From Candidatus Binatia bacterium (lineage in GTDB: Bacteria; Desulfobacterota; Binatia; UBA9968; JAJDTQ01), in the NCBI GenBank assembly GCA_963666515.2, contig OY762897.2, forward strand, positions 2,432,001 through 2,496,000: 64,000 nt of DNA, given 5' to 3'. The first letter of the stretch is position 1. Each line of letters starts with the position of its first letter. Below the pieces are notes generated by a model, which saw nothing but the letters and a program-made list of their open reading frames with translations, had not been told where the DNA came from and searched no databases. A program made the position numbers and the translations under genes. Of this stretch, positions 1-64,000 are shown one piece after another.

Positions 1-2053
1 GGCGGCTCTCGATGGCTGCGGCCACGGCCTCGGGGTCGGCGCCGGGCTTCAGGTGGAGGGCGATGCTGGTGAGGGATCCGGCGCCGAGGGCTTCGGCCAT
101 GAGGTCCAGGTCCATGGTGACGGAGCCACCTTCGGTGTAGTCGCGGTAGATGCCCGACACCGGGAGCCGCACCGGTCCCAGCGGGCCTTCGATCTCCACC
201 GCGCCGCCCACCGCGAGGGCAGCGCTGCGGGACAGCGGCTCGCCCACGAGGACGCCGCGTTCCCGGAGCGCCCGCGCCGCGGCGTCGCCGCCGGAAAGGA
301 GCCCCAGGCGGCGCTGCTCGGCCGGACGGTCCAGGTCCACACCCACCACCGCCACGCGCCGCCCGCCCACGGGCAGGAACAGGCGGCGCAGCGGATCGAC
401 GCCCCGCACCTCGGGCGCGCGCGCCAGCCGCTCCACGAGATCGGCGCCGAGGGTCGCCTGCGGCCCGGCCCTCGCGCCGACGGTGGCGGTGACGTACACG
501 TCGGCGCGCAGCGACCGGTCCACCCAGCGCACCAGGGTTTCGCGGAAGCTCTCCACCAGCAAGGTGATGCCCACCAGCAGGCACACGGCCATGGACAGGG
601 ACGACACCGAGAACGAGGTGTTGGCCAGGGTGGCGCCGAGGCTGCGGACGCCGTAGCGGAAGCCGAAGTCCGGCACCCGCACGCGCCGGGTGAGGCGCTG
701 CACCAGCCAGGGGGCGAGCAGCGGCAGGCACAGCATCATGGCGGTGGAGAGGACGAACCCGGCCGGGCGCCAGCGCCAGCCCACGAGCCAGTACCAGGCC
801 AGCGCCCCGGCCACCAGCGCGAGGCCGGCGCGGAACAGCGCGCGGGCGCGGGCGATCCCCGCGGACTGCGCCGGGTAGGTGTCCAGCAGCGTCCGCGTGT
901 CCCGGCGCCAGACGTCCAGGGCCGGCAGCAGCGTGCCGCTCAGAGCGCCTCCCAGGCCGGCGAACACCGCCAGGGCCAGGGTGCCGCCGGAGACCTCCAG
1001 CGACTGGATTTCCCGGAGCATGTAGATGTTGGTCAGGGTGGAGCTTACCGCGTCCAGGTTCCAGATGGCGGTCCAGTAGCCCGCGACGATGCCGATGGCG
1101 ACGCCCAGCACTCCGAGCAGCGCGGCCTCGCCCAGGATGAGGGCCAGCACCTGGGCCGGGGTGGAGCCCAGGGAACGCAGCACCCCGAACTCCCGGCGCT
1201 GCCACACCAGGCACGCGCGCATGCTGCTGAACACCAGGAACGTGCCCACCAGCAGGCTCACCATGCTGAGGGCGGTGAGGTTGAGGCGGAAGGCGCCCAG
1301 GAGCTGCCGCGCCTGCCCGGTGCGCTCCGACGGCGTGACCGCGTCCACCCGGCCGCCAAGGCGATCCTCGATACGCAACGCCAGGGCCGCGAGATCGGCG
1401 CCCTCGGCGGCCTCCACGCCGATGCGATGGAGGGCGCCGGCGCCGCCGAACAGGGCTTGGGCCTCGGCAATGTCCATCACCAGGGCGCGGCGGCCTCCCC
1501 CCGCTCCCCAACGCTGGAAGTCCACCAGCGCGCCGACGTGGAGCGCCCGGACGTTGGCGCCGTCACGCACCTCGATGCGGTCGCCGACGGACCATCCCAT
1601 GGCCGCGGCCAGCTCCGGGGTGACCGCCGCCCAGCCCCGGCTGCGCGCGGCGACACCGGCCTCGGTTTCCGGAGGGAGCCCGGACAGCGCGTCCCAGAAG
1701 TCCGGGGAAGGCGCCAGCAGGTCGATGCCCAGGAGCCGCGCGAACGTGCCGGGCCGGCGCTCCAACGACACGGTGGTCTCGAAGACCGGCCAGGCCGCGG
1801 CCACCCCCGGCGTGCCCCGGACCAACGGATAGAACGCGTCCGGCAGGGTGCCGCCCTTGCCGGTGACGGCGACGTCCGCGGCGCCGCCGATGGTGCGAAC
1901 GCCGGCGGCGAACGAGGCCACCGCGCTCTGGTTCAGGATGCGGATGCTGATGACGGAAGCCACCCCCAAGGCCACACCCAGAACGGTCAGGGCGTAGAGC
2001 ACCGGGTTGGTGCGCCAGTGGGCCGATACGGTCTTGCAGAAATAGCGTATCAA
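1..2053 (-). CDS. ABC transporter permease, FtsX/MacB-like (partial, runs off left edge)
   Basis: Not in ORF track. Manual minus-strand translation from TTG at 2053 gives LIRYFCKTVSAHWRTNPVLYALTVLGVALGVASVISIRILNQSAVASF, with a later RRRE(F)GVLRSLG-type motif. It follows an ABC ATPase; the 53..2092 + ORF is its shadow. Confidence 0.85.
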   Translation of the reverse strand, partial: MIRYFCKTVSAHWRTNPVLYALTVLGVALGVASVISIRILNQSAVASFAAGVRTIGGAADVAVTGKGGTLPDAFYPLVRGTPGVAAAWPVFETTVSLERRPGTFARLLGIDLLAPSPDFWDALSGLPPETEAGVAARSRGWAAVTPELAAAMGWSVGDRIEVRDGANVRALHVGALVDFQRWGAGGGRRALVMDIAEAQALFGGAGALHRIGVEAAEGADLAALALRIEDRLGGRVDAVTPSERTGQARQLLGAFRLNLTALSMVSLLVGTFLVFSSMRACLVWQRREFGVLRSLGSTPAQVLALILGEAALLGVLGVAIGIVAGYWTAIWNLDAVSSTLTNIYMLREIQSLEVSGGTLALAVFAGLGGALSGTLLPALDVWRRDTRTLLDTYPAQSAGIARARALFRAGLALVAGALAWYWLVGWRWRPAGFVLSTAMMLCLPLLAPWLVQRLTRRVRVPDFGFRYGVRSLGATLANTSFSVSSLSMAVCLLVGITLLVESFRETLVRWVDRSLRADVYVTATVGARAGPQATLGADLVERLARAPEVRGVDPLRRLFLPVGGRRVAVVGVDLDRPAEQRRLGLLSGGDAAARALRERGVLVGEPLSRSAALAVGGAVEIEGPLGPVRLPVSGIYRDYTEGGSVTMDLDLMAEALGAGSLTSIALHLKPGADPEAVAAAIESR

Positions 2054-2058
2054 ACAGC

Positions 2059-2129
2059 GTCCTTCGACTTCGCTTCGCTACGCCTGTCCTGAGCCCTGAG
2101 CCTTGTCGGGAAGGGCTCTGGACGAACGG
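2059..2129. repeat. REP-like element family C (CCTTCGACTTCGC..CGCTCAGGACGAACGG) with a nested inverted partial copy
   Basis: Matches 7190-7226 except for the insert CTGTCCTGAGCCCTGAGCCTTGTCGGGAAGGGC, which resembles the reverse complement of the same family. Confidence 0.7.
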
Positions 2130-2150
2130 TTTCGATGGCCTTTTTCCGTT

Positions 2151-2831
2151 TCACGGTTCCAGGATGCCGCTGTGGAGCCGCAGGGTGCGGTCCGCCATGG
2201 CCGCCAGCTCGCGGCTGTGGGTGGCGTAGACCAGGGTGGCGCCCTCCTCCGCCACCATCTCCAGCATGAGGTCCATCACCCCCTGCCCGCTGGCGTCGTC
2301 CAGGCTGCCGGTGGGCTCGTCCGCCAGCAGCAGGCGGGGCCGGCGCAGCAGCGCCCGGCAGATGGCTACCCGCTGCATCTCGCCGCCGCTCAACCCGGCC
2401 ACCGGATCATCGGCCCGGTCGGGCAGGTCCACCCGATCCAGGAGCGCCGCCACCCGCTCCCGGTAGTCCCGCTCCCGCACTCCTGCGATGAGGTCCGGCA
2501 AGGCCACGTTGTCCCGCACGCTCAGGTGGGGAAGCAGGTGGAAAAGCTGGAAGACGAAGCCGATGTCGCGCCGGCGGAGCCGGGTGCGGTCGGTCTCGCC
2601 GAGCCCTTCGAGGGGCGTGCCGTGCACCGCCACCGAACCGTGCGTAGGCACGTCGATGCCGGCCGCCAGGTGCAGCAGCGTGGACTTGCCGCTGCCGCTG
2701 CGGCCGACGATGGCCACGGTCTTGCCCGAGGCGATCTCGAAGGAGACGTCGCGCAGGGCGTAACGCTCCGCGGAGCCCGCCCCGTCGTACACTTTCGAGA
2801 CGCCGGCGAAGGCGAGCGCAGGCTGGTCCAT
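2151..2831 (-). CDS. ABC transporter ATP-binding protein (LolD/MacB-like)
   Basis: Walker A GRSGSGKST, signature LSGGEMQRVAI, Walker B LLLADEPTG, H-loop ATHS. ATG at 2831 overlaps the upstream stop (TGATG). Confidence 0.95.
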   Translation of the reverse strand: MDQPALAFAGVSKVYDGAGSAERYALRDVSFEIASGKTVAIVGRSGSGKSTLLHLAAGIDVPTHGSVAVHGTPLEGLGETDRTRLRRRDIGFVFQLFHLLPHLSVRDNVALPDLIAGVRERDYRERVAALLDRVDLPDRADDPVAGLSGGEMQRVAICRALLRRPRLLLADEPTGSLDDASGQGVMDLMLEMVAEEGATLVYATHSRELAAMADRTLRLHSGILEP

Positions 2832-3727
2832 CACCGCGCGCCGAGGACGTGGCGCAAACCCTCTTCCAGGGACCCGTGGCGGAACGCGTACCCGGACTCC
2901 ATCAGGCGGGCGGGCTTGACCCGGGTGCTGGCCAGCAGCAAGGCGTCGGCCATCTCGCCGAAGGCCAGCCGGGCGGCGAACCCGGGCATGGGGAACAGGG
3001 TGGGCCGCCGCAGCACGCGCCCGAGGGTCCTGGTGAACTCGCCGTTGGTCACCGGCGCCGGCGCCACAACGTTCACGGGTCCGGCCGCCGATTCGGCGGC
3101 CAGCAGGTGGCCGATGGCCGCTGCGGTGTCGTCCAGGGTGATCCAGCTCATGTATTGCCGGCCGTCGCCGATGTTGCCGCCGGCGCCGAGCCTGAAGGGC
3201 GTCAGCATCTTCGCCAGCGCGCCGCCGTCCTGGCTGAGCACGATACCCAGCCGGGCGTGGACCACGCGGATGCCCTTCCCTTCCACCGCCTCGGTGGCCG
3301 CCTCCCACTCGCGGCACACCTCGGAGAGGAAGCCGGAGCCCGCCGGACTCTCCTCGGTCAGCTCCTCGTCGCCGCGGTCGCCGTAGAGACCGATGGCCGA
3401 GGCCGACACCAGCACCCGCGGCGGCCGCACCAGGCGGGCGAGGGTCTCGGCCAGCAGGCGCGTGCCGTTTATGCGGCTCTCCTTGATGCGCCGTTTCCTG
3501 GCCTCGGTCCAGCGTCCGGCCGCGATGTTCTCGCCGGCCAGGTGGACCACGCCGTCGAAACCCTCCAACTCGCCCGCCTCCAGCACGACAGCATCCGGGT
3601 CCCAGCGGACGTCGCCGTCCGCTGGCGCGGACCGTCCCAGCCGCGCCACCTCATGCCCTCCGGCCTCCAGACACGGGACCAGGGCGCTGCCCACCAGTCC
3701 CGACGCTCCGGTCACGAGTATCTTCAT
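2831..3727 (-). CDS. TIGR01777 family NAD-dependent epimerase/oxidoreductase (YfcH-like)
   Basis: MKILVTGASGLVG, VHLAGENIAAGRWT, SASAIGLYGDRG, GRQYMSWI. Confidence 0.93.
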   Translation of the reverse strand: MKILVTGASGLVGSALVPCLEAGGHEVARLGRSAPADGDVRWDPDAVVLEAGELEGFDGVVHLAGENIAAGRWTEARKRRIKESRINGTRLLAETLARLVRPPRVLVSASAIGLYGDRGDEELTEESPAGSGFLSEVCREWEAATEAVEGKGIRVVHARLGIVLSQDGGALAKMLTPFRLGAGGNIGDGRQYMSWITLDDTAAAIGHLLAAESAAGPVNVVAPAPVTNGEFTRTLGRVLRRPTLFPMPGFAARLAFGEMADALLLASTRVKPARLMESGYAFRHGSLEEGLRHVLGAR

Positions 3728-3787
3728 CTGCGGGCCTCCCTTCGCCGCCGGCCATGCCATCGGCGGTGCCTTGGATCACGAGTTCTC

Positions 3788-3816
3788 TTGTCAATCTCCA
3801 TATTGTACACTATACA
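3788..3816 (+). promoter_or_regulatory. putative sigma70 promoter for the 3856-5083 pair
   Basis: TTGTCA-N17-TATACA in an AT-rich divergent intergenic region. Confidence 0.45.
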
Positions 3817-3855
3817 GCAGCCGCCAGCGCTTCGCCGAACTGGGTGGGCAATTCA

Positions 3856-4653
3856 ATGAGCATGAACGCGGACACGATGGCGATGAAACAGGAGAAGCCC
3901 AGGAAGAGGACAGGTATCCAGCCTCTCGAGGGAACCAGCTACGGAGACGGTATCGTCCTCGGAAAGACTGAACGGTACAGGCCCGTGAAGGAGTGGAAAC
4001 CCTCCGCCCGGCTCTTCGAAGGCAACAGGAAACAGGACGATATGGTGAAGTTCTTCACCAAGCTGTTGAAAGCGGGTGAGGTCACTGTTTCCACCCTGAA
4101 GCGAATGCTCAAGGAGCACGGAGGCGAGAACGTCAGCCTCATTCAGCGTCGGCTGAACTGGTTCTCCTGGGGTCGCTACGACAAGCACAACTGGCACCTG
4201 ACCGTGAAGCAGGTGAACGGCAAGCCTTCTCAAGCGGACAAGGTTCGCTTCCACCAGATCGAGGACACGCACGAGGCGATCATTGCCGTCCTCAGACGGT
4301 CAGGACGAGGTGATGTTGCCGATCGCCTGGTCTACCTCCGCTGCTTGGCCAGGGAGGATCCCGACGAGGCTCCCATGGATCTCGATTCATTACGGGCGAT
4401 GGCCCATCTCCTGATGAGCGAACGACAACTGCCAAATCCGCGGACCAGCGTCACGTCAGATGGATTCGTCCATATTGAGTGGCGTTTCCCGACCAACGGT
4501 ATCCTTGCCATGGTGTTCCTGCCCTCCGACCTGATTCAGTTTGCAGCCGTCTCTGTCCCGGCCAACCAGGGGACCGAGCAACTGACCGTGAATGGTAAGC
4601 TGCCCAGGGACAGAGCTCTTGCAGCCGTCCGGCAATTCACCTCCTCTCTGTAG
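3856..4653 (+). CDS. hypothetical protein, possible two-domain antitoxin (wHTH-like N-terminus, uncharacterised C-terminal domain)
   Basis: Open frame of about 265 aa with atypical codon usage, ending 4 nt before the next gene. Start codon uncertain (3856/3862/3877/3883). Confidence 0.7.
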   Translation: MSMNADTMAMKQEKPRKRTGIQPLEGTSYGDGIVLGKTERYRPVKEWKPSARLFEGNRKQDDMVKFFTKLLKAGEVTVSTLKRMLKEHGGENVSLIQRRLNWFSWGRYDKHNWHLTVKQVNGKPSQADKVRFHQIEDTHEAIIAVLRRSGRGDVADRLVYLRCLAREDPDEAPMDLDSLRAMAHLLMSERQLPNPRTSVTSDGFVHIEWRFPTNGILAMVFLPSDLIQFAAVSVPANQGTEQLTVNGKLPRDRALAAVRQFTSSL

Positions 4654-4657
4654 CCCG

Positions 4658-5083
4658 ATGCGAAACGAGCCGCTTCCCGATGAGCACCATGTCGCACGGT
4701 ATTGCAAACCATCAAGCGTTGAGGACGGAGTGCCGTCGGCAGAGGCCTTCATGTTGAAACAGGATGAGGAGTACCTCTCGGTCAACTGGCTCGAATACTT
4801 CAACGCGCCGGACCTGACCGCCGCTGTGGAGCGCATTCGAGAGACTTTCCGCAACAAACGTTACCAAGTGCGACGGAATGCCCGGTTTACGGTACTCAAC
4901 GTCGAGGCCGCCAAGCACGCCATCCACGGGGCCACGAAAACCATGCCCGCGATCAAACATTTGCCCTCTCGGAATGACCCGTCCCACGCTGGTATCTTCG
5001 CAGGCACGGCAGAAAACCTTGCCCTCGCCGTACAACTTGCCGCGCTCGTGACTCCCGAGAATGTGCACGCTGCAATACCTTGA
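4658..5083 (+). CDS. hypothetical protein, possible ADP-ribosyltransferase-fold (Tse2/RES-like) toxin
   Basis: 141 aa; HHVARYC ... AFMLK.DEEYLSVNWLEYF ... DPSHAGI gives an R/S/H pattern. Function is inferred. Confidence 0.6.
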   Translation: MRNEPLPDEHHVARYCKPSSVEDGVPSAEAFMLKQDEEYLSVNWLEYFNAPDLTAAVERIRETFRNKRYQVRRNARFTVLNVEAAKHAIHGATKTMPAIKHLPSRNDPSHAGIFAGTAENLALAVQLAALVTPENVHAAIP

Positions 5084-5159
5084 CGAAACCGGCACGAGTT
5101 CACCGTAAGTCTTCGGAAACACCGCAGTGATGCAATGAACTCGAATACACCCCAAGACC

Positions 5160-6407
5160 ATGCTGGACAGTCTGCTTAAGAAGGTGGAAGCGCGCACCGG
5201 CTACTTCGGCGCCTACGGAGGGGCGTTCACGCCGGAGATCCTGCGCACGACACTGGACGAACTGATCGCCGCCTTCGACGACGCGCGCAGGGACCCGTCC
5301 TTCTGGGAAGAGTTCCGGACGGTGATGCAGACCTACTCGTGCCGCCCGACTCCCGTCACGCACCTCAAGAACCTGAGCGAAATTCTTGGAGGCCCCGCCA
5401 TCTACATGAAGCGGGAAGACCTCAACCAGACCGGCTCGCACAAGATCAACAACGTCATGGGCCAGGGGCTGCTGGTGGCGCGCATGGGCAAGAAGCGGGT
5501 CATCGCCGAGACCGGCGCCGGGCAGCACGGCGTCGCCACCGCCACCATGGCAGCGCGGCTGGGGCTCAAGTGCACCATCTACATGGGCGCGGTGGACGTG
5601 GAGCGGCAACGGCCCAACGTCTTCTGGATGGAACGGCTCGGGGCCGAGGTGGTGTCGGTCGAGGACGGTTCGGCCACGCTGAAGGACGCCATCAACCAGT
5701 GCCTGCGGGACTGGGCATTCTCCATGGACGACACCCACTACGTGCTGGGAACCGCCTGCGGGCCGCACCCGTTCCCGCAGATGGTAGCGTGGTTCCAGCA
5801 GATCATCGGGCAGGAATGCCGCGAGCAGATGACGGCGGCCACCGGCCGGTTGCCGGACCGGGTGTACTGTTGCGTGGGCGGCGGCTCCAACGCCACCGGC
5901 ACGTTCCTGGGTTTCCTCGACGACGAGGAGGTGGAGCTGGTGGGGATGGAGGCCGGCGGCGAAGGGATCGAGACCGGCCGCCACGCCGCGCGGCTGGCGG
6001 GCTCGGACGGCAGTCCGGGCGTGGCCCAGGGGTACAAGACCTACTTCCTCCAGGACGAGGAAGGCCAGATGCGCCACACACACTCGGTGGCCGCCGGTCT
6101 GGACTACATCGGGGTGAGCCCGATCCTGGCCTGTCTGAAGGAGAGCGGACGGGTGCGGTTCGAGACCGCCACCGACGGCGAAGTGCTGGAAGCGTTCCAG
6201 ACCCTGCTGCGCCGGGAAGGCATCATCGCGGCGCTGGAAAGCGCCCACGCCGTGGCCGGCGCCATCCGCGAAGCCCCGCGCATGGGCCGGAACCGTAACG
6301 TGCTGATCACCCTTTCCGGCCGCGGCGACAAGGACATCTTCACCATCGCCGAGGCGTTGAACGACCCCGGCTGGCAGCGGTTCCTCGAACGGAAAGCCGC
6401 CCGTTGA
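5160..6407 (+). CDS. trpB: tryptophan synthase beta chain
   Basis: KREDLNQTGSHKINN (PLP lysine), AETGAGQHG, CVGGGSNA, SVAAGLDY, LSGRGDKD. Confidence 0.97.
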   Translation: MLDSLLKKVEARTGYFGAYGGAFTPEILRTTLDELIAAFDDARRDPSFWEEFRTVMQTYSCRPTPVTHLKNLSEILGGPAIYMKREDLNQTGSHKINNVMGQGLLVARMGKKRVIAETGAGQHGVATATMAARLGLKCTIYMGAVDVERQRPNVFWMERLGAEVVSVEDGSATLKDAINQCLRDWAFSMDDTHYVLGTACGPHPFPQMVAWFQQIIGQECREQMTAATGRLPDRVYCCVGGGSNATGTFLGFLDDEEVELVGMEAGGEGIETGRHAARLAGSDGSPGVAQGYKTYFLQDEEGQMRHTHSVAAGLDYIGVSPILACLKESGRVRFETATDGEVLEAFQTLLRREGIIAALESAHAVAGAIREAPRMGRNRNVLITLSGRGDKDIFTIAEALNDPGWQRFLERKAAR

Positions 6408-7180
6408 ACCTCCGGACCTACATTCAGGGCCGCCTCGGCGTGCGGAAGATCCTGCTGATGACCCACGTCATCGTGGGCTATCCGTCGCTGGACGCGAACT
6501 GGCGGATGCTGGAACGGATGGAGCGCGCGGACGTGGACCTGGTGGAGCTGCAGATGCCCTTCAGCGAGCCCATCGCCGACGGGCCGGTGTTCGCCCGGGC
6601 CAACCAGGAGGCGCTCAAGCAGGGTCTTTCCATCGAGCAGTACTTCGACTTCATGGCGCGCGCCACCGAGCGGTTCGGGTTCCCCCACCTGATGATGGGA
6701 TACTACAACACCGTGTTCCGGCTCACCCACCGCACCTTCTGCGAGCGGCTGAGCGCGGCCGGAGGTGCAGGATTCATCGTCCCCGACCTTCCCATCGAGG
6801 AATACCACGACCTCTTTCCGTTGAGCGAGGCGCACGGGTTGACGCCGGTGGCCCTGTTCACGCCCACGAACACCGATGCCCGGCTGGCCGAGATTGGGCG
6901 CCACGGCCGCGGCTTCGTCTACGGCGTGGCGCGACGCGGGGTCACCGGCAAGCGCACCGACCTCAAGGCCGGCATCGACGCGATGGTCGCCCGCTACCGC
7001 GCGGCCACGGACGTGCCCCTGGCCCTGGGCTTCGGCATCGCCGGCGGCGGCGACGTGCGGCAACTCCACGGGAGCTGCGAGATCGCCATCGTGGGGTCGG
7101 CGCTGCTGGAACGTTGGGAGAGCGGCGGCGAGGCCGGGTACACGGAATTTCTCCAGGAGTTGCAGGAGGCGCGTAGCTGA
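6404..7180 (+). CDS. trpA: tryptophan synthase alpha chain
   Basis: ELQMPFSEPIADGP, MGYYN, PDLPIEE, GVTG, GFGI, IVGSA; overlaps the trpB stop. Confidence 0.95.
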   Translation: MNLRTYIQGRLGVRKILLMTHVIVGYPSLDANWRMLERMERADVDLVELQMPFSEPIADGPVFARANQEALKQGLSIEQYFDFMARATERFGFPHLMMGYYNTVFRLTHRTFCERLSAAGGAGFIVPDLPIEEYHDLFPLSEAHGLTPVALFTPTNTDARLAEIGRHGRGFVYGVARRGVTGKRTDLKAGIDAMVARYRAATDVPLALGFGIAGGGDVRQLHGSCEIAIVGSALLERWESGGEAGYTEFLQELQEARS

Positions 7181-7189
7181 GACGCAGGG

Positions 7190-7226
7190 TCCTTCGACTT
7201 CGCTACGCTACGCTCAGGACGAACGG
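7190..7226. repeat. REP-like element family C
   Basis: TCCTTCGACTTCGCTACGCTACGCTCAGGACGAACGG, intergenic; second copy at 2059-2129. Confidence 0.7.
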
Positions 7227-7275
7227 AAAATGGCTGGAGCTTCCCAGGAAATCCCACACCGAGGGGATTACGAGC

Positions 7276-8226
7276 ATGAAAGCGGTCTACATCCCTGAAA
7301 CGGGCGGCCCGGAGGTCCTGACCTACGGCGATTTCCCGGAGCCCGAAATCGGCGGCGGCGATCTGCTGGTCCGGGTCAAGGCCGCGGCGCTCAACCGCCG
7401 GGACCTGTTCGCCCGCGAGGGCAGCCACGGCGTCAAGCCGCCCCTGCCGCACGTTCCTGGCCTGGAGGTGGCGGGCGAGGTGGTGGAGGCCGGAGCCGAG
7501 ACCACCGGTTTCAAGGCCGGCGACCGGGTGCTGGGACGCTGCCGGGGCGGCGGTTACGCGGAGCTGGTGCGGATGGAAGCCGCCGACGCCTACCTCTTCC
7601 CGGAATGGATGTCGTTCGAGGAGGCCGCGTGCATCGCCGTGCCCTTCGGCACCGCCTGGCGCATGCTGGTGGTCCGGGCGAAAGTCAAGGCCGGCGAGGA
7701 CGTCCTGGTCATGGCCGCGGGCAGCGGCATCGGCAGCGGCGCGATCCAGCTTTGCAAGCTGCTGGGCGCACGGGTGATCACCACCGCAAGCTCGCAGTGG
7801 AAGCTCGACAAGGCCGCGGAGCTGGGCGCCGACGACGGCATCAACTACAAGGAGTTCCCGGAGTTCAGCCGGAAGGTTCGCGAACTGACGGGCGGCGAGG
7901 GCGTGCACGTGATCTTCGAGCACGTGGGCGCTCCGGTGTGGCGGGAATGCTTCGCCAGCCTCCGGCGGGGCGGCCGTTTCATCAACTCCGGGGTGACCGC
8001 GGGCCACCGGGTGGAGCTTCACCTGGGCCAGCTCTGGACCCGCGAACTGACCCTCATGGGCACCACCATGCGCCCGCGCGAGGACATGCCCGAGATCATG
8101 AAGCTGGTGGGCGGACGCAAGCTGCGCGGCGTCCTGTCCGAGGCGCTGCCGCTACGCGAGGCCGCGCGCGCCCACGAACTGATGGAGCGGAGCGAGTTCT
8201 TCGGCAAGATCGTGCTGGTGCCGTAG
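7276..8226 (+). CDS. NADPH:quinone oxidoreductase / MDR (zinc-binding dehydrogenase family)
   Basis: GGPEVL, PGLEVAGEV, GGGYAE, AAGSGIG, FGKIVL. Confidence 0.9.
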   Translation: MKAVYIPETGGPEVLTYGDFPEPEIGGGDLLVRVKAAALNRRDLFAREGSHGVKPPLPHVPGLEVAGEVVEAGAETTGFKAGDRVLGRCRGGGYAELVRMEAADAYLFPEWMSFEEAACIAVPFGTAWRMLVVRAKVKAGEDVLVMAAGSGIGSGAIQLCKLLGARVITTASSQWKLDKAAELGADDGINYKEFPEFSRKVRELTGGEGVHVIFEHVGAPVWRECFASLRRGGRFINSGVTAGHRVELHLGQLWTRELTLMGTTMRPREDMPEIMKLVGGRKLRGVLSEALPLREAARAHELMERSEFFGKIVLVP

Positions 8227-8243
8227 AGCAGGTGCGAACGATC

Positions 8244-9191
8244 ATGCGGTTCGGGATCATCGGGACCGGCGGGGTCGGGGGTTACTTCGGCGGTTTGCTG
8301 GCGCGGGCGGGGTTGCCGGTTTGTTTCATCGCCAGGGGCCGCCACCTGCAATCGCTGAGGGAGCACGGCCTCGCCGTGGACTCGGTGGAGCCGGGCAGTT
8401 TCAGCGTCCGGGACGCGCTGTTCACCGACGACGCGGCCGAGGCCGGGCCGTGCGACGTGATCCTCTACTGCGTCAAGACACCGGCCAACGACGAAGCGAT
8501 CCCCTTCATGCGGCCGATGATCGGCCCCGACACCGTGGTCATTTCGCTCCAGAACGGCGTCGACAACGGCGAGCTGCTGGCGCGCGAGTTCGGCGAGAAC
8601 CGGGTCATGGAGGGAGCCGCCTACGTCTTCAGCACCATCGCGGCGCCGGGGACGATCCACCAGACCGCCGGGCCGCGGCGGATCGTGTTCGGCCGCCTGG
8701 GCGGGGGAAGCAGCCCCAGGGGCGATGAGCTCGTGGCCGTCATGCGTGAGGCCCAGGTCGACGCGCGACTCTCCCAGGATATCCGCATCGAGCTGTGGAA
8801 CAAGTTCATCCTGATCTGCGCGGTAAGCGGCATGACCGCGCTGACGCGGCGGCCCCTCGGCGAGATCCTCGGCTACGACGGCACCGCGCGGATGGCCCGG
8901 GAGGTGATGCGGGAGGTCTTCCAACTGGCCCTGGCCATGGGCGTTCCGCTGGAGCCCGATTCCGACGCCGCCAACTACCGCTTCATGGCCCAGCAGGACC
9001 CCTCGGGCAAGGGGAGCATGTGCCACGACGTGGAGGCCGGACGGCGCCTGGAGATCGACTCGCTGTGCGGCTACGTATCGCGCATGGGCCGGGTCCACGG
9101 CGTGGCCACGCCGCTCAACGACTATCTCTACGACACTCTCAAGCTGGAGGACCTGCAGGCCGCGCACCGGCTCAGGGAAACACCATCGTGA
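8244..9191 (+). CDS. panE: 2-dehydropantoate 2-reductase (ketopantoate reductase)
   Basis: MRFGIIGTGGVGGYFG, CVK, SLQNG, LWNKF, SMCHD..GRRLEID. Confidence 0.9.
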   Translation: MRFGIIGTGGVGGYFGGLLARAGLPVCFIARGRHLQSLREHGLAVDSVEPGSFSVRDALFTDDAAEAGPCDVILYCVKTPANDEAIPFMRPMIGPDTVVISLQNGVDNGELLAREFGENRVMEGAAYVFSTIAAPGTIHQTAGPRRIVFGRLGGGSSPRGDELVAVMREAQVDARLSQDIRIELWNKFILICAVSGMTALTRRPLGEILGYDGTARMAREVMREVFQLALAMGVPLEPDSDAANYRFMAQQDPSGKGSMCHDVEAGRRLEIDSLCGYVSRMGRVHGVATPLNDYLYDTLKLEDLQAAHRLRETPS

Positions 9192-9919
9192 GCGCCGTGC
9201 GCCAGCACATGGAGAAGATCGCCGTCGACCGCGGCATGCAAGTGTCCGCCGTGGTGGCGGAGCCCGCGGAATACCGGGCCGGCGAAACCGACGTCATCGT
9301 CCTCGCCCACGGCGCCGGCACGGACATGCACCACCCGTTCATGACCTTCTTCCACGAGTCGCTGGCCCGCGCGGGCTGGCTCTCGGTGAAGTTCAACTTC
9401 CCCTACAAGGAACTGGGCCGTAAGGCCCCGGACCCCGCCGCGCGGCTGGAGGACGCCTACGAGCGCGTGCTGAAGCACGTGCGCGCGACCCTGCGCCCGG
9501 CGCCGGGGCGGCTCTTCATCGGCGGCAAGTCCATGGGCGGCCGCATCGCCGCCAACGTCGCCGCCAGGGACGCCGACACAGGGCTGCACGGCCTCGCGGG
9601 CCTCGTCTTCCTCGGCTACCCGCTCCACGCCCCCAAACGCCACGACCGGCTCCGGGCCGACAACTTGATGAACATCACCGCCCCCATGCTGTTCGTGGAA
9701 GGCACCAACGACCCCTTCTGCCGCCTCGACCTGCTGGACGAGGTGCTGGAGCGGGTGCAGGCGCGGACCCGGACCCACATCATCGAGGGCGGCAACCACG
9801 ACTTCCGCGTCCCCAAGCGGCTGGGCCGCGAGGCCGAAGATGTCTGGCGGGAAGTGGTGGAAGCCATCTGCAGGTGGCGCCCCTTGGCATCCGGCAGAAA
9901 CGCGGAGGGCCCGTCATGA
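9188..9919 (+). CDS. alpha/beta hydrolase (KANSL3/Tex30-like)
   Basis: LAHGAG, GGKSMGGR nucleophile elbow, GYPLH, GTNDPF, GGNH; GTGA overlap with panE. Confidence 0.88.
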   Translation: MSAVRQHMEKIAVDRGMQVSAVVAEPAEYRAGETDVIVLAHGAGTDMHHPFMTFFHESLARAGWLSVKFNFPYKELGRKAPDPAARLEDAYERVLKHVRATLRPAPGRLFIGGKSMGGRIAANVAARDADTGLHGLAGLVFLGYPLHAPKRHDRLRADNLMNITAPMLFVEGTNDPFCRLDLLDEVLERVQARTRTHIIEGGNHDFRVPKRLGREAEDVWREVVEAICRWRPLASGRNAEGPS

Positions 9920-10072
9920 GCCCCACATGAGCCCTGCCGACGATCTCATCCGAAGCCGTTGAGGGGCCGCAAGTTTTTGAAATATATGTCGAAGTCACAG
10001 CTTGCTTGACACAGGTTTCAAATCGGCTACATGTAGAGACCATACCCGGACGGAGATCGAAAGGAGGCGACG

Positions 10073-11128
10073 ATGTCCTCTAGGCCGCAGCTTCAATGCG
10101 AAGACAACTTGCAGTTCATGAGGCGGCTGCCGGAGGGAAGGTTCAAGCTTATCGTTACGTCGCCGCCCTACAACTTGGGAAAGTCCTATGAGAGCAAGGC
10201 TTCCGTGGATTCGTACCTCTCGCATCAAAGGCAGGTCATCGGCGAGTGCGTACGACTGCTGCATTCGCAAGGCTCCATCTGCTGGCAGGTCGGCAACTAC
10301 GTAGAGAACGGGGAAATCATCCCGCTTGACGCGCTTCTCTATCCGATCTTTCGTTCGCACGGCTTGAAACTCCGTAACCGCATCGTCTGGCACTTCGGCC
10401 ACGGCTTGCACTGCACAAGGCGACTCTCGGGTCGCTACGAGACGATCAACTGGTGGACGAAGGGAGACGATTACACGTGGCACCTGGACCCGATCCGAGT
10501 CCCTGCGAAGTACCCCGGCAAGCGGCACTTCAAGGGGCCGAACGCGGGCAAGCTGTCGGGCAATCCTTTGGGGAAGAACCCAAGCGATGTGTGGACGTTT
10601 CCCAACGTCAAGAACAACCACCCCGAGAAGACGATCCATCCGTGCCAATTTCCCGTAGAGCTTGTGGAACGGCTGGTGCTATCCATGACGGATGAAGGCG
10701 ATTGGGTTCTGGATCCGTACATGGGCGTTGGGTCGTCGATCGTGGCGGCCTTGATGCACGGCAGGGAAGCTTACGGCTGCGACATCCTTGACGACTACGT
10801 CCGAATCGCCCAGGAACGGGTCGCCGCGCTGAAAGCTGGGACCCTTCGCACCCGGGAGATGGGGAAACCCATTTACGACCCGGCTTTACCTAACGGTGGG
10901 CATGATGCGAATCGGCGCACGCTTCTCACACCTCAACGGAGAGGAATACCTGCTCGTTCATCGTCCCGAGCTGTGGCAGGAGGTGCTGGACGTAATAGCG
11001 GAGGTGGACGCGGAAGCCTGCAAGAACAAGGTGTCCCGCGAGAAGACGATGCCAGGCAGGCTACTCTATTCCCCTGTGGACCTGAACACGGCGTTCAAGG
11101 ACGGCTTGACGGTCAGAGGGTGGAGTGA
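10073..11128 (+). CDS. site-specific DNA methyltransferase (N4-cytosine/N6, beta class), partner of the BglII-like REase
   Basis: Motif IV TSPPYN, HPCQFP, motif I DPYMGVGS. The conserved part appears to end near 10903, but the frame runs on into the REase gene. Confidence 0.93.
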   Translation: MSSRPQLQCEDNLQFMRRLPEGRFKLIVTSPPYNLGKSYESKASVDSYLSHQRQVIGECVRLLHSQGSICWQVGNYVENGEIIPLDALLYPIFRSHGLKLRNRIVWHFGHGLHCTRRLSGRYETINWWTKGDDYTWHLDPIRVPAKYPGKRHFKGPNAGKLSGNPLGKNPSDVWTFPNVKNNHPEKTIHPCQFPVELVERLVLSMTDEGDWVLDPYMGVGSSIVAALMHGREAYGCDILDDYVRIAQERVAALKAGTLRTREMGKPIYDPALPNGGHDANRRTLLTPQRRGIPARSSSRAVAGGAGRNSGGGRGSLQEQGVPREDDARQATLFPCGPEHGVQGRLDGQRVE

Positions 11129-11516
11129 GAGACGCAGCACCTTCTGGGTCACAAGCGACGAAAAATTGTTGCGCAGGCTTCACGGCTTACCTGAAGATGA
11201 GCAGAGGAAGATCATCGAAGACGCTGGACAGACGCCGATCATGTCGTACAACCAAACGGACTTCGTCAAGGAACGGATCGCGGTTGAAGTCCAGTTCGGC
11301 AAATACTCGTTCGTGGCCCACGACCTGTTCGTCAAGCATCTGAGCTTCTTCGTGGCCGACATCATCGACGTAGGAGTCGAGATACTGCCCATGAAAGAAC
11401 TCGAGAAAGAAATGTCAAGCGGCGTCCCGTACTACGAGCGGGACCTGCTCAACGTAATCCGGCAGGGGCGCGGCGTCCCTGCCGTGCCGCTAGTTCTTGT
11501 CGGAGTCCTCCCGTAG
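10902..11516 (+). CDS. BglII/BstYI family type II restriction endonuclease
   Basis: QTDFVKERIAVEVQFGKY (D...ExQ active site typical of BglII/BstYI), DVGVEILPMK; adjacent to the MTase. Confidence 0.9.
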   Translation: MMRIGARFSHLNGEEYLLVHRPELWQEVLDVIAEVDAEACKNKVSREKTMPGRLLYSPVDLNTAFKDGLTVRGWSERRSTFWVTSDEKLLRRLHGLPEDEQRKIIEDAGQTPIMSYNQTDFVKERIAVEVQFGKYSFVAHDLFVKHLSFFVADIIDVGVEILPMKELEKEMSSGVPYYERDLLNVIRQGRGVPAVPLVLVGVLP

Positions 11517-11550
11517 GGAGAGGACTGTCCTGGGAAGTCCCAGGTACGGC

Positions 11551-12177
11551 CTACTGCGCGGCCTCCTTCTGGCGGGCCGTGTTGGTGACCACGGGCTCTA
11601 CCGGCACGTCGCCGTGGGGGCCGCGGTTGCCGGTCTTCACGGCGGCGATCTTGTCCACCACGTCCATGCCCTCGACGACGCGGCCGAACACCGCGTAGCC
11701 GAAGTCCCGGCTGCCGTGGTCGAGGAACGCGTTGTCCTTCAAGTTGATGAAGAACTGGGAGGTGGCGCTGTTGATGTCCGAGGTGCGCGCCATGGACAGC
11801 GTGCCCCGGAGGTTCCTGACGCCGTTGTCGGCCTCGTTCTTGATGGGCGCCCGGGTCGGCTTCTGGTTCATGTCCGCGGTGAAGCCGCCGCCCTGGATCA
11901 CGAATCCGGGGATCACCCGATGAAAGATGGTGCCGTCAAAGAATCCGGCATCGACGTAATCGAGAAAGTTCTTCGCCGTGACCGGCGCTTCCTCGGAAAG
12001 AAGCTCGATCGTGATATCGCCCATCGACGTGGAAAAAATCACCACAGGCCTGTCTCCTCCCGCTGCTGTTGGGCCGAACGCCGCAGCGCCCAGCAACAAA
12101 ATGACTGCCGCCACCAGGCACTTGAGTGCCCCGACATGCTGTTTCAAGAAGTACCTCCTGACTATATTTCCATTCAT
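11551..12177 (-). CDS. ppiA: peptidyl-prolyl cis-trans isomerase, cyclophilin type, with signal peptide
   Basis: [39 protein letters not shown]. Confidence 0.95.
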
Positions 12178-12998
12178 GAGTCACCCGCCGCGTCCCGGTC
12201 CGCGGCGATGCGGTCGAGTATCCAGTCCACCACCCGCGGCTTGCCGAGTATGACATCGAAACGGCGGTCGCGAAGTTCCCTGCCTTCCCTCTGGAAGCAC
12301 ACGTAGCGGCCGCCTGCCTCCTCCATCAGCACCTTGCTGGCCATGGTATCCCAGAGCCGAAGGTCGAAGTCCACCATGGCCCCGACCGAACCCTGGAGCG
12401 CCAGCGCGTGGCCGAAGCAGTCGGTGTAGGTGCGCACCGCGGGATGCGTCCGCATCAACGCGTCGAAGACCTCCGTCCGTCCGGCGCTGACGAACTGCTG
12501 CCGGTCGCCGATGCCGATGATCTCCTTGTCCAGGGCCTCGTCCTCGCGCAGGTCCTCAAGAGCGAGGACCCTGTCGTTGCAACGGGCGCCGAGACCCCTC
12601 GCCGCGCTGTACGTCCTGTCCAGGCCCGGCAGGTCGATGATCCCCAAGACCGGCTCGTCGCCGTCGAGCAGCGCCAGCAGCGTGCCGTACAGGGGCACTC
12701 CGTGCCGGAAGCTCCTGGTGCCGTCGATGGGATCGACGACCCAGGTGAGCCCGCGGCCGCCTTCGGTGTCGGGCAGCTCCTCGCCGATGACGCGATGGGC
12801 CGGGAAGCGCGCCGACAGCAGCGTCCGCGCCTTCTCCTCCACCGCGATGTCGACGTCGGTGACGAAGGTCCCGTCGGCCTTGGAACGGTGGGTGAAGCCC
12901 GTCTCCAGCGCGGCCTCGATCACGGCCCGGGTCTCCCGGACGATGTCGCAGGCATCGGACAGCATTTCCCGCAGCACCGCCGCCGGCATGCCACTCAC
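12174..12998 (-). CDS. inositol monophosphatase family protein (histidinol-phosphatase HisN-like)
   Basis: [27 protein letters not shown]. Start GTG 12998 or ATG 12989. Confidence 0.85.
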
Positions 12999-13093
12999 CG
13001 GCCGCTCCTCTCGACGCTCTTGACCGTGGCCTCGCGCACGGCGTTGTCGCTGTCCGTCATGCCGTCTCCAAAGACGGCCTCCTCGGTGCCCAT
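12995..13093 (-). CDS. putative 32-aa leaderless small ORF
   Basis: [32 protein letters not shown]; TATACT 6 nt before the ATG; stop overlaps the next gene's GTG. Confidence 0.35.
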   Translation of the reverse strand: MGTEEAVFGDGMTDSDNAVREATVKSVERSGR

Positions 13094-13234
13094 CGGCGGA
13101 GTATACACGTTGCCTCGAATGCAGGGAAACACGACGGTTTCGGGACGGGCCGCGTCGGGCACGGTGGACGGGCGGCGGCGCCGCTGTTACGGTTACCAAC
13201 GGCAATCCGGGCAGCCGGCCACAGGGAGGCCTCC

Positions 13235-13993
13235 ATGGACCACAAGATATTCGCCATGACCGTCGGCATCGCCGAGAACTGGCGCCCCTCGGGCATCATG
13301 CCGTGCATCCGCAGCGACGCCGAGCGGGACGAGCCGGTGCCCTACATCATCTGGTGCATCGAGACCCCGGACGGCCCGGTGGTGGTGGATACGGCCTACC
13401 ATCCCGACTACGTCGCCGCGGAGTGGGCTCAGGGGAACCAGTTCAGGGAGCCTGCGCAACTGCTGGGGGAACTGGGAATGCGCCCGGAGGACGTGGCCAC
13501 GGTCATCGTCACCCACTTCCACGTGGACCACTTCACCGGCTTTGACTTCTTCCCCAAGGCGAACTTCGTCATCCAGAAAGACGAGTACGAGTTCTGGACC
13601 GGGCCGATGATGCGTTTCGACTATCTGAACAACCTGATCCGGCCCAAGGTGCGGCCGGCGCTGCAGCAACTGGTGGAAGGCGAACGGGTCACCCTGGTGG
13701 AAGGCGACCACGAGCTGGTCCCCGGGGTGGAGCTGCTGAAGGCCGGCGGCCACACCCCCGGGTCCCAGATGGTGGCGGTGGAGACGGCCCGGGGCAAGGC
13801 GGTGCTGTGCGGCGACATCGCCTACACCTACCGGAACCTGCGCGAGCGCATTCCCGTGGGCTGGTACTTCAACCTGCCGGACTCGGTGGTGGCGCTGGAC
13901 CGGGCGCTCGCGACAGCGTCCAGCCCCGATCTGTCGTTCCCCAACCACGACCCCGAGATCATGCAAGGCAAGCGGGTGATCCGGGTGGCTTGA
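13235..13993 (+). CDS. N-acyl homoserine lactonase-family metallo-beta-lactamase-fold hydrolase
   Basis: VVVDTA, THFHVDH (HxHxDH), GGHTPGSQ, CGD, NHD; RBS GGGAGG. Confidence 0.88.
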   Translation: MDHKIFAMTVGIAENWRPSGIMPCIRSDAERDEPVPYIIWCIETPDGPVVVDTAYHPDYVAAEWAQGNQFREPAQLLGELGMRPEDVATVIVTHFHVDHFTGFDFFPKANFVIQKDEYEFWTGPMMRFDYLNNLIRPKVRPALQQLVEGERVTLVEGDHELVPGVELLKAGGHTPGSQMVAVETARGKAVLCGDIAYTYRNLRERIPVGWYFNLPDSVVALDRALATASSPDLSFPNHDPEIMQGKRVIRVA

Positions 13994-14001
13994 GGGAACG
14001 G

Positions 14002-14478
14002 GTGACCGCCTCTATCACGGAGCCCTGCCGAATCGGCGTCATCTCGGACACCCACGGGCTGGTGCGTCCCCAGGCCCTGCAGGCGTTGCGGGGCTCGGAC
14101 CTGATCATCCATGCCGGCGACGTGGGCAAGCCCGAGGTGCTGGAGCAGCTCCTCTCGCTGGCGCCGGTAGCCGCGGTCCGGGGCAACATCGACCGGGGAA
14201 CCTGGGCCGACGACCTGCCGGACGAACGAACCGTCGAGGTGTGCGGCGCCCGTATCCACGTGGTCCACAACCTGGCGACCCTGGCCTCGGAACCGGAAGG
14301 CTGCCGCATGGTGATCAGCGGCCACTCCCACAGGCCGTCCGTCCAGCGGCGCGACGGCATCGTCTACCTGAACCCCGGCAGCGCCGGCCCGCGGCGCTTC
14401 ACGCTGCCGGTGGCGGTGGCGACCGTCCGGTTGAGCAGGCGAAGCCTGCGACCGAAACTGGTGGAGCTGACGGTCTGA
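14002..14478 (+). CDS. metallophosphoesterase (YfcE/MJ0936 family)
   Basis: ISDTHG, HAGD, VRGNID, GHSH, NPGSAG. Confidence 0.92.
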   Translation: MTASITEPCRIGVISDTHGLVRPQALQALRGSDLIIHAGDVGKPEVLEQLLSLAPVAAVRGNIDRGTWADDLPDERTVEVCGARIHVVHNLATLASEPEGCRMVISGHSHRPSVQRRDGIVYLNPGSAGPRRFTLPVAVATVRLSRRSLRPKLVELTV

Positions 14479-14532
14479 CGCGTCCGCCGGCATCGGTTGA
14501 CGGACCCGGCACAGGACGCGGGGAGACGACTC

Positions 14533-15318
14533 ATGGACCTTGAGGACGCGCTGACAACGGCGCGAGAGGCGGCACATCAGGCCGGAGAAAAGCTCCTCTC
14601 TTACTACACGTCGCAATACACCATCCAGCACAAGAGCGGGGGAAACCCTGTCACCACCGCCGACATCGAGGCCAACCACGTGCTGCGGGACGCCCTGCTC
14701 GACGCGTTCCCTGAATCCGGCTGGCTGTCGGAGGAATCATCCGACGACGGCGAACGGCTGCAGCGGGAGTGGGTGTGGATCGTGGACCCGCTGGACGGGA
14801 CCGTGGAGTTCATCAGAGGTATCGATGAGTTCGCCGTGTCCGTGGCGCTGGTGCAGGGCTCGACGCCGGTGGTGGCGGTCACCTACAACCCGGCCACCGG
14901 GTGCATGACCCATTGCCGGCGCGGCTCGGGAACCTTCCGGAACGGGCAGCCGGTGCGCGTGTCGGACCGCGCCGAACTGGACGGCGCCACGGTGGTGGCC
15001 AGCAGGAGCGAGACTCGAAGGGGCCTGTTCGACAGCTTCGAGGACACTCTGGAGATCAAGCCCACCGGCAGCATCGCCCACAAGCTGGCCGAGGTAGCCG
15101 GCGGATGCGCCGACCTGACCGTGAGCCTGGCGCCGAAGAACGAGTGGGACGTGTGCGCGGGGGTGCTGCTGGCGGAGGAAGCGGGCGCCAAGGTCACCGA
15201 CCTGGACGGGCGGCCTTTCGTCTTCAATCAGCCCGACACGCTACGCAACGGCGTCATCGCGGCCAACCCATCGCTCTATCCCGAATTGTTCCGCTTCGTG
15301 GCCGACCGCCGGCGCTAG
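14533..15318 (+). CDS. cysQ: 3'(2'),5'-bisphosphate nucleotidase / inositol monophosphatase
   Basis: NPVTTAD, WLSEE, WIVDPLDGT.EF, SRSE, GSIA, KNEWDVCAG. Confidence 0.85.
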   Translation: MDLEDALTTAREAAHQAGEKLLSYYTSQYTIQHKSGGNPVTTADIEANHVLRDALLDAFPESGWLSEESSDDGERLQREWVWIVDPLDGTVEFIRGIDEFAVSVALVQGSTPVVAVTYNPATGCMTHCRRGSGTFRNGQPVRVSDRAELDGATVVASRSETRRGLFDSFEDTLEIKPTGSIAHKLAEVAGGCADLTVSLAPKNEWDVCAGVLLAEEAGAKVTDLDGRPFVFNQPDTLRNGVIAANPSLYPELFRFVADRRR

Positions 15319-15343
15319 GAGCCTGTCCGAGTAGTCGAATTTC

Positions 15344-15366
15344 AGGGGGCGACCGCGGTTCGCCCT
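15344..15366. terminator. GC hairpin between convergent cysQ and DUF2007 genes
   Basis: GGGCGA-CCGCGGT-TCGCCC inverted repeat; no clear U-tract. Confidence 0.35.
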
Positions 15367-15628
15367 AGCCGTCGCCTTCAGGGTCGCTTTCTTCAGGGTC
15401 GGTGACTTCCCGCAGAAGCTCCAGGGCCTCCTCGGCTTCTTCTTCCGGCACCTGGATCACCGCGGCCACGCCAGCCGAGCCGAAGCCGCCCCACAGCGGC
15501 CCCACCGGCAGCAGCGTCAGCGCCGATTCGCCCTGGACCACGTAGTTGATGCCCGCGCTGTCCAGCACGGACTTGACCACGGCCAGGGTGGAGACGTCCA
15601 CCGTCCGAAACACGTCCACGTAAGTCAC
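15365..15628 (-). CDS. DUF2007 domain-containing protein
   Basis: VVKSVLDSAGINYVVQGE ... IQVPEEEAEEALELL pattern. Confidence 0.8.
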   Translation of the reverse strand: MTYVDVFRTVDVSTLAVVKSVLDSAGINYVVQGESALTLLPVGPLWGGFGSAGVAAVIQVPEEEAEEALELLREVTDPEESDPEGDG

Positions 15629-15641
15629 GGCTTGTCGCCAT

Positions 15642-16391
15642 TCATGGCAGCGGTCCTTCTCCCGACCCGGAAGGGCCGGGGTTCACGGCCGGCCCGGCGA
15701 TGTCGAGCACCAGCTTCGTCACCGCGACGCGCCCGCCCAGGCATACGTCCACGTCCCGGCCCGGCTGTCGCGGGCGCTGGTGGTACACCGCATCGTAGAC
15801 GAACGCGCCCGCTTCCCTCCGATAGGCCACGCCGAAGGGGCTCGTGTCCAGGGCGCAGTAGGCCAGATCGACCGCACCGTCAGTGGGCGGGTGCGGCAGG
15901 TTCACGTTCCAGAACTCGCCGCGGGCCAAGTCGCGGGCGAGAAGCCGCTGGAGCAAGGGTGTCGCCCGGCGATGCACGACTTCCCAGTCCACCGGCTGCC
16001 CCTTGGCCACGTACTGCGAGATGGCGAGGGAGCGGCAGCCCAGCAGCGCGGCCTCGCGGGCCGCGGCCACCGTGCCCGAAGTGTAGATGTCGGCGCCGAG
16101 GTTCGCTCCCCGGTTGACACCCGACAGCACCCAGGAGGCATCCGGGGCGATCTCGGTGAGGCCGATGCGGACGCAGTCCGCGGGGCTCGCCTGGACGCTG
16201 TACCATCCGCCGTCGGTGCGCTCCACGGGGATGGGCCGGTCCGTGGTCAACTTGTGGCCGACGCCGGACTGGACCTCCGCCGGCGCCACGACGATGACGT
16301 CGCCCAGGCCGCGCGCGGCCCGCTCCAGCACCTCCAGGCCCGGCGCGTCGATGCCGTCGTCGTTGGTGAGCAACAGTTTCACGTGGGTCAC
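15642..16391 (-). CDS. surE: 5'/3'-nucleotidase SurE
   Basis: LLTNDDGIDAPG, VVAP..QSG, SPADC, SGVNRGAN, YTSGTVAAARE. Confidence 0.95.
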   Translation of the reverse strand: MTHVKLLLTNDDGIDAPGLEVLERAARGLGDVIVVAPAEVQSGVGHKLTTDRPIPVERTDGGWYSVQASPADCVRIGLTEIAPDASWVLSGVNRGANLGADIYTSGTVAAAREAALLGCRSLAISQYVAKGQPVDWEVVHRRATPLLQRLLARDLARGEFWNVNLPHPPTDGAVDLAYCALDTSPFGVAYRREAGAFVYDAVYHQRPRQPGRDVDVCLGGRVAVTKLVLDIAGPAVNPGPSGSGEGPLP

Positions 16392-16395
16392 ATCG

Positions 16396-16448
16396 ATTCC
16401 GTCACCCCGGACCCGTATTCCGTCACCCCGGACTTGATCCGGGGTCCA
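16396..16448. repeat. REP-like element family B (CGTCACCCCGGACTTGATCCGGGGTCCA) with an upstream partial tandem duplication
   Basis: Full unit at 16421-16448 is identical to 52197-52224; ATTCCGTCACCCCGGAC occurs at both 16396 and 16417. Confidence 0.8.
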
Positions 16449-16474
16449 GGGATTGAGACAGAAATCTTCACCGC

Positions 16475-18175
16475 CTACATCCGCTCCAGGGGCCGGATGC
16501 CGAGGATGTTGAGGCCGCTCCGCAGCACCTGCTTCACCGCGGTGAAGAGCAGCAGCCGAGCCTGCGCCTTTCCGGTTTCCTCGCCCTTGACCCGCAGCAC
16601 CGCGTAGCTGGCGTGCAGGCCCCGGGCCAGCTCCAGCAGGTAGTTGGCCAGCACCGAGGGCTCATAGACCCGCCCCGCCTCGCGCAGGACGTCGGGGTAG
16701 CGGGCCACCAGGCTCACCAGCCGGTGGGCCTCGGGCTCCACCAGCGGACTCACGTCGGCGTTCGGGTCGGGTTCGAGCCCGCAGTTGCGCAGGATGCCGG
16801 CGATGCGGGCGTGGGCGCTCATGAGGTAGGGGCCGGTGTCGCCGTCGAAGGAGATGGCCAGATTCCAGTCGAAGCGGTAGTCCTTGATGCGCTGCTTGGA
16901 CAGGTCGGCGAAGAAGATCGCGGCGATGCCCACGGCCTCGGCCACGTTCTCCTCGTCCTCCAGCTCCAGCCGCTTCTCGATCTCGCCGCGCATGTAGGCC
17001 AGCGCCCGCTCCCGCGCCTCGTCCAGCAACTCCTCCAGGTAGATGACGTTGCCCTTGCGGGTGGACATGCCCTGGACCAGGCCGAAGTTCACGTGGACGC
17101 AATCGTCGGCCCACGGGTGCCCGAGCAGCTTCAGCACCGTGAAGAGCTGCCGGAAATGCAGCGACTGGCCGCTGGCCACCACGTAGACGATGCGGTCGCA
17201 GCCATAGGTGTCGTGGCGATACCGGGCCGCGGCCACGTCCCGGGTGAGATAGAGCGTGGTGCCGTCGGCCTTCTCCAGCAGCGCCGGCGTGTCGATGCCC
17301 TCCGCCGAGAGGTCCACGATGAGAGCGCCGTCGGAAACCGCAGCCAAGCCCTTGGCCCGGGCTTCCTCGATGACGGCGTCCATCTTGTCGTTGAAGAACG
17401 ACTCGCCCGTGTAGGAGTCGAAGCGCGCGCCGAGCCGGTCGTAGATCCCCTTGAAGTAGTCGAGGCTGGTGTCGCGGATGCTGCGCCAGAGCGCCAGCGC
17501 CTCCTCGTCCCCGGCCTCCTGGCGGCGGAACCACTCCCGCGCCTCCTCCACCAGCTCCGGGTCGCCGTCCGCCTCCTCGTGGAACTTGACGTACAGGCGG
17601 TTGAGGCTCATCAGGTCGTTCTCGTCGCCGGGCTTGCCGAACCGTTTGAGCCCCGCGATCTGCCGGCCGAACTGGGTGCCCCAGTCGCCCACGTGGTTGA
17701 TGCCGATGACCTCGTAGCCCAGCGCCTCGAAGATCCGCACCAGCGCGCCGCCGATGATGGTGGAGCGCAGATGGCCGACGTGGAAGGGCTTGGCGATGTT
17801 CGGGGAAGAGTAGTCGATGGCGACGGTCTGGCCAGCGCCGTCCGTGCAGCGGCCGTACGCTTCGCCCGCCGTCGCCGCCTCGCGCAGCACCGCTTCGGCA
17901 AAGCGGGTACGGTCCACCGACAGGTTGACGTAGCCGCCCAGGGCCTGGGCGCCGCTGAGCAGCTCCAGGTCTCCGGCGGCCTTGTCCGCGATCTCCTGCG
18001 CGATGAGCGGCGGGGCCTTGCGGAGCTTCTTGGCGAGGGTGAAGCACGGGAAGGCGAAGTCGCCCATGTCCGGCTTGGGCGGCACCGTCAGCATGCGCTC
18101 CACCGCGTCGGGCTCCAACTCCGCGTGTTTGGCGATGACCTGGGCTGCCTCGCCGCGGAAATCCTCCACGTTCAT
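16475..18175 (-). CDS. argS: arginine--tRNA ligase
   Basis: DYSSPNIAKPFHVGHLRSTIIG (HIGH), NHVGDWGTQFG, MSTRKG, GDTGPY. Confidence 0.97.
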   Translation of the reverse strand: MNVEDFRGEAAQVIAKHAELEPDAVERMLTVPPKPDMGDFAFPCFTLAKKLRKAPPLIAQEIADKAAGDLELLSGAQALGGYVNLSVDRTRFAEAVLREAATAGEAYGRCTDGAGQTVAIDYSSPNIAKPFHVGHLRSTIIGGALVRIFEALGYEVIGINHVGDWGTQFGRQIAGLKRFGKPGDENDLMSLNRLYVKFHEEADGDPELVEEAREWFRRQEAGDEEALALWRSIRDTSLDYFKGIYDRLGARFDSYTGESFFNDKMDAVIEEARAKGLAAVSDGALIVDLSAEGIDTPALLEKADGTTLYLTRDVAAARYRHDTYGCDRIVYVVASGQSLHFRQLFTVLKLLGHPWADDCVHVNFGLVQGMSTRKGNVIYLEELLDEARERALAYMRGEIEKRLELEDEENVAEAVGIAAIFFADLSKQRIKDYRFDWNLAISFDGDTGPYLMSAHARIAGILRNCGLEPDPNADVSPLVEPEAHRLVSLVARYPDVLREAGRVYEPSVLANYLLELARGLHASYAVLRVKGEETGKAQARLLLFTAVKQVLRSGLNILGIRPLERM

Positions 18176-18258
18176 GGTGCAGCCCGTCCCGTGCTTTCCG
18201 TCGAGGTCATCTCACCGAGTTTAACACAAAGCCCGTTACCTGAGCAGGGAAGGACGAA

Positions 18259-18339
18259 TGGATTCCGGCTTTCGCCGGAATGACGATACCAATGTCGGTT
18301 CCATGCCTGTAGACACAGGGAGTTTGCGCTGGAATGACG
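18259..18339. repeat. REP-like element family A (TGGATTCCGGCTTTCGCCGGAATGACG) plus a degenerate second copy
   Basis: Exact unit at 18259-18285; degenerate copy ending GGAATGACG at 18339. Confidence 0.8.
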
Positions 18340-18349
18340 ATATGGAGCG

Positions 18350-19384
18350 TCAGAACGCGGGCGCCACGTGGCGGCTGAAACGCTCCATGGAGGCGAGGAC
18401 CTTGTCCTGCGTGAGGCCGCCGAAGTGGAAACAGAGGCCGATGTGGGTGGGGCCGACCACGTCGATGATGTTTCTGAGGTGCTCGATGCAGGTGTCGGGG
18501 CTGCCGAAGACGCCGCGGTTGTCCTGCACCATGGCGTCGTAGGCCAGGCGGGCGTAGATCTTGTCCAGCATGGGTACGCGGGCGGGGTCGAGGCGCACCT
18601 CGTCCAGGGCGAACTCGCGCCAGCGGTGCCAGGCGTCCTCCACCTCGGCGCGGGCGTGGGCGTCGTCCTCGCCGACGTAGATCGGGTACATGACGAAGAC
18701 GTCGTGGTCGTCTTCCGAGAACCCCGCTTCCCGCAGGCTTTCGAGATAGACCTCAATGCGGGTGCGCTGCTCGGCATTGCTGCCGATCCACGGCAAGGTC
18801 ATGAGGTGGTAGCCGTTGCGGCCGATCATGCGGAAGTTGTCCAGGTCCCGGTTGGCCGGCACGTAGATGGGCGGATGCGGTTGCTGGTGCGGCCGGGGCC
18901 GGACGGTCATGCCGTGGTAGCTGAAGTACTCGCCGTCCCACTCCACGGTCTCCTCGGTCCAGGCCATGCGGATCACGTCCAGGGCCTCCACCAGCCGCGG
19001 CTGCGCGGTGGGCCAGTCGTGCCCGTACACCTCGTACTCGTGGGGGCTCATGCCGCGGCCGGCGCCGAACAGCAGGCGCCCGCCGGAGAGGAGGTCCAGC
19101 ATCGCGTAGTCCTCGGCGATCTGGAGCGGGTGGTGCATCGGGACCAGCGAGACGGCCGAGCCGAGCTGGAGCCGGCTGGTCCGCTGGGAGGCCGCCGACA
19201 GAAGCATCTGCGGGCTGGGCATCATGCCGCCGAACAGGCGGAAGTGGTGCTCGGTGACCCAGAGGCTGTCGAAGCGCATGTCCTCGGCCGCGTCGATCTG
19301 CTCCAGCCAGCGGGCGTAGAGTTCCCGCGAATCGCCGTCCAGCTCGGGCACGTATGTATTGAGCAGGTAGTAGCCGAACTTCAT
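18350..19384 (-). CDS. LLM-class (luciferase-like) flavin-dependent oxidoreductase
   Basis: WVTEHHF, HPLQIAEDYAMLDLLSGGRL.FGAGRG, P.P.QQPHPPIY. Confidence 0.93.
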   Translation of the reverse strand: MKFGYYLLNTYVPELDGDSRELYARWLEQIDAAEDMRFDSLWVTEHHFRLFGGMMPSPQMLLSAASQRTSRLQLGSAVSLVPMHHPLQIAEDYAMLDLLSGGRLLFGAGRGMSPHEYEVYGHDWPTAQPRLVEALDVIRMAWTEETVEWDGEYFSYHGMTVRPRPHQQPHPPIYVPANRDLDNFRMIGRNGYHLMTLPWIGSNAEQRTRIEVYLESLREAGFSEDDHDVFVMYPIYVGEDDAHARAEVEDAWHRWREFALDEVRLDPARVPMLDKIYARLAYDAMVQDNRGVFGSPDTCIEHLRNIIDVVGPTHIGLCFHFGGLTQDKVLASMERFSRHVAPAF

Positions 19385-19444
19385 GAATGTCCTTCGCTTT
19401 CCCTTTCGGGCGCCGCAACGGTGGTAGCCTCCACCCCACCTCCC

Positions 19445-19495
19445 TGGATTCCGGCCCCGTATCGAGTACGGGGCAGGCTTTTCGCCGGAATGACG
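19445..19495. repeat. family A REP-like element with a family B-like hairpin nested in its loop
   Basis: TGGATTCCGGC-[CCCGTATCGAGTACGGGGCAGGC]-TTTTCGCCGGAATGACG. Confidence 0.75.
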
Positions 19496-19573
19496 ATTCG
19501 GGTGTTGTCGCCTTTCCGCACCCAGGACGGAGTTTTGACACAGCCTGTTTCGCGGGAAGACGGACCCGACACC

Positions 19574-20806
19574 CTATTCCCGTTCCTCCAACCGTTTCTT
19601 CAGGGCGTCCAGGCTCGGTTCGACCGGCCGCAGGTGCTCCGGCGGCACGGCGACGCTGGCGGCCTGCTTGAGACCGTGGCCGGTGACGTTGCATACCACC
19701 ATGTCGTCGGCGCGGATGACGCCTTCCCGCCGGAGACGCATGGCCGCGGCCAGGGAGACGGCGCCGGACGGCTCGGCGAAGATGCCGGCCAGGCGGCTCA
19801 GCAGGCCCTGAGCTTCGAGGATATCCTCGTCCGCCAGCGCCACGCCCGTGCCATTGCTGGCGCGCACGGCGCGCAACGCCCTGAGCCCCAGCGCCCTGGG
19901 GTTGCCCACCCGAATGCTCTCGGCCACGGTGGCGCCCGCGGCCACGGGCTCGACGGTGGCGCTGCCGCTCTCCAATGCCGCGGCGATGGGGGCCGCGGCG
20001 GCGCTCTGGGCGGCCACCAGCCTGGGGAACCGGTGCGCCCAGCCGAGGCCGTGCAGCTCCTGGTAGCCTTTCCACATGGCCGCGAGGCCCGCGCCCCCGG
20101 CGGTGGGGTGGATGATCCAGTGGGGCACGTGCTCGTCGAGCTGATCGAACAGCTCGAAGGCGTAGGACTTCTTGCCCTCGTTCCGGTACGGGTTGGTGGA
20201 CAGGCAGTCGTACCAGCCGAACTCCTTGACCGCCTGCCGGTAGAACGGCCCGATGTCGTCCAGGCTCCCCTCCACCGTCACCACCTCGGCGCCGCAGGCA
20301 ACCGCCTGGACCACCTTGGCCATGTCGGTGCCTGCCGGAACCATGACGACGCTGCGCAGGCCGGCGGCCGCGGCGTAGGCGGCCACCGACGCCGCGGCGT
20401 TGCCGGTGGACGGCACCGCCACGGTGTCGAAGCCCAGCTCCACGGCGCGGGAGATGCCCACGCTGTTGCTGCGGTCCTTCAGGGAGCCGGTCGGCAGCAG
20501 CGTGTCGTTCTTGACGTAGAGCCGGTCCATCCCCAAGTGCCCGCCCAGGCGCCGGCAACGGGTGAGCGGGGTGTAGCCCTCGCCCAGGGACACCACCGAG
20601 CCGCGGCTCTTCACCGGAAAAAAATCGAACCAGCGCCAGAGGGTCTTGTCGGTGCTGGCGCGGATGATGCGCACGTCGGAGCGGGTGAGGTGCGTGAGGT
20701 CCATCTGCACCTCCAGCACTGAGTCGCAGGAGCCGCACGCGAAGGTGTCGTCGGTCACCGCCTCCCAGCCGCACTGCGGACAGCGTAGCGCCGCGATCCT
20801 GCCCAT
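19574..20806 (-). CDS. thrC: threonine synthase (PLP, fold II)
   Basis: N-terminal CxxC..CxxC, SLGEGYTPL, PTGSLKDR, STGNAAAS, EGKKS, AEPSGA, TGHGLK. Confidence 0.85.
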   Translation of the reverse strand: MGRIAALRCPQCGWEAVTDDTFACGSCDSVLEVQMDLTHLTRSDVRIIRASTDKTLWRWFDFFPVKSRGSVVSLGEGYTPLTRCRRLGGHLGMDRLYVKNDTLLPTGSLKDRSNSVGISRAVELGFDTVAVPSTGNAAASVAAYAAAAGLRSVVMVPAGTDMAKVVQAVACGAEVVTVEGSLDDIGPFYRQAVKEFGWYDCLSTNPYRNEGKKSYAFELFDQLDEHVPHWIIHPTAGGAGLAAMWKGYQELHGLGWAHRFPRLVAAQSAAAAPIAAALESGSATVEPVAAGATVAESIRVGNPRALGLRALRAVRASNGTGVALADEDILEAQGLLSRLAGIFAEPSGAVSLAAAMRLRREGVIRADDMVVCNVTGHGLKQAASVAVPPEHLRPVEPSLDALKKRLEERE

Positions 20807-20813
20807 GACCCCC

Positions 20814-23708
20814 TCAGGCCCCCGCGTCCGCGACGCCTTCCCACAGCACCTCCACGGGATGAAGCGCCTTGCGCCCGGTGAGATGCTCGATCTGCTGCCG
20901 GCAGGAGATCCCCGACGCCACCACGCGGGCGTCCTCGGGCGCGGCCTCCACCGCCGGCACCAGGCGGCGGTTGGCGATGGCTACGGACACGTCGTAGTGC
21001 TCCTTCTCGAAGCCGAAGGAGCCGGCCATGCCGCAGCAGCCGGAGTCCACCTCGCGGACCTCGTGGCCCGCCTCCCGCAGCACCGAAACCGTGGGCGCCA
21101 TGCCCACCAGCGCCTTCTGGTGGCAATGGCCGTGCAGCACCACCGGCGGCCTGGGGGCGCCGCCGTTCTTGAGCGATGACGCCGCCTCGTCGCGCATCAG
21201 CAGCTCCTCGATGAGCAGCGTCTGGCCCGCCACCAGGCGCGCCGGCTCGTTGCGCAGGAGGTCGGGGTACTCGTCCCGCAGCGTGAGGATGCAGGAGGGC
21301 TCCAGGCCCACCACCCGCACCCCCTGCTCCACGTGAGGCAGCAGCAGGCCGACGTTCCAGGCCGCGTGTTCCTTGGCGTCCTGCAGCATGCCCTTGGAGA
21401 TCATCGGCCGGCCGCAGCAGCGCCGGGGCACGGTCATCACGCGATAGCCCAGGTGCTCCAGCAGACGCGTGGCCGCCACCGCCACGTCGGGCGTGTTGTA
21501 GGTGTTGAAGGTGTCGTGGAACAGGATCACCGAGCCGCGCGAGCCCGTGCCCGCGGCATCGCGCTTCTTCCACCAGGTCTCGAAGTCGTTGCGCGCGAAG
21601 CTCGGCAGCGGGCGCCTGCGGTCGATGCCCAGGAAGCGGTCCAGGAACCAGCGGTTGACGAAGCTGCCGTTGACCCGGTTGGCGACCGGCGCCAGCAGCG
21701 AACCCCAGCGGCTCAGGGAACCGATGCGCCCGAACAGGCGGCTCCGCAACGAGACCCCGTGCACCTGCTGGTAGTGGTGCAGAAATTCGTACTTGAGCTT
21801 GGCCATGTCAACGTTGGACGGACACTCGGCCTTGCAGCCCTTGCACTCCAGGCACAGGTCCAGCACCTCGTGGAGCCCCTCGCCGGTGAACTCCGAGCGC
21901 GGCACCTTGCCGGAGAGCACCGCGCGGAAGGCGGTGGCGCGCCCGCGGGTGGAGTGCTGCTCCTCCATCGTCGCCATGTAGGACGGGCACATGGTGCCGC
22001 CCAGGGTCTTGCGGCAGGCGCCGGTGCCGTTGCACATCTCCACCGCGGCCACGAAGCCCCCCTGGTCGCTGAAGTCCAGCATGGTGTCGGGCTGCCAGGT
22101 CTTGTAGGAGGTGCCGTAGCGGAGCGAATCGGTCATGGGCGGCGCGTCCACGATCTTGCCGGGATTGAGCAGGTTGTCCGGGTCGAACAGGCGCTTGACC
22201 TTGCGGAACTCCTGGTACAGCTCGGGTCCGAAGAGCTTCTCGTTCAGGTGGCTGCGGGCCAGGCCGTCGCCGTGCTCGCCGGACATGGCGCCGCCGAACT
22301 CCATCACCAGGTCGGAGATCTCGCGCGAGATCTGCGTCATCTTCTCCACCTCGCCCGCTTCCTTGAGGTTGATGAACGGGCGGATGTGCATGCAGCCCAC
22401 GGAACAGTGGCCGTAGTAGCCGGCGCGGACGCCGTGGCTGCCGAGGATGCCGCGGAAGCGCTTGATGAACTCCGGCAGCTTCACCGGGTCCACCGCGGTG
22501 TCCTCGACGAAGGCGATGGGCTTCTTCTCTCCCTTGACGCCCAGCAGGAGCCCAAGGCCCGCCTTGCGCACGCCCCAGATCCGCTGCACCTCCCCCGGCT
22601 CGTAGGCGAGCGAGGCAGCGTAGCCCATGTGCTCGCGCTGGCGGATCACCTCCAGCTTGTCGACCTTGTCCCGGACCTCGTCGGCGGTGTCGCCGTCGTA
22701 CTCCACCATGAGGATGGCGTCGGGGTCGCCCTGCACGAAGCCCAGCCGCTTGGACTGCTCGATGTTGTTGCGGGCGAGGTCCAGGATGGGCTTGTCGGTG
22801 AGTTCCATGGCGTAGGGGTTGGTAGCGAGAATGGCTTCGGACACCCCCAGCGCGTCCTGGAGGTCGTGGAAGTGGATGACGTCCAGCGCGGTGAACTTCG
22901 GCTTTGGCACCAGCCGCATCTTCGCTTCCACCACGCACGCGAGGGTGCCCTCGGAGCCCACGATCAGGCGCGAGAGGTTGAACGGCTGATCCTTGGCGAA
23001 CTCGTCCAGGTTGTAGCCCGACACCCGCCGCATGAGCTTGGGATAGCGCTCGGCGATGAGCCCGCCGGCGGACTCCACCAGCGGCGGAAGCTGCTGGTAG
23101 ATGCGGCCCTCCAGCCCCTTCCCTCCCTGCCGGGCGGCCAGCCCGTCCGCCGGAAGGTCCTTCAGAACCGCCTCGCTGCCGTCCGCCAGCAGCACCGTCA
23201 GCTCCAGCACGTGGTCCAGGGTCTTGCCGTAGACGATGGAGTGGGCGCCGGCGGAGTTGTTGCCGATCATGCCGCCGATGGTGGCCCGGTTGGAGGTGGA
23301 GGTATCCGGCCCGAAGAGCATGCCCATGGGCGCCGCGTGGGCGTTCAGGGCATCCTGCACCAGTCCGGGCTGGACCCGGCACCAAAGCTCCTCCCGGTTC
23401 ACCTCCAACACCTGGTTCATGTACTTGGAGAAGTCCATGACGATGGCGTGGCCCACGGTCTGGCCCGCCAGCGAGGTGCCGCCGCCTCGTGCCAGCACCG
23501 GCACCCGGTGCCGGTTGGCCACCTCGATGACCGCCTGCACGTCGCCCTTGTGGCGGGGGATGACCACGCCCACGGGCTCCACCTGGTAGATGGACGCGTC
23601 CGTGGCGTAGAGCAGCCGCGAGTAGTGGTCGAACCGGACCTCGCCCTCCACGCGCTTGCGCAGCTCGGCCTCGGTCTCCCGGTAGTCCTGCAAACCTTCA
23701 CGCGCCAT
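20814..23708 (-). CDS. FAD-binding / Fe-S oxidoreductase (YdiJ/GlcD-GlcF fusion type)
   Basis: YATDASIY, RGGGTSLAGQ, GSEGTL, SGEHGDG, CLECKGCKAECP, two CCG domains (CCGRP, CCGMAGSFG). Confidence 0.93.
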   Translation of the reverse strand: MAREGLQDYRETEAELRKRVEGEVRFDHYSRLLYATDASIYQVEPVGVVIPRHKGDVQAVIEVANRHRVPVLARGGGTSLAGQTVGHAIVMDFSKYMNQVLEVNREELWCRVQPGLVQDALNAHAAPMGMLFGPDTSTSNRATIGGMIGNNSAGAHSIVYGKTLDHVLELTVLLADGSEAVLKDLPADGLAARQGGKGLEGRIYQQLPPLVESAGGLIAERYPKLMRRVSGYNLDEFAKDQPFNLSRLIVGSEGTLACVVEAKMRLVPKPKFTALDVIHFHDLQDALGVSEAILATNPYAMELTDKPILDLARNNIEQSKRLGFVQGDPDAILMVEYDGDTADEVRDKVDKLEVIRQREHMGYAASLAYEPGEVQRIWGVRKAGLGLLLGVKGEKKPIAFVEDTAVDPVKLPEFIKRFRGILGSHGVRAGYYGHCSVGCMHIRPFINLKEAGEVEKMTQISREISDLVMEFGGAMSGEHGDGLARSHLNEKLFGPELYQEFRKVKRLFDPDNLLNPGKIVDAPPMTDSLRYGTSYKTWQPDTMLDFSDQGGFVAAVEMCNGTGACRKTLGGTMCPSYMATMEEQHSTRGRATAFRAVLSGKVPRSEFTGEGLHEVLDLCLECKGCKAECPSNVDMAKLKYEFLHHYQQVHGVSLRSRLFGRIGSLSRWGSLLAPVANRVNGSFVNRWFLDRFLGIDRRRPLPSFARNDFETWWKKRDAAGTGSRGSVILFHDTFNTYNTPDVAVAATRLLEHLGYRVMTVPRRCCGRPMISKGMLQDAKEHAAWNVGLLLPHVEQGVRVVGLEPSCILTLRDEYPDLLRNEPARLVAGQTLLIEELLMRDEAASSLKNGGAPRPPVVLHGHCHQKALVGMAPTVSVLREAGHEVREVDSGCCGMAGSFGFEKEHYDVSVAIANRRLVPAVEAAPEDARVVASGISCRQQIEHLTGRKALHPVEVLWEGVADAGA

Positions 23709-23785
23709 GGGAAACTTCTCCTGGCGGCCACCCGATCACGAACCGGGCGGCTTCAGCCGAGGGACGCGGCCTGCGGCCGCCCTCC

Positions 23786-24079
23786 TCAGTCGATGGCCTC
23801 ATACCGCTTGACCACGGCGCGTGCGCCCTGAAGCGCCCGGGCATGGTTCTGGATGGCCTTGTGGTCGTCACTATCGCGATAGCGGTCGATGTCTTCCTGG
23901 CTCTCCCACTCGGCGTAGGAGATGTACTCGCCCGGGGAATCCATGCACTTGAGCAACTGCTCGGACTTGCAGCCCTTCTGGGCGAGCATCCGCGGACCGC
24001 AATCCTCTTTCCAGATGCGCTCCGCTTCCGCGGCCTGGCCGGGATCGACGTTGACGTGGATCAGTCTGACGATGGACAT
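23786..24079 (-). CDS. antibiotic biosynthesis monooxygenase (ABM) family protein
   Basis: 97 aa; GCKSEQLL...EYISYAEWESQED..RYRDS; RBS GAGGAGG. Confidence 0.8.
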   Translation of the reverse strand: MSIVRLIHVNVDPGQAAEAERIWKEDCGPRMLAQKGCKSEQLLKCMDSPGEYISYAEWESQEDIDRYRDSDDHKAIQNHARALQGARAVVKRYEAID

Positions 24080-24161
24080 CTCAATCCTCCTCTTTGGGAT
24101 TCGTCTGTTACGGTTTATTTCAACTCTTCCCTCTACCGCAAGCCGTTTCGGTTTTCCGGTT

Positions 24162-24446
24162 TCAAGTCGCGAAACGGAGTTTGACCCCACACGCGGCCGA
24201 CACTTTGGCGAGTGTGTCGAGCCGTGGATTTCTCCGGCCGGACAGCGCGCGGGACAGTGCCACGCGATCCAGCTTGGCCTCACGCGCGAGTGCGGACACG
24301 CCGCCCTGCGCCTCGGCTACGTTGCGAAACGCCTTCATGAGCAGGCGCGGGTCGTCACCCATCTCCTCGATCGCTGCATTCAAATAAGCAACGATATCCT
24401 CGGGTGTCTTGAGATAATCGCTCGCCCTATGTTCTCTTACGGGCAT
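24162..24446 (-). CDS. putative addiction module antidote protein (HigA/HI1420-like, HTH)
   Basis: DYLKTPEDIVAYLNAA...NVAEAQGGVSALAREAKLDRVALSRALSGRRNPRLDTL. Confidence 0.88.
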   Translation of the reverse strand: MPVREHRASDYLKTPEDIVAYLNAAIEEMGDDPRLLMKAFRNVAEAQGGVSALAREAKLDRVALSRALSGRRNPRLDTLAKVSAACGVKLRFAT

Positions 24447-24762
24447 TTCGTTTCTCCTGTCGGTACGCTTTCCAACGGGCCTGCGCCGTGGCTATATCGC
24501 GGGCCTGCCGGTTCTTCGTTCCGCCACCCAGCAGAATCACGACCTCATCACCGTCACGACCGTAGTACAATCTGTATCCAGGACCAAAATCGACCCGAAG
24601 CTCGGAAACGCCCTTCCCCACGCTCCTGTGATCCCCGAAGTTGCCGAACTCGATTCGATCGATGCGCGTCTGCACACGAGCACGCGTTGCGGACGATTGC
24701 TGCCGGAGCCAAGTGTCGAAGTAGTCAACGCCGTCGTCGGAAACGTAGTGCAGTACGACCAC
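24427..24762 (-). CDS. RelE/ParE-family toxin (HigB/HI1419-like addiction module killer)
   Basis: RIDRIEFGNFGDHRSVGKGVSELRVDFGPGYRLYY, LLGGGTK.Q.RDI. Confidence 0.9.
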   Translation of the reverse strand: MVVLHYVSDDGVDYFDTWLRQQSSATRARVQTRIDRIEFGNFGDHRSVGKGVSELRVDFGPGYRLYYGRDGDEVVILLGGGTKNRQARDIATAQARWKAYRQEKRNARKRT

Positions 24763-24783
24763 ACCATTGTCGTAGTCGATCGG

Positions 24784-25470
24784 CTACAGTCCGTCAAGGA
24801 GTTCCTGTGCCGTGCGGAAGACGTCGTGGAACATGGGCACGGTGAGCTTGCCTGTGAAGGTGTTCTGCTGGCTGGGGTGGTAGGAGCCCAGGAGGGTCAA
24901 GCCGTTGTCGAAGTCATGGCGGCTTCCGTGGCCGAACTGCGGGCGCGGACGAGGAAGCGATTGACCTGCTTCGGCCGCCGCCTTGAGGTAGGAGTCGAAG
25001 GCGATCTTCCCCAACGCGATGACCACCCGGAGACGGCGGAGCAGCGCGAGGTCCCGGACCAGGTAGCCGCGGCATTTGTCGAACTCGTCCCGGGCGGGCT
25101 TGTTTTCGGGGGGCGCGCAGCGAACCGCGGCGGAGATGTAGCAGTCGGTGAGCTTCAGACCGTCGTTCCGGTCCACGGACTCGGCCTGATTGGCGAACCC
25201 GTGCTCGAACAGCGCTCGGTAGAGCCAGTCGCCGCTGCGGTCTCCGGTGAACATCCGACCGGTGCGGTTGCCGCCGTGGGCCGCGGGCGCCAAGCCTACG
25301 ATGAGGAGTTGCGCGGCACTATCGCCGAAGCCGGGAAGCGGCCGGCCCCAATACTTGTAGCCGTGGTATCGCCGCGGTGGATTGGCCGCGGTCTCGGCCC
25401 GCCAGTCCACCAGCCTCGGGCACTTTCGGCACCGGATCACCGCCCGGTTGACACGTGCGAAAGAGTCCAT
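24784..25470 (-). CDS. uracil-DNA glycosylase family 5 (UdgB-like)
   Basis: CRKCPRL, GLAPAAHGGNRTGRMFTGD, VRCAPPENKP, SYHPSQQNT. Confidence 0.93.
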   Translation of the reverse strand: MDSFARVNRAVIRCRKCPRLVDWRAETAANPPRRYHGYKYWGRPLPGFGDSAAQLLIVGLAPAAHGGNRTGRMFTGDRSGDWLYRALFEHGFANQAESVDRNDGLKLTDCYISAAVRCAPPENKPARDEFDKCRGYLVRDLALLRRLRVVIALGKIAFDSYLKAAAEAGQSLPRPRPQFGHGSRHDFDNGLTLLGSYHPSQQNTFTGKLTVPMFHDVFRTAQELLDGL

Positions 25471-25520
25471 TTCATAGGCATCGAGGCAGCAAGGTGAGGC
25501 CGAAGGGCTACGTTCTGCCA

Positions 25521-27644
25521 TCAACGCAGCCCCGAGGCTGACGCCGATGTCCCTCCCAATCCGAACAGGCCGAGAAGTTCTTCACGGGTCATCCGTACCG
25601 ACAAATCCAGCGACACATCGTCAACAAGCTCGTCAAACAGTGCCTGCTTGCGCTGAAGGATCTCGTCGATGCGTTCCTCGATGGTCCCCGTGCAGGAATA
25701 CTTGATGGCGTTCACCTTGACCGTCTGGCCGAAGCGATGGCTCCGGTCTTCGGCCTGTGTCTCTACGGCGGGGTTCCACCACCGGTCCAGGTGGAAGACG
25801 TAGGATGCCTCTTGCAGATTCAAGCCCAATCCGCCGACGCGCAGAGACAATATCAGCACCTTGTGCTCGTCGCGGACCTTGAATCGCTCGATGATCTCGG
25901 TCCTTTGCCGTTGAGGCATGCCACCCGTAATGGTGAGCGGCGCGAAGTCCTTCAGGTAGCTGGCCGCCGCACCTACGCCGGATGTGTCATTGACGTACTG
26001 GGAGAAGAGCAGCGCCTTGTGTCCCTGGGCCGCCAGTTGTTCCAGCCGGTCCTTGATGTCGTCCAGCTTGCTGGACTCGCCACTCTTGGGGTCAGCGTTG
26101 CATATCTGCTTCAGGCGAGTGATGAGCTCAAGGACATGCCGCACATCGACCTCAGCGCCCAGAGACTTCAGGTAGACGATTCCCTCGCGCTCGGCCTTGT
26201 CGTAGCTGTCTCGCTGCCCTGGATTCAGGTCGATGGTGACCGTGGTTATCTGCTTCGGGGGAAGGTCATCAAGGACGTCGCCCTTCTTGCGCCTGAGCTG
26301 CAACTCGCGGTGCCGCATCCGCAACTCTGCGCCAGGCCGGTACCGTTTGGGCGGATTCGACCCTTCATGGTCCACGAACTCCAGGATCGATGCCAATTCC
26401 TCCTCATGATTCTCGATGGGGGTGCCCGTCAACGCCCAGGAACGCATTCTTTGCAACCCTTTCAGCGCGTCGCTGGTGTCGTTGCGGTTCTTGATGCGTT
26501 GCGCCTCGTCGGCTACCACCACGTCCCAGATCCGGCGCCGCACCGGGGATTGCGCGTTGCCGTTGAAATCAGAACGCAGGGTGTCGTAGCTCACCAAGGT
26601 CACGTCCCTCTCGGCCGCCCACTGCCAGGAGCGGTCGGATGTCGGGCCACGAATGATGATGGCAGATAGTTCTGGCGCCCACTTCTCGAATTCACGCCGC
26701 CACTGGTCCAACAGAGCAGCCGGAGCCGCCACCAAGCATGACCGGGCCTCCCGGCGCGCCCGGAGGATACGCAAGGCGGCGATGGCCTGCAAGGTCTTGC
26801 CCAGACCCATGTCGTCCGCCAGCAGCAGTTGGCGATTGTCCAGCAAAGCCCGGACGCCCTCTTGCTGGAAGGGCATCAACGGTCCGGCCCATTCCAGTTG
26901 GATATCCTGGCCCGGTTTCCGGGGCGCGGCGAGCACCGCCCACAACCGCTGCGCCAGCGTCAACGCAGGTCCGAAGACCGGACGGGGCTCCTGGACAGTG
27001 TCCTCGTTTTCTGGAACACGGTTCGCCGAATACTCAGGGTGTTTGGGGAGTGAAGAAAGGCGAACGACGGTGGCCAGCCCGGGAAGCGCCGTCATGGCTT
27101 GAATCCGGTCATCGCCAAAGGCTTCGTCCAGAGCCTTGGCGACCCGTTCAAAGGGCTCGACGGGGTTGACCCCGTCCATTATTTCGCCGAGAAGCCGGCT
27201 GGCGGGAGACTCTTCGGCGCTGCACTCAGTTCCCCAAAGCCATTGGAATTTCCCGCGGCCTGTTCGGTACTCGGCTCCACTTCCCGTCCCGTCACCCGTA
27301 ACGCTGATACGGCAAAGGGGCTTCCCCAGCCGAATTTCGCCGGCAAACGCATCCTGTGGCACTTCGTCGGCCCGAGCGACAACCAATGTGGGTGACGATG
27401 TGGCGGCTCCAAACAGCGATTTGGCAAGGGATGACAGAACCTTTGGCTTGACGGTTCCTGGTTGTCCAAGGAGCTCATACGTCTCCGTACGAGTGAAGCA
27501 GAAGTCCAGCGGCTCACCGGCGGCGGTGGTCTGAAACAGCGCGGCACGCATGCCCTTGGCACTCTCCTCTTCGACGAACCGCAGCCAAGCGACGGCGCCC
27601 GAGCGGGTGTTCTCGTCACTGAGGTCGTCGAAAGGAATCGGCAA
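25521..27644 (-). CDS. SNF2-family helicase/ATPase with an uncharacterised N-terminal domain of about 180 aa
   Basis: LLADDMGLGKT, VVADEAQRIKN, LTGTPIEN, LLFSQY, GGLGLNLQEA, DRWWNPAVE.QAEDRSHRFGQ. Confidence 0.93.
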   Translation of the reverse strand: MPIPFDDLSDENTRSGAVAWLRFVEEESAKGMRAALFQTTAAGEPLDFCFTRTETYELLGQPGTVKPKVLSSLAKSLFGAATSSPTLVVARADEVPQDAFAGEIRLGKPLCRISVTGDGTGSGAEYRTGRGKFQWLWGTECSAEESPASRLLGEIMDGVNPVEPFERVAKALDEAFGDDRIQAMTALPGLATVVRLSSLPKHPEYSANRVPENEDTVQEPRPVFGPALTLAQRLWAVLAAPRKPGQDIQLEWAGPLMPFQQEGVRALLDNRQLLLADDMGLGKTLQAIAALRILRARREARSCLVAAPAALLDQWRREFEKWAPELSAIIIRGPTSDRSWQWAAERDVTLVSYDTLRSDFNGNAQSPVRRRIWDVVVADEAQRIKNRNDTSDALKGLQRMRSWALTGTPIENHEEELASILEFVDHEGSNPPKRYRPGAELRMRHRELQLRRKKGDVLDDLPPKQITTVTIDLNPGQRDSYDKAEREGIVYLKSLGAEVDVRHVLELITRLKQICNADPKSGESSKLDDIKDRLEQLAAQGHKALLFSQYVNDTSGVGAAASYLKDFAPLTITGGMPQRQRTEIIERFKVRDEHKVLILSLRVGGLGLNLQEASYVFHLDRWWNPAVETQAEDRSHRFGQTVKVNAIKYSCTGTIEERIDEILQRKQALFDELVDDVSLDLSVRMTREELLGLFGLGGTSASASGLR

Positions 27645-27679
27645 TGCAGCGTACCCTTGGTCACAGGGATGGCCGACTG

Positions 27680-28948
27680 CTACTCGGCATCGTCTTTGGC
27701 TTCCCGTTCAAGGTCGGCGTTCTCTTCGTAATCAGGCTGATACTCGTCTCCCACGATCTCCGGATTGGAACCAGGGTAGAACCTCAGCAAATCCCACTCG
27801 TTGATGGACGCGCGGACTTTGTAGCGCATCCGGTTCTGATACCCGGCACCCCCTGTCTCTCCTTGCAGCGCTGGCGCCTCCCAGCCGTATGCCGTGCTGT
27901 ATATCGTCCGCAGCTTCTCCACTGTCTCTCGAACGTCTTCATCGGTAGGTGACGACAATGGGATGCATTCGCGTTCCAGCAGGCGCATCCCTGTTGCGGC
28001 GCGCGCAGCGATTTCCTTGTACTTGCTGGCCTCCAACTTCGGCCCGACGTAGTCGCGGTCCTTCTTGGCGCCGTCGGGGCTGATGACGTGCGAAGCGAAG
28101 TCATCCGTCACGGTGCCGACGGCAACCAGCCCCGGATAGGGTTCGCCGATGGCTCTCCCCAACCAGCGGGTCAACTCGGCATAAGACCGGCCTCGTTGCA
28201 GGAGCGAATAGGAGCCGATCAGTTCGATCTCGTCCAGCAGCAACACCCAGCCCTTGTAACCGGCGCCCTTGATGAGCTCGGTGGCGAATCGCAGGCGCTG
28301 CGGAGGCAGTTCGACTGCTTTGGGGGCGCGGAAGGAGTAGTTCTGCAGTTGTCCGATTTGCCTCAGCCCGTCCTTTACCCTGGCCAGCCTTATCCGCTCT
28401 CCAGCCCAGAACGCCTCGATCTCGCCGTTGAGTTCAAGGTCGTTCGACCTCTCATGGACGATCAGGCTCGCCGGAAACATCTGACTGAGAAGCCCTTCGT
28501 GTGCGGTCTTGTTGGCCCACTGGAAAAATGCAGCGTAGGCAGTGGAACTCGGCTTGAGGGCCTGCCCCAACTCTTCGATCAGCCTCCCTCGACGTCCGGG
28601 CATCCGACCGTTCTCCACCGCCGACTTGAATACCTTGCCCAGGTCGTAGAGGGGCGTCTCCTTGCTGATGGCCACCTTGCTGCAAACGAAACCGCTGGAA
28701 AGGGCCTGATGTTGCAAATGGGTAAGCAAATGAGACTTGCCTGCCCCGAAATCACCGGAGACCAGCATCCCCAAAGCGCCTTCCGGAGGGCTCTCCACGT
28801 CCGTGATCCGGTTCAAGAGCTTCGTGAAATCGCCTTCCGCCCGTGGCTGGTTGCAGCCCAGGCGCTCCACCGCATCCCGGTTCGGAACGCCGTTACGGAG
28901 GGCTTCCAGCGCGCGCCGGCAGGACAGAACCAGATCTTCGGCAACCAC
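27680..28948 (-). CDS. DUF2791 / BrxD-like P-loop ATPase (intact motifs)
   Basis: ALEALRNGVP, Walker A GDFGAGKSH, SKETP, Walker B VLLLDEIE; RBS AAAGGGAGG. Confidence 0.85.
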   Translation of the reverse strand: MVAEDLVLSCRRALEALRNGVPNRDAVERLGCNQPRAEGDFTKLLNRITDVESPPEGALGMLVSGDFGAGKSHLLTHLQHQALSSGFVCSKVAISKETPLYDLGKVFKSAVENGRMPGRRGRLIEELGQALKPSSTAYAAFFQWANKTAHEGLLSQMFPASLIVHERSNDLELNGEIEAFWAGERIRLARVKDGLRQIGQLQNYSFRAPKAVELPPQRLRFATELIKGAGYKGWVLLLDEIELIGSYSLLQRGRSYAELTRWLGRAIGEPYPGLVAVGTVTDDFASHVISPDGAKKDRDYVGPKLEASKYKEIAARAATGMRLLERECIPLSSPTDEDVRETVEKLRTIYSTAYGWEAPALQGETGGAGYQNRMRYKVRASINEWDLLRFYPGSNPEIVGDEYQPDYEENADLEREAKDDAE

Positions 28949-28965
28949 GACGAGTGGCCTCCCTT

Positions 28966-29922
28966 TCAGGTCAATCGCACGAGAGACGCGACCGGATTGA
29001 CTAGGTTCCGGTCTCGAACGTCGTCCATGACCCTGGTGCGCAGAGCTTGGTAGATGCCGTAACCTCTTGAAGAGGTACTCTCATCGAGGAACTCCGTGTT
29101 GGTTGCCACCACGAGAAGCGTGCCTGACAAGCGGTCGATGTCGTCGATAAACTCGCGCAACAACTCGTAGTGATCCATGGTCATGGCCCGGGTGTAGTAC
29201 CTTTGGCCGTCCCTGGGGTTTCGCGCCAAAGTCACGCGGGAGTTGTCGAGCAGGATCACGGTTCCGAGGTGCCCGACGAAGCGAAACCAGTAGAGAGCGG
29301 ACTCGATGAAATACCGGGCAGTGGTTCGGTTGATGCCGGTGTAGATTGCAAAGGCGCGCACACTGCTCACCCGTGTGTTGGTCCCGGTCAGCCACTCCAG
29401 AACGGGCTGGCCGTCATACTCACCGCCGCTACGGGTGTTCTCCATGAGGCAGAGTTGAGTCATGGCCACTCGGAAATCCTTGGCCATCCTCGGGTTCTTG
29501 AAGACTTGGTTCTGTATCTTTGGCCTGATCGCATTGAGGACGAACTGTGGTTCGAGATGGTTGGCGGCCGCGATAGCAGCGAACAGGTTGTCGGAAGTGT
29601 CGGGGTTGACCCTGGCAACCTCATATTCGCTTTCGGCCAGCCGCAGGATCAGGCGGCGGGCCAAGCGCCGCCAATCAACCTGGACGGCGAGTCCGAAGAA
29701 GATGTCCTGCGGCATGTGGGCCCGCATGGTCGCGGCATCCAGCCTCGCGAGAACGTAGTCCAGCTTCTGACAGCGGTCTTTCAACTCCTGATAGAACTGC
29801 GATTTCCGTTCGTCGGAGGTGACCGCGAACTTTACGGAGGCCCCGCCGTTCCTGATGAAATCAGACAGATACTCGTCGTCGAGTTTCTGGAGCCAGTCTT
29901 GCAGACCGATGGTGTTCGACAT
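28966..29922 (-). CDS. DUF2791 / BrxD-like ATPase paralog with degenerate Walker motifs
   Basis: GGASVKFAVTSDERKSQF (P-loop glycines lost), VILLDN (Walker B Glu->Asn), YELLREFIDDID, YQALRTRV..NPVASLVRL. Confidence 0.75.
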   Translation of the reverse strand: MSNTIGLQDWLQKLDDEYLSDFIRNGGASVKFAVTSDERKSQFYQELKDRCQKLDYVLARLDAATMRAHMPQDIFFGLAVQVDWRRLARRLILRLAESEYEVARVNPDTSDNLFAAIAAANHLEPQFVLNAIRPKIQNQVFKNPRMAKDFRVAMTQLCLMENTRSGGEYDGQPVLEWLTGTNTRVSSVRAFAIYTGINRTTARYFIESALYWFRFVGHLGTVILLDNSRVTLARNPRDGQRYYTRAMTMDHYELLREFIDDIDRLSGTLLVVATNTEFLDESTSSRGYGIYQALRTRVMDDVRDRNLVNPVASLVRLT

Positions 29923-30725
29923 CAGCCGCCCTCGGTAAACCTGAGTCCGTAATACTCCACGTCGCGGCCATCCGGTCCGACGAAGGAGAACAGGCCCTTC
30001 GCACGCCGGGTCCCCGTGGATGACGGGAATGAGACGCTGGCACCCTTTTTCGTGCGCTTGGGGCCTTTCGTGTCCAGGATATAGAGGTCCCTCGCGAAGT
30101 CGGTACGGTCATACTCCCGGCTACTGCCCGGCAGGGAGGTGAATAACCTGTATACCCTCTCCAGGGGGACAACCCGCCCAGCGCGCTGCGCCAGGAGGTC
30201 ACGGTCCGAAACTTCGTCTCTCACGATGTCCGAATAGACGTTGTAAAGGGAATCGAGGAAAGCACCCGACTGGTAACGGCCGGGCTTTTCCTGGTTCTTC
30301 AGCAAGGCATCGGCCAAGTGGGACGGTCGGATCGACGAGACCTTCTTCTTGTCGATTCTGACCGCACGTTCAGCGGGAAGGACCCGTACAATGGAGGGAT
30401 GAGACACCAGCCGGTCGTCACGCTCGTGGATGTCCAGTCCTTTCTCGGAAGCGATGCGCCGCAACTCCGCCCGGTATCCGTCTTTAAGGTACTGCTCCTC
30501 TTCGTCTTCCTCAAACGGCCATGATTGGACCGCGTTGGTCACGGCCTGTCCCAACGAACCCAGCGCCGTATCGAGCCTATCCTGAAGCCTCTTTATGGCA
30601 GCGATGTTCCCCTCTCTGGATGCCTTCTCCAACTGTCTGGCCAGCTTGATCAACTCGCCGGCCGAAGCCAGGGTCGCGGCGGCGGCATTTTGGGTCTCAT
30701 CGAATGCGCGTTCAAAACTAGACAT
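29922..30725 (-). CDS. hypothetical protein (coiled-coil N-terminus, possible winged-helix C-terminus), first gene of the ATPase-ATPase-SNF2 operon
   Basis: 267 aa; TGATG coupling to the next gene; VPLERVYRLFTSLP...EYDRTDFARDLYILD. Confidence 0.8.
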   Translation of the reverse strand: MSSFERAFDETQNAAAATLASAGELIKLARQLEKASREGNIAAIKRLQDRLDTALGSLGQAVTNAVQSWPFEEDEEEQYLKDGYRAELRRIASEKGLDIHERDDRLVSHPSIVRVLPAERAVRIDKKKVSSIRPSHLADALLKNQEKPGRYQSGAFLDSLYNVYSDIVRDEVSDRDLLAQRAGRVVPLERVYRLFTSLPGSSREYDRTDFARDLYILDTKGPKRTKKGASVSFPSSTGTRRAKGLFSFVGPDGRDVEYYGLRFTEGG

Positions 30726-30962
30726 TCCATGCTCCGGGATATGATACAGTCGAGCCCGGTGGCGACGGGCCGTGTCGATGCGCAGTTAACAACGCAGGAA
30801 GAACCCGGTCAAGCCCTGACCAGGGCAACACGGATTCACAGATGATCTCGCGCAGGCGCGCAAGGGCGAAGACCGGATCCACGTCGAACGCTACCGGCGG
30901 CAGCCAACGGCTCAGGAAATTCCACAGGACTATCGCGTCGGACAGGACAGCCGAAATCGACC

Positions 30963-30992
30963 TTGACGCTCCTGAACACGTTTTGCTATACC
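30963..30992 (+). promoter_or_regulatory. putative sigma70 promoter of the sdh/frd cluster
   Basis: TTGACG-N18-TATACC with extended -10 TGn. Confidence 0.55.
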
Positions 30993-31046
30993 CCTCGAAA
31001 ACGCAGGAAATCTGCGTGCCTCTCGCCAAAGAAAAGGGGATCCCCA

Positions 31047-32660
31047 GTGCCGCAATTTGATGTTCTCGTTATCGGTGGAGGCGCTTCCGGTCTGCGCGCG
31101 GCCATTGCCGCCAAGCGCGCCGGGGCGTCGGTGGCGGTGCTGAGCAAGGTCCATCCGCTGCGAACCAACTCGGCGCTGTCGCCGGGCGGCCTGAACGCGC
31201 CGCTGGGAAGCGACGACTCCGCGGAGAAGTTCGCCCAGGACATCAGGAACGCCGGCGACGGCCTGTGCGACACCGAAGCCGTGAACATCCTGGCGGCGGA
31301 CGCGGCCCGCGAGGTGGTCTGGCTCGAACGCGTGGGCGTGCCGTTCAACCGCGACGCCGACGGGCGCATCGACCGCCGCGCACTGGGTTCCAGCAGCGTT
31401 CAGCGCGCCGCCTACGCCGACGACCGCACCGGACACATGGTGCTCCACGTGCTCCACGAGCAGTTCCAGAGAGAGGACATCCCCTGCTTCAGCGAGTGGT
31501 TCGTCACGTCGCTGATCCAGGATGGCGGCGCGTGCACCGGCGCGGTGGCCCTGGGGCACCGGAGCGGCCAGCTCGAGACCTTCGGGGCGGGCGCGGTCAT
31601 CCTGGCCACCGGCGGCGCCACCCAGTTGTACCGTCCGTGCACCTCGGCCGTGGGAACCACCGGCGACGGCCTGATGCTGGCCTACGACCTGGGCGTGGGC
31701 CTGGTGGATCTGGAGATGGTGCAGTTCCACCCGACGGTGTACAGCGACGCCCGCACCGCGCTCATCAGCGAGGCGACCCTGGGCGAGGGCGCGAAGCTCG
31801 TGAACGCCGACGGCGCCGTCCTCGTAAACGCCGCGGGGCTCTCCCGGGCGCGGCTTGCCGCGGAGGTCCACAAGGCCGGCCGGAACGGCGGCGGTCCGGT
31901 GTCCCTGGATCTCCGGCCGGTGGAGAACCTGACGTCCCGCTTCCCGGGGGCTGCGGAGGTGGTCAAGTCCATGGCCGGGATCGACGTCACCAAGGACCCG
32001 GTTCCGGTGCAGCCGGTGGCGCACCGCCCCATGGGCGGCATCGAGACCAACGCCGCGGGGGAAACCTCGGTGGCCGGACTCTACGCCGTCGGCGAATGCG
32101 CCCACAACGGACTCAACGGCGCCGGACGCCTTCCGGGCAACACCCTCACCGAGGCGGTGGTGTTCGGCAAGCGGGTGGGCGAAGCCGCGGCGGCCCACGC
32201 CAAGGCGGCGGGGGCCGGGGACGCAGGCGGCAGCCGGGCCGCGCAGGACGGCGAGCGACTGGCGGAGATCACCTCCGGAGGCTCCTCCGGCGACACCATG
32301 GGCGCCGTCCACCGGGAGTTGGGCGAGTTGATGAGCGCCAACCTGGGGGTGACGCGCACGGAGGCGGGGCTTGCCGAAGCCCAGAACGGAATCCGCGCGC
32401 TGCAAGAGCGTCACGCAGCGCTCCGCGTCAACAACAAGGGCCGCGTCTTCAACTACGCGCTCACGGGCTATATCGAGTTGGGGAACCTGCTCAAGCTGGC
32501 CGAGGCCACGGCCCTGGCCGCGCGGAGGCGCGCCGAGAGCCGCGGCGCCCATATCAGGAGCGATCACCCGGACAAGGACGACGCGAACTGGAAGGCGCAC
32601 ACAGTGGTGCGCTCGGAGGACGGCTCGCCGAAGCTCGATACCCGGGCGGTATCGGCGTAA
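31047..32660 (+). CDS. divergent succinate dehydrogenase/fumarate reductase flavoprotein (probably non-covalent FAD)
   Basis: DVLVIGGGASG, ILATGG, QFHPT, HRPMGGI, RLPGN, RAESRGAH; flavinylation motif reads RTNSALSPGG (His->Asn). Confidence 0.88.
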   Translation: MPQFDVLVIGGGASGLRAAIAAKRAGASVAVLSKVHPLRTNSALSPGGLNAPLGSDDSAEKFAQDIRNAGDGLCDTEAVNILAADAAREVVWLERVGVPFNRDADGRIDRRALGSSSVQRAAYADDRTGHMVLHVLHEQFQREDIPCFSEWFVTSLIQDGGACTGAVALGHRSGQLETFGAGAVILATGGATQLYRPCTSAVGTTGDGLMLAYDLGVGLVDLEMVQFHPTVYSDARTALISEATLGEGAKLVNADGAVLVNAAGLSRARLAAEVHKAGRNGGGPVSLDLRPVENLTSRFPGAAEVVKSMAGIDVTKDPVPVQPVAHRPMGGIETNAAGETSVAGLYAVGECAHNGLNGAGRLPGNTLTEAVVFGKRVGEAAAAHAKAAGAGDAGGSRAAQDGERLAEITSGGSSGDTMGAVHRELGELMSANLGVTRTEAGLAEAQNGIRALQERHAALRVNNKGRVFNYALTGYIELGNLLKLAEATALAARRRAESRGAHIRSDHPDKDDANWKAHTVVRSEDGSPKLDTRAVSA

Positions 32661-32728
32661 GGACAGGCTGCCGCAACACGCCCTTCCGCGTGCGGACAGG
32701 GGCGTGAGGCGCCGGCCGAGGAGGAACC

Positions 32729-33685
32729 ATGGAAGTCACCTACAAGGTTCATCGCCAGGACCCGGAGAACGGCGGCGAGTCGAGCTACTCCACTTACCAG
32801 GTGGACCTGTCCGAGGACGCCACGGTCCTGGACGGACTCCAGAAGATCCGGGACGAGCAGGATGACAGCCTCGCGTTCCGGGCCTCCTGCTGCCAAGGCA
32901 CCTGCGGCGAGTGCGCGGTGCGCATCAACTACAAGGCCCAGTTCACCTGCACCACCCGGATCGGCGACGTGACCAAGAAGGCTCCGGAGATCCTGCTGGC
33001 CCCGGTGCGCAACATCCCGGTGATCAAGGACCTCGTGTTCGACATGGACGCCTTCACCTGGGACAAGATGGCCGCCGTCAAGCCCTGGATGGAACCCGAC
33101 GACGAGTTCGCGCCCACCGAGAACCTGGTGCCCGAGAAGGACATGGCGGAAGTGCGCAAGACCATGAGCTGCTACCAGTGCGGTCTGTGCGACGAGGGCT
33201 GCGCGGTGCTGCCGGTGAACTTCGACTTCCTGGGACCCGGCGCCATGGTCAAGAGTTACCGCTTCGTCATGGACCCGCGGGAGAGCGGAGCCCGGATGGA
33301 GGCCCGCATGAAGGTGGTGGAACAGCCCCAGGGGCTGTGGGACTGCGTCCACTGCTACGAGGCCGACGGCAAGTGCCCGCGCAGGCTGACTCCCTCCACC
33401 AAGATCATGGAAATGCGCGACGTGTCCTTCAAGGAAGGCATCAAGCACGAGAAGGTCAGCCGGCACCACGCGAGCTTCATCAACTCGGTGAAGCAGACCG
33501 GCTGGCTGGACGAGCGCAAGCTGGCCATGGAGACCGAAGGGTTGACCAACGTGGGCGGACTGATGAAGCTTCTGCCCACCGCGGTGCGGGCGCTGCGGCG
33601 CGGGAAAATGCCGGGCCGTCACGAGAAACGCCCGGGGGCCGACCAGATCAAGCGCATTCTCGAGAAAGCGGAGGACTCCAAGTGA
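32729..33685 (+). CDS. succinate dehydrogenase/fumarate reductase iron-sulfur subunit, long (type E-like)
   Basis: SCCQGTCGEC, CYQCGLCDEGC, CVHCYEADGKCP, C-terminal GWLDE extension. Confidence 0.92.
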   Translation: MEVTYKVHRQDPENGGESSYSTYQVDLSEDATVLDGLQKIRDEQDDSLAFRASCCQGTCGECAVRINYKAQFTCTTRIGDVTKKAPEILLAPVRNIPVIKDLVFDMDAFTWDKMAAVKPWMEPDDEFAPTENLVPEKDMAEVRKTMSCYQCGLCDEGCAVLPVNFDFLGPGAMVKSYRFVMDPRESGARMEARMKVVEQPQGLWDCVHCYEADGKCPRRLTPSTKIMEMRDVSFKEGIKHEKVSRHHASFINSVKQTGWLDERKLAMETEGLTNVGGLMKLLPTAVRALRRGKMPGRHEKRPGADQIKRILEKAEDSK

Positions 33686-34560
33686 AATACGCGTTCTATC
33701 CCGGATGTGTGGCCAAGGGCGGCTGTCCCGAGCTCTACTCCGCCGCCGTCAAGGTGGCCGAGAAGCTCGACATCGAGCTGGAGGAGATGACCGACGTGTC
33801 GTGCACCGGCGCCGGCTGCATGCCGACTCAGCTCTCGGACCCCATCAACGCGCGGACGTTCGCCAAGGCGGAGCAGATGGGACTGCCCATCATGACCATC
33901 TGTAGCACCTGCCAGGGCGTCTTCAGCCAGGCCAACCACCGGCTGCAGGACCCCGAGTACCGGGAAGAGATCAACCGCGAGTACCTTGCCGAGGAAGGGC
34001 TCTCGTACCAGGGCACCACCGAGGTGACGCACATGCTGTGGGTGCTGTTCGAGGACTACGGCATCGAGAAGCTCCAGTCGCTGATCGAGCGTCCCCTGAA
34101 CGGCCTCAAGGTTTCGCCCTTCTACGGCTGCTTCATTCGCCGGCCCGGGAACATCATGGTGCCCACCAAGGAGGTGGGCGGCCGACGGACCTACCTGGAG
34201 GACCTCACCCGCATCCTGGGGGCGGAGAACGTCGACATCAGCGGCAAGACCAAGTGCTGCGGCTTCCCGATCCTCACCGCCAACGAGGAGGCCTCGCTGG
34301 GCATGGTGTCCAAGCACGCCGGCGAGTCAAAGGGCAACGGCGCCGACTGCATGGTGACCCCCTGTCCGCTGTGTCATCTGAACCTCGACGGCAACCAGCC
34401 GAGAGCCGAAGGCCAGAAGGGCGAGAAGATCGACTTGCCCATCATCCATCTGCCGCAGCTCGTGGGGCTGGCGCTGGGGTTCGACCCCGACGAAATGCAG
34501 CTCGGCCGGCACATCGTGTCCACCAAGGCCGTCAACGACAAGATCGACATGCTCACTTAG
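33682..34560 (+). CDS. HdrB/SdhE-like CCG-domain subunit
   Basis: YAFYPGC, SCTGAG, CSTC, PFYGC, CCGFP, TPCPLCHLNLD, PIIHLPQLVGLALG; GTGA overlap. Confidence 0.92.
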   Translation: MKYAFYPGCVAKGGCPELYSAAVKVAEKLDIELEEMTDVSCTGAGCMPTQLSDPINARTFAKAEQMGLPIMTICSTCQGVFSQANHRLQDPEYREEINREYLAEEGLSYQGTTEVTHMLWVLFEDYGIEKLQSLIERPLNGLKVSPFYGCFIRRPGNIMVPTKEVGGRRTYLEDLTRILGAENVDISGKTKCCGFPILTANEEASLGMVSKHAGESKGNGADCMVTPCPLCHLNLDGNQPRAEGQKGEKIDLPIIHLPQLVGLALGFDPDEMQLGRHIVSTKAVNDKIDMLT

Positions 34561-34563
34561 AGG

Positions 34564-34782
34564 ATGGGCAAGGACGAGCACAAGCCCAATCCCGTCAACC
34601 TGGCGCGGGAACTCTTCAAGTTCCGCAAGGCGCAGCGTCCCTTCGGCTTCTACTACGCCGTCAAGGTCCGCCTCGGCCACGCGTGGGTCGAGGACGAGAC
34701 GGCCTTGGCGGAGATCCTGTCCGGCATCGACGAACTGGGCTACGAGGTGGTGAAGAAAGGAGCGAAGAACACCGAATCATGA
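34564..34782 (+). CDS. hypothetical 72-aa protein between the two SDH modules
   Basis: Host-like codon usage; starts 3 nt after the upstream stop; ATGA overlap with the next gene. Confidence 0.75.
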   Translation: MGKDEHKPNPVNLARELFKFRKAQRPFGFYYAVKVRLGHAWVEDETALAEILSGIDELGYEVVKKGAKNTES

Positions 34783-35537
34783 ACAGCATAGCTATCGACA
34801 ACAAGAGAACCCTGCGGCAGGACACGTGGTGGCTGGAACCCATGCTGGTGGTGCTGGGCCTGGGCGCGTTTGCGGTCTATTCGACCTGGGCCGCGCTCCA
34901 GAACGGCAACTACTACGCGGCGCCGTACCTGTCGCCCTTCTATTCGCCGTGCCTCGCCATCAGTTGCGAGCACGTGAGCGTGCCGCTGTTCGGCTCGTGG
35001 TACAACTGGTCGCCGGCCATCCTGATCCTGTGGATCCCGGGCGGTTTCCGCCTCACCTGCTACTACTACCGCAAGGCCTACTATCGCTCCTTCTTCTGGT
35101 CGCCGCCAGCGTGCGCGGTGCGGGACGCGGCCAGCAGCTACTCGGGCGAGACCCGCTTCCCGTTCATCCTGCAGAACGTCCACCGCTACTTCTTCTGGGC
35201 GTCGCTGCCGATCCTGGCGTTCCTGTGGTGGGACGCCATCATCGCGTTCAACTTCGGCGGCAGCTTCGGCATCGGCCTGGGAACGCTGGTGCTGATCGCC
35301 AACGCCGCCCTGCTGTCGCTCTACAGCTTCTCCTGCCACTCGTGCCGGCACCTGTGCGGGGGCGGCCTCAACAGCTTCAAGCTGGCGCCCGGACGCTACA
35401 AGATCTGGGGCTGGGTAACCAAGCTCAACGAGAAGCACATGCAGATCGCCTGGACGAGCCTCGTGTGGGTGGGCCTCACCGACGTCTACGTGCGGCTGCT
35501 GGCCCACGGCGTCATCCAGGATCTGAGGATCATCTGA
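34779..35537 (+). CDS. succinate dehydrogenase membrane anchor, mycobacterial Sdh1 (Rv0249c)-type
   Basis: YLSPFYSPC, FRLTCYYYRKAYYRSF, PPACAV, YSGETRFP, NVHRYF, CHSCRH, LNEKHM. Confidence 0.9.
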   Translation: MNSIAIDNKRTLRQDTWWLEPMLVVLGLGAFAVYSTWAALQNGNYYAAPYLSPFYSPCLAISCEHVSVPLFGSWYNWSPAILILWIPGGFRLTCYYYRKAYYRSFFWSPPACAVRDAASSYSGETRFPFILQNVHRYFFWASLPILAFLWWDAIIAFNFGGSFGIGLGTLVLIANAALLSLYSFSCHSCRHLCGGGLNSFKLAPGRYKIWGWVTKLNEKHMQIAWTSLVWVGLTDVYVRLLAHGVIQDLRII

Positions 35538-37339
35538 TGGCCGGCGAGAGCTACGAGACTCACGACTACGACGTGGTGGTGGTGGGCGCCGGCGGCGCCG
35601 GGCTGCGGGCCGGCATCGAGGCCCACGACAAGGGCTGCAAGACCGCCATCATCTGCAAGTCGCTGCTGGGCAAGGCCCACACGGTCATGGCCGAGGGCGG
35701 TATCGCCGCGGCCATGGGCAACGTCTGGCCGGAGGACAACTGGAAGGTCCACTTCCGCGACACCATGCGCGGCGGCAAGCTGCTGAACAACTGGCGCATG
35801 GCGCAGATCCACGCCCAGCAGGCGCCGGACCGGGTGCTGGAGCTGGAGGAATGGGGCGCGCTGTTCGACCGCACCGACGAGGGGCTGATCCTGCAGCGCG
35901 ACTTCGGCGGCCACCGCTACGCGCGGCTGGCCCACGTGGGCGACCGCACCGGCCTGGAGATGATACGGACGCTCCAGCAGCGGGCGGTGGCGCTGGGCAT
36001 CGACGTCTTCATGGAGTGCAACATCCAGCACCTGCTGATGAACGACGGCCGGGTGAGCGGGGCGGTGGGCTACTGGCGCGAGAGCGGCGAGCTGATCGTG
36101 TTCAACTGCAAGGCCGTGGTGCTGGCCACCGGCGGCTCCGGCAAGTGCTGGCAGGTGACATCGAACTCCTGGGAATACAGCGGCGACGGCATGGGCATGG
36201 CCATGGAGGTGGGGGCCGACCTCATCGACATGGAGAAGGTGCAGTTCCACCCCACCGGGATGGTGTGGCCCCCCAGCGTGCGCGGCATCCTGGTGACCGA
36301 GGGCGTGCGCGGCGACGGCGGCACCCTGCTGAATTCCGAGGGCGAACGCTTCATGTTCAACTACATCCCGGAGTTCTTCAAGGCCGAGACCGCGGACAAC
36401 GAGACCGAGGCCGACGCCTGGTACCAGGACAAGAAGAACAACCGCCGCACCCCGGACCTGCTGCCCCGGGACGAGGTGGCCCGGGCCATCAACGCCGAGG
36501 TCAAGGCCGGACGGGGCACCGAGCACGGCGGCGTCTACCTGGACATCGCCAACCGCCGCGACTCGGAGTACATCATGCGGCGGCTGCCGTCCATGTACCA
36601 CCAGTTCAAGGAGCTGGCGGACGTGGACATCACCAAGGAAGCCATGGAGGTGGGTCCCACCTGCCACTACATCATGGGCGGCGTCCGGGTGGACGCGGAC
36701 ACCTCCGCCACCGCGGTGCCGGGCCTCTACGCCGCGGGCGAGGTGGCCGGCGGGCTGCACGGCGCCAACCGGCTCGGCGGCAACTCCCTGTCCGACCTGC
36801 TGGTGTTCGGGCGCATCGCCGGTGAATCGGCCGCGGACTACGCCCTGGGCGCGGAGGCGGCGGCAAAGGCCGATCCGGCCGAGGTGGACCGAGTCACGAC
36901 GCTGATGCTGGAGCCCTTCACGGACCGGGGCGACGAGAACCCCTACGCCATCCACATGGACCTCCAGCGCACCATGCACAACCTGGTCGGCATCATCCGC
37001 ACCGAGAGCGAGATGCTGAAGGCGATGGAGGAGGTCGCGGCCTACAAGGACCGGGCCGAGCGGGTGAAGGTCGAAGGCGGCCGGCGCTTCAACCCCGGCT
37101 GGCACCTGGCGCTGGACCTGCGGAACCTGCTGGCGGTGGCCGAGGCCGCCACTCTGTCGGCCCTGGAGTGCAAGGAAAGCCGCGGCGGCCACACCCGGGA
37201 CGACTACCCGGACCCCGACCCCAAGTACGGCAGCGTCAACGTGGTCACCCGCAAGCAGAACGGAACCATCTCGGTCTCCCTCGAGCCCCTGCCCGAGATG
37301 CCCGAGGAGCTCAGGAAGATCGTCGAGGAGCAAGTTTGA
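35537..37339 (+). CDS. sdhA: succinate dehydrogenase/fumarate reductase flavoprotein subunit (Sdh1 type)
   Basis: GAGGAG, KAHTVMAEGG (FAD His), QFHPTG, TEGVRGDGG, LPRDEVAR, HYIMGG, HGANRLGGNSL. Confidence 0.96.
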   Translation: MAGESYETHDYDVVVVGAGGAGLRAGIEAHDKGCKTAIICKSLLGKAHTVMAEGGIAAAMGNVWPEDNWKVHFRDTMRGGKLLNNWRMAQIHAQQAPDRVLELEEWGALFDRTDEGLILQRDFGGHRYARLAHVGDRTGLEMIRTLQQRAVALGIDVFMECNIQHLLMNDGRVSGAVGYWRESGELIVFNCKAVVLATGGSGKCWQVTSNSWEYSGDGMGMAMEVGADLIDMEKVQFHPTGMVWPPSVRGILVTEGVRGDGGTLLNSEGERFMFNYIPEFFKAETADNETEADAWYQDKKNNRRTPDLLPRDEVARAINAEVKAGRGTEHGGVYLDIANRRDSEYIMRRLPSMYHQFKELADVDITKEAMEVGPTCHYIMGGVRVDADTSATAVPGLYAAGEVAGGLHGANRLGGNSLSDLLVFGRIAGESAADYALGAEAAAKADPAEVDRVTTLMLEPFTDRGDENPYAIHMDLQRTMHNLVGIIRTESEMLKAMEEVAAYKDRAERVKVEGGRRFNPGWHLALDLRNLLAVAEAATLSALECKESRGGHTRDDYPDPDPKYGSVNVVTRKQNGTISVSLEPLPEMPEELRKIVEEQV

Positions 37340-38115
37340 TGTCTGAAGCAGCGGTCGCAGGAAACGGTGGCGAAGCGAAAATGCGGGTCTGGCGCGGCGA
37401 CGCCGGCGGCGGAGAGTTCAGGGACTACACCGTGCCGCTCCAGGAGGGCATGGTGGTGCTGGACGTGATCCACGCGATCCAGGCCATGCACGCGGGCGAC
37501 CTCGCCGTGCGCTGGAACTGCAAGGCCGGGAAGTGCGGATCGTGCAGCGCCGAGGTCAACGGCAAGCCGCGGCTCATGTGCATGACGCGCATGAACACGT
37601 TCGAGCCCGGCGAGACCATCACCGTGGCCCCCATCAAGACCTTCCCGCTGATCCGCGACCTCGTCACCGACGTCTCCTACAACTACGAGAAGGCCAAGAC
37701 CGTCCCGCCCTTCAAGCCCAGGCCCAAGGAGGCCGACGGCACCCGGCGCATGTACCAGGAAGACATCGACCGGGTGCAGGAATTCCACAAGTGCATCGAG
37801 TGCTTCCTGTGCCAGAACGTCTGCCACGTGATCCGCGACCACGACGACAACAAGCCCGGCTTTGCCGGACCGCGCTTGTTCGTGCGGGTAGCGAGCCTGG
37901 AGATGCACCCGCTGGACACCGACGACCGGCTGGAGTTCCTGCGCAACGAGGCCGGGCTGGGCTTCTGCAACATCACCAAGTGCTGCACCGAGGTCTGCCC
38001 GGAGCACATCAAGATCACCGACAACTCCATCATCCCCCTGAAGGAACGCGTGGTGACGCGCTTCTACGACCCCATCGCGCGGCTGCTGGGGGCGCTGGGC
38101 GGGAAGAAGTCCTGA
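37339..38115 (+). CDS. sdhB: succinate dehydrogenase iron-sulfur subunit (Sdh1 type)
   Basis: WNCKAGKCGSC, CIECFLCQNVC, CNITKCCTEVCP. Confidence 0.96.
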   Translation: MSEAAVAGNGGEAKMRVWRGDAGGGEFRDYTVPLQEGMVVLDVIHAIQAMHAGDLAVRWNCKAGKCGSCSAEVNGKPRLMCMTRMNTFEPGETITVAPIKTFPLIRDLVTDVSYNYEKAKTVPPFKPRPKEADGTRRMYQEDIDRVQEFHKCIECFLCQNVCHVIRDHDDNKPGFAGPRLFVRVASLEMHPLDTDDRLEFLRNEAGLGFCNITKCCTEVCPEHIKITDNSIIPLKERVVTRFYDPIARLLGALGGKKS

Positions 38116-38133
38116 CGCGTTGACAAGGCGTGA

Positions 38134-38246
38134 CGAACCCGTCATTCCGGCGAAAGCCGGAATCCAGAGGCCGGGTTGGATCGGGCAAGGCGGACCCCTC
38201 GACCCCGCCACCCCTGGATTCCGGCTTTCGCCGGAATGACGGTTCG
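38134..38246. repeat. inverted pair of family A REP units (REPIN-like doublet)
   Basis: CGTCATTCCGGCGAAAGCCGGAATCCA at 38140-38166 and its reverse complement at 38215-38241, with a 48-nt spacer. Confidence 0.85.
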
Positions 38247-38301
38247 GGCATTTGCGGACTATTTGTGAGACACCACACCAAGTCACCGATGGTCCCATGA
38301 A

Positions 38302-39078
38302 ATGGAGTTGTCAGAACGAATAGCGCTGATCACCGGCGGCGGCACAGGCATCGGCAAGGCCGTGGCGCGAGCCATGGCGCAGGAAGGGGCGCGGGTGGCG
38401 ATCGCTGCACGTGACCTGCGGAGGCTGGAAGCGGTGGCAGAGGAGTTGCGGGCGGAAGGCCACTCCGTGTTGCCGGTGGCGGTGGACGTAACGGACAAAG
38501 TCGCGATTCGCGATTGCGTGAACACGGTCCGAGACAACTGGGGCCGGCTCCACATCCTGGTGAACAACGCCGGGGCCTCCGGGATGACTCCCATGGATGA
38601 CGCGGACGACGGTCTGTGGCATACCATCGTCGATACGAACCTGACCGGCGTCTACCTGCTGACCAAGGAAGTGCTGGGCATCATGAGCGGCGACGGCGAC
38701 GGCCGCATCATCAACATGTCCTCGGTGCTCGGCAAGTTCGGCGTTCCCGGCTACGCGGCCTACTGCGCCAGCAAGCATGGCCTCATCGGCTTCACCCGAG
38801 CCCTGGCGTTGGAGCTGGTATCCCGCGGCATCACGGTCAACGCCCTGTGCCCCGGATGGGTGGACACGGAGATGTCCCGCGCCGGCATCGAGCAGATCGC
38901 CGCGCAACAGGGAACGGACCCCGAGTCCTTCAAGCAGCAGGCGCTGGCCGCGGTGCCGATAGGGCGGTTCCTGGACCCGGAGGAGATCGCCCGGTTCGCG
39001 GTGTACCTGGCGTCGGACAAGGCGTCCGGCATCACCGGACAGGCTCTCAACATCTGCGGCGGGCAGACCATGGTGTAA
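38302..39078 (+). CDS. SDR family oxidoreductase (FabG/BDH-like)
   Basis: TGGGTGIG, NNAG, YCASK, NALCPGWVDT. Confidence 0.93.
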   Translation: MELSERIALITGGGTGIGKAVARAMAQEGARVAIAARDLRRLEAVAEELRAEGHSVLPVAVDVTDKVAIRDCVNTVRDNWGRLHILVNNAGASGMTPMDDADDGLWHTIVDTNLTGVYLLTKEVLGIMSGDGDGRIINMSSVLGKFGVPGYAAYCASKHGLIGFTRALALELVSRGITVNALCPGWVDTEMSRAGIEQIAAQQGTDPESFKQQALAAVPIGRFLDPEEIARFAVYLASDKASGITGQALNICGGQTMV

Positions 39079-39081
39079 CCG

Positions 39082-39912
39082 ATGACGATCCCGGAACTAG
39101 AGGCCATAGCCAAGGAAATCAGGGTCGACGTGATCCGCATGCTGGTGGAGGCGGGCTCCGGCCACCCAGGCGGCTCGCTGTCCTGCACGGACATCGTGAC
39201 GGCGCTGTACTTCCACCAGATGCGCCACCGCCCGGACCAACCCGACTGGCCGGACCGGGACCGCTTCGTTCTCTCCAAGGGCCACTGCGTCCCCGCGGTC
39301 TACGCCGCCCTGGCACGGGCCGGCTACCTGGAGCGGGAGGAGACGCTGAGCCTGCGCAAGCTCAACAGCCGCATGCAGGGACATCCGGACCGGCACCGCT
39401 TCCCCTACGTCGAGGCATCCACCGGCTCCCTCGGACAGGGCCTGTCGGTGGCCGTGGGGATGGCGCTGGCGGGCAAGGCCGGCGGTAAGGACTACCGCAC
39501 CTACTGTGTCATCAGTGACGGCGAGTGCCAGGCCGGGCAGATCTGGGAGGCAGCCATGTCCGCACCCCGTTTCAAGCTCGACAACCTCTGCGTGCTCATG
39601 GACTACAACCACATCCAGTTGAGCGGCGTGACCGACGAGATCATGAGCCTGGAGCCGCTGCTGGACAAGTGGCGCGCCTTCAACTGGAACACGCTGGAGA
39701 TCGACGGCCACAGCTTCCCGGCCATCCTCGACGCCCTGAAGGCCGCCGAACAACACCGCGACGGCCCCACCATGATCGTGTGCCAGACCGTCAAGGGCAA
39801 AGGAGTCAGCTTCATGGAGAACCGCTGGGAGTGGCACGGCAAGGCCCCCAGCCGCGAGGAAGGCGACCGCGCCATCGAAGAGATCGTCAACGGAGCGCCC
39901 CCGGCCTCCTAG
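39082..39912 (+). CDS. transketolase, N-terminal subunit
   Basis: SGHPGGSLS, DRFVLSKGH, QGHP, STGSLGQG, SDGECQAG, KGKG. Confidence 0.95.
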   Translation: MTIPELEAIAKEIRVDVIRMLVEAGSGHPGGSLSCTDIVTALYFHQMRHRPDQPDWPDRDRFVLSKGHCVPAVYAALARAGYLEREETLSLRKLNSRMQGHPDRHRFPYVEASTGSLGQGLSVAVGMALAGKAGGKDYRTYCVISDGECQAGQIWEAAMSAPRFKLDNLCVLMDYNHIQLSGVTDEIMSLEPLLDKWRAFNWNTLEIDGHSFPAILDALKAAEQHRDGPTMIVCQTVKGKGVSFMENRWEWHGKAPSREEGDRAIEEIVNGAPPAS

Positions 39913-39922
39913 GGAAGAGCAC

Positions 39923-40846
39923 ATGAGCGCAACCGCAACACGCGTGACCTTCGGCGAGACCGTGACCCGGCTGGCCGACGACAATCCGGATATCGTCGTC
40001 CTCGACGCCGACCTCCGGAAGTCCACCATGACCGACGAGTTCTCAAAGAAGCACCCTGAGCGCTTCTTCGACGTCGGCATCGCCGAAGGCAACATGGTGG
40101 GCGTCGGCGCCGGCATGGCCTTGGCCGGCAAAATCCCCTTCATCTGCAGCTTCGCCTGCTTTGTGGTGGGCCGCTTCGAGCAGATACGCATGGCCGTGGC
40201 CTACAACCGCGCCAACGTCAAGATCGTCGGCACCCACGCCGGCATCGGCATCGGCGAGGACGGCTACAGCCAGATGGCCACCGAAGACGTGGGCCTCATG
40301 CGCACCCTGCCCAACATGGCCGTGGTGCAGCCCGCCGACGCCATCGAGACCCGTGGCGCAGTGGAATACATCGCGCAGCACGACGGCCCCGTGTTCCTGC
40401 GCCTCACCCGGCAAAAGGTCGCCGACGTCAACGGCGAGGGCTACGAGTTCCGCTTCGGCAAGGCCGTAGTGCTGCGGGAGGGCACGGACGTGTCGCTGGT
40501 GGGGACCGGCGCCGTCATGGAGAACGTCCTCAAGGCCGCCGACTTGCTGGCCAAACGAGGCATCAGCGCCCAGGTAGTGAACGTCCACACCATCAAGCCC
40601 ATCGACACCGAGTTCATCGAGTCCGTGGCCTCAAGCCACGGCAGGATCGTCACCGTGGAAGACCACGGCATCTCCGGCGGCCTCGGCAGCGCGGTGGCCG
40701 AAGCCGTGGCCGAACTGGGTCGCGGCCGCGTCCGGCGCGTCGGCGTCACCGAGTTCGCGGAGTCCGGGGACACCGAGGGACTGTACGGGAAGTACGGACT
40801 GTCCGCCGAGCACATCAGCACGGCGGCAACGGAATTGCTGGAGTAG
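39923..40846 (+). CDS. transketolase, C-terminal subunit
   Basis: DADL, DVGIAE, GEDG.SQ..ED, TIKPID, EDH..GGLGSAV. Confidence 0.95.
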   Translation: MSATATRVTFGETVTRLADDNPDIVVLDADLRKSTMTDEFSKKHPERFFDVGIAEGNMVGVGAGMALAGKIPFICSFACFVVGRFEQIRMAVAYNRANVKIVGTHAGIGIGEDGYSQMATEDVGLMRTLPNMAVVQPADAIETRGAVEYIAQHDGPVFLRLTRQKVADVNGEGYEFRFGKAVVLREGTDVSLVGTGAVMENVLKAADLLAKRGISAQVVNVHTIKPIDTEFIESVASSHGRIVTVEDHGISGGLGSAVAEAVAELGRGRVRRVGVTEFAESGDTEGLYGKYGLSAEHISTAATELLE

Positions 40847-40907
40847 CGTTCTGGCGACGTCCAGCAAAACCCCAAGGAACAGCGGCTCGTTGTAGACGGT
40901 CTGCGGA

Positions 40908-40916
40908 TGGTATAAT
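40908..40916 (+). promoter_or_regulatory. extended -10 promoter of the Fic pair
   Basis: TGGTATAAT (TGn-TATAAT), followed by SD AAGGAGG and ATG at 40951. Confidence 0.65.
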
Positions 40917-40950
40917 TCCAGTGCCAACGGGACTGCTAAGGAGGGGAACG

Positions 40951-41139
40951 ATGATCCCGACGGGAACGAAACCCAACAAGGAACTGGAGAGGCGCCTGAA
41001 AAAGGCGGCCAGCAAGCCGATGACCAAGGAGGAGATTCGCAGGCAGCGTATCTCATTCGTCTACGGGAATATGCCGAGTCGAATCGGCATTACGCGCGAC
41101 CAAGTGGCGGAACTCCTCGACAAACATGACGGCCGATGA
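40951..41139 (+). CDS. small protein, putative antitoxin of the downstream Fic
   Basis: 62 aa, MTKEEIRRQRISFVYGN; strong RBS; ATGA overlap with Fic. Confidence 0.75.
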   Translation: MIPTGTKPNKELERRLKKAASKPMTKEEIRRQRISFVYGNMPSRIGITRDQVAELLDKHDGR

Positions 41140-41748
41140 TCCTCCACGATCTTCTGGGGACCGAGCAACATCCTGCCTATAGCGCACTCTCTGCCGACAA
41201 TCTTGCCAGACAGTACGACTTTCTGCGTTCCGTGGTGAATGCTGCTCTGACCATCAATCGGCCGATGCTCTCCTCAGCACTCATCAAGGCATTGAACTAT
41301 CACGCCATTTCCTGTCTGCACGTCAGTGCTGGAGAGTACCGGCCATGTCCCGTCACCGTGGGCCAGCATCAGCCGCCTGACCACTACCTTGTGCCCGAGT
41401 TGATGAACGGGTTCATAAACGAAGTGAACAGGTTTTGGGAGACCAGCGACATTTCTGTCCTGGCCGCGTATTGCCTCTGGCGCTTGAACTACATCCACCC
41501 CTTCATCAACGGCAACGGCCGAACGGCGCGAGTCCTCTGCTACTTCGTGGTATGCGTGAAGTCTGGTGGCTGTTTGAGAGGTGAGCCGATACTACCCGAA
41601 TTGATACTGCAGCACCGTGACCGGTATGTGGCGCTGCTCCAAGATGTCGATCAGGGCTGTCGAAGCCAGCCGTCCTGACTATCTGGATGGCCTCACGGCA
41701 TTCATTGCCGAACTGTTACAACAACAGATCCAATCAGTATCCCGTTAG
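41136..41748 (+). pseudogene. Fic family protein with an apparent +1 frameshift near the C-terminus
   Basis: Canonical HPFINGNGRTAR. The frame stops at 41678; removing one G in CAGGG (about 41655) restores DQAVEASRPDYLDGLTAFIAELLQQQIQSVSR to TAG at 41748. Confidence 0.75.
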
Positions 41749-41776
41749 CGTTCACCGGAGGCCGAACCCGGTGACA

Positions 41777-42403
41777 TTAAGTTTGATCGCCCGTGGTCGG
41801 AGGCTCTTTGGATACTTCTTCGCCGACATTGACAGCCGGCTCTTCACCATGGCCCGACGGCGCTTCGGCAGCGGCCTCTTCAGCCGGCTGGGCTTCCGCG
41901 GTGGCGGCTTCCGCCTCGCCATCGGCCGCGGCCGTTTCCGTGTCGCCGGCCTCCGGCTGGTCCTCCGACACCACCTTCACCTTGATGCTCGGCATCACTT
42001 CCGGGCGCAGCCGGATGGGGACCTCGTAATCGCCGACGTTCTTGATGGGGGCGTCGAGGACGATCCTGCGGCGCTCGACGTCGAAGCCCTGATCCTTGAG
42101 CGCCTTTTCGATGTCCATGGTGGTCACCGAGCCGAAGAGCCTGCCCTCCTCGCCGGCCTTGGCGGTGAATTCGAGGGACACGCCGGCGAGCTTCGCGCTG
42201 ATGCCCTGGGCCTCCTTGGTGAGGCGTTCGCGGCGCTGGGCGATCATGCGCTGCTCGTGCTCCAGGGCCTTGAGGTTCTTCTTGTTGGCGAGGACCACGA
42301 GACCGCGGGGGAGCAGGTAGTTGCGGGCGTAACCGTCCTTGACCTTCACCACGTCGCCCATGTGGCCCAGGTTCTCGATATCTTCCTTCAGAACGACTTC
42401 CAT
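41777..42403 (-). CDS. rplI: 50S ribosomal protein L9 with acidic C-terminal extension
   Basis: VKVKDGYARNYLLP, GRLFGSVT. Confidence 0.97.
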   Translation of the reverse strand: MEVVLKEDIENLGHMGDVVKVKDGYARNYLLPRGLVVLANKKNLKALEHEQRMIAQRRERLTKEAQGISAKLAGVSLEFTAKAGEEGRLFGSVTTMDIEKALKDQGFDVERRRIVLDAPIKNVGDYEVPIRLRPEVMPSIKVKVVSEDQPEAGDTETAAADGEAEAATAEAQPAEEAAAEAPSGHGEEPAVNVGEEVSKEPPTTGDQT

Positions 42404-42413
42404 CGGTTCTCCT

Positions 42414-43358
42414 TCAGGTCAGGCCCTCGGTGCGCCGCTTGAGGCGACGGAAGTCGCCCCAGAGGTCGAAGAACCCAAGGCCGATGACCAGCACCGTGAG
42501 GACCTGCTCGAAGACGATGAGCAGGTATCCCAGCACGCGAAAAAACATCGGGACTCTCTTGTGATGAAAATAGTACGCCACGATGGCAAGGCCGTGGAAG
42601 AAATAGAACACGGCGCATACGAAGACCAGGTTCACGGCCAGTGCGCGCAACGACCATCCGAGGGGCAGGAAAAGCGCCAAGCTCGGCACCAGCAACAACC
42701 ACACCATGTAATCCGGCGACTTCCATTCCTTCAGGTCTCCGGCCTCGAAGAAAAACGAGCGGTACTGCGGGAACTGCCACGACAGCAGCGCCAGATTGAC
42801 CAGCACCGTGACCCCCATGGCCAGGAAGACCATCCCGGGCAGCATCTGGACGAAGAGGGCCGCCATCTGGCCGGCGTTCTCCCGCAGATAGTCAATGGTT
42901 TCGCCGGACAGGCCCATGCGCTCGTAAGCTTCCAGGGTCGCGAGGACCTGGGCCTGGACGCCGCCGTGCAACGTCGTCCACAGGGTCGAGAACGAGCCGG
43001 CGACCGCCGCGGCCGTCAACAGCATGACCGTCACCGTAAGGAGGGCGTTGCCGCTCACCACCGTGACGATGGACCATCCGCGTCCGAAGGAAAAGAACAG
43101 CAGGTACGTCACCAGCGCCAGGACCAGGTAGGCCACCGCCGCTTCCAGACCGGCCATGACGAAAACGCATGCCGTTGCCGCCAGGGGCAGCAGGTGTCCG
43201 GCCTGTTTCCCCACCTTGACGCCAACGAACAAGGCCGGGTAGATGACCAGCGGAAGCGTGGCCAGACCGAAGATCGGCACCCTCAGGCCTGCAAGGAAAA
43301 GCAGCAGGGTGGCAGCCAACCCAAGGCCGAACCACTTCGGTGTGTCAAGGCCTTTCAT
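42414..43358 (-). CDS. DUF2232 (YybS-like) membrane protein
   Basis: Multiple TM segments, LGFFDLWGDFRR C-terminus, conserved position between rpsR and rplI. Confidence 0.85.
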   Translation of the reverse strand: MKGLDTPKWFGLGLAATLLLFLAGLRVPIFGLATLPLVIYPALFVGVKVGKQAGHLLPLAATACVFVMAGLEAAVAYLVLALVTYLLFFSFGRGWSIVTVVSGNALLTVTVMLLTAAAVAGSFSTLWTTLHGGVQAQVLATLEAYERMGLSGETIDYLRENAGQMAALFVQMLPGMVFLAMGVTVLVNLALLSWQFPQYRSFFFEAGDLKEWKSPDYMVWLLLVPSLALFLPLGWSLRALAVNLVFVCAVFYFFHGLAIVAYYFHHKRVPMFFRVLGYLLIVFEQVLTVLVIGLGFFDLWGDFRRLKRRTEGLT

Positions 43359-43381
43359 GAGCCGACCCTGTCGACGCCGGA

Positions 43382-43660
43382 TCAGAGCTTTACGGTGGTG
43401 TAGGGGAGTAGCGCTACCAGGCGAGCCCGCTTGATCGCCTTGGACAGGCGCCGCTGGCACCAGCAACAGGTGCCGGTGATGCGGCTCGGCGTGATCTTGC
43501 CCCGCTCCGTCATGAATCCGGTGAGGAGCTTGGTATCCTTGTAGTCGAAGCGAAGGTCCTTGTTGGCGCAGAAGCGACAGACCTTCCGGCGCGAAATGCC
43601 GCGCCGGCGAGGTGACGAATCACGATCTTCCGAGCCTCTTCTCCCGTGATATTCTGCCAT
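43382..43660 (-). CDS. rpsR: 30S ribosomal protein S18 (Cys-rich, Zn-binding form)
   Basis: [39 protein letters not shown]. Confidence 0.97.
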
Positions 43661-43701
43661 GTTCTCCTAGCCGTTCCGCTCTGCCATCCGTAGCCGGATA
43701 C

Positions 43702-44181
43702 TTACGCTTCGGAGCCTTCCTGGACTTCCTTGGCGGGTTCGGGCTCCGGCGCCGCCGGCTCTGCTGCTTGGGCCGGTTCCGCCGCCGCTGCCGCCTCCGG
43801 TTCCGTTGCTGCCGACACCGCTTCCACTGCCGCTGCCGGTTCCGGCGCAGGCGCGGGATCTTCCGTCCGGGCCAAGGACCGCACGTCGTCGTCCAGGACC
43901 ACGGTCATGCAGCGCATGACCTCGTCGCTCAAGCGCATCAGCCGCTCCAGCTCCTCGCTGGTCCCCGCCGAAGCCTGGTACTGGACCAAGTTGTAGAAGC
44001 CCCGGTCCTGCTTCTCGATGGGGTAGGCGAGGTCGCGCATGCCCCATTCCTCGAAATGGGTAACGGTTGCGCCGCGGCCTTCCAGGACTCCCAGGTACCT
44101 CTCGCAGAGCTCCTTGTTCTTGCCGCTGTGGACCGGGTGAACGATGAAGAGCGTCTCGTAGTGCGTCGTTTCGTCAGTCAT
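43702..44181 (-). CDS. rpsF: 30S ribosomal protein S6 with Ala/Glu/Pro-rich tail
   Basis: YETLFIVHP, EEWGMRDLAYPIEK, GFY. Confidence 0.95.
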   Translation of the reverse strand: MTDETTHYETLFIVHPVHSGKNKELCERYLGVLEGRGATVTHFEEWGMRDLAYPIEKQDRGFYNLVQYQASAGTSEELERLMRLSDEVMRCMTVVLDDDVRSLARTEDPAPAPEPAAAVEAVSAATEPEAAAAAEPAQAAEPAAPEPEPAKEVQEGSEA

Positions 44182-44259
44182 GGTCTGTCTTGTCTGACCG
44201 GCGCCATGATCCGAAATGGCGCCCTTGAAGGACGCCATTTCAGCGCACCGGAACGTGTC

Positions 44260-44288
44260 AACCTAGCACAGGGGTTGCCTGTTTACAA
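44260..44288 (-). promoter_or_regulatory. putative rpsF promoter
   Basis: TTGTAA-N17-TAGGTT with TGn; a 13-bp hairpin follows at 44213-44241. Confidence 0.5.
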
Positions 44289-44298
44289 CCTTCGCCAC

Positions 44299-46347
<2,049 letters not shown>

Positions 46348-46357
46348 AACGCCTCCT

Positions 46358-46924
46358 CTATTGAACCCGATTGAAATCTTCCATGGCCCGCACCGGGCCG
46401 TCCCGCACGATCGCTTCCAGCGCCTCCCCGGCCTTCGTCAGCACGCCGTCCAGCGCGTCTTCCTCGTCCGGCGGGAACCGGCTCAGCACGTATTCCACCG
46501 CATCCACGCCCGCGGGCGGACGGCCGATGCCGATACGGAGCCGGACGAAATCGCGGTCGGCCACGTACTGCAGGACGGACGCGATGCCGCGATGCCCGCC
46601 CGCGGACCCGCCGCAGCGGATCCTCAAGCGCCCGAAGGGCAGATCCAGGTCGTCGTAAGCCACCACCAGATCGGCCCCTCGGACCTGGTAGCGTTTCACC
46701 AGGGCCGCGGCCGCCAGGCCGCTGTTGTTCATGTAAGTCTGGGGCTTGGCGAGCACCAGGGGCTCCCGCTCCCACTCCCCCCGACCCACCAGGGACTCGC
46801 ACCGGTCGTCGCCGATGCGGATGTCCCTGGCTTCCGCGATGCGGTCCAGCAACAGAAACCCGAGATTGTGCCGGGTGCGCGCGTAACGCCGGCCCGGATT
46901 GCCCAGGCCCACCACGAGCTTCAC
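46358..46924 (-). CDS. pth: peptidyl-tRNA hydrolase
   Basis: [39 protein letters not shown]. Confidence 0.97.
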
Positions 46925-46991
46925 GTCCGTGACCCGGCATGGAAGCCCGCGCACGCGCCGGACGTCCCGCCATCCCTGCGCGGCGCGGCGT

Positions 46992-47651
46992 TCACTCGCC
47001 CGTCTGTTCCGCGGACGCCGCGGCCTGTTCGTCGGCCCCCTCCGCCGCCTCCGCCGCGGCTTCGCCTTCGGCCTCCTCCTCGGCCAGGGTGGAGACCGTG
47101 GGCGCCAGCACCGACACCAGGGCCAAGTCCGGAGTGTTGTTGGTCACATCGGGCGGCAGGGTGATGTCGCCGGCCTTGAGCCCGTGACCGATCTCCAGTG
47201 AAGAAACGTCCACCTCGATCTGCGCCGGGATGTCCATGGGCAGGCACTCGACCTCCAGTTCCCGCGCGATGGGCTGCAACACCCCTCCATGAATGACCCC
47301 TTCGGCCCGCCCCACGAAATGAAGTCCCACCATCACGGTGATCTTCCGCGTCACGTCCACCTCGTAGAAGTCGATGTGGGCGACGGCGTGGGTCACCGGG
47401 TGATACTGCACGTCCTTGACCAGGACGAGCCTGCCGTCGAGATTCTCGGCGGAGGACTTGAACCGGAGCACGTGAGAGCCCTCCAGCCTGCCGACGCGGG
47501 TCCTCAGTTCCCTGCCGTCCACCTGCATGGCGACGCCGTCGGTCCCCCGGCCGTAGACGACCCCCGGAAGCTTTCCGTTGCGCCGCAGGCGCCCGGCGTC
47601 GCGCTTGTTGCCGACCTCTCTCGTCTCTACCGAAACTTCTACCGTTTCCAA
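46992..47651 (-). CDS. rplY: 50S ribosomal protein L25 / Ctc
   Basis: RLRRNGKLPGVVYG, VKDVQYHPV, HIDFYEV, GGVLQ; SD GGAGG before the TTG start. Confidence 0.96.
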   Translation of the reverse strand: METVEVSVETREVGNKRDAGRLRRNGKLPGVVYGRGTDGVAMQVDGRELRTRVGRLEGSHVLRFKSSAENLDGRLVLVKDVQYHPVTHAVAHIDFYEVDVTRKITVMVGLHFVGRAEGVIHGGVLQPIARELEVECLPMDIPAQIEVDVSSLEIGHGLKAGDITLPPDVTNNTPDLALVSVLAPTVSTLAEEEAEGEAAAEAAEGADEQAAASAEQTGE

Positions 47652-47688
47652 ACCTGAACCTCCTGCCGAAATGCTGTGGATGCGTCGT

Positions 47689-48639
47689 TCAGAAAAGCGA
47701 GCTGATGGACCTTTCCAGGTGGGTCCTGCGGATGGCTTCGCCGATCAGCGGCGCCACCGACAGCGGCTTGATCTTCGCGCACCGGGTCATCTTCTCGTCC
47801 ACCGGGATGGTGTCGGTCACCACCATCTCCTCCATCGGCGAGTCATTGATCCTGTCCAGCGCCTTGCCGGAAAAGACGGCGTGGGTGCAGCAGCCGATGA
47901 CCTTCCTGGCGCCGGCCCGGATCAACGCTTCGGCCGCCATGGCGATGGTGCCGGCGGTGTCCACCATGTCGTCGATGAGGATCGCGCTCCTGCCTTCCAC
48001 CTCGCCGATGATGTTCATCTCCTCCACCACGTTGGCATCGGCCCGGCGCTTGTCGATGACCGCCATCGCCACGTTCAGCCTGGTGGCGAAGGCCCGCGCC
48101 CGCTGGGCGCCGCCCGCGTCCGGCGACACGACGATCGACCTTTCCCCGGCGAAGCGCCGTTCCAGGTACTGGAGCAGCACGGGGGAGGCGTAGAGGTTGT
48201 CCACCGGTATGTTGAAGAACCCCTGGATCTGCCCCGAATGGAGGTCCATGGTGAGCATGCGCGAGGCGCCCGCGGTGGTGATGAGGTCCGCCACCAGCTT
48301 GGCGCTGATGGGCACCCTGGGAGCCACCTTGCGGTCCTGCCGCGCGTAGCCGTAGTAGGGGATCACCGCGGTGACCCGCTTGGCCGAAGCGCGCCTGAAC
48401 GCGTCCAGCATGATGAGCAGCTCCATCAGGTTGTCGTTGCCCGGGGCGCAGGTGGACTGGATCACGAAGACGTCGCAGCCGCGCACGTTCTCCTTGATCT
48501 CCACCCGGATCTCGCCGTCGCTGAAGGTCTCCACCAGCGCCTCGCCCATCGGGATCTCCAGGCCGCGGCAGATGTCGTGCGCCAGCGCGGGAGTGGAATT
48601 GCCCGCAAAGATTCTCATTTCATCGTGCAACGATCCCAT
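47689..48639 (-). CDS. prs: ribose-phosphate pyrophosphokinase
   Basis: FSDGE, PYYGYARQDRK, DLHSGQIQGFF, VSPDAGG, DDMVDTAGT. Confidence 0.98.
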   Translation of the reverse strand: MGSLHDEMRIFAGNSTPALAHDICRGLEIPMGEALVETFSDGEIRVEIKENVRGCDVFVIQSTCAPGNDNLMELLIMLDAFRRASAKRVTAVIPYYGYARQDRKVAPRVPISAKLVADLITTAGASRMLTMDLHSGQIQGFFNIPVDNLYASPVLLQYLERRFAGERSIVVSPDAGGAQRARAFATRLNVAMAVIDKRRADANVVEEMNIIGEVEGRSAILIDDMVDTAGTIAMAAEALIRAGARKVIGCCTHAVFSGKALDRINDSPMEEMVVTDTIPVDEKMTRCAKIKPLSVAPLIGEAIRRTHLERSISSLF

Positions 48640-48711
48640 GTCCTACCTGCGCTGCTGTGGAGAGAACGCCGGTGTTCGTAACGGCTCACCGGCCCATCGA
48701 AGGAGAGAGCT

Positions 48712-48786
48712 TGGCTGGGCGGGAAGGATTCGAACCTTCGAATACCGGATCCAAAATCCGGGGCCTTACCACTTGGCGACCGCCCA
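48712..48786 (-). tRNA. tRNA-Gln (TTG)
   Basis: TGGGCGGTCGCCAAGTGGTAAGGCCCCGGATTTTGGATCCGGTATTCGAAGGTTCGAATCCTTCCCGCCCAGCCA: cloverleaf, TTG anticodon, encoded CCA. Confidence 0.96.
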
Positions 48787-48826
48787 TCCCGTCCCGTCGG
48801 CGTCCGAGTGTCCGGCCCGGGAAGGA

Positions 48827-49111
48827 CTATTCGCCGTCCCGGTCCTGGCCTGCATCGCCCGCTGTAACGTCCCTGTATGCCGCGATAATCCTTTCTTCGA
48901 GCATTCTGCGGGTCTCGCTGTTGAGGGGGTGCGCCACGTCCTTGTAGGTTCCGTCCCGGCGTTTCTTGCTGGGCATGGAAACGAACAGCCCCGAGGTGCC
49001 GCGAATGACTTTGAGGTCCCGGACCACGAAACAGTCGTCCAGGGTGATGGTCACATAAGCCTTGAGCTTATCCTCCTCGACGGGAAAGACCTTGACTTCC
49101 GTGACCTCCAC
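48827..49111 (-). CDS. spoVG: septation regulator SpoVG
   Basis: LKAYVTITLDDCFVVRDLKVI.G..GLFVSMPSKK..DG.YKDVAHPLN. Confidence 0.95.
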   Translation of the reverse strand: MEVTEVKVFPVEEDKLKAYVTITLDDCFVVRDLKVIRGTSGLFVSMPSKKRRDGTYKDVAHPLNSETRRMLEERIIAAYRDVTAGDAGQDRDGE

Positions 49112-49149
49112 AGGGACCTCCTTTCCGTCCGGGGACGGATGGCCTGCCC

Positions 49150-49998
49150 TTATGTCAGCGAAAAAGCCAGAAAGGCGCGAACGTCTTTTTCGCCCTCGAA
49201 GCCCGCGAATGCCCTTTTTGCACCTGCCTCGTCAGCGAAGAGCCCGAAAACCGAAGAGCCGCTTCCGGTCATGAGACTGCCGATCGCCCCGCTCTCGTCC
49301 AAGCGTTCCTTGAGGCGGGCGATGCGCGGATAGCGGCCGATGGTTACCGTTTCAAGGTCATTGACCATGGCCTGAGCCACTGCGTCAGGCGTGTCCAATT
49401 TTCCGAACAAGTTATTATTGTTGGACCGTTTTGTCAACTTGAACCGGAAGTTGCGGTAGACCCAGGCCGTGGAAACCGGGAAGCCGGGAAACAGCACCAC
49501 CATCCAGAGCCGCGGCAGCGCGCCCGCGGGGCTCAACTCCTCGCCGATTCCCCGCGCCCGCGCAGCCTGGCCGCGGATGAAGAACGGCACGTCCGCCCCC
49601 ACCGACAGCGCCAGCGCCTCCAGGTCGCCGGCGGACAGGCCCGCTCCGAGCAGGTCGTTCATCCCCCGCAGAACGGCCGCGGCGTCGGTGCTGCCGCCGC
49701 CGAGCCCCGCGCCCATGGGGATGCGCTTGCGGATGTGGACGGCCAAGGGATCGCGATGACCGGTGCGTTTCCGGAACGCACGAACTGCGCGGTGGACGGT
49801 GTTCTCTTCCCCCAGGGGCAATTCGGGATCGTCCGCCCGCAAGGTCAATGACTCGGGGTCTCCGTCGATCCGGGAGATATCCACGTCATCTCCCAGGCTG
49901 ATGGGAGCCATCAGGGTGTCCAGCAGGTGGTAGCCGTCGTCCCGCCGGCCCGTGACCCGGAGGTAGAGATTCACCTTGGCGGGGGCGAACAGCTTCAT
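49150..49998 (-). CDS. ispE: 4-(cytidine 5'-diphospho)-2-C-methyl-D-erythritol kinase
   Basis: APAKVNLYL, KRIPMGAGLGGGSTDAA, GADVPFF, MTGSGS. Confidence 0.97.
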   Translation of the reverse strand: MKLFAPAKVNLYLRVTGRRDDGYHLLDTLMAPISLGDDVDISRIDGDPESLTLRADDPELPLGEENTVHRAVRAFRKRTGHRDPLAVHIRKRIPMGAGLGGGSTDAAAVLRGMNDLLGAGLSAGDLEALALSVGADVPFFIRGQAARARGIGEELSPAGALPRLWMVVLFPGFPVSTAWVYRNFRFKLTKRSNNNNLFGKLDTPDAVAQAMVNDLETVTIGRYPRIARLKERLDESGAIGSLMTGSGSSVFGLFADEAGAKRAFAGFEGEKDVRAFLAFSLT

Positions 49999-50002
49999 GC
50001 CC

Positions 50003-51091
50003 TCAGGGCTTGATCAACGCCTTGGTGGGGAACATCTCGGGCACTTCGCCGCCGACCGCGCGGACGCACTGTTCGGTCTCGTCCAGCGAGAACACGTGGC
50101 TCACCATCTGCTCCACCGGAAAGCCGGTGGTCTCCATCAGCCGCAGGGTGGCGTCGATGGCGTCGTTGTCGCCGGTATAGGCTCCCTGGACGCAGATCTC
50201 GCCCCAGACGAGCTTGTCCATGAGCATGGGGGTCACGGTCTTGTCGCCCGTCAGCCCGCCGAGCACGAGCTTGCCTTGCCGCCGGAGACAGTCCACCGAG
50301 GTGACGATGGCCGCGGGGTTGCCGGAGACGTCGACGGCGACGTCGCACATGGCGCCGCCGGTCTCTTCCCGGATCACCTCCGCCACGTTCTCCTCCTCCA
50401 CGTTGATGGTTCGGTGCGCCCCGAACCGTTCGGCCACCTCCAGCCGGCTCTTGTCGCGGCCGATGCCGGTGACGAAGATGCGCGCGGCCCCGGCGTGGCT
50501 CGACGCGAAGGTGCAGGCGAGCCCCTGCTGGCCGGGTCCCTGGATCAGCACGTAGTCGCCCATCTTGACGCCGCCGTGCCGCAGCGCCCACTGGAAGCCG
50601 TTGGCCATCACCGCCCCCACCAGGGCCGCGGCCTCCGGCGGCAGGTCATCGCTGATGCGGGTCAGCAACGCCGTGGGCGTGATGTAGAGGTACTCGGCGA
50701 AGCCGCCGAACAGGTGCGGCGGGTCGGCGGACGACATCCGGGAGCCGTAGGCCGCGCGCTGCTTGCAGAACCGGTCCCCGCCGCGGCGGCAGTCCGCGCA
50801 ACGGCCGCACCCGATGGAGCCCTTGATGATCACCCGGTCGCCTTCCTTGACGCCGTGTATCTCCGCCGCCCGGTCGCCGAGCTTCTCTACCCGGCCGAGT
50901 ATCTCGTGGCCCAGGATGATGGGCATGGGCAGGTTGAGCTTGCCGGTGTAGTACTTGTAGTCCGTGCCGCACACCCCACCCATCTCCACCTTCAGGAGCC
51001 CGCCGTCGGGCGGGATGTCCGGCACAGGGTACTCCCGGACCTCGATCCTGGCCGGACCCACCAGGGTCGCCGCTCTGCAGGTTTCGCTCAT
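50003..51091 (-). CDS. zinc-binding dehydrogenase (MDR), paralog B
   Basis: VCGTD, LGHE, CGRCADC..FC, QGPGQQG; start ATG 51091. Confidence 0.92.
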   Translation of the reverse strand: MSETCRAATLVGPARIEVREYPVPDIPPDGGLLKVEMGGVCGTDYKYYTGKLNLPMPIILGHEILGRVEKLGDRAAEIHGVKEGDRVIIKGSIGCGRCADCRRGGDRFCKQRAAYGSRMSSADPPHLFGGFAEYLYITPTALLTRISDDLPPEAAALVGAVMANGFQWALRHGGVKMGDYVLIQGPGQQGLACTFASSHAGAARIFVTGIGRDKSRLEVAERFGAHRTINVEEENVAEVIREETGGAMCDVAVDVSGNPAAIVTSVDCLRRQGKLVLGGLTGDKTVTPMLMDKLVWGEICVQGAYTGDNDAIDATLRLMETTGFPVEQMVSHVFSLDETEQCVRAVGGEVPEMFPTKALIKP

Positions 51092-52176
51092 GGCCGGATC
51101 AGCGCCTTGGTCGGGAACATCTCGGGGATTTCGCCGCCCACGGCCTGGATGCACTTCTCGGTGTCCTCCAGCGGGAACACGTGGCTCACCATCTCCTCCA
51201 CCGGGAACCTGGTGGCTTCCATGAGGCGCAGGGTCGCGTCCACCGCGTCGTTGTCGCCGGTGAAGCAGCCCTGGAGCTTGATCTCGCCCCACACCAGCTT
51301 GTCCATGTGGACCTCGGTGATAGTCTTGTCGCCGGTGAGCCCGGCCAGCACCATGGTGCCCTGGCGGCGCAGGCAGTCGATGGAGGCCAGGATCGCCTTG
51401 GGGCTGCCCGACACGTCCACCACCACGTCCGCCATGGCGCCATCCGTCTCTTCCCGGACGACGTCCACCACGTTCTCCTCCTCCACGTTGATGATGCGGT
51501 CGGCGCCCCACTTCTTCGCCAGCTCCATGCGGGGCGCGTCCCGGCCGATGCCCGACACGAAGATCTTGGCCGCGCCTGCGTGCTTCGAGGCCCAGGTGCA
51601 CGCCAGCCCCTGCTGTCCGGGCCCCTGGATCAGCACGAAGTCGCCCATCTTGACGCCGCCGCGCCGGAGCGCCCACTGGAAGCCGTTGGCCATGACCGAG
51701 CCGATGAGGGCCGCCGCCTCCGCCGAGAGGTCCTCACTGATCTTGGTCATCAGCACGTCGGGCGCCAAGTAGAGGTAGTCGGCGAAGCCGCCGAACAGGT
51801 GCGGCGGATTGGCGCTGGTGGTGCGGCCGCCGTAGTTGGTGCGGTTCCGGCAGAAGCGCTGGGCGTTGCGCCGGCAGTCGGAGCAGCGGCCGCAGCCGAT
51901 GGCGCCCTTCATGATGACGCGGTCGCCTTCCTTGACGCCGTGGATCTTCTCGGCCTTGGAGCCGAGCTTGTGCACCCGGCCCAGGATCTCGTGGCCCAGG
52001 ATGATGGGCAACGGCAGGTTGATGCGGCCATGATAGTACTTCACGTCCGAGCCGCAGACGCCGCCCATCTCGACCTTGAGCAGTCCGCCGTCGTCGGGAA
52101 TGTCCGGTATGGGGTATTCCCGGATCTCGATCTTGTCCGGAGCAAGCAACGTTGCCGCCCTGCTGGTCTCTGCCAT
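51088..52176 (-). CDS. zinc-binding dehydrogenase (MDR), paralog A
   Basis: VCGSD, LGHE, CGRCSDC..FC, QGPGQQG; RBS AAGGAGG. Confidence 0.92.
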   Translation of the reverse strand: MAETSRAATLLAPDKIEIREYPIPDIPDDGGLLKVEMGGVCGSDVKYYHGRINLPLPIILGHEILGRVHKLGSKAEKIHGVKEGDRVIMKGAIGCGRCSDCRRNAQRFCRNRTNYGGRTTSANPPHLFGGFADYLYLAPDVLMTKISEDLSAEAAALIGSVMANGFQWALRRGGVKMGDFVLIQGPGQQGLACTWASKHAGAAKIFVSGIGRDAPRMELAKKWGADRIINVEEENVVDVVREETDGAMADVVVDVSGSPKAILASIDCLRRQGTMVLAGLTGDKTITEVHMDKLVWGEIKLQGCFTGDNDAVDATLRLMEATRFPVEEMVSHVFPLEDTEKCIQAVGGEIPEMFPTKALIRP

Positions 52177-52196
52177 CGTGTACCTCCTTGACGGGC

Positions 52197-52224
52197 CGTC
52201 ACCCCGGACTTGATCCGGGGTCCA
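52197..52224. repeat. REP-like element family B
   Basis: CGTCACCCCGGACTTGATCCGGGGTCCA, identical to 16421-16448. Confidence 0.8.
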
Positions 52225-52257
52225 GGGGCGTGGGGCCGGTGTGGCGCCCCCGCCGTG

Positions 52258-53613
52258 TTATCCGATGTAATCCTCCACACGGATCCGTTCGCGAACCGCG
52301 TCGGGCACGGCAAGCCGCTTGGGAAAGTCCTTCCGTTTCTTGGTGGCGTCGATGACCATCTTGGCGGTCATGCCCCCCTGGCCGCTGGACGGGTCGGTCT
52401 CCGAACCCTGGCAACGGGGAATGATCAGCGTGTCGGTGTCCGCCTGCACGCGGTTGGCCACCGCCCACATGACATCGCGCTCGTTGTAGACGTCCACGTC
52501 CCCATCCACCACGATCACCAGCTTGAGATAGAGGTCCGTGGCCATGGCCGCCATGACCGCGTTGCGGACCTCGCCGTCGCTACGCTTGTCCAGGGAGATG
52601 TAGCAGTGGAACCGGCAGTTTCCCGACGGCGGCATGTGCACGGCCCGGGTGCCGCCGGCCACCGCCTTCACCGCCCGGAAGATCGCGGCCTCCCGCGGAA
52701 TGGAGCCCATGAGGCGCTGCTCCGAGTGGCCGGTGAAGATGTCCTGGTAGAGCGGCGTTTTGCGCATGGTGATGCCGGTGATCTCGGCCACGTGGTTCCT
52801 GCGCACGCCCACGGCGTGCCCGGTGAACTCGCCGAAGGGCCCCTCCTCCTCGCGCACATTCGGCAGGATGCGTCCCTCCAGGATCATCTCCGCGTGCGCC
52901 GGCACCTCCAGCGGCACGGTCTCGCACTTCACCAGCGGCACCGGCTGCTGCATCATGCCGCCGATGACGTCGTACTCGTCCACGTCGAAGGGCGCCAGCG
53001 ACAGGGCGCCGATGGCGAAGGCGGGGTGGACTCCGACGATGAAGGCGATGTCCAGGGGCTCGCCCCGCTCCTCGGCGTTGCGCGCGCAGCGCATGAGGTG
53101 CATCCCGGGGGCGAGATGCATCCGCAGCCGGTTCCGCTCCACCATCATGGCGCGGTTGAAGCTTAGGTTGCGCACGCCGCTCACCGGGTCCCTGGCCACC
53201 ACGATGCCCGCGGTCACGTACGGCGCCGTGCTGATGTCGAAGTGGGTCAGCAAGGGGATCTCGCCCAGGTCCACGTCCGCGCCGGTCCGCACCACCTCTT
53301 TCACCGGACCGTCGCCGATCAGCTCCGGCGCGATGGGGCTGCCTTCCCGGCTGCGGTACTCCTCCACCAGGTCGGCGCCGTCCACGTCCAGCGCCATGGC
53401 CAGGCGCTTGCGGGTGGCGTGGAGGTTGGTAATCACGGGCATGGAGAAGCCCTGGACCTCGTGCACGAACAGGGTGGGGAAGCGGCCGGAGGATTCCAGC
53501 TCCATGAGCAGGCCGGTCACGTCGTGCTCGGGCCGCACCGGCTTGCGGATGTGCAGCAACTCCTCCGGGCCTTCGTTCTCCAGCCGGCCCATGAACGACC
53601 GCAGGTCTTTCAT
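52258..53613 (-). CDS. UbiD family prFMN-dependent decarboxylase
   Basis: MKDLRSF, RNLSFNR, VPAHAEMILEG, EEGPFGEFTG, VDGDVDV, KMVIDAT. Confidence 0.93.
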   Translation of the reverse strand: MKDLRSFMGRLENEGPEELLHIRKPVRPEHDVTGLLMELESSGRFPTLFVHEVQGFSMPVITNLHATRKRLAMALDVDGADLVEEYRSREGSPIAPELIGDGPVKEVVRTGADVDLGEIPLLTHFDISTAPYVTAGIVVARDPVSGVRNLSFNRAMMVERNRLRMHLAPGMHLMRCARNAEERGEPLDIAFIVGVHPAFAIGALSLAPFDVDEYDVIGGMMQQPVPLVKCETVPLEVPAHAEMILEGRILPNVREEEGPFGEFTGHAVGVRRNHVAEITGITMRKTPLYQDIFTGHSEQRLMGSIPREAAIFRAVKAVAGGTRAVHMPPSGNCRFHCYISLDKRSDGEVRNAVMAAMATDLYLKLVIVVDGDVDVYNERDVMWAVANRVQADTDTLIIPRCQGSETDPSSGQGGMTAKMVIDATKKRKDFPKRLAVPDAVRERIRVEDYIG

Positions 53614-53710
53614 GCGATCTCTCCGTTACCGCGGCGCGCCCGGGCGTATTTGAAACCCGTCCCTGCGGTCTCTTGCACGTTGCCGAGCTTCAATGTTCCA
53701 CGCATCCCGG

Positions 53711-54715
53711 TCAACCCCTGCCGAACAGCCGCTCCGCGTTTCCGCCCAGGATCTTGTCCTTGCCGGCCTGGTCCAGGCGAATCCTGTCGATGATCTCCAG
53801 CGGCCTGGGATCGCCGATGCCGAACGGGCAGTCGCTGCCCAGCAGCACGTGGTCGGCGCCCACCTCCGCTATCAGGAACTCCAGCACGTCGGTCTCGAAC
53901 ACGATGGTGTCGTAGTAGAACCACTTCAGCACGTCCCGGCCCATGAGCGCGGTGTTCTTCTGGATGTCCGGCTGGATCTCCCGGCCCCGGGTCATGCGGC
54001 CGAACTGGTACGGCAGGAAGCCGCCGCCGTGGCAGAGGATGATCTTCAAGTCCGGGAAGCGGTCCAGCACGCCGCCGAAATACAGGCACGCCACTCCGAC
54101 GGTGGTATCCGCCAGCAGGCCCACGATGTGGGTCAGGAAATACTTCCCCAACCGCTCGATGCCCAGCGGATTCAACGGGTGGATGATAAGCGGCACCTTG
54201 AGGCGCTCCGCGGTCTTCCAGAAGGGATCCAGCCCCGGGTCGTCCAGGTTCGCGCCGTCGATGTTGGAGCCGATCATGGCGCCCATGAGACCGCACTCCT
54301 TGACCGCGTACTCCAGCTCCTCCGCGGCCCGGGCGCCGTCCTGCAGCGGCACGGTGGCCGTGCCCCGGAACAGCCCGTCCTCGTCGCCGTCGGCCAGGGC
54401 CTCGCACATGGAGTCGTTGAGCATGCGGCTCCAGTTCACCGCCTGCTCCACCGGCAGCATGTAGCCCACGATGTCCATCCACGCGGACAGGATCTGCCGG
54501 TCCAGGCGGGTCTCCCGCACGGTGTCGATGCGCTTGGGCAGGTCCGTTGCCGGCGCCAGGATGGGCCGGGCCAGCGGCCGCCCCTCGCCCCCCAGGCGCA
54601 GGCGCGGCCCCTGCGGGGTCTCCTCGCCCACCTCCACCCCGAAGGACGTCCCGTCCTTGCGGAGCCGCTCCAGCACGGCCGGGGGTACGTAGTGCGCGTG
54701 ACAGTCGATCTTCAT
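53711..54715 (-). CDS. amidohydrolase_2 family protein (ACMSD-like decarboxylase)
   Basis: IDCHAH, IIHP, CHGGGFLPY, YYDTIV, LGSDCPF. Confidence 0.9.
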   Translation of the reverse strand: MKIDCHAHYVPPAVLERLRKDGTSFGVEVGEETPQGPRLRLGGEGRPLARPILAPATDLPKRIDTVRETRLDRQILSAWMDIVGYMLPVEQAVNWSRMLNDSMCEALADGDEDGLFRGTATVPLQDGARAAEELEYAVKECGLMGAMIGSNIDGANLDDPGLDPFWKTAERLKVPLIIHPLNPLGIERLGKYFLTHIVGLLADTTVGVACLYFGGVLDRFPDLKIILCHGGGFLPYQFGRMTRGREIQPDIQKNTALMGRDVLKWFYYDTIVFETDVLEFLIAEVGADHVLLGSDCPFGIGDPRPLEIIDRIRLDQAGKDKILGGNAERLFGRG

Positions 54716-54761
54716 GGTGCAGCCTCGATGATGCCTGACAGGGTTACGGTCTTTCCCGGCG

Positions 54762-55373
54762 TCAGTCCTTCAGAAAGCTGACCGGCATGGGCATGCTGAG
54801 GATGTTCATGCCCTCGGTCTTCTCCACATGGCGGATGAATCGGTACTTGTTCTCCACCTCGTCCATGGGGTACGGCGGCACCTCGCTGCGGGACGTCTCC
54901 ACCTTGAGCCCGATGAAGGCGGCGTCCCCGCCCGCGAGCGCTTCGGAGAAGACCGTGCGCAGTTCGTCCGGGCTCTTGGCCCACGACGCCCGGCGTATCC
55001 CGGCCGCCCGCGCCATGGCGACGAGGTCCGTCCCCGCGCCCGTTGCGGTGTCGATCTCCCCGGAAGCCTCGTAGACCTCGTTGTCCAGCACCATGTGGGT
55101 CAGGTTGGGCGGGTTCTTGCGCGCGATGGTGGGCAGGCTGCACAGGTTCATCAGCAGCGAGCCGTCCCCGTCGATGGCGATCACCTGCCGGTGCGGCAAC
55201 CCCAGCGCCATGCCCAAAGCGATGGAGGACACCAGGCCCATGGTGCGGACACGGAAGTTGCCGTCGCCCGGCCGGCACGCGTACCACTCGACCGTGTTGC
55301 CGCCGGCGCCGGTCACCACCAGGGCGTCCCCCGCCAGCTCGGCCATGACCTTGAAACATTCGATGCGTTTCAT
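54762..55373 (-). CDS. TPP-dependent decarboxylase beta subunit (sulfopyruvate decarboxylase ComE-like)
   Basis: TMGLVSSIALG, IDGDGSLLMN, VLDNEVY. Confidence 0.85.
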   Translation of the reverse strand: MKRIECFKVMAELAGDALVVTGAGGNTVEWYACRPGDGNFRVRTMGLVSSIALGMALGLPHRQVIAIDGDGSLLMNLCSLPTIARKNPPNLTHMVLDNEVYEASGEIDTATGAGTDLVAMARAAGIRRASWAKSPDELRTVFSEALAGGDAAFIGLKVETSRSEVPPYPMDEVENKYRFIRHVEKTEGMNILSMPMPVSFLKD

Positions 55374-55406
55374 CCGACCGTCCGTTCGCACGTCCACTGC
55401 GGCCCG

Positions 55407-55922
55407 TCATTCCCCCGGACGCCGCCGCCCCAGCACGTCCTTGGTCAGCAGCACCGCCACCGGCCGCTTGTAGTCCTGGGTGAGCACCTGCGTCCTCTTG
55501 ATCAGGCTCTTGGCATCGTCGGGGTCGCGCAGAACGAAGTGACGGATGCCGAGCGCATCCAGCACCGGCTGTGTCATGGCCCCGTTGGTGCTGAAGGAAC
55601 GGTCTCCCACGTCCCCTGCGAAGTAGATGAGCAGCAGCAACGGGAAATTGTATTGCAGCAAGGTGGAGACGATGCCGTTGACGCTGTTGAAGAGCCCGCC
55701 GTTCTGCATGATCATCGCGCACTTCCTGCCGACGAGATAGCCGCCGGTGCAGATGCCGATGCCCTCCTCTTCCCGGCACAGCGGCACGTGGGTGATGTCC
55801 GGCTCCGCAGCCACCCGCTCCAGCAAGGCGTGCAGATTGATGTCGGGAAGGGTCGCGACCAGGTCGACGCCCGCCTCCTTGAGCCCTTCCACGATCATTT
55901 CCGGTCCGGGATGGCCGGCCAT
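55407..55922 (-). CDS. TPP-dependent decarboxylase alpha subunit (sulfopyruvate decarboxylase ComD-like)
   Basis: ATLPD, CREEEGIGICTG, IMQNGG..NSVN. Confidence 0.85.
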   Translation of the reverse strand: MAGHPGPEMIVEGLKEAGVDLVATLPDINLHALLERVAAEPDITHVPLCREEEGIGICTGGYLVGRKCAMIMQNGGLFNSVNGIVSTLLQYNFPLLLLIYFAGDVGDRSFSTNGAMTQPVLDALGIRHFVLRDPDDAKSLIKRTQVLTQDYKRPVAVLLTKDVLGRRRPGE

Positions 55923-56085
55923 GCCATGCTCCTCCCTTCCAATTCGGAAGTCTGAATATCACTTTTTGCACCAGCCGCGTCAACCGGTCCGACCCGCACC
56001 GGACGGGGTTCCGGGCGGCGCGCCGGAGACAGGGCTAAAGTTCCGCCCCGCAGTGCCGAAGTAATAGACAGGGGGACCCTCTGCC

Positions 56086-57024
56086 ATGCCCGACGAACTG
56101 CTGCATCAACCGCACGACAAGATCTTCCGCTCCGTCTTCTCTGATCCCGCCGAAGCCGCGGCCCTTCTCCGGGCCGTCCTGCCCGCCCCGCTCCCCGACC
56201 GCATCCACTGGAACACACTCTCCCTCCTCCCGGACTCCTTCATCGACGACACCCTCCGCGCCACCGAGTCCGACCTGCTCTTCGAGGTCCGCCATGAAGG
56301 GGTTCGGGAACCCATTCACGTCTATGTCCTGCTGGAGCACCAGTCCTCCCCGGACCGCTGGATGCCCTTCCGCCTGCTCAAGTATTGCTTTCGTATATGG
56401 GACCCCCACGCCAACGGGTCGAACCTCCTGCGTCCCATCCTGCCGGTGGTGTTCTACCTCGGTCCTCGCCGCTGGAACTACCCTACGGAGTTCGTCCATC
56501 TGTTCCCGGAGGAATGCCGCGAGTTGGCATGGACGCCGCGCTTCGACTATCTGTTGCTGGACCGGACCGGGGTCGAGCCGGACCAAGTGGGCGGCGACAT
56601 CGGAGGACGCATCGCCCAGTTGTTGATGATGGCGGCGTTCACGCGTAACATGCGTGATATCAAGGAAGCGCTGAACCTCGCCGCGAGCCTGGTGGCGGCA
56701 GGGACCAGCCACTGGCCGCAACTCAGGACGTACCTGTTGGCGACCCAGTATCAGGAACAGGTGCAGGCGTTTGCGGAAGCCCTGCAACGCCATGGTAGCC
56801 GACAAGGAGGGGAGATCATGTCATACGCCCAGCAACTCCTGGAGGAGGGCTTGGCCAAAGGGCGGAACGAAGGTCTGGCCGAAGGCGAACGCCGAGCCAA
56901 GGTGGAGATGATCGAGGGCCTGTTGAAAACCGGGATGACCTGGGATGTTATCCAGCGGGCCACGGGCCTGGACGAGTCGCAGTTCCTGTCCCTCAAGCAG
57001 CAAGCGCCGCCATACGACAAATAG
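56086..57024 (+). CDS. Rpn family recombination-promoting nuclease / putative transposase (YhgA, PD-(D/E)XK)
   Basis: HDKIFR, SFID, ESDLLF, LLEHQSSPD, PILPVVFY.G..W, C-terminal EG..KG..EG..EG repeats. Confidence 0.92.
   Translation: MPDELLHQPHDKIFRSVFSDPAEAAALLRAVLPAPLPDRIHWNTLSLLPDSFIDDTLRATESDLLFEVRHEGVREPIHVYVLLEHQSSPDRWMPFRLLKYCFRIWDPHANGSNLLRPILPVVFYLGPRRWNYPTEFVHLFPEECRELAWTPRFDYLLLDRTGVEPDQVGGDIGGRIAQLLMMAAFTRNMRDIKEALNLAASLVAAGTSHWPQLRTYLLATQYQEQVQAFAEALQRHGSRQGGEIMSYAQQLLEEGLAKGRNEGLAEGERRAKVEMIEGLLKTGMTWDVIQRATGLDESQFLSLKQQAPPYDK
56818..57024 (+). CDS. putative intragenic small protein (RpnS-type antitoxin) translated from an internal start
   Basis: Internal SD AAGGAGG (56804-56810) 7 nt before the in-frame ATG at 56818; product MSYAQQLLEEGLAKG... 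Confidence 0.65.
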   Translation: MSYAQQLLEEGLAKGRNEGLAEGERRAKVEMIEGLLKTGMTWDVIQRATGLDESQFLSLKQQAPPYDK

Positions 57025-57075
57025 CCGCCATGGCGCAGGCGGGCAAAGATCGTTGGGGTTTCCTCCGTAAACGGC

Positions 57076-57963
57076 GTGGACATCGTGAAGATCGGTATCG
57101 GACTGCCCTTCAAGACCTCCAGGGATAGCTGGCCGGCCATCGAGGCGCTGGCGCGGAAGGCCGACCAGGGCTCCTACTCCAGCTTCGCGGTCATCGACCG
57201 GCTTGCCTACGACAACTACGAGCCGTTGGTGATGCTGGCCGCGCTGGCCTCCGTCACGAAACGCATACGGCTCATGACCGCGGTGCTGGTGGGCCCGCTC
57301 AGAGGAGCCGGGGTGCTGGCCAAGCAGGCGGCCACCATCGACGCCGTTTCCGGTGGCCGTCTCAGCCTCGGCATCGCCGTGGGCAGCCGCGAGGACGACG
57401 CCTTGGTGGCCCCCTCCGGCTTCCACGACCGCGGCCGCCGCTTCGACCGCCAACTCGACCTCATGAGAAGGATCTGGCGCGGCGAGATCGTCAACGACGC
57501 CCAGCGGCCCGTGGGGCCGGACACGGTACAGTCCGGAGGCCCGGAGCTTCTCATCGGGGGCACCACGACGCGTGCCCTGGACCGGGTCGGGAAGTACGCC
57601 GACGGCTACGTCATGGGCGGCGGAGCGCTGGACCGGGAGTGGGCCGCGGGCGTTCTCAAGCAGGTGAACGAATCGTGGCAGCGGCACGGCCGGAGCGGCC
57701 GTTCGCGCATCGTGGCGTCGGTGCTGACGGCGCTGGGACCGGGGGCTGAGGAAGCCCTGCGTGCGGCGTTCGCGGACTACTACGGCCGCGACCCTGCCCG
57801 TTTGGCGGCGCGCTTGGCGCGCGCCAACCTGTCCACGCCCGAGGCCATCCGCGACGCCATCGCGTTGCACCGGGAACTGGGCACCGACGAGCTGATTCTC
57901 AAGCCCGCGACGCTGGCGCCGGACCAACTCGAACGGCTGACCGAGGTGGTCGCCGGAACCTGA
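57076..57963 (+). CDS. LLM-class flavin/F420-dependent oxidoreductase
   Basis: IDRLAYDNYEP, LAKQAATIDAVSGGRL.LG, PELLIGG. Confidence 0.9.
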   Translation: MDIVKIGIGLPFKTSRDSWPAIEALARKADQGSYSSFAVIDRLAYDNYEPLVMLAALASVTKRIRLMTAVLVGPLRGAGVLAKQAATIDAVSGGRLSLGIAVGSREDDALVAPSGFHDRGRRFDRQLDLMRRIWRGEIVNDAQRPVGPDTVQSGGPELLIGGTTTRALDRVGKYADGYVMGGGALDREWAAGVLKQVNESWQRHGRSGRSRIVASVLTALGPGAEEALRAAFADYYGRDPARLAARLARANLSTPEAIRDAIALHRELGTDELILKPATLAPDQLERLTEVVAGT

Positions 57964-57980
57964 GCGCACTGGGAGCAATC

Positions 57981-58885
57981 ATGGCCGCACGCAGTCTCGT
58001 TCCGGAAGGATACGAGGTGTACCTCGACCACATGGGGCTCTTCGTCCCGGACTTCGACGCCTCGCCGCGGAGGCTCCAGGAGCTGGGCTTCTCCCTGACG
58101 CCGTTCGTGGCCCACATGGCCAGCACCGAACCCGGCGTAGCGGCCACTCCCAGCGGCACCGGCAACCAGTGCGCGATCTTCGGGCAGGGCTACCTGGAGA
58201 TGCTCGGGCCGACGGTGGACACGCCGCTTTCGCGCCAGCTCCGGGCGCAGCTCGACCGCTACCCGGGGTGGCACCTGATCGCGTTCGCGGCCAACCACCC
58301 CGAGGAGAACCACGAGCGCATCGGCCGGGACGGCTTCCGGCCGCTGCCGCTGGTGCGTCTGGCGCGGCCGGTGCCCACGGACAGCGGGGAGGAGACCTGC
58401 CGTTTCTCGGTCATCCGGGTACCGCCGGAGGTCATGCCCGAGGGCCGCATCCAGATCGTCACGCACCACACGCCGGAGCTGGTGTGGCAGGCCCGCTACC
58501 AGCCCCAGCCCAACGGCGCCGCGGCGCTTACCGGCGTGCTGGTATGCGTGGACGACCCGCGGGAGGCGTGCGCGCGTTTCTGCCGGTTCGTCGGGGTGGA
58601 GCCGGTGGAAGGGACGGACACCTGGGAGATGGGGCTCCAGGAAGGCCGCGTCGTCTTCATCGAGGGCCGGCGGTTCCGCGAGCGTTACCCGGACCGGGAG
58701 CTGCCCTGCACGCCCTACATCGCCGAAGTGTCCCTGCGCACTGATGACCTGGCGGCGACGCGCAGCTACCTCGACGGCGCCGACGTCCGCTACGAGACCC
58801 TGGACGGCGACACCGTGCGCATACCGGGGGCCGAGGCCCTGGGGGCGTCCTTTCTGTTCCATCAGTCCCTGGAGGGAGGCATCCG

Positions 58886-58889
<4 letters not shown>
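57981..58889 (+). CDS. VOC/glyoxalase-like family protein
   Basis: [42 protein letters not shown]. Confidence 0.85.
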
Positions 58890-60253
<1,364 letters not shown>

Positions 60254-60254
60254 C

Positions 60255-60590
60255 ATGCGCAGACCTGGTTTGATTCCGGCGGTCGGCCTTGCCTTGGCGC
60301 TGCTGAGCGCCTGCGGAGAAAAGGTTGAAGAGGTGAAGGGACCGGACCCGGCCCGAGGGAGGCGGCTTTACCTCGCGACCTGCATCGTGTGCCACAACAC
60401 AGACCCGAGCAAACCCGGCTCCCAGGGGCCTCCCGTCAAGGGATCTTCATTGGAACTGCTGGAGGCCAAGGTCCTGCACAAACGCTATCCGCCCGACTAC
60501 AAGCCTCAACGGACGACCAAGGCCATGCCCACCTACCCTCAACTGAGGAAAAGGATTCCCGATATCGCTGCCTATCTGGCGCAGCAGTAG
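60255..60590 (+). CDS. monoheme c-type cytochrome lipoprotein
   Basis: Lipobox LSAC, CIVCH, distal Met in KAMP. Confidence 0.85.
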   Translation: MRRPGLIPAVGLALALLSACGEKVEEVKGPDPARGRRLYLATCIVCHNTDPSKPGSQGPPVKGSSLELLEAKVLHKRYPPDYKPQRTTKAMPTYPQLRKRIPDIAAYLAQQ

Positions 60591-60595
60591 GCTGC

Positions 60596-61285
60596 CTACG
60601 CCATCGCCAGGAGAATCCAGAAGATCGCGGTGAGGATGAAGCCGCTCCATAGTACGTTCGGAATGGAGGTCAGGAGCTTCTTGGTGCCTCCGCCGGCATC
60701 CCCCACCAACGCGTTCAGCTCGACGACGGCGATGATCACGAGGGTGACGATCCAGTAAACCGCCACGCCGCCGCCGTACTCGCCGTGCGGATAGTGGCTC
60801 GCCGCGCCCATCAGGAACAGCATGGGGATGGAGAACAGCGTGTTGGTACGGGAGGCGAAGCCGGCCCACTGACCCTTGCTCGCCGCGTCGGGAAGGGCTT
60901 CTCCGCCCTCGGCCACCTTGTTGGCGGAGGCGATGACCACCTGCTGATTGGGCCAGATGACCAGCCACACGTTGAGGAACATGATCGTGCCCATGGTGCC
61001 GCCGATGGTGATGGCCATGCCGTAGCCGATCACGAAGAAGTCGGCGCCGAACTGCATCAGCTTGATGAGCCACATGAGAATACCCGCCAGGAAGGTGAAC
61101 ATGGCGCCCCAGCGAAACCACCAGAGGGCGCGGGGCACGAGCTTCTGAATGGCGCCGGTGCGGGTCCCTGCCTCGGTCTCTGCGAAGAACGGAGTCTGAA
61201 CGAAGTTGAAATAGTAGAGCAAGCCGATCCAGGTGACACCGGCCAACAAATGTACCCAACGCAGTAGGAATTCAACGAGCTCCAT
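60596..61285 (-). CDS. urate hydroxylase PuuD-like membrane protein (N-terminal domain only)
   Basis: LRWVHLLAGVTWIGLLYYFNFVQ, LWWFRW.A, IMFLNVW.VIWPNQ, SRTNT.FSIPML..M..SH; RBS AGGAGG. Confidence 0.85.
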   Translation of the reverse strand: MELVEFLLRWVHLLAGVTWIGLLYYFNFVQTPFFAETEAGTRTGAIQKLVPRALWWFRWGAMFTFLAGILMWLIKLMQFGADFFVIGYGMAITIGGTMGTIMFLNVWLVIWPNQQVVIASANKVAEGGEALPDAASKGQWAGFASRTNTLFSIPMLFLMGAASHYPHGEYGGGVAVYWIVTLVIIAVVELNALVGDAGGGTKKLLTSIPNVLWSGFILTAIFWILLAMA

Positions 61286-61332
61286 CAAGCACCTCCTGTA
61301 AGCTGTTTCCCGGAAAGATCGAACCGTCGGCC

Positions 61333-61362
61333 ATTATAGGCAGTAACGGGCCGGATGGTCAA
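61333..61362 (-). promoter_or_regulatory. putative sigma70 promoter of the puuD-like gene
   Basis: TTGACC-N18-TATAAT on the minus strand. Confidence 0.65.
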
Positions 61363-61404
61363 TGAGAAGCGCCGCCGCCGTCGTGCCGTTGCCGCCCGCG
61401 CCGG

Positions 61405-63624
61405 TCATTCCTCCCCGATGAGCGAACGGACCTTCTCGTACAGTTCACGAAGCCTGGCCTTGTAGTAGTCCACGTTCTCGTCGGGACTGGCCGGATCCCA
61501 TTGGGAGACGTGCCGGCAGCTCTCGTTCACCATGACGTTGGCCCCCTGTCCCGCCACGTAGCAGGAGACTTGGTCCCCGGGCAGGTACTTCCGTTCCGAC
61601 CGGAGCGCCGCCTCATAGGCGCCGCGGGGGTGCTGTTTCCCGCCCTTGACCTTCATCTGGTACTCGTCCAGGGATTCCCGCAGGGTCTCGGTCCGCTTGA
61701 GCAGGAGCAGGTCGAGGCGATGATTGGCGATGGCGTCCCGATACCGCTCGTACAGCGCCGGGATCTCGTCCTTCCGCCCTTGCAACAGGAGCGCGAGCGT
61801 TTCCTGAAGCCACTCGCGCCGATAGCGCTCCAGGCCGCGCGAGCCGAGTTCGGAACCGGCCACGGAAAGCTCGTCGTGCTCGTCCAGCAGCGCGTGGTTG
61901 CCCGGCCCGTAGCAGAACATCGCCCGGTACCGGGTCAGCGGAAGCTCCACCTTCCACGGCAACCACGAGGCCGCCTCCAGCGACAGCGCCTCCTCCGCCG
62001 GCGCGCCGGTCAAGCCGGACCGGGAGACCAAGTAGATGCCGGCGGCATCCACGGTGACGATCCGGTGGCCGTGCTCCGCGAGCCGTGCAGCCAACCCCCG
62101 GATCAGGTCTCCGGCGGCCGCGGTGACGCCGTCGGCCGCACGGGAGTCGTTGAAGTGGCCCTCGGCAAACGACAGGTAGTCGTGGAACGAGTCCAGCAGC
62201 ACCTTGAGGCCGGACCGGACCGTCGCGAGGAAGCGGCCCTCATGCCCTGCCGGGGCCGCGCCGCGGATGCGTCCGTCCCTTTCGCGCAGGTCACCGAGCC
62301 CGCGCAGCAGGTCCGGGAAGACGCCGAGATCGTCCGCCTCCGGACGGCAGCCGTCCGCGAGCATGACGGCCGGGTAGAGCGCGGTGACGTCGCAATGCAG
62401 GATCGGCCGCGACACCCCCCGGACCTCGAGGCCGGCATGTTTCTCCGCGGCCGCCGTTCCGGCCGCGAGGGCGGGAACGGAGTGGCGGCGGGCGAGGTAT
62501 TCCCGGAGCATGAGGCCGTCGATCCTCGTCGAATCGTCCGTCAGCGGCGTCTCCTGGTAGCGGCACGGGAAGACCTGCGCCTGGACGTAGTAGCCGGGCG
62601 AGAGCGCCGCGGAGATCTCCCGGGTCTCGCGCACGTCGTCGAGGGCGTACCGGAAAAGGGTGTCGGGGTCGTGGTCGAAGTACCAGCTCGCCTTCTCGCC
62701 CGGAATATAGGTGCGCTGCGGGGCCGCCAGCCCGAAGTGGCGGGCCACGTCCTTGAGGCCGTCGCGCCGGAGGCGGCGATCGGCCCGGCGGTAGCGTTGC
62801 GCCAGGAACCAGGTGTCGATGACGTGGCGTCCGTGGATGCGGTATTCGCGAAAGGGAATGACCCGGTCGCCGGCCTGGAAGCGCGCGCGGCGGCTGCGGG
62901 GCGCGCTGCCGTCCCGGCCCACCGCCAGGCTCACGCCGTACCGCCGGGCGCGCTCGTCGAGATACGGCAGGTCGAACCGGAAGATGTTGTGGCCCTCGAT
63001 GACGTCCGGGTCTCGGGCGCCGATCTCCCGGACCATCTCCGCCAGCATCTCCGCTTCGTCGTGGTCCCTGCCGGATAGCAGCCGCTCCCAGCCGGTGCTG
63101 TCCGACATGGCGATGGCAGTGATGCGGTCGCCTTCGCGAAGCGGATTGGGAAACTCGAAACCGGCGGTGCGGTACACCTCCAGGTCGATCTGCATGCGCA
63201 CCAGGCGGTCGAACCCCATGTCCAGGAAATGCGTCGTCCCGGACCACAGCAGGTATTGCTGCACGGGATCGGACAGGAACCGGTACGGCGAGCCGGGGGC
63301 GCCGAGGCGCCTGCCGCTCCTGCGCTGGAGCCAGGACTTGGCCGACTCCAGGCTGTCGACATCGGGGAAACAGGCCAGCCGGCGGAACGCGCCGGTTCCC
63401 GACAACGGCTCGATCCGGCAGGGACCCCTCCAGCCCGCGAGCCTGTCCTCGGAGGTCAGCCACAGGAACGGCTCGAAGGGAACCGTCCTGGAATCCACCG
63501 CGGACGACGCCCTGGAGAAGACCCGTATGTGGCGATTTCCTTCGAGTTCCAGGGCCACCACCGCCGCGGTCGCGTCGCGGCCGAACAGCATCTCGTCGTG
63601 CCGGGATGTGGAATCACGCGTCAT
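61405..63624 (-). CDS. family B DNA polymerase homolog; 3'-5' exonuclease motifs intact, polymerase motifs degenerate
   Basis: ExoI IDLEV, ExoII GHNIFRFDLPY, ExoIII YALDD; motif A DVTALYP, motif B KVLLDSFHDY, motif C VDAAGIY. Confidence 0.85.
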   Translation of the reverse strand: MTRDSTSRHDEMLFGRDATAAVVALELEGNRHIRVFSRASSAVDSRTVPFEPFLWLTSEDRLAGWRGPCRIEPLSGTGAFRRLACFPDVDSLESAKSWLQRRSGRRLGAPGSPYRFLSDPVQQYLLWSGTTHFLDMGFDRLVRMQIDLEVYRTAGFEFPNPLREGDRITAIAMSDSTGWERLLSGRDHDEAEMLAEMVREIGARDPDVIEGHNIFRFDLPYLDERARRYGVSLAVGRDGSAPRSRRARFQAGDRVIPFREYRIHGRHVIDTWFLAQRYRRADRRLRRDGLKDVARHFGLAAPQRTYIPGEKASWYFDHDPDTLFRYALDDVRETREISAALSPGYYVQAQVFPCRYQETPLTDDSTRIDGLMLREYLARRHSVPALAAGTAAAEKHAGLEVRGVSRPILHCDVTALYPAVMLADGCRPEADDLGVFPDLLRGLGDLRERDGRIRGAAPAGHEGRFLATVRSGLKVLLDSFHDYLSFAEGHFNDSRAADGVTAAAGDLIRGLAARLAEHGHRIVTVDAAGIYLVSRSGLTGAPAEEALSLEAASWLPWKVELPLTRYRAMFCYGPGNHALLDEHDELSVAGSELGSRGLERYRREWLQETLALLLQGRKDEIPALYERYRDAIANHRLDLLLLKRTETLRESLDEYQMKVKGGKQHPRGAYEAALRSERKYLPGDQVSCYVAGQGANVMVNESCRHVSQWDPASPDENVDYYKARLRELYEKVRSLIGEE

Positions 63625-63750
63625 GGATCTACCCGACGGACTTTCTAACAGATCGGGGCCTTTGCCGTAACGTGGACGGCGGACGCGCGCCTGCGGGTTT
63701 ACCACCGCCCCTGCTGGTGCTGCCGTCGGCAGATGTGCTAGAGAAGAACC

Positions 63751-64000
63751 ATGGCCTCCGACGCCATCTCCATTATTCGCCGGCCCCGTCTGCGGCAACC
63801 CTTCCTGATCCTGTCCTTCTCAGGTTGGAGCGACGCCGGCTCCTCGGCCACTTCCGCGGTCCGGTATCTCATCGAGCAGCTCCTGGCCTCCGAGCTGGCC
63901 AAGATCGACCCCGAGGACTACTACGACTTCTCGGTGCAACGGCCCCACGTGCGCCTGGTGGACGGACAGCGCGAGATCGAGTGGCCTTCCTACGACTTCC
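63751..64000 (+). CDS. PAC2 family (proteasome assembly chaperone-like) protein, partial
   Basis: Manual translation: MASDAISIIRRPRLRQPFLILSFSGWSDAGSSATSAVRYL...IDPEDYYDFSVQRP...IEWP. Confidence 0.85.
   Translation, partial: MASDAISIIRRPRLRQPFLILSFSGWSDAGSSATSAVRYLIEQLLASELAKIDPEDYYDFSVQRPHVRLVDGQREIEWPSYDF

Follow-up and report, generated by a model that had tools for sequence, protein, structure and literature searches.

An adaptor-like protein (A), a degenerate BrxD-type protein (B) and a BrxD-like ATPase with intact motifs (C), frequently followed by an SNF2-family ATPase (D), form a compact cassette in the window, by which we mean the whole 64,000-nucleotide stretch of DNA analysed here. 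Judged from its sequence, the cassette resembles a module for DNA surveillance or phage defence of a kind not described so far. The explanation that we favour, and to which we give moderate credence, is a stand-alone, horizontally mobile A-B-C(-D) cassette for DNA surveillance with an anti-phage or anti-plasmid role; it builds on the observed anatomy, motif states, conservation, insertion polymorphism and patchy distribution of these genes.

The four minus-strand open reading frames (Table 1) are tightly packed and co-oriented, as the first-pass annotation of this DNA had described. A and B meet in a TGATG junction with a 1-nt overlap, B and C are separated by 17 nt and C and D by 35 nt. The arrangement is far beyond chance: 29 of the 30 related loci preserve the A-B overlap, and in 17 of the 19 loci that have D, this gene lies at most 39 nt from C. 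The reported non-host codon usage is reflected in a GC3 of 0.73-0.77 in A-D, compared to 0.95 and 0.89 in two flanking housekeeping genes, and in a GC content of ∼0.59-0.63, compared to ∼0.68-0.70. The A-B-C genes have no internal stops and are under purifying selection. A promoter and terminator scan around the insert was uninformative.

Table 1. Features of the cassette, in positions of the window.
Feature	Position	Strand	Length	Description
Gene A	29922-30725	minus	267 aa	no known domain
Gene B	28966-29922	minus	318 aa	degenerate BrxD-type (ORC/Cdc6-like AAA+) protein
Gene C	27680-28948	minus	422 aa	BrxD-like P-loop ATPase, motifs intact
Gene D	25521-27644	minus	707 aa	SNF2-family ATPase with conserved N-terminal domain
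Inserted segment	25480-30953	.	∼5.47 kb	D-C-B-A and upstream region, from blastn against the empty site

The cassette is a horizontally mobile insertion between two housekeeping genes. In a blastn comparison with the cassette-free congener L049, window positions 24157-25479 and 30954-31045 align to segments that lie 95 nt apart, and the insert replaces these ∼95 nt of the empty site. Two congeneric genomes, L049 and L050, carry the empty site, and in both the UDG gene and the flavoprotein gene that flank the insertion are adjacent to each other. Within one genus the cassette is found in at least four different contexts. The start of the UDG gene overlaps the stop of D in a second TGATG. We considered whether UDG belongs to the unit and rejected this: none of the 30 related loci contains it, and the congeners have it at their empty site together with the same toxin-antitoxin pair and ABM gene. 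UDG and the toxin-antitoxin genes beside the insert are thus native neighbours.

In many related loci toxin-antitoxin genes, transposases and GmrSD-type genes lie at most two genes away, and most flanks consist of housekeeping genes, such as PolA, metK or the rib operon. Credible PADLOC matches within two to three genes (NsnA at 3.9e-111, PDC-S01, HEC-05, HEC-09 and a type II MTase) occur in 8 of 29 loci in an uncontrolled count, a modest association with defence genes.

A, B and C occur in this order in all 30 related loci, which span several phyla, and D follows them in 19 and is absent from 11. The conserved core is therefore A-B-C, not the SNF2 protein, with D a frequent fourth gene; the four-gene conservation asked of the locus holds for A-B-C throughout and for D in these 19 loci. 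The SNF2 protein had been proposed as the effector, yet it cannot be indispensable, as the 11 loci without D keep an intact A-B-C under purifying selection. The D-specific head domain was also not found elsewhere in five genomes that have A-B-C without an adjacent D. Among nine Vicinamibacterales/Vicinamibacteria loci without D, dN/dS is 0.18-0.27. In Vicinamibacterales, A-B-C occupies one syntenic site in many species with a host-like GC3 of 0.88-0.94 (ten loci including Vicinamibacteria), a pattern that resembles stable inheritance more than the turnover typical of defence islands.

In the genus of this genome the distribution is patchy: 12 of its 27 other species carry the cassette, compared to none of 95 genomes from the order's other genera. 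In a tree of A+B+C, one gammaproteobacterial copy is nested in those of Vicinamibacterales and the Dehalococcoidia split into three groups (FastTree topology, support values aside). Searches with A found no match in 72,556 plasmid or 50,697 phage records, and no match in IMG/VR contigs was confirmed.

Gene A had zero family matches in Pfam, PADLOC (both at E ≤ 0.01) and NCBIfam. A word-indexed search yielded 985 homologues at E ≤ 0.001, and a second search 611 representatives of clusters at 50% identity; nearly all have ∼265 residues. An HMM search of the six frames of the genome found no further copy at E ≤ 1. When metagenomes were scanned with a distant A (30% identity), a single contig of 1.5 kb came up, in which a B-like gene follows A (hhalign probability 99.3%) and a third ORF has no match to C. 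The AF2 model of A (pLDDT 93.8) comprises a helical hairpin (residues 1-70), a small α/β domain (about 73-150) and a weakly winged-helix-like C-terminal domain (about 150-267). Foldseek searches of the model against PDB and BFVD had no match at E ≤ 0.001. As the hairpin swamped whole-model fold searches, residues 73-267 were folded and searched alone. VIA-align then returned many winged-helix domains, and also frataxin- and Med17-like folds, at Z-scores of 5-6.7, all of them under the value of 8 below which the tool indicates no more than a common arrangement. By its model, A looks like a new-fold adaptor protein; the proposed sensing or binding of DNA by this first protein is weakened, a weak winged-helix-like match being what speaks for it. 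A PD-(D/E)xK nuclease, suggested by an ERD...IDxK pattern in close relatives, was rejected: the residues are not invariant in an alignment of 73 sequences and fold searches recovered no nuclease fold.

B and C both exceed the gathering cut-off (22.2 bits) of Pfam PF10923 BrxC_BrxD (DUF2791), with 43.3 and 64.5 bits, respectively. B matches this profile at 3e-11, over positions 148-332 only, and the PADLOC BrxD model at 1.6e-09. It reads GGxxxKF at the Walker A position and LLDN at the Walker B position (25 sequences), where D226 never varies and N227 is kept by at least 90% of the sequences; having lost both motifs, B is predicted to be catalytically dead. C matches PF10923 at 1.2e-17, the PADLOC models of BrxD and SngB at 5.5e-15 and 1.1e-05, and BrxC marginally (0.0071 in PADLOC and 0.0042 in NCBIfam). 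Against NCBIfam BREX_BrxD it scores 56.6 bits at a cut-off of 350, with no match for B. An invariant GxFGxGKS (G65-S72) and D239-E240 (24 sequences) give C functional-type Walker A and B motifs, by which it is a predicted live ATPase. The duplicated ATPase thus has the motifs of an active/inactive pair, as first read. The accompanying claim of paralogy stands only at the level of the shared profile: BLASTP found no match between B and C, and hhalign aligned just the Walker-B strand (E 0.0056, probability 6.6%).

D was taken for a complete SNF2 ATPase, and both lobes are present (SNF2-rel_dom PF00176 at 4.9e-45, Helicase_C at 1.7e-20; motor at about 255-680) along with motifs I, II and VI, of which DDMGLGKT, D379-E380-Q382 (DEAQ) and R634/H636/R637/G639/Q640 are invariant in 41 sequences. 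The best PADLOC matches, confined to the motor, were ZorD (3.1e-73) and DpdE (9.9e-65), with DrmD also found (3.4e-35); those in NCBIfam include regulator-type Snf2 proteins (pilus_reg_Snf2, 8e-73), far below the cut-off. The head (residues 1 to about 250) is conserved, with E26 and E94 the only acidic residues among the invariant ones. Nineteen D heads had no Pfam or PDB sequence match, an atlas search with the head gave no usable hit, and the nine shorter homologues found contain no Pfam domain or PF00176 (SNF2) only. The idea that residues 1-250 are EndoV-like found no sequence or profile support: a search of the genome with PF04493 (EndoV) gave nothing, and hhalign of the head against a three-sequence EndoV alignment gave an E-value of 0.23. 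The Pfam, PADLOC and NCBIfam models revealed no nuclease, toxin or methyltransferase domain in A-D.

Prediction of A in complex with B and C gave a score of 0.36, compared to 0.13 for the best control and 0.00 when C was replaced; runs agreed in at least 87% of contacts and partner pLDDT was at least 81. Among 80 solved complexes, 58 attained this mark, and so did 2 among 110 mismatched pairs; at scores of 0.60 or under it was passed by only 7 of the 80 solved complexes and by both mismatches. The score lies in a band where, according to the tool, wrong predictions outnumber right ones except where the pairing was probable from the start. The prediction thus weakly supports the hetero-oligomer that had been postulated.

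In the mechanism that we propose, A would serve as an adaptor that combines a coiled-coil hairpin with a winged-helix-like domain and that together with the dead B and the live C (ORC/Cdc6-type AAA+) could form an ATP-switched, DNA-recognising complex. B may act as a non-hydrolysing sensor or regulatory subunit, a part also proposed for inactive BrxB beside active BrxC in BREX. The A-B-C complex might recruit D, the SNF2 translocase, to the target DNA or load it there, in the way suggested for BrxD and BrxHI, and D might then stop replication or transcription of the invading DNA or pass it to a nuclease. We infer the assembly of the complex (with weak support), its contact with DNA, the loading step and the role against phages or plasmids, and the output through D cannot be general because D is missing from 11 of the 30 loci. 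A more far-reaching version, which we hold to be doubtful, would see A-B-C as a self-contained ATP-switched DNA sensor (a new-fold adaptor with a dead/live ORC/Cdc6-type pair) and as a loader of general use whose motor can be exchanged: an SNF2 protein in this locus, helicases of the DEAD type in sister cassettes and none in cis in a third of the loci. It would be a bacterial immune counterpart of origin-recognition and helicase-loading logic, and a new defence family across many uncultured phyla.

In the ten Vicinamibacterales/Vicinamibacteria loci A-B-C persists at a syntenic site and its codon usage resembles that of the host, and in the nine without D its dN/dS is low, which could also mean that the module is chromosomal and non-immune. 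The ORC/Cdc6-like pair and its adaptor would then, in some loci together with an SNF2 remodeller, mark or remodel particular DNA structures, such as stalled forks, sites where transcription and replication collide or places in the nucleoid, for host DNA metabolism or gene regulation. The mainly housekeeping flanks, the lack of a recognised effector nuclease or toxin domain and the regulator-type matches of the D motor fit this as well. We nevertheless deem it unlikely: the cassette is present in only 12 of 27 congeners and in none of the 95 genomes of the order's other genera, is cleanly present or absent at one site, sits in several contexts within one genus, has a foreign GC3 here and often has toxin-antitoxin, IS or restriction-type neighbours. 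Polymorphism, patchiness, foreign GC3 and such neighbours are traits of accessory rather than core genes.

Mobility itself raises the question whether the module serves a mobile element rather than the host, through maintenance or exclusion of competitors, or by belonging to an integrative element of non-canonical type by which the 5.5-kb unit is moved. The insertion is discrete and without flanking housekeeping cargo, transposases adjoin the cassette in loci L003, L011, L028 and L029, and in congeners this intergenic neighbourhood is occupied by variable cargo of other kinds, among it a ∼25-kb island that carries an integrase. However, the unit contains no recombinase, transposase or replication gene, its flanks show neither direct or inverted repeats that stand out nor an adjacent tRNA, and the plasmid, phage and IMG/VR searches yielded no confirmed match, which makes this reading quite improbable in our view. 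Least credible, and already largely refuted, is a decayed fragment left by gene loss from a BREX type 2/6 or Shango-like locus. C and B do match BrxD models best, C has its weak SngB match, and two more BrxD-type loci, which have other helicases and are in part interrupted by insertion sequences, occur in the genome. Against this, the unit of four or three genes is intact in 30 of 30 loci, free of internal stops and under purifying selection; no BREX model matched at E ≤ 1e-8 among 137 flanking proteins of 29 related loci; a search of the whole genome (98.35% completeness) gave no match to PglZ (PF08665); C falls short of the BrxD equivalog cut-off; A is not TerB-like by Pfam; and D is an SNF2 protein rather than a Ski2-like BrxHI.

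If the stand-alone cassette protects against phages or plasmids, it would be a widespread addition to the defence catalogue, as the 611 clusters of gene A alone indicate, and one that is currently invisible to PADLOC 2.0 and the NCBI naming models. It would also offer a compact setting for studying the role of BrxD-type ATPases, and the natural ABC-only and ABCD forms, together with the dead/live ATPase pair, provide ready genetic contrasts.

Comparison with known systems upholds the view of a module without pglX, pglZ, brxC or TerB. Neither PADLOC 2.0 nor NCBIfam has a model for A or the cassette. The published literature searched (for DUF2791, SNF2, BrxD and Shango, with BrxD papers by title and abstract) does not describe it. 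A close parallel is type 2 BREX (Pgl), where a BrxD-type ORC/Cdc6 AAA+ ATPase is likewise closely linked to an SF2 helicase. There, BrxD has been proposed to load or activate its helicase BrxHI, a Ski2/Lhr-like protein (PMC12839542). The cassette differs in its live and dead ATPase copies and in the additional conserved protein A, and models of BrxC, PglX and PglW found no match at E ≤ 1e-8 among six window proteins scanned or the 137 flanking proteins. C lies far below the BrxD equivalog cut-off, and D is of the SNF2 rather than the Ski2/Lhr type, with the BrxHI model matching it (8.4e-24) over the generic helicase C-lobe only. Type 1 BREX likewise pairs a Walker-degenerate AAA+ protein with an active one: BrxB, an inactive STAND/ORC-Cdc6 protein proposed as a sensor or switch, stands beside the active ATPase BrxC (PMC12839542). 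B and C fit the BrxD-type profile, not BrxB or BrxC, and have no methylase or phosphatase partner.

With Zorya (ZorD), Dpd (DpdE) and DISARM (DrmD) the likeness is restricted to the SNF2 motor. D lacks their N-terminal regions as well as an Mrr or other nuclease domain, and the partner proteins of these systems (ZorABC, DpdA-K and DrmABC) are not matched by A, B or C. Shango, composed of the TerB-like SngA, the DUF2791 ATPase SngB and the helicase SngC, shares with the cassette its small size, its stand-alone organisation and the combination of a DUF2791/BrxD-type ATPase with a helicase. Unlike Shango, the cassette has a pair of ATPase paralogues where Shango has a single ATPase, and A has no TerB domain; SngC is absent from the best 25 of the 45 PADLOC matches of D. 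Archaeal and eukaryotic ORC/Cdc6 AAA+ subunits, some of them inert, bind DNA via winged-helix domains and load a motor. By analogy, where ORC/Cdc6 proteins load a ring helicase, the motor of the cassette would be a monomeric-type SNF2 translocase, and A would contribute the winged-helix-like domain in trans.

The cassette consists of four minus-strand genes, A (adaptor-like), B (BrxD-type, predicted to be inactive), C (BrxD-type, predicted to be active) and D (SNF2 ATPase), all at the positions assigned to them in the first-pass annotation. A and B share one base in the TGATG that forms the stop of A and the start of B, and gaps of 17 nt and 35 nt separate B from C and C from D, respectively. 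GC content is 0.59-0.63 in the cassette region versus about 0.66-0.70 for the window, and the GC3 of A-D is 0.73-0.77, compared with 0.95 and 0.89 in two bracketing housekeeping genes.

Features of the cassette and of its insertion site in the window
Feature	Position	Strand	Length or match
Gene A	29922-30725	minus	267 aa
Gene B	28966-29922	minus	318 aa
Gene C	27680-28948	minus	422 aa
Gene D	25521-27644	minus	707 aa
Family-4/5-type uracil-DNA glycosylase (UDG)	24784-25524	minus	PF03167, 1.3e-27
RelE/ParE-family toxin and HI1420-type HTH antitoxin	24162-24762	minus	toxin: TIGR02683 upstrm_HI1419, 5.2e-31
ABM-domain gene, after the toxin-antitoxin pair	23786-24100
Insert	25480-30953		5.47 kb

A single scan of species-representative genomes yielded 30 loci, which by record label comprise 8 Binatia, 1 'Thermodesulfobacteriota', 9 Dehalococcoidia, 10 Vicinamibacterales/Vicinamibacteria, 1 Nitrospirales and 1 Gammaproteobacteria; a taxonomy lookup assigns the 'Thermodesulfobacteriota' genome to the window's own genus. 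By tblastn, A-B-C occur in this order in all 30 loci but D in only 19, so that conservation of the proposed four-gene unit holds for its first three genes and only partly for the fourth. The 1-nt overlap of A and B is conserved in 29/30 loci and the gap between C and D is at most 39 nt in 17 of the 19, while the UDG and RelE genes downstream of D in the window were found by tblastn in none of the 30. Even on a contig where A shares just 30% identity with the window's copy, the next gene is B-like (hhalign probability 99.3%).

The 11 loci without D (nine Vicinamibacterales/Vicinamibacteria, one Dehalococcoidia, one Nitrospirales) have no replacement helicase directly downstream. Since one Vicinamibacterales locus (L013) carries D at the same syntenic site as its D-less relatives, D was probably lost in the latter. 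A profile of the D head (its ~250 N-terminal residues) recovers D in the window's own genome; in five D-less genomes it matched nothing anywhere at E ≤ 0.001, an empty answer that is weak without a positive control. Internal stops are absent from A, B and C in the nine Vicinamibacterales/Vicinamibacteria loci that lack D, where their median dN/dS values are 0.22, 0.18 and 0.27, respectively (36 pairs each, 35-36 usable). The conserved core is A-B-C, and the SNF2 motor D is a common but dispensable fourth part. The first-pass annotation had cast D as the effector, a role contradicted by its absence from 11 of the 30 loci, where A-B-C remain intact.

In the window, the locus is bracketed by genes for a 964-aa FAD/Fe-S oxidase and a 565-aa flavoprotein. 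In five congeneric genomes without A, the distance between these two genes is 1.6 to 25 kb, and in two of the five the interval holds only the ABM, antitoxin, toxin and UDG genes. A blastn comparison shows the insert standing in place of ~95 nt at the empty site, where toxin, antitoxin and ABM gene are also present; the cassette is therefore a discrete insertion, and UDG, the toxin-antitoxin pair and ABM are native to the site. The start of UDG overlaps the stop of D in another TGATG: the insertion replaced the first UDG codons, so the translation start of UDG now lies within inserted DNA. In other congeners this neighborhood holds different cargo, among it a ~25 kb island with an integrase gene. 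One cassette-free congeneric locus (L051, genome G014) has, in its interval between UDG and the flavoprotein gene, stretches with 86-93% identity to window positions 30787-30917 upstream of A, and also resembles the last 20 nt of D; judged by sequence, these short similarities may be the scar of a lost cassette.

Of 27 other species of the genus, 12 carry the cassette; among 95 genomes from the order's other genera, none does. Its surroundings within the genus are of at least four kinds, and in one of these it sits inside a riboflavin operon. Two Binatia loci (L007, L027) have it between ribD and ribE, and the Nitrospirales locus (L025) two genes away from ribE; this recurrence near riboflavin genes may reflect repeated targeting or chance. 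We found no recombinase inside the cassette, no flanking repeats or tRNA at the insert, and no cassette in searches of plasmid, phage and IMG/VR contigs. In a FastTree phylogeny of A+B+C, read for topology only, the Binatia group together, the Dehalococcoidia form three groups and the Gammaproteobacteria copy is nested among the Vicinamibacterales.

Both B (43.3 bits, profile positions 148-332) and C (64.5 bits) match the Pfam family PF10923 (BrxC_BrxD) above its cut-off of 22.2 bits, and BrxD is the top PADLOC match of each, with C also weakly matching SngB. As C reaches only 56.6 bits against the NCBIfam BrxD equivalog, versus a cut-off of 350 bits, we class B and C by sequence as BrxD-type rather than as BrxD. 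The Walker A (GxFGxGKS) and Walker B (DE) motifs of C are invariant across 24 sequences. In 25 sequences of B, GGxxxKF stands in the place of Walker A and LLDN in that of Walker B, and it is therefore very likely that B is unable to hydrolyze ATP. BLASTP produced no alignment of B with C, and profile comparison brings the two together only near the Walker-B strand (hhalign E 0.0056, probability 6.6%); their paralogy is ancient.

Protein A matched no Pfam, PADLOC or NCBIfam model. A word-indexed search returned 985 homologs at E ≤ 0.001, almost all of ~265 aa and unnamed, and the family comprises 611 representatives of 50% clusters. Its AlphaFold2 model is confident (pLDDT 93.8, pTM 0.85, 73-sequence alignment), and Foldseek searches with the whole model against PDB and BFVD found nothing at E ≤ 0.001. 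Because a helical hairpin filled the list of a wide VIA-align search with the whole model, residues 73-267 were folded separately (pLDDT 92.2). Foldseek was empty for this model too, and VIA-align gave Z-scores of 5-6.7, where values below 8 may reflect merely a common arrangement. Many of the matches to the last ~115 residues were winged-helix domains (RNA polymerase III RPC62, ESCRT-II, ORC, kleisin/JetA-type, histone H1, forkhead), and those to the middle domain were frataxin/Med17-like. Given these Z-scores, we treat a winged-helix-like, putatively DNA-binding C-terminal end as a lead and not as a finding. A nuclease assignment was rejected, as the ERD...IDxK pattern of close relatives is not conserved family-wide.

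D is a complete SNF2 ATPase (PF00176 4.9e-45, Helicase_C 1.7e-20), with motifs I, II (DEAQ) and VI invariant in 41 sequences. Its head is conserved as well, yet matched nothing in Pfam, PDB sequences or the atlas; nine shorter homologs have either no Pfam domain or PF00176 alone. Sequence did not confirm an endonuclease V (EndoV)-like head: compared with three EndoV sequences the head gave an hhalign E of 0.23, and a search of the window's genome with the EndoV profile PF04493 found no match. None of the cassette proteins showed a recognizable nuclease, toxin or modification domain.

For the relation to BREX and other defense systems we took three upstream and two downstream ORFs from each of 29 loci (145 ORFs, L018 left out), excluded five large housekeeping proteins as well as three ORFs overlapping the cassette, and scanned the remaining 137 with PADLOC (E ≤ 1e-8). 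None matched a BREX model, in agreement with the stand-alone nature proposed in the first-pass annotation and against homologs always residing in BREX loci; PglZ is absent from the window's genome. The cassette is not a piece of BREX. Some PADLOC match occurred in 13 of the 29 loci, and a credible defense neighbor in eight once generic matches (an HtrA-type protease, radical-SAM enzymes versus pVip at ~1e-11, a Ski2/DSHCT helicase) were set aside: NsnA/GmrSD-type in L011 (3.9e-111), PDC-S01 in L002, L004 and L025, PDC-S29 in L004, HEC-09 in L008 and L024, HEC-05 in L029 and a type II methyltransferase in L005. By Pfam, the immediate neighbors of many cassettes include PIN/Phd/MazE toxin-antitoxin genes, transposases, Uma2 and DUF4143 ATPases, and many flanks are plain housekeeping genes; the copies in Vicinamibacterales look stably inherited. 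Because the scan covered cassette flanks only, with control regions outside it, this proximity is association and not enrichment.

The window's genome contains other BrxD-type loci. A second pair at a contig end (G000:C1:4658800-4663240; L039 12834-17240, minus strand) comprises a dead-like protein of 292 aa and a live-like one of 450 aa, followed by a DEAD/DEAH helicase whose coding sequence is split into ORFs of 348 and 379 aa and is thus possibly frameshifted; only 219 nt of contig remain upstream of the pair, which places any A-like gene beyond view. Encoded at a third locus (G000:C1:2905650-2914920; L041 6660-15924, plus strand) are, in this order, a YhcG/DUF1016 PD-(D/E)xK nuclease, a protein of 290 aa that weakly resembles A (hhalign E 0.0023, probability 12%), a BrxD-like ATPase of 329 aa, a DDE transposase that has inserted there, a ResIII/DEAD helicase of 776 aa, a 306-aa protein and a CAP12/Pycsar-type TIR protein. 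The helicases at these two loci fit the idea of a swappable helicase. The contig start (L040, G000:C1:1-7400) is a defense-like patch with transposases, a 185-aa BrxD fragment, a 153-aa TIR/SEFIR protein and an 831-aa N6/N4 DNA methylase.

No model in PADLOC 2.0, Pfam or NCBIfam names A or the cassette system, and the cassette's absence from PADLOC-DB 2.0.0 as a catalogued system agrees with its earlier designation as a candidate undescribed system. Full-text searches of CC-licensed PMC and bioRxiv articles found no description of it. The cassette is a BrxD-type ATPase and helicase module, a known kind, with a function that we infer; its core adaptor A has no recognized fold relatives.

Complex prediction of A with B+C scored 0.36 (runs 0.36, 0.32 and 0.38), compared with 0.13 for the best control and 0.00 with C replaced. 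Of the solved complexes, 58 of 80 attain the mark for this score, as do 2 of 110 mismatched pairs; at values up to 0.60, those attaining it are only 7 of the 80 and both mismatches. At least 87% of contacts agree between runs and partner pLDDT is at least 81, and the models weakly support an association of A with B+C. By analogy, A, B and C may form an ATP-switched DNA-recognition complex, in which B would be a regulatory subunit without hydrolysis and A would provide a DNA-binding or bridging surface, and D would be a motor delivered to the target by this complex. The frame for this model is given by its nearest relatives, BrxD-BrxHI and BrxB/BrxC. In the passages of PMC12839542 that concern them, BrxD is an AAA+ ATPase of the ORC/Cdc6 type whose gene forms a close-set dyad with that of the helicase BrxHI, which BrxD may load or activate, and BREX pairs the inactive STAND/ORC-Cdc6 protein BrxB, a proposed sensor, with the active BrxC.
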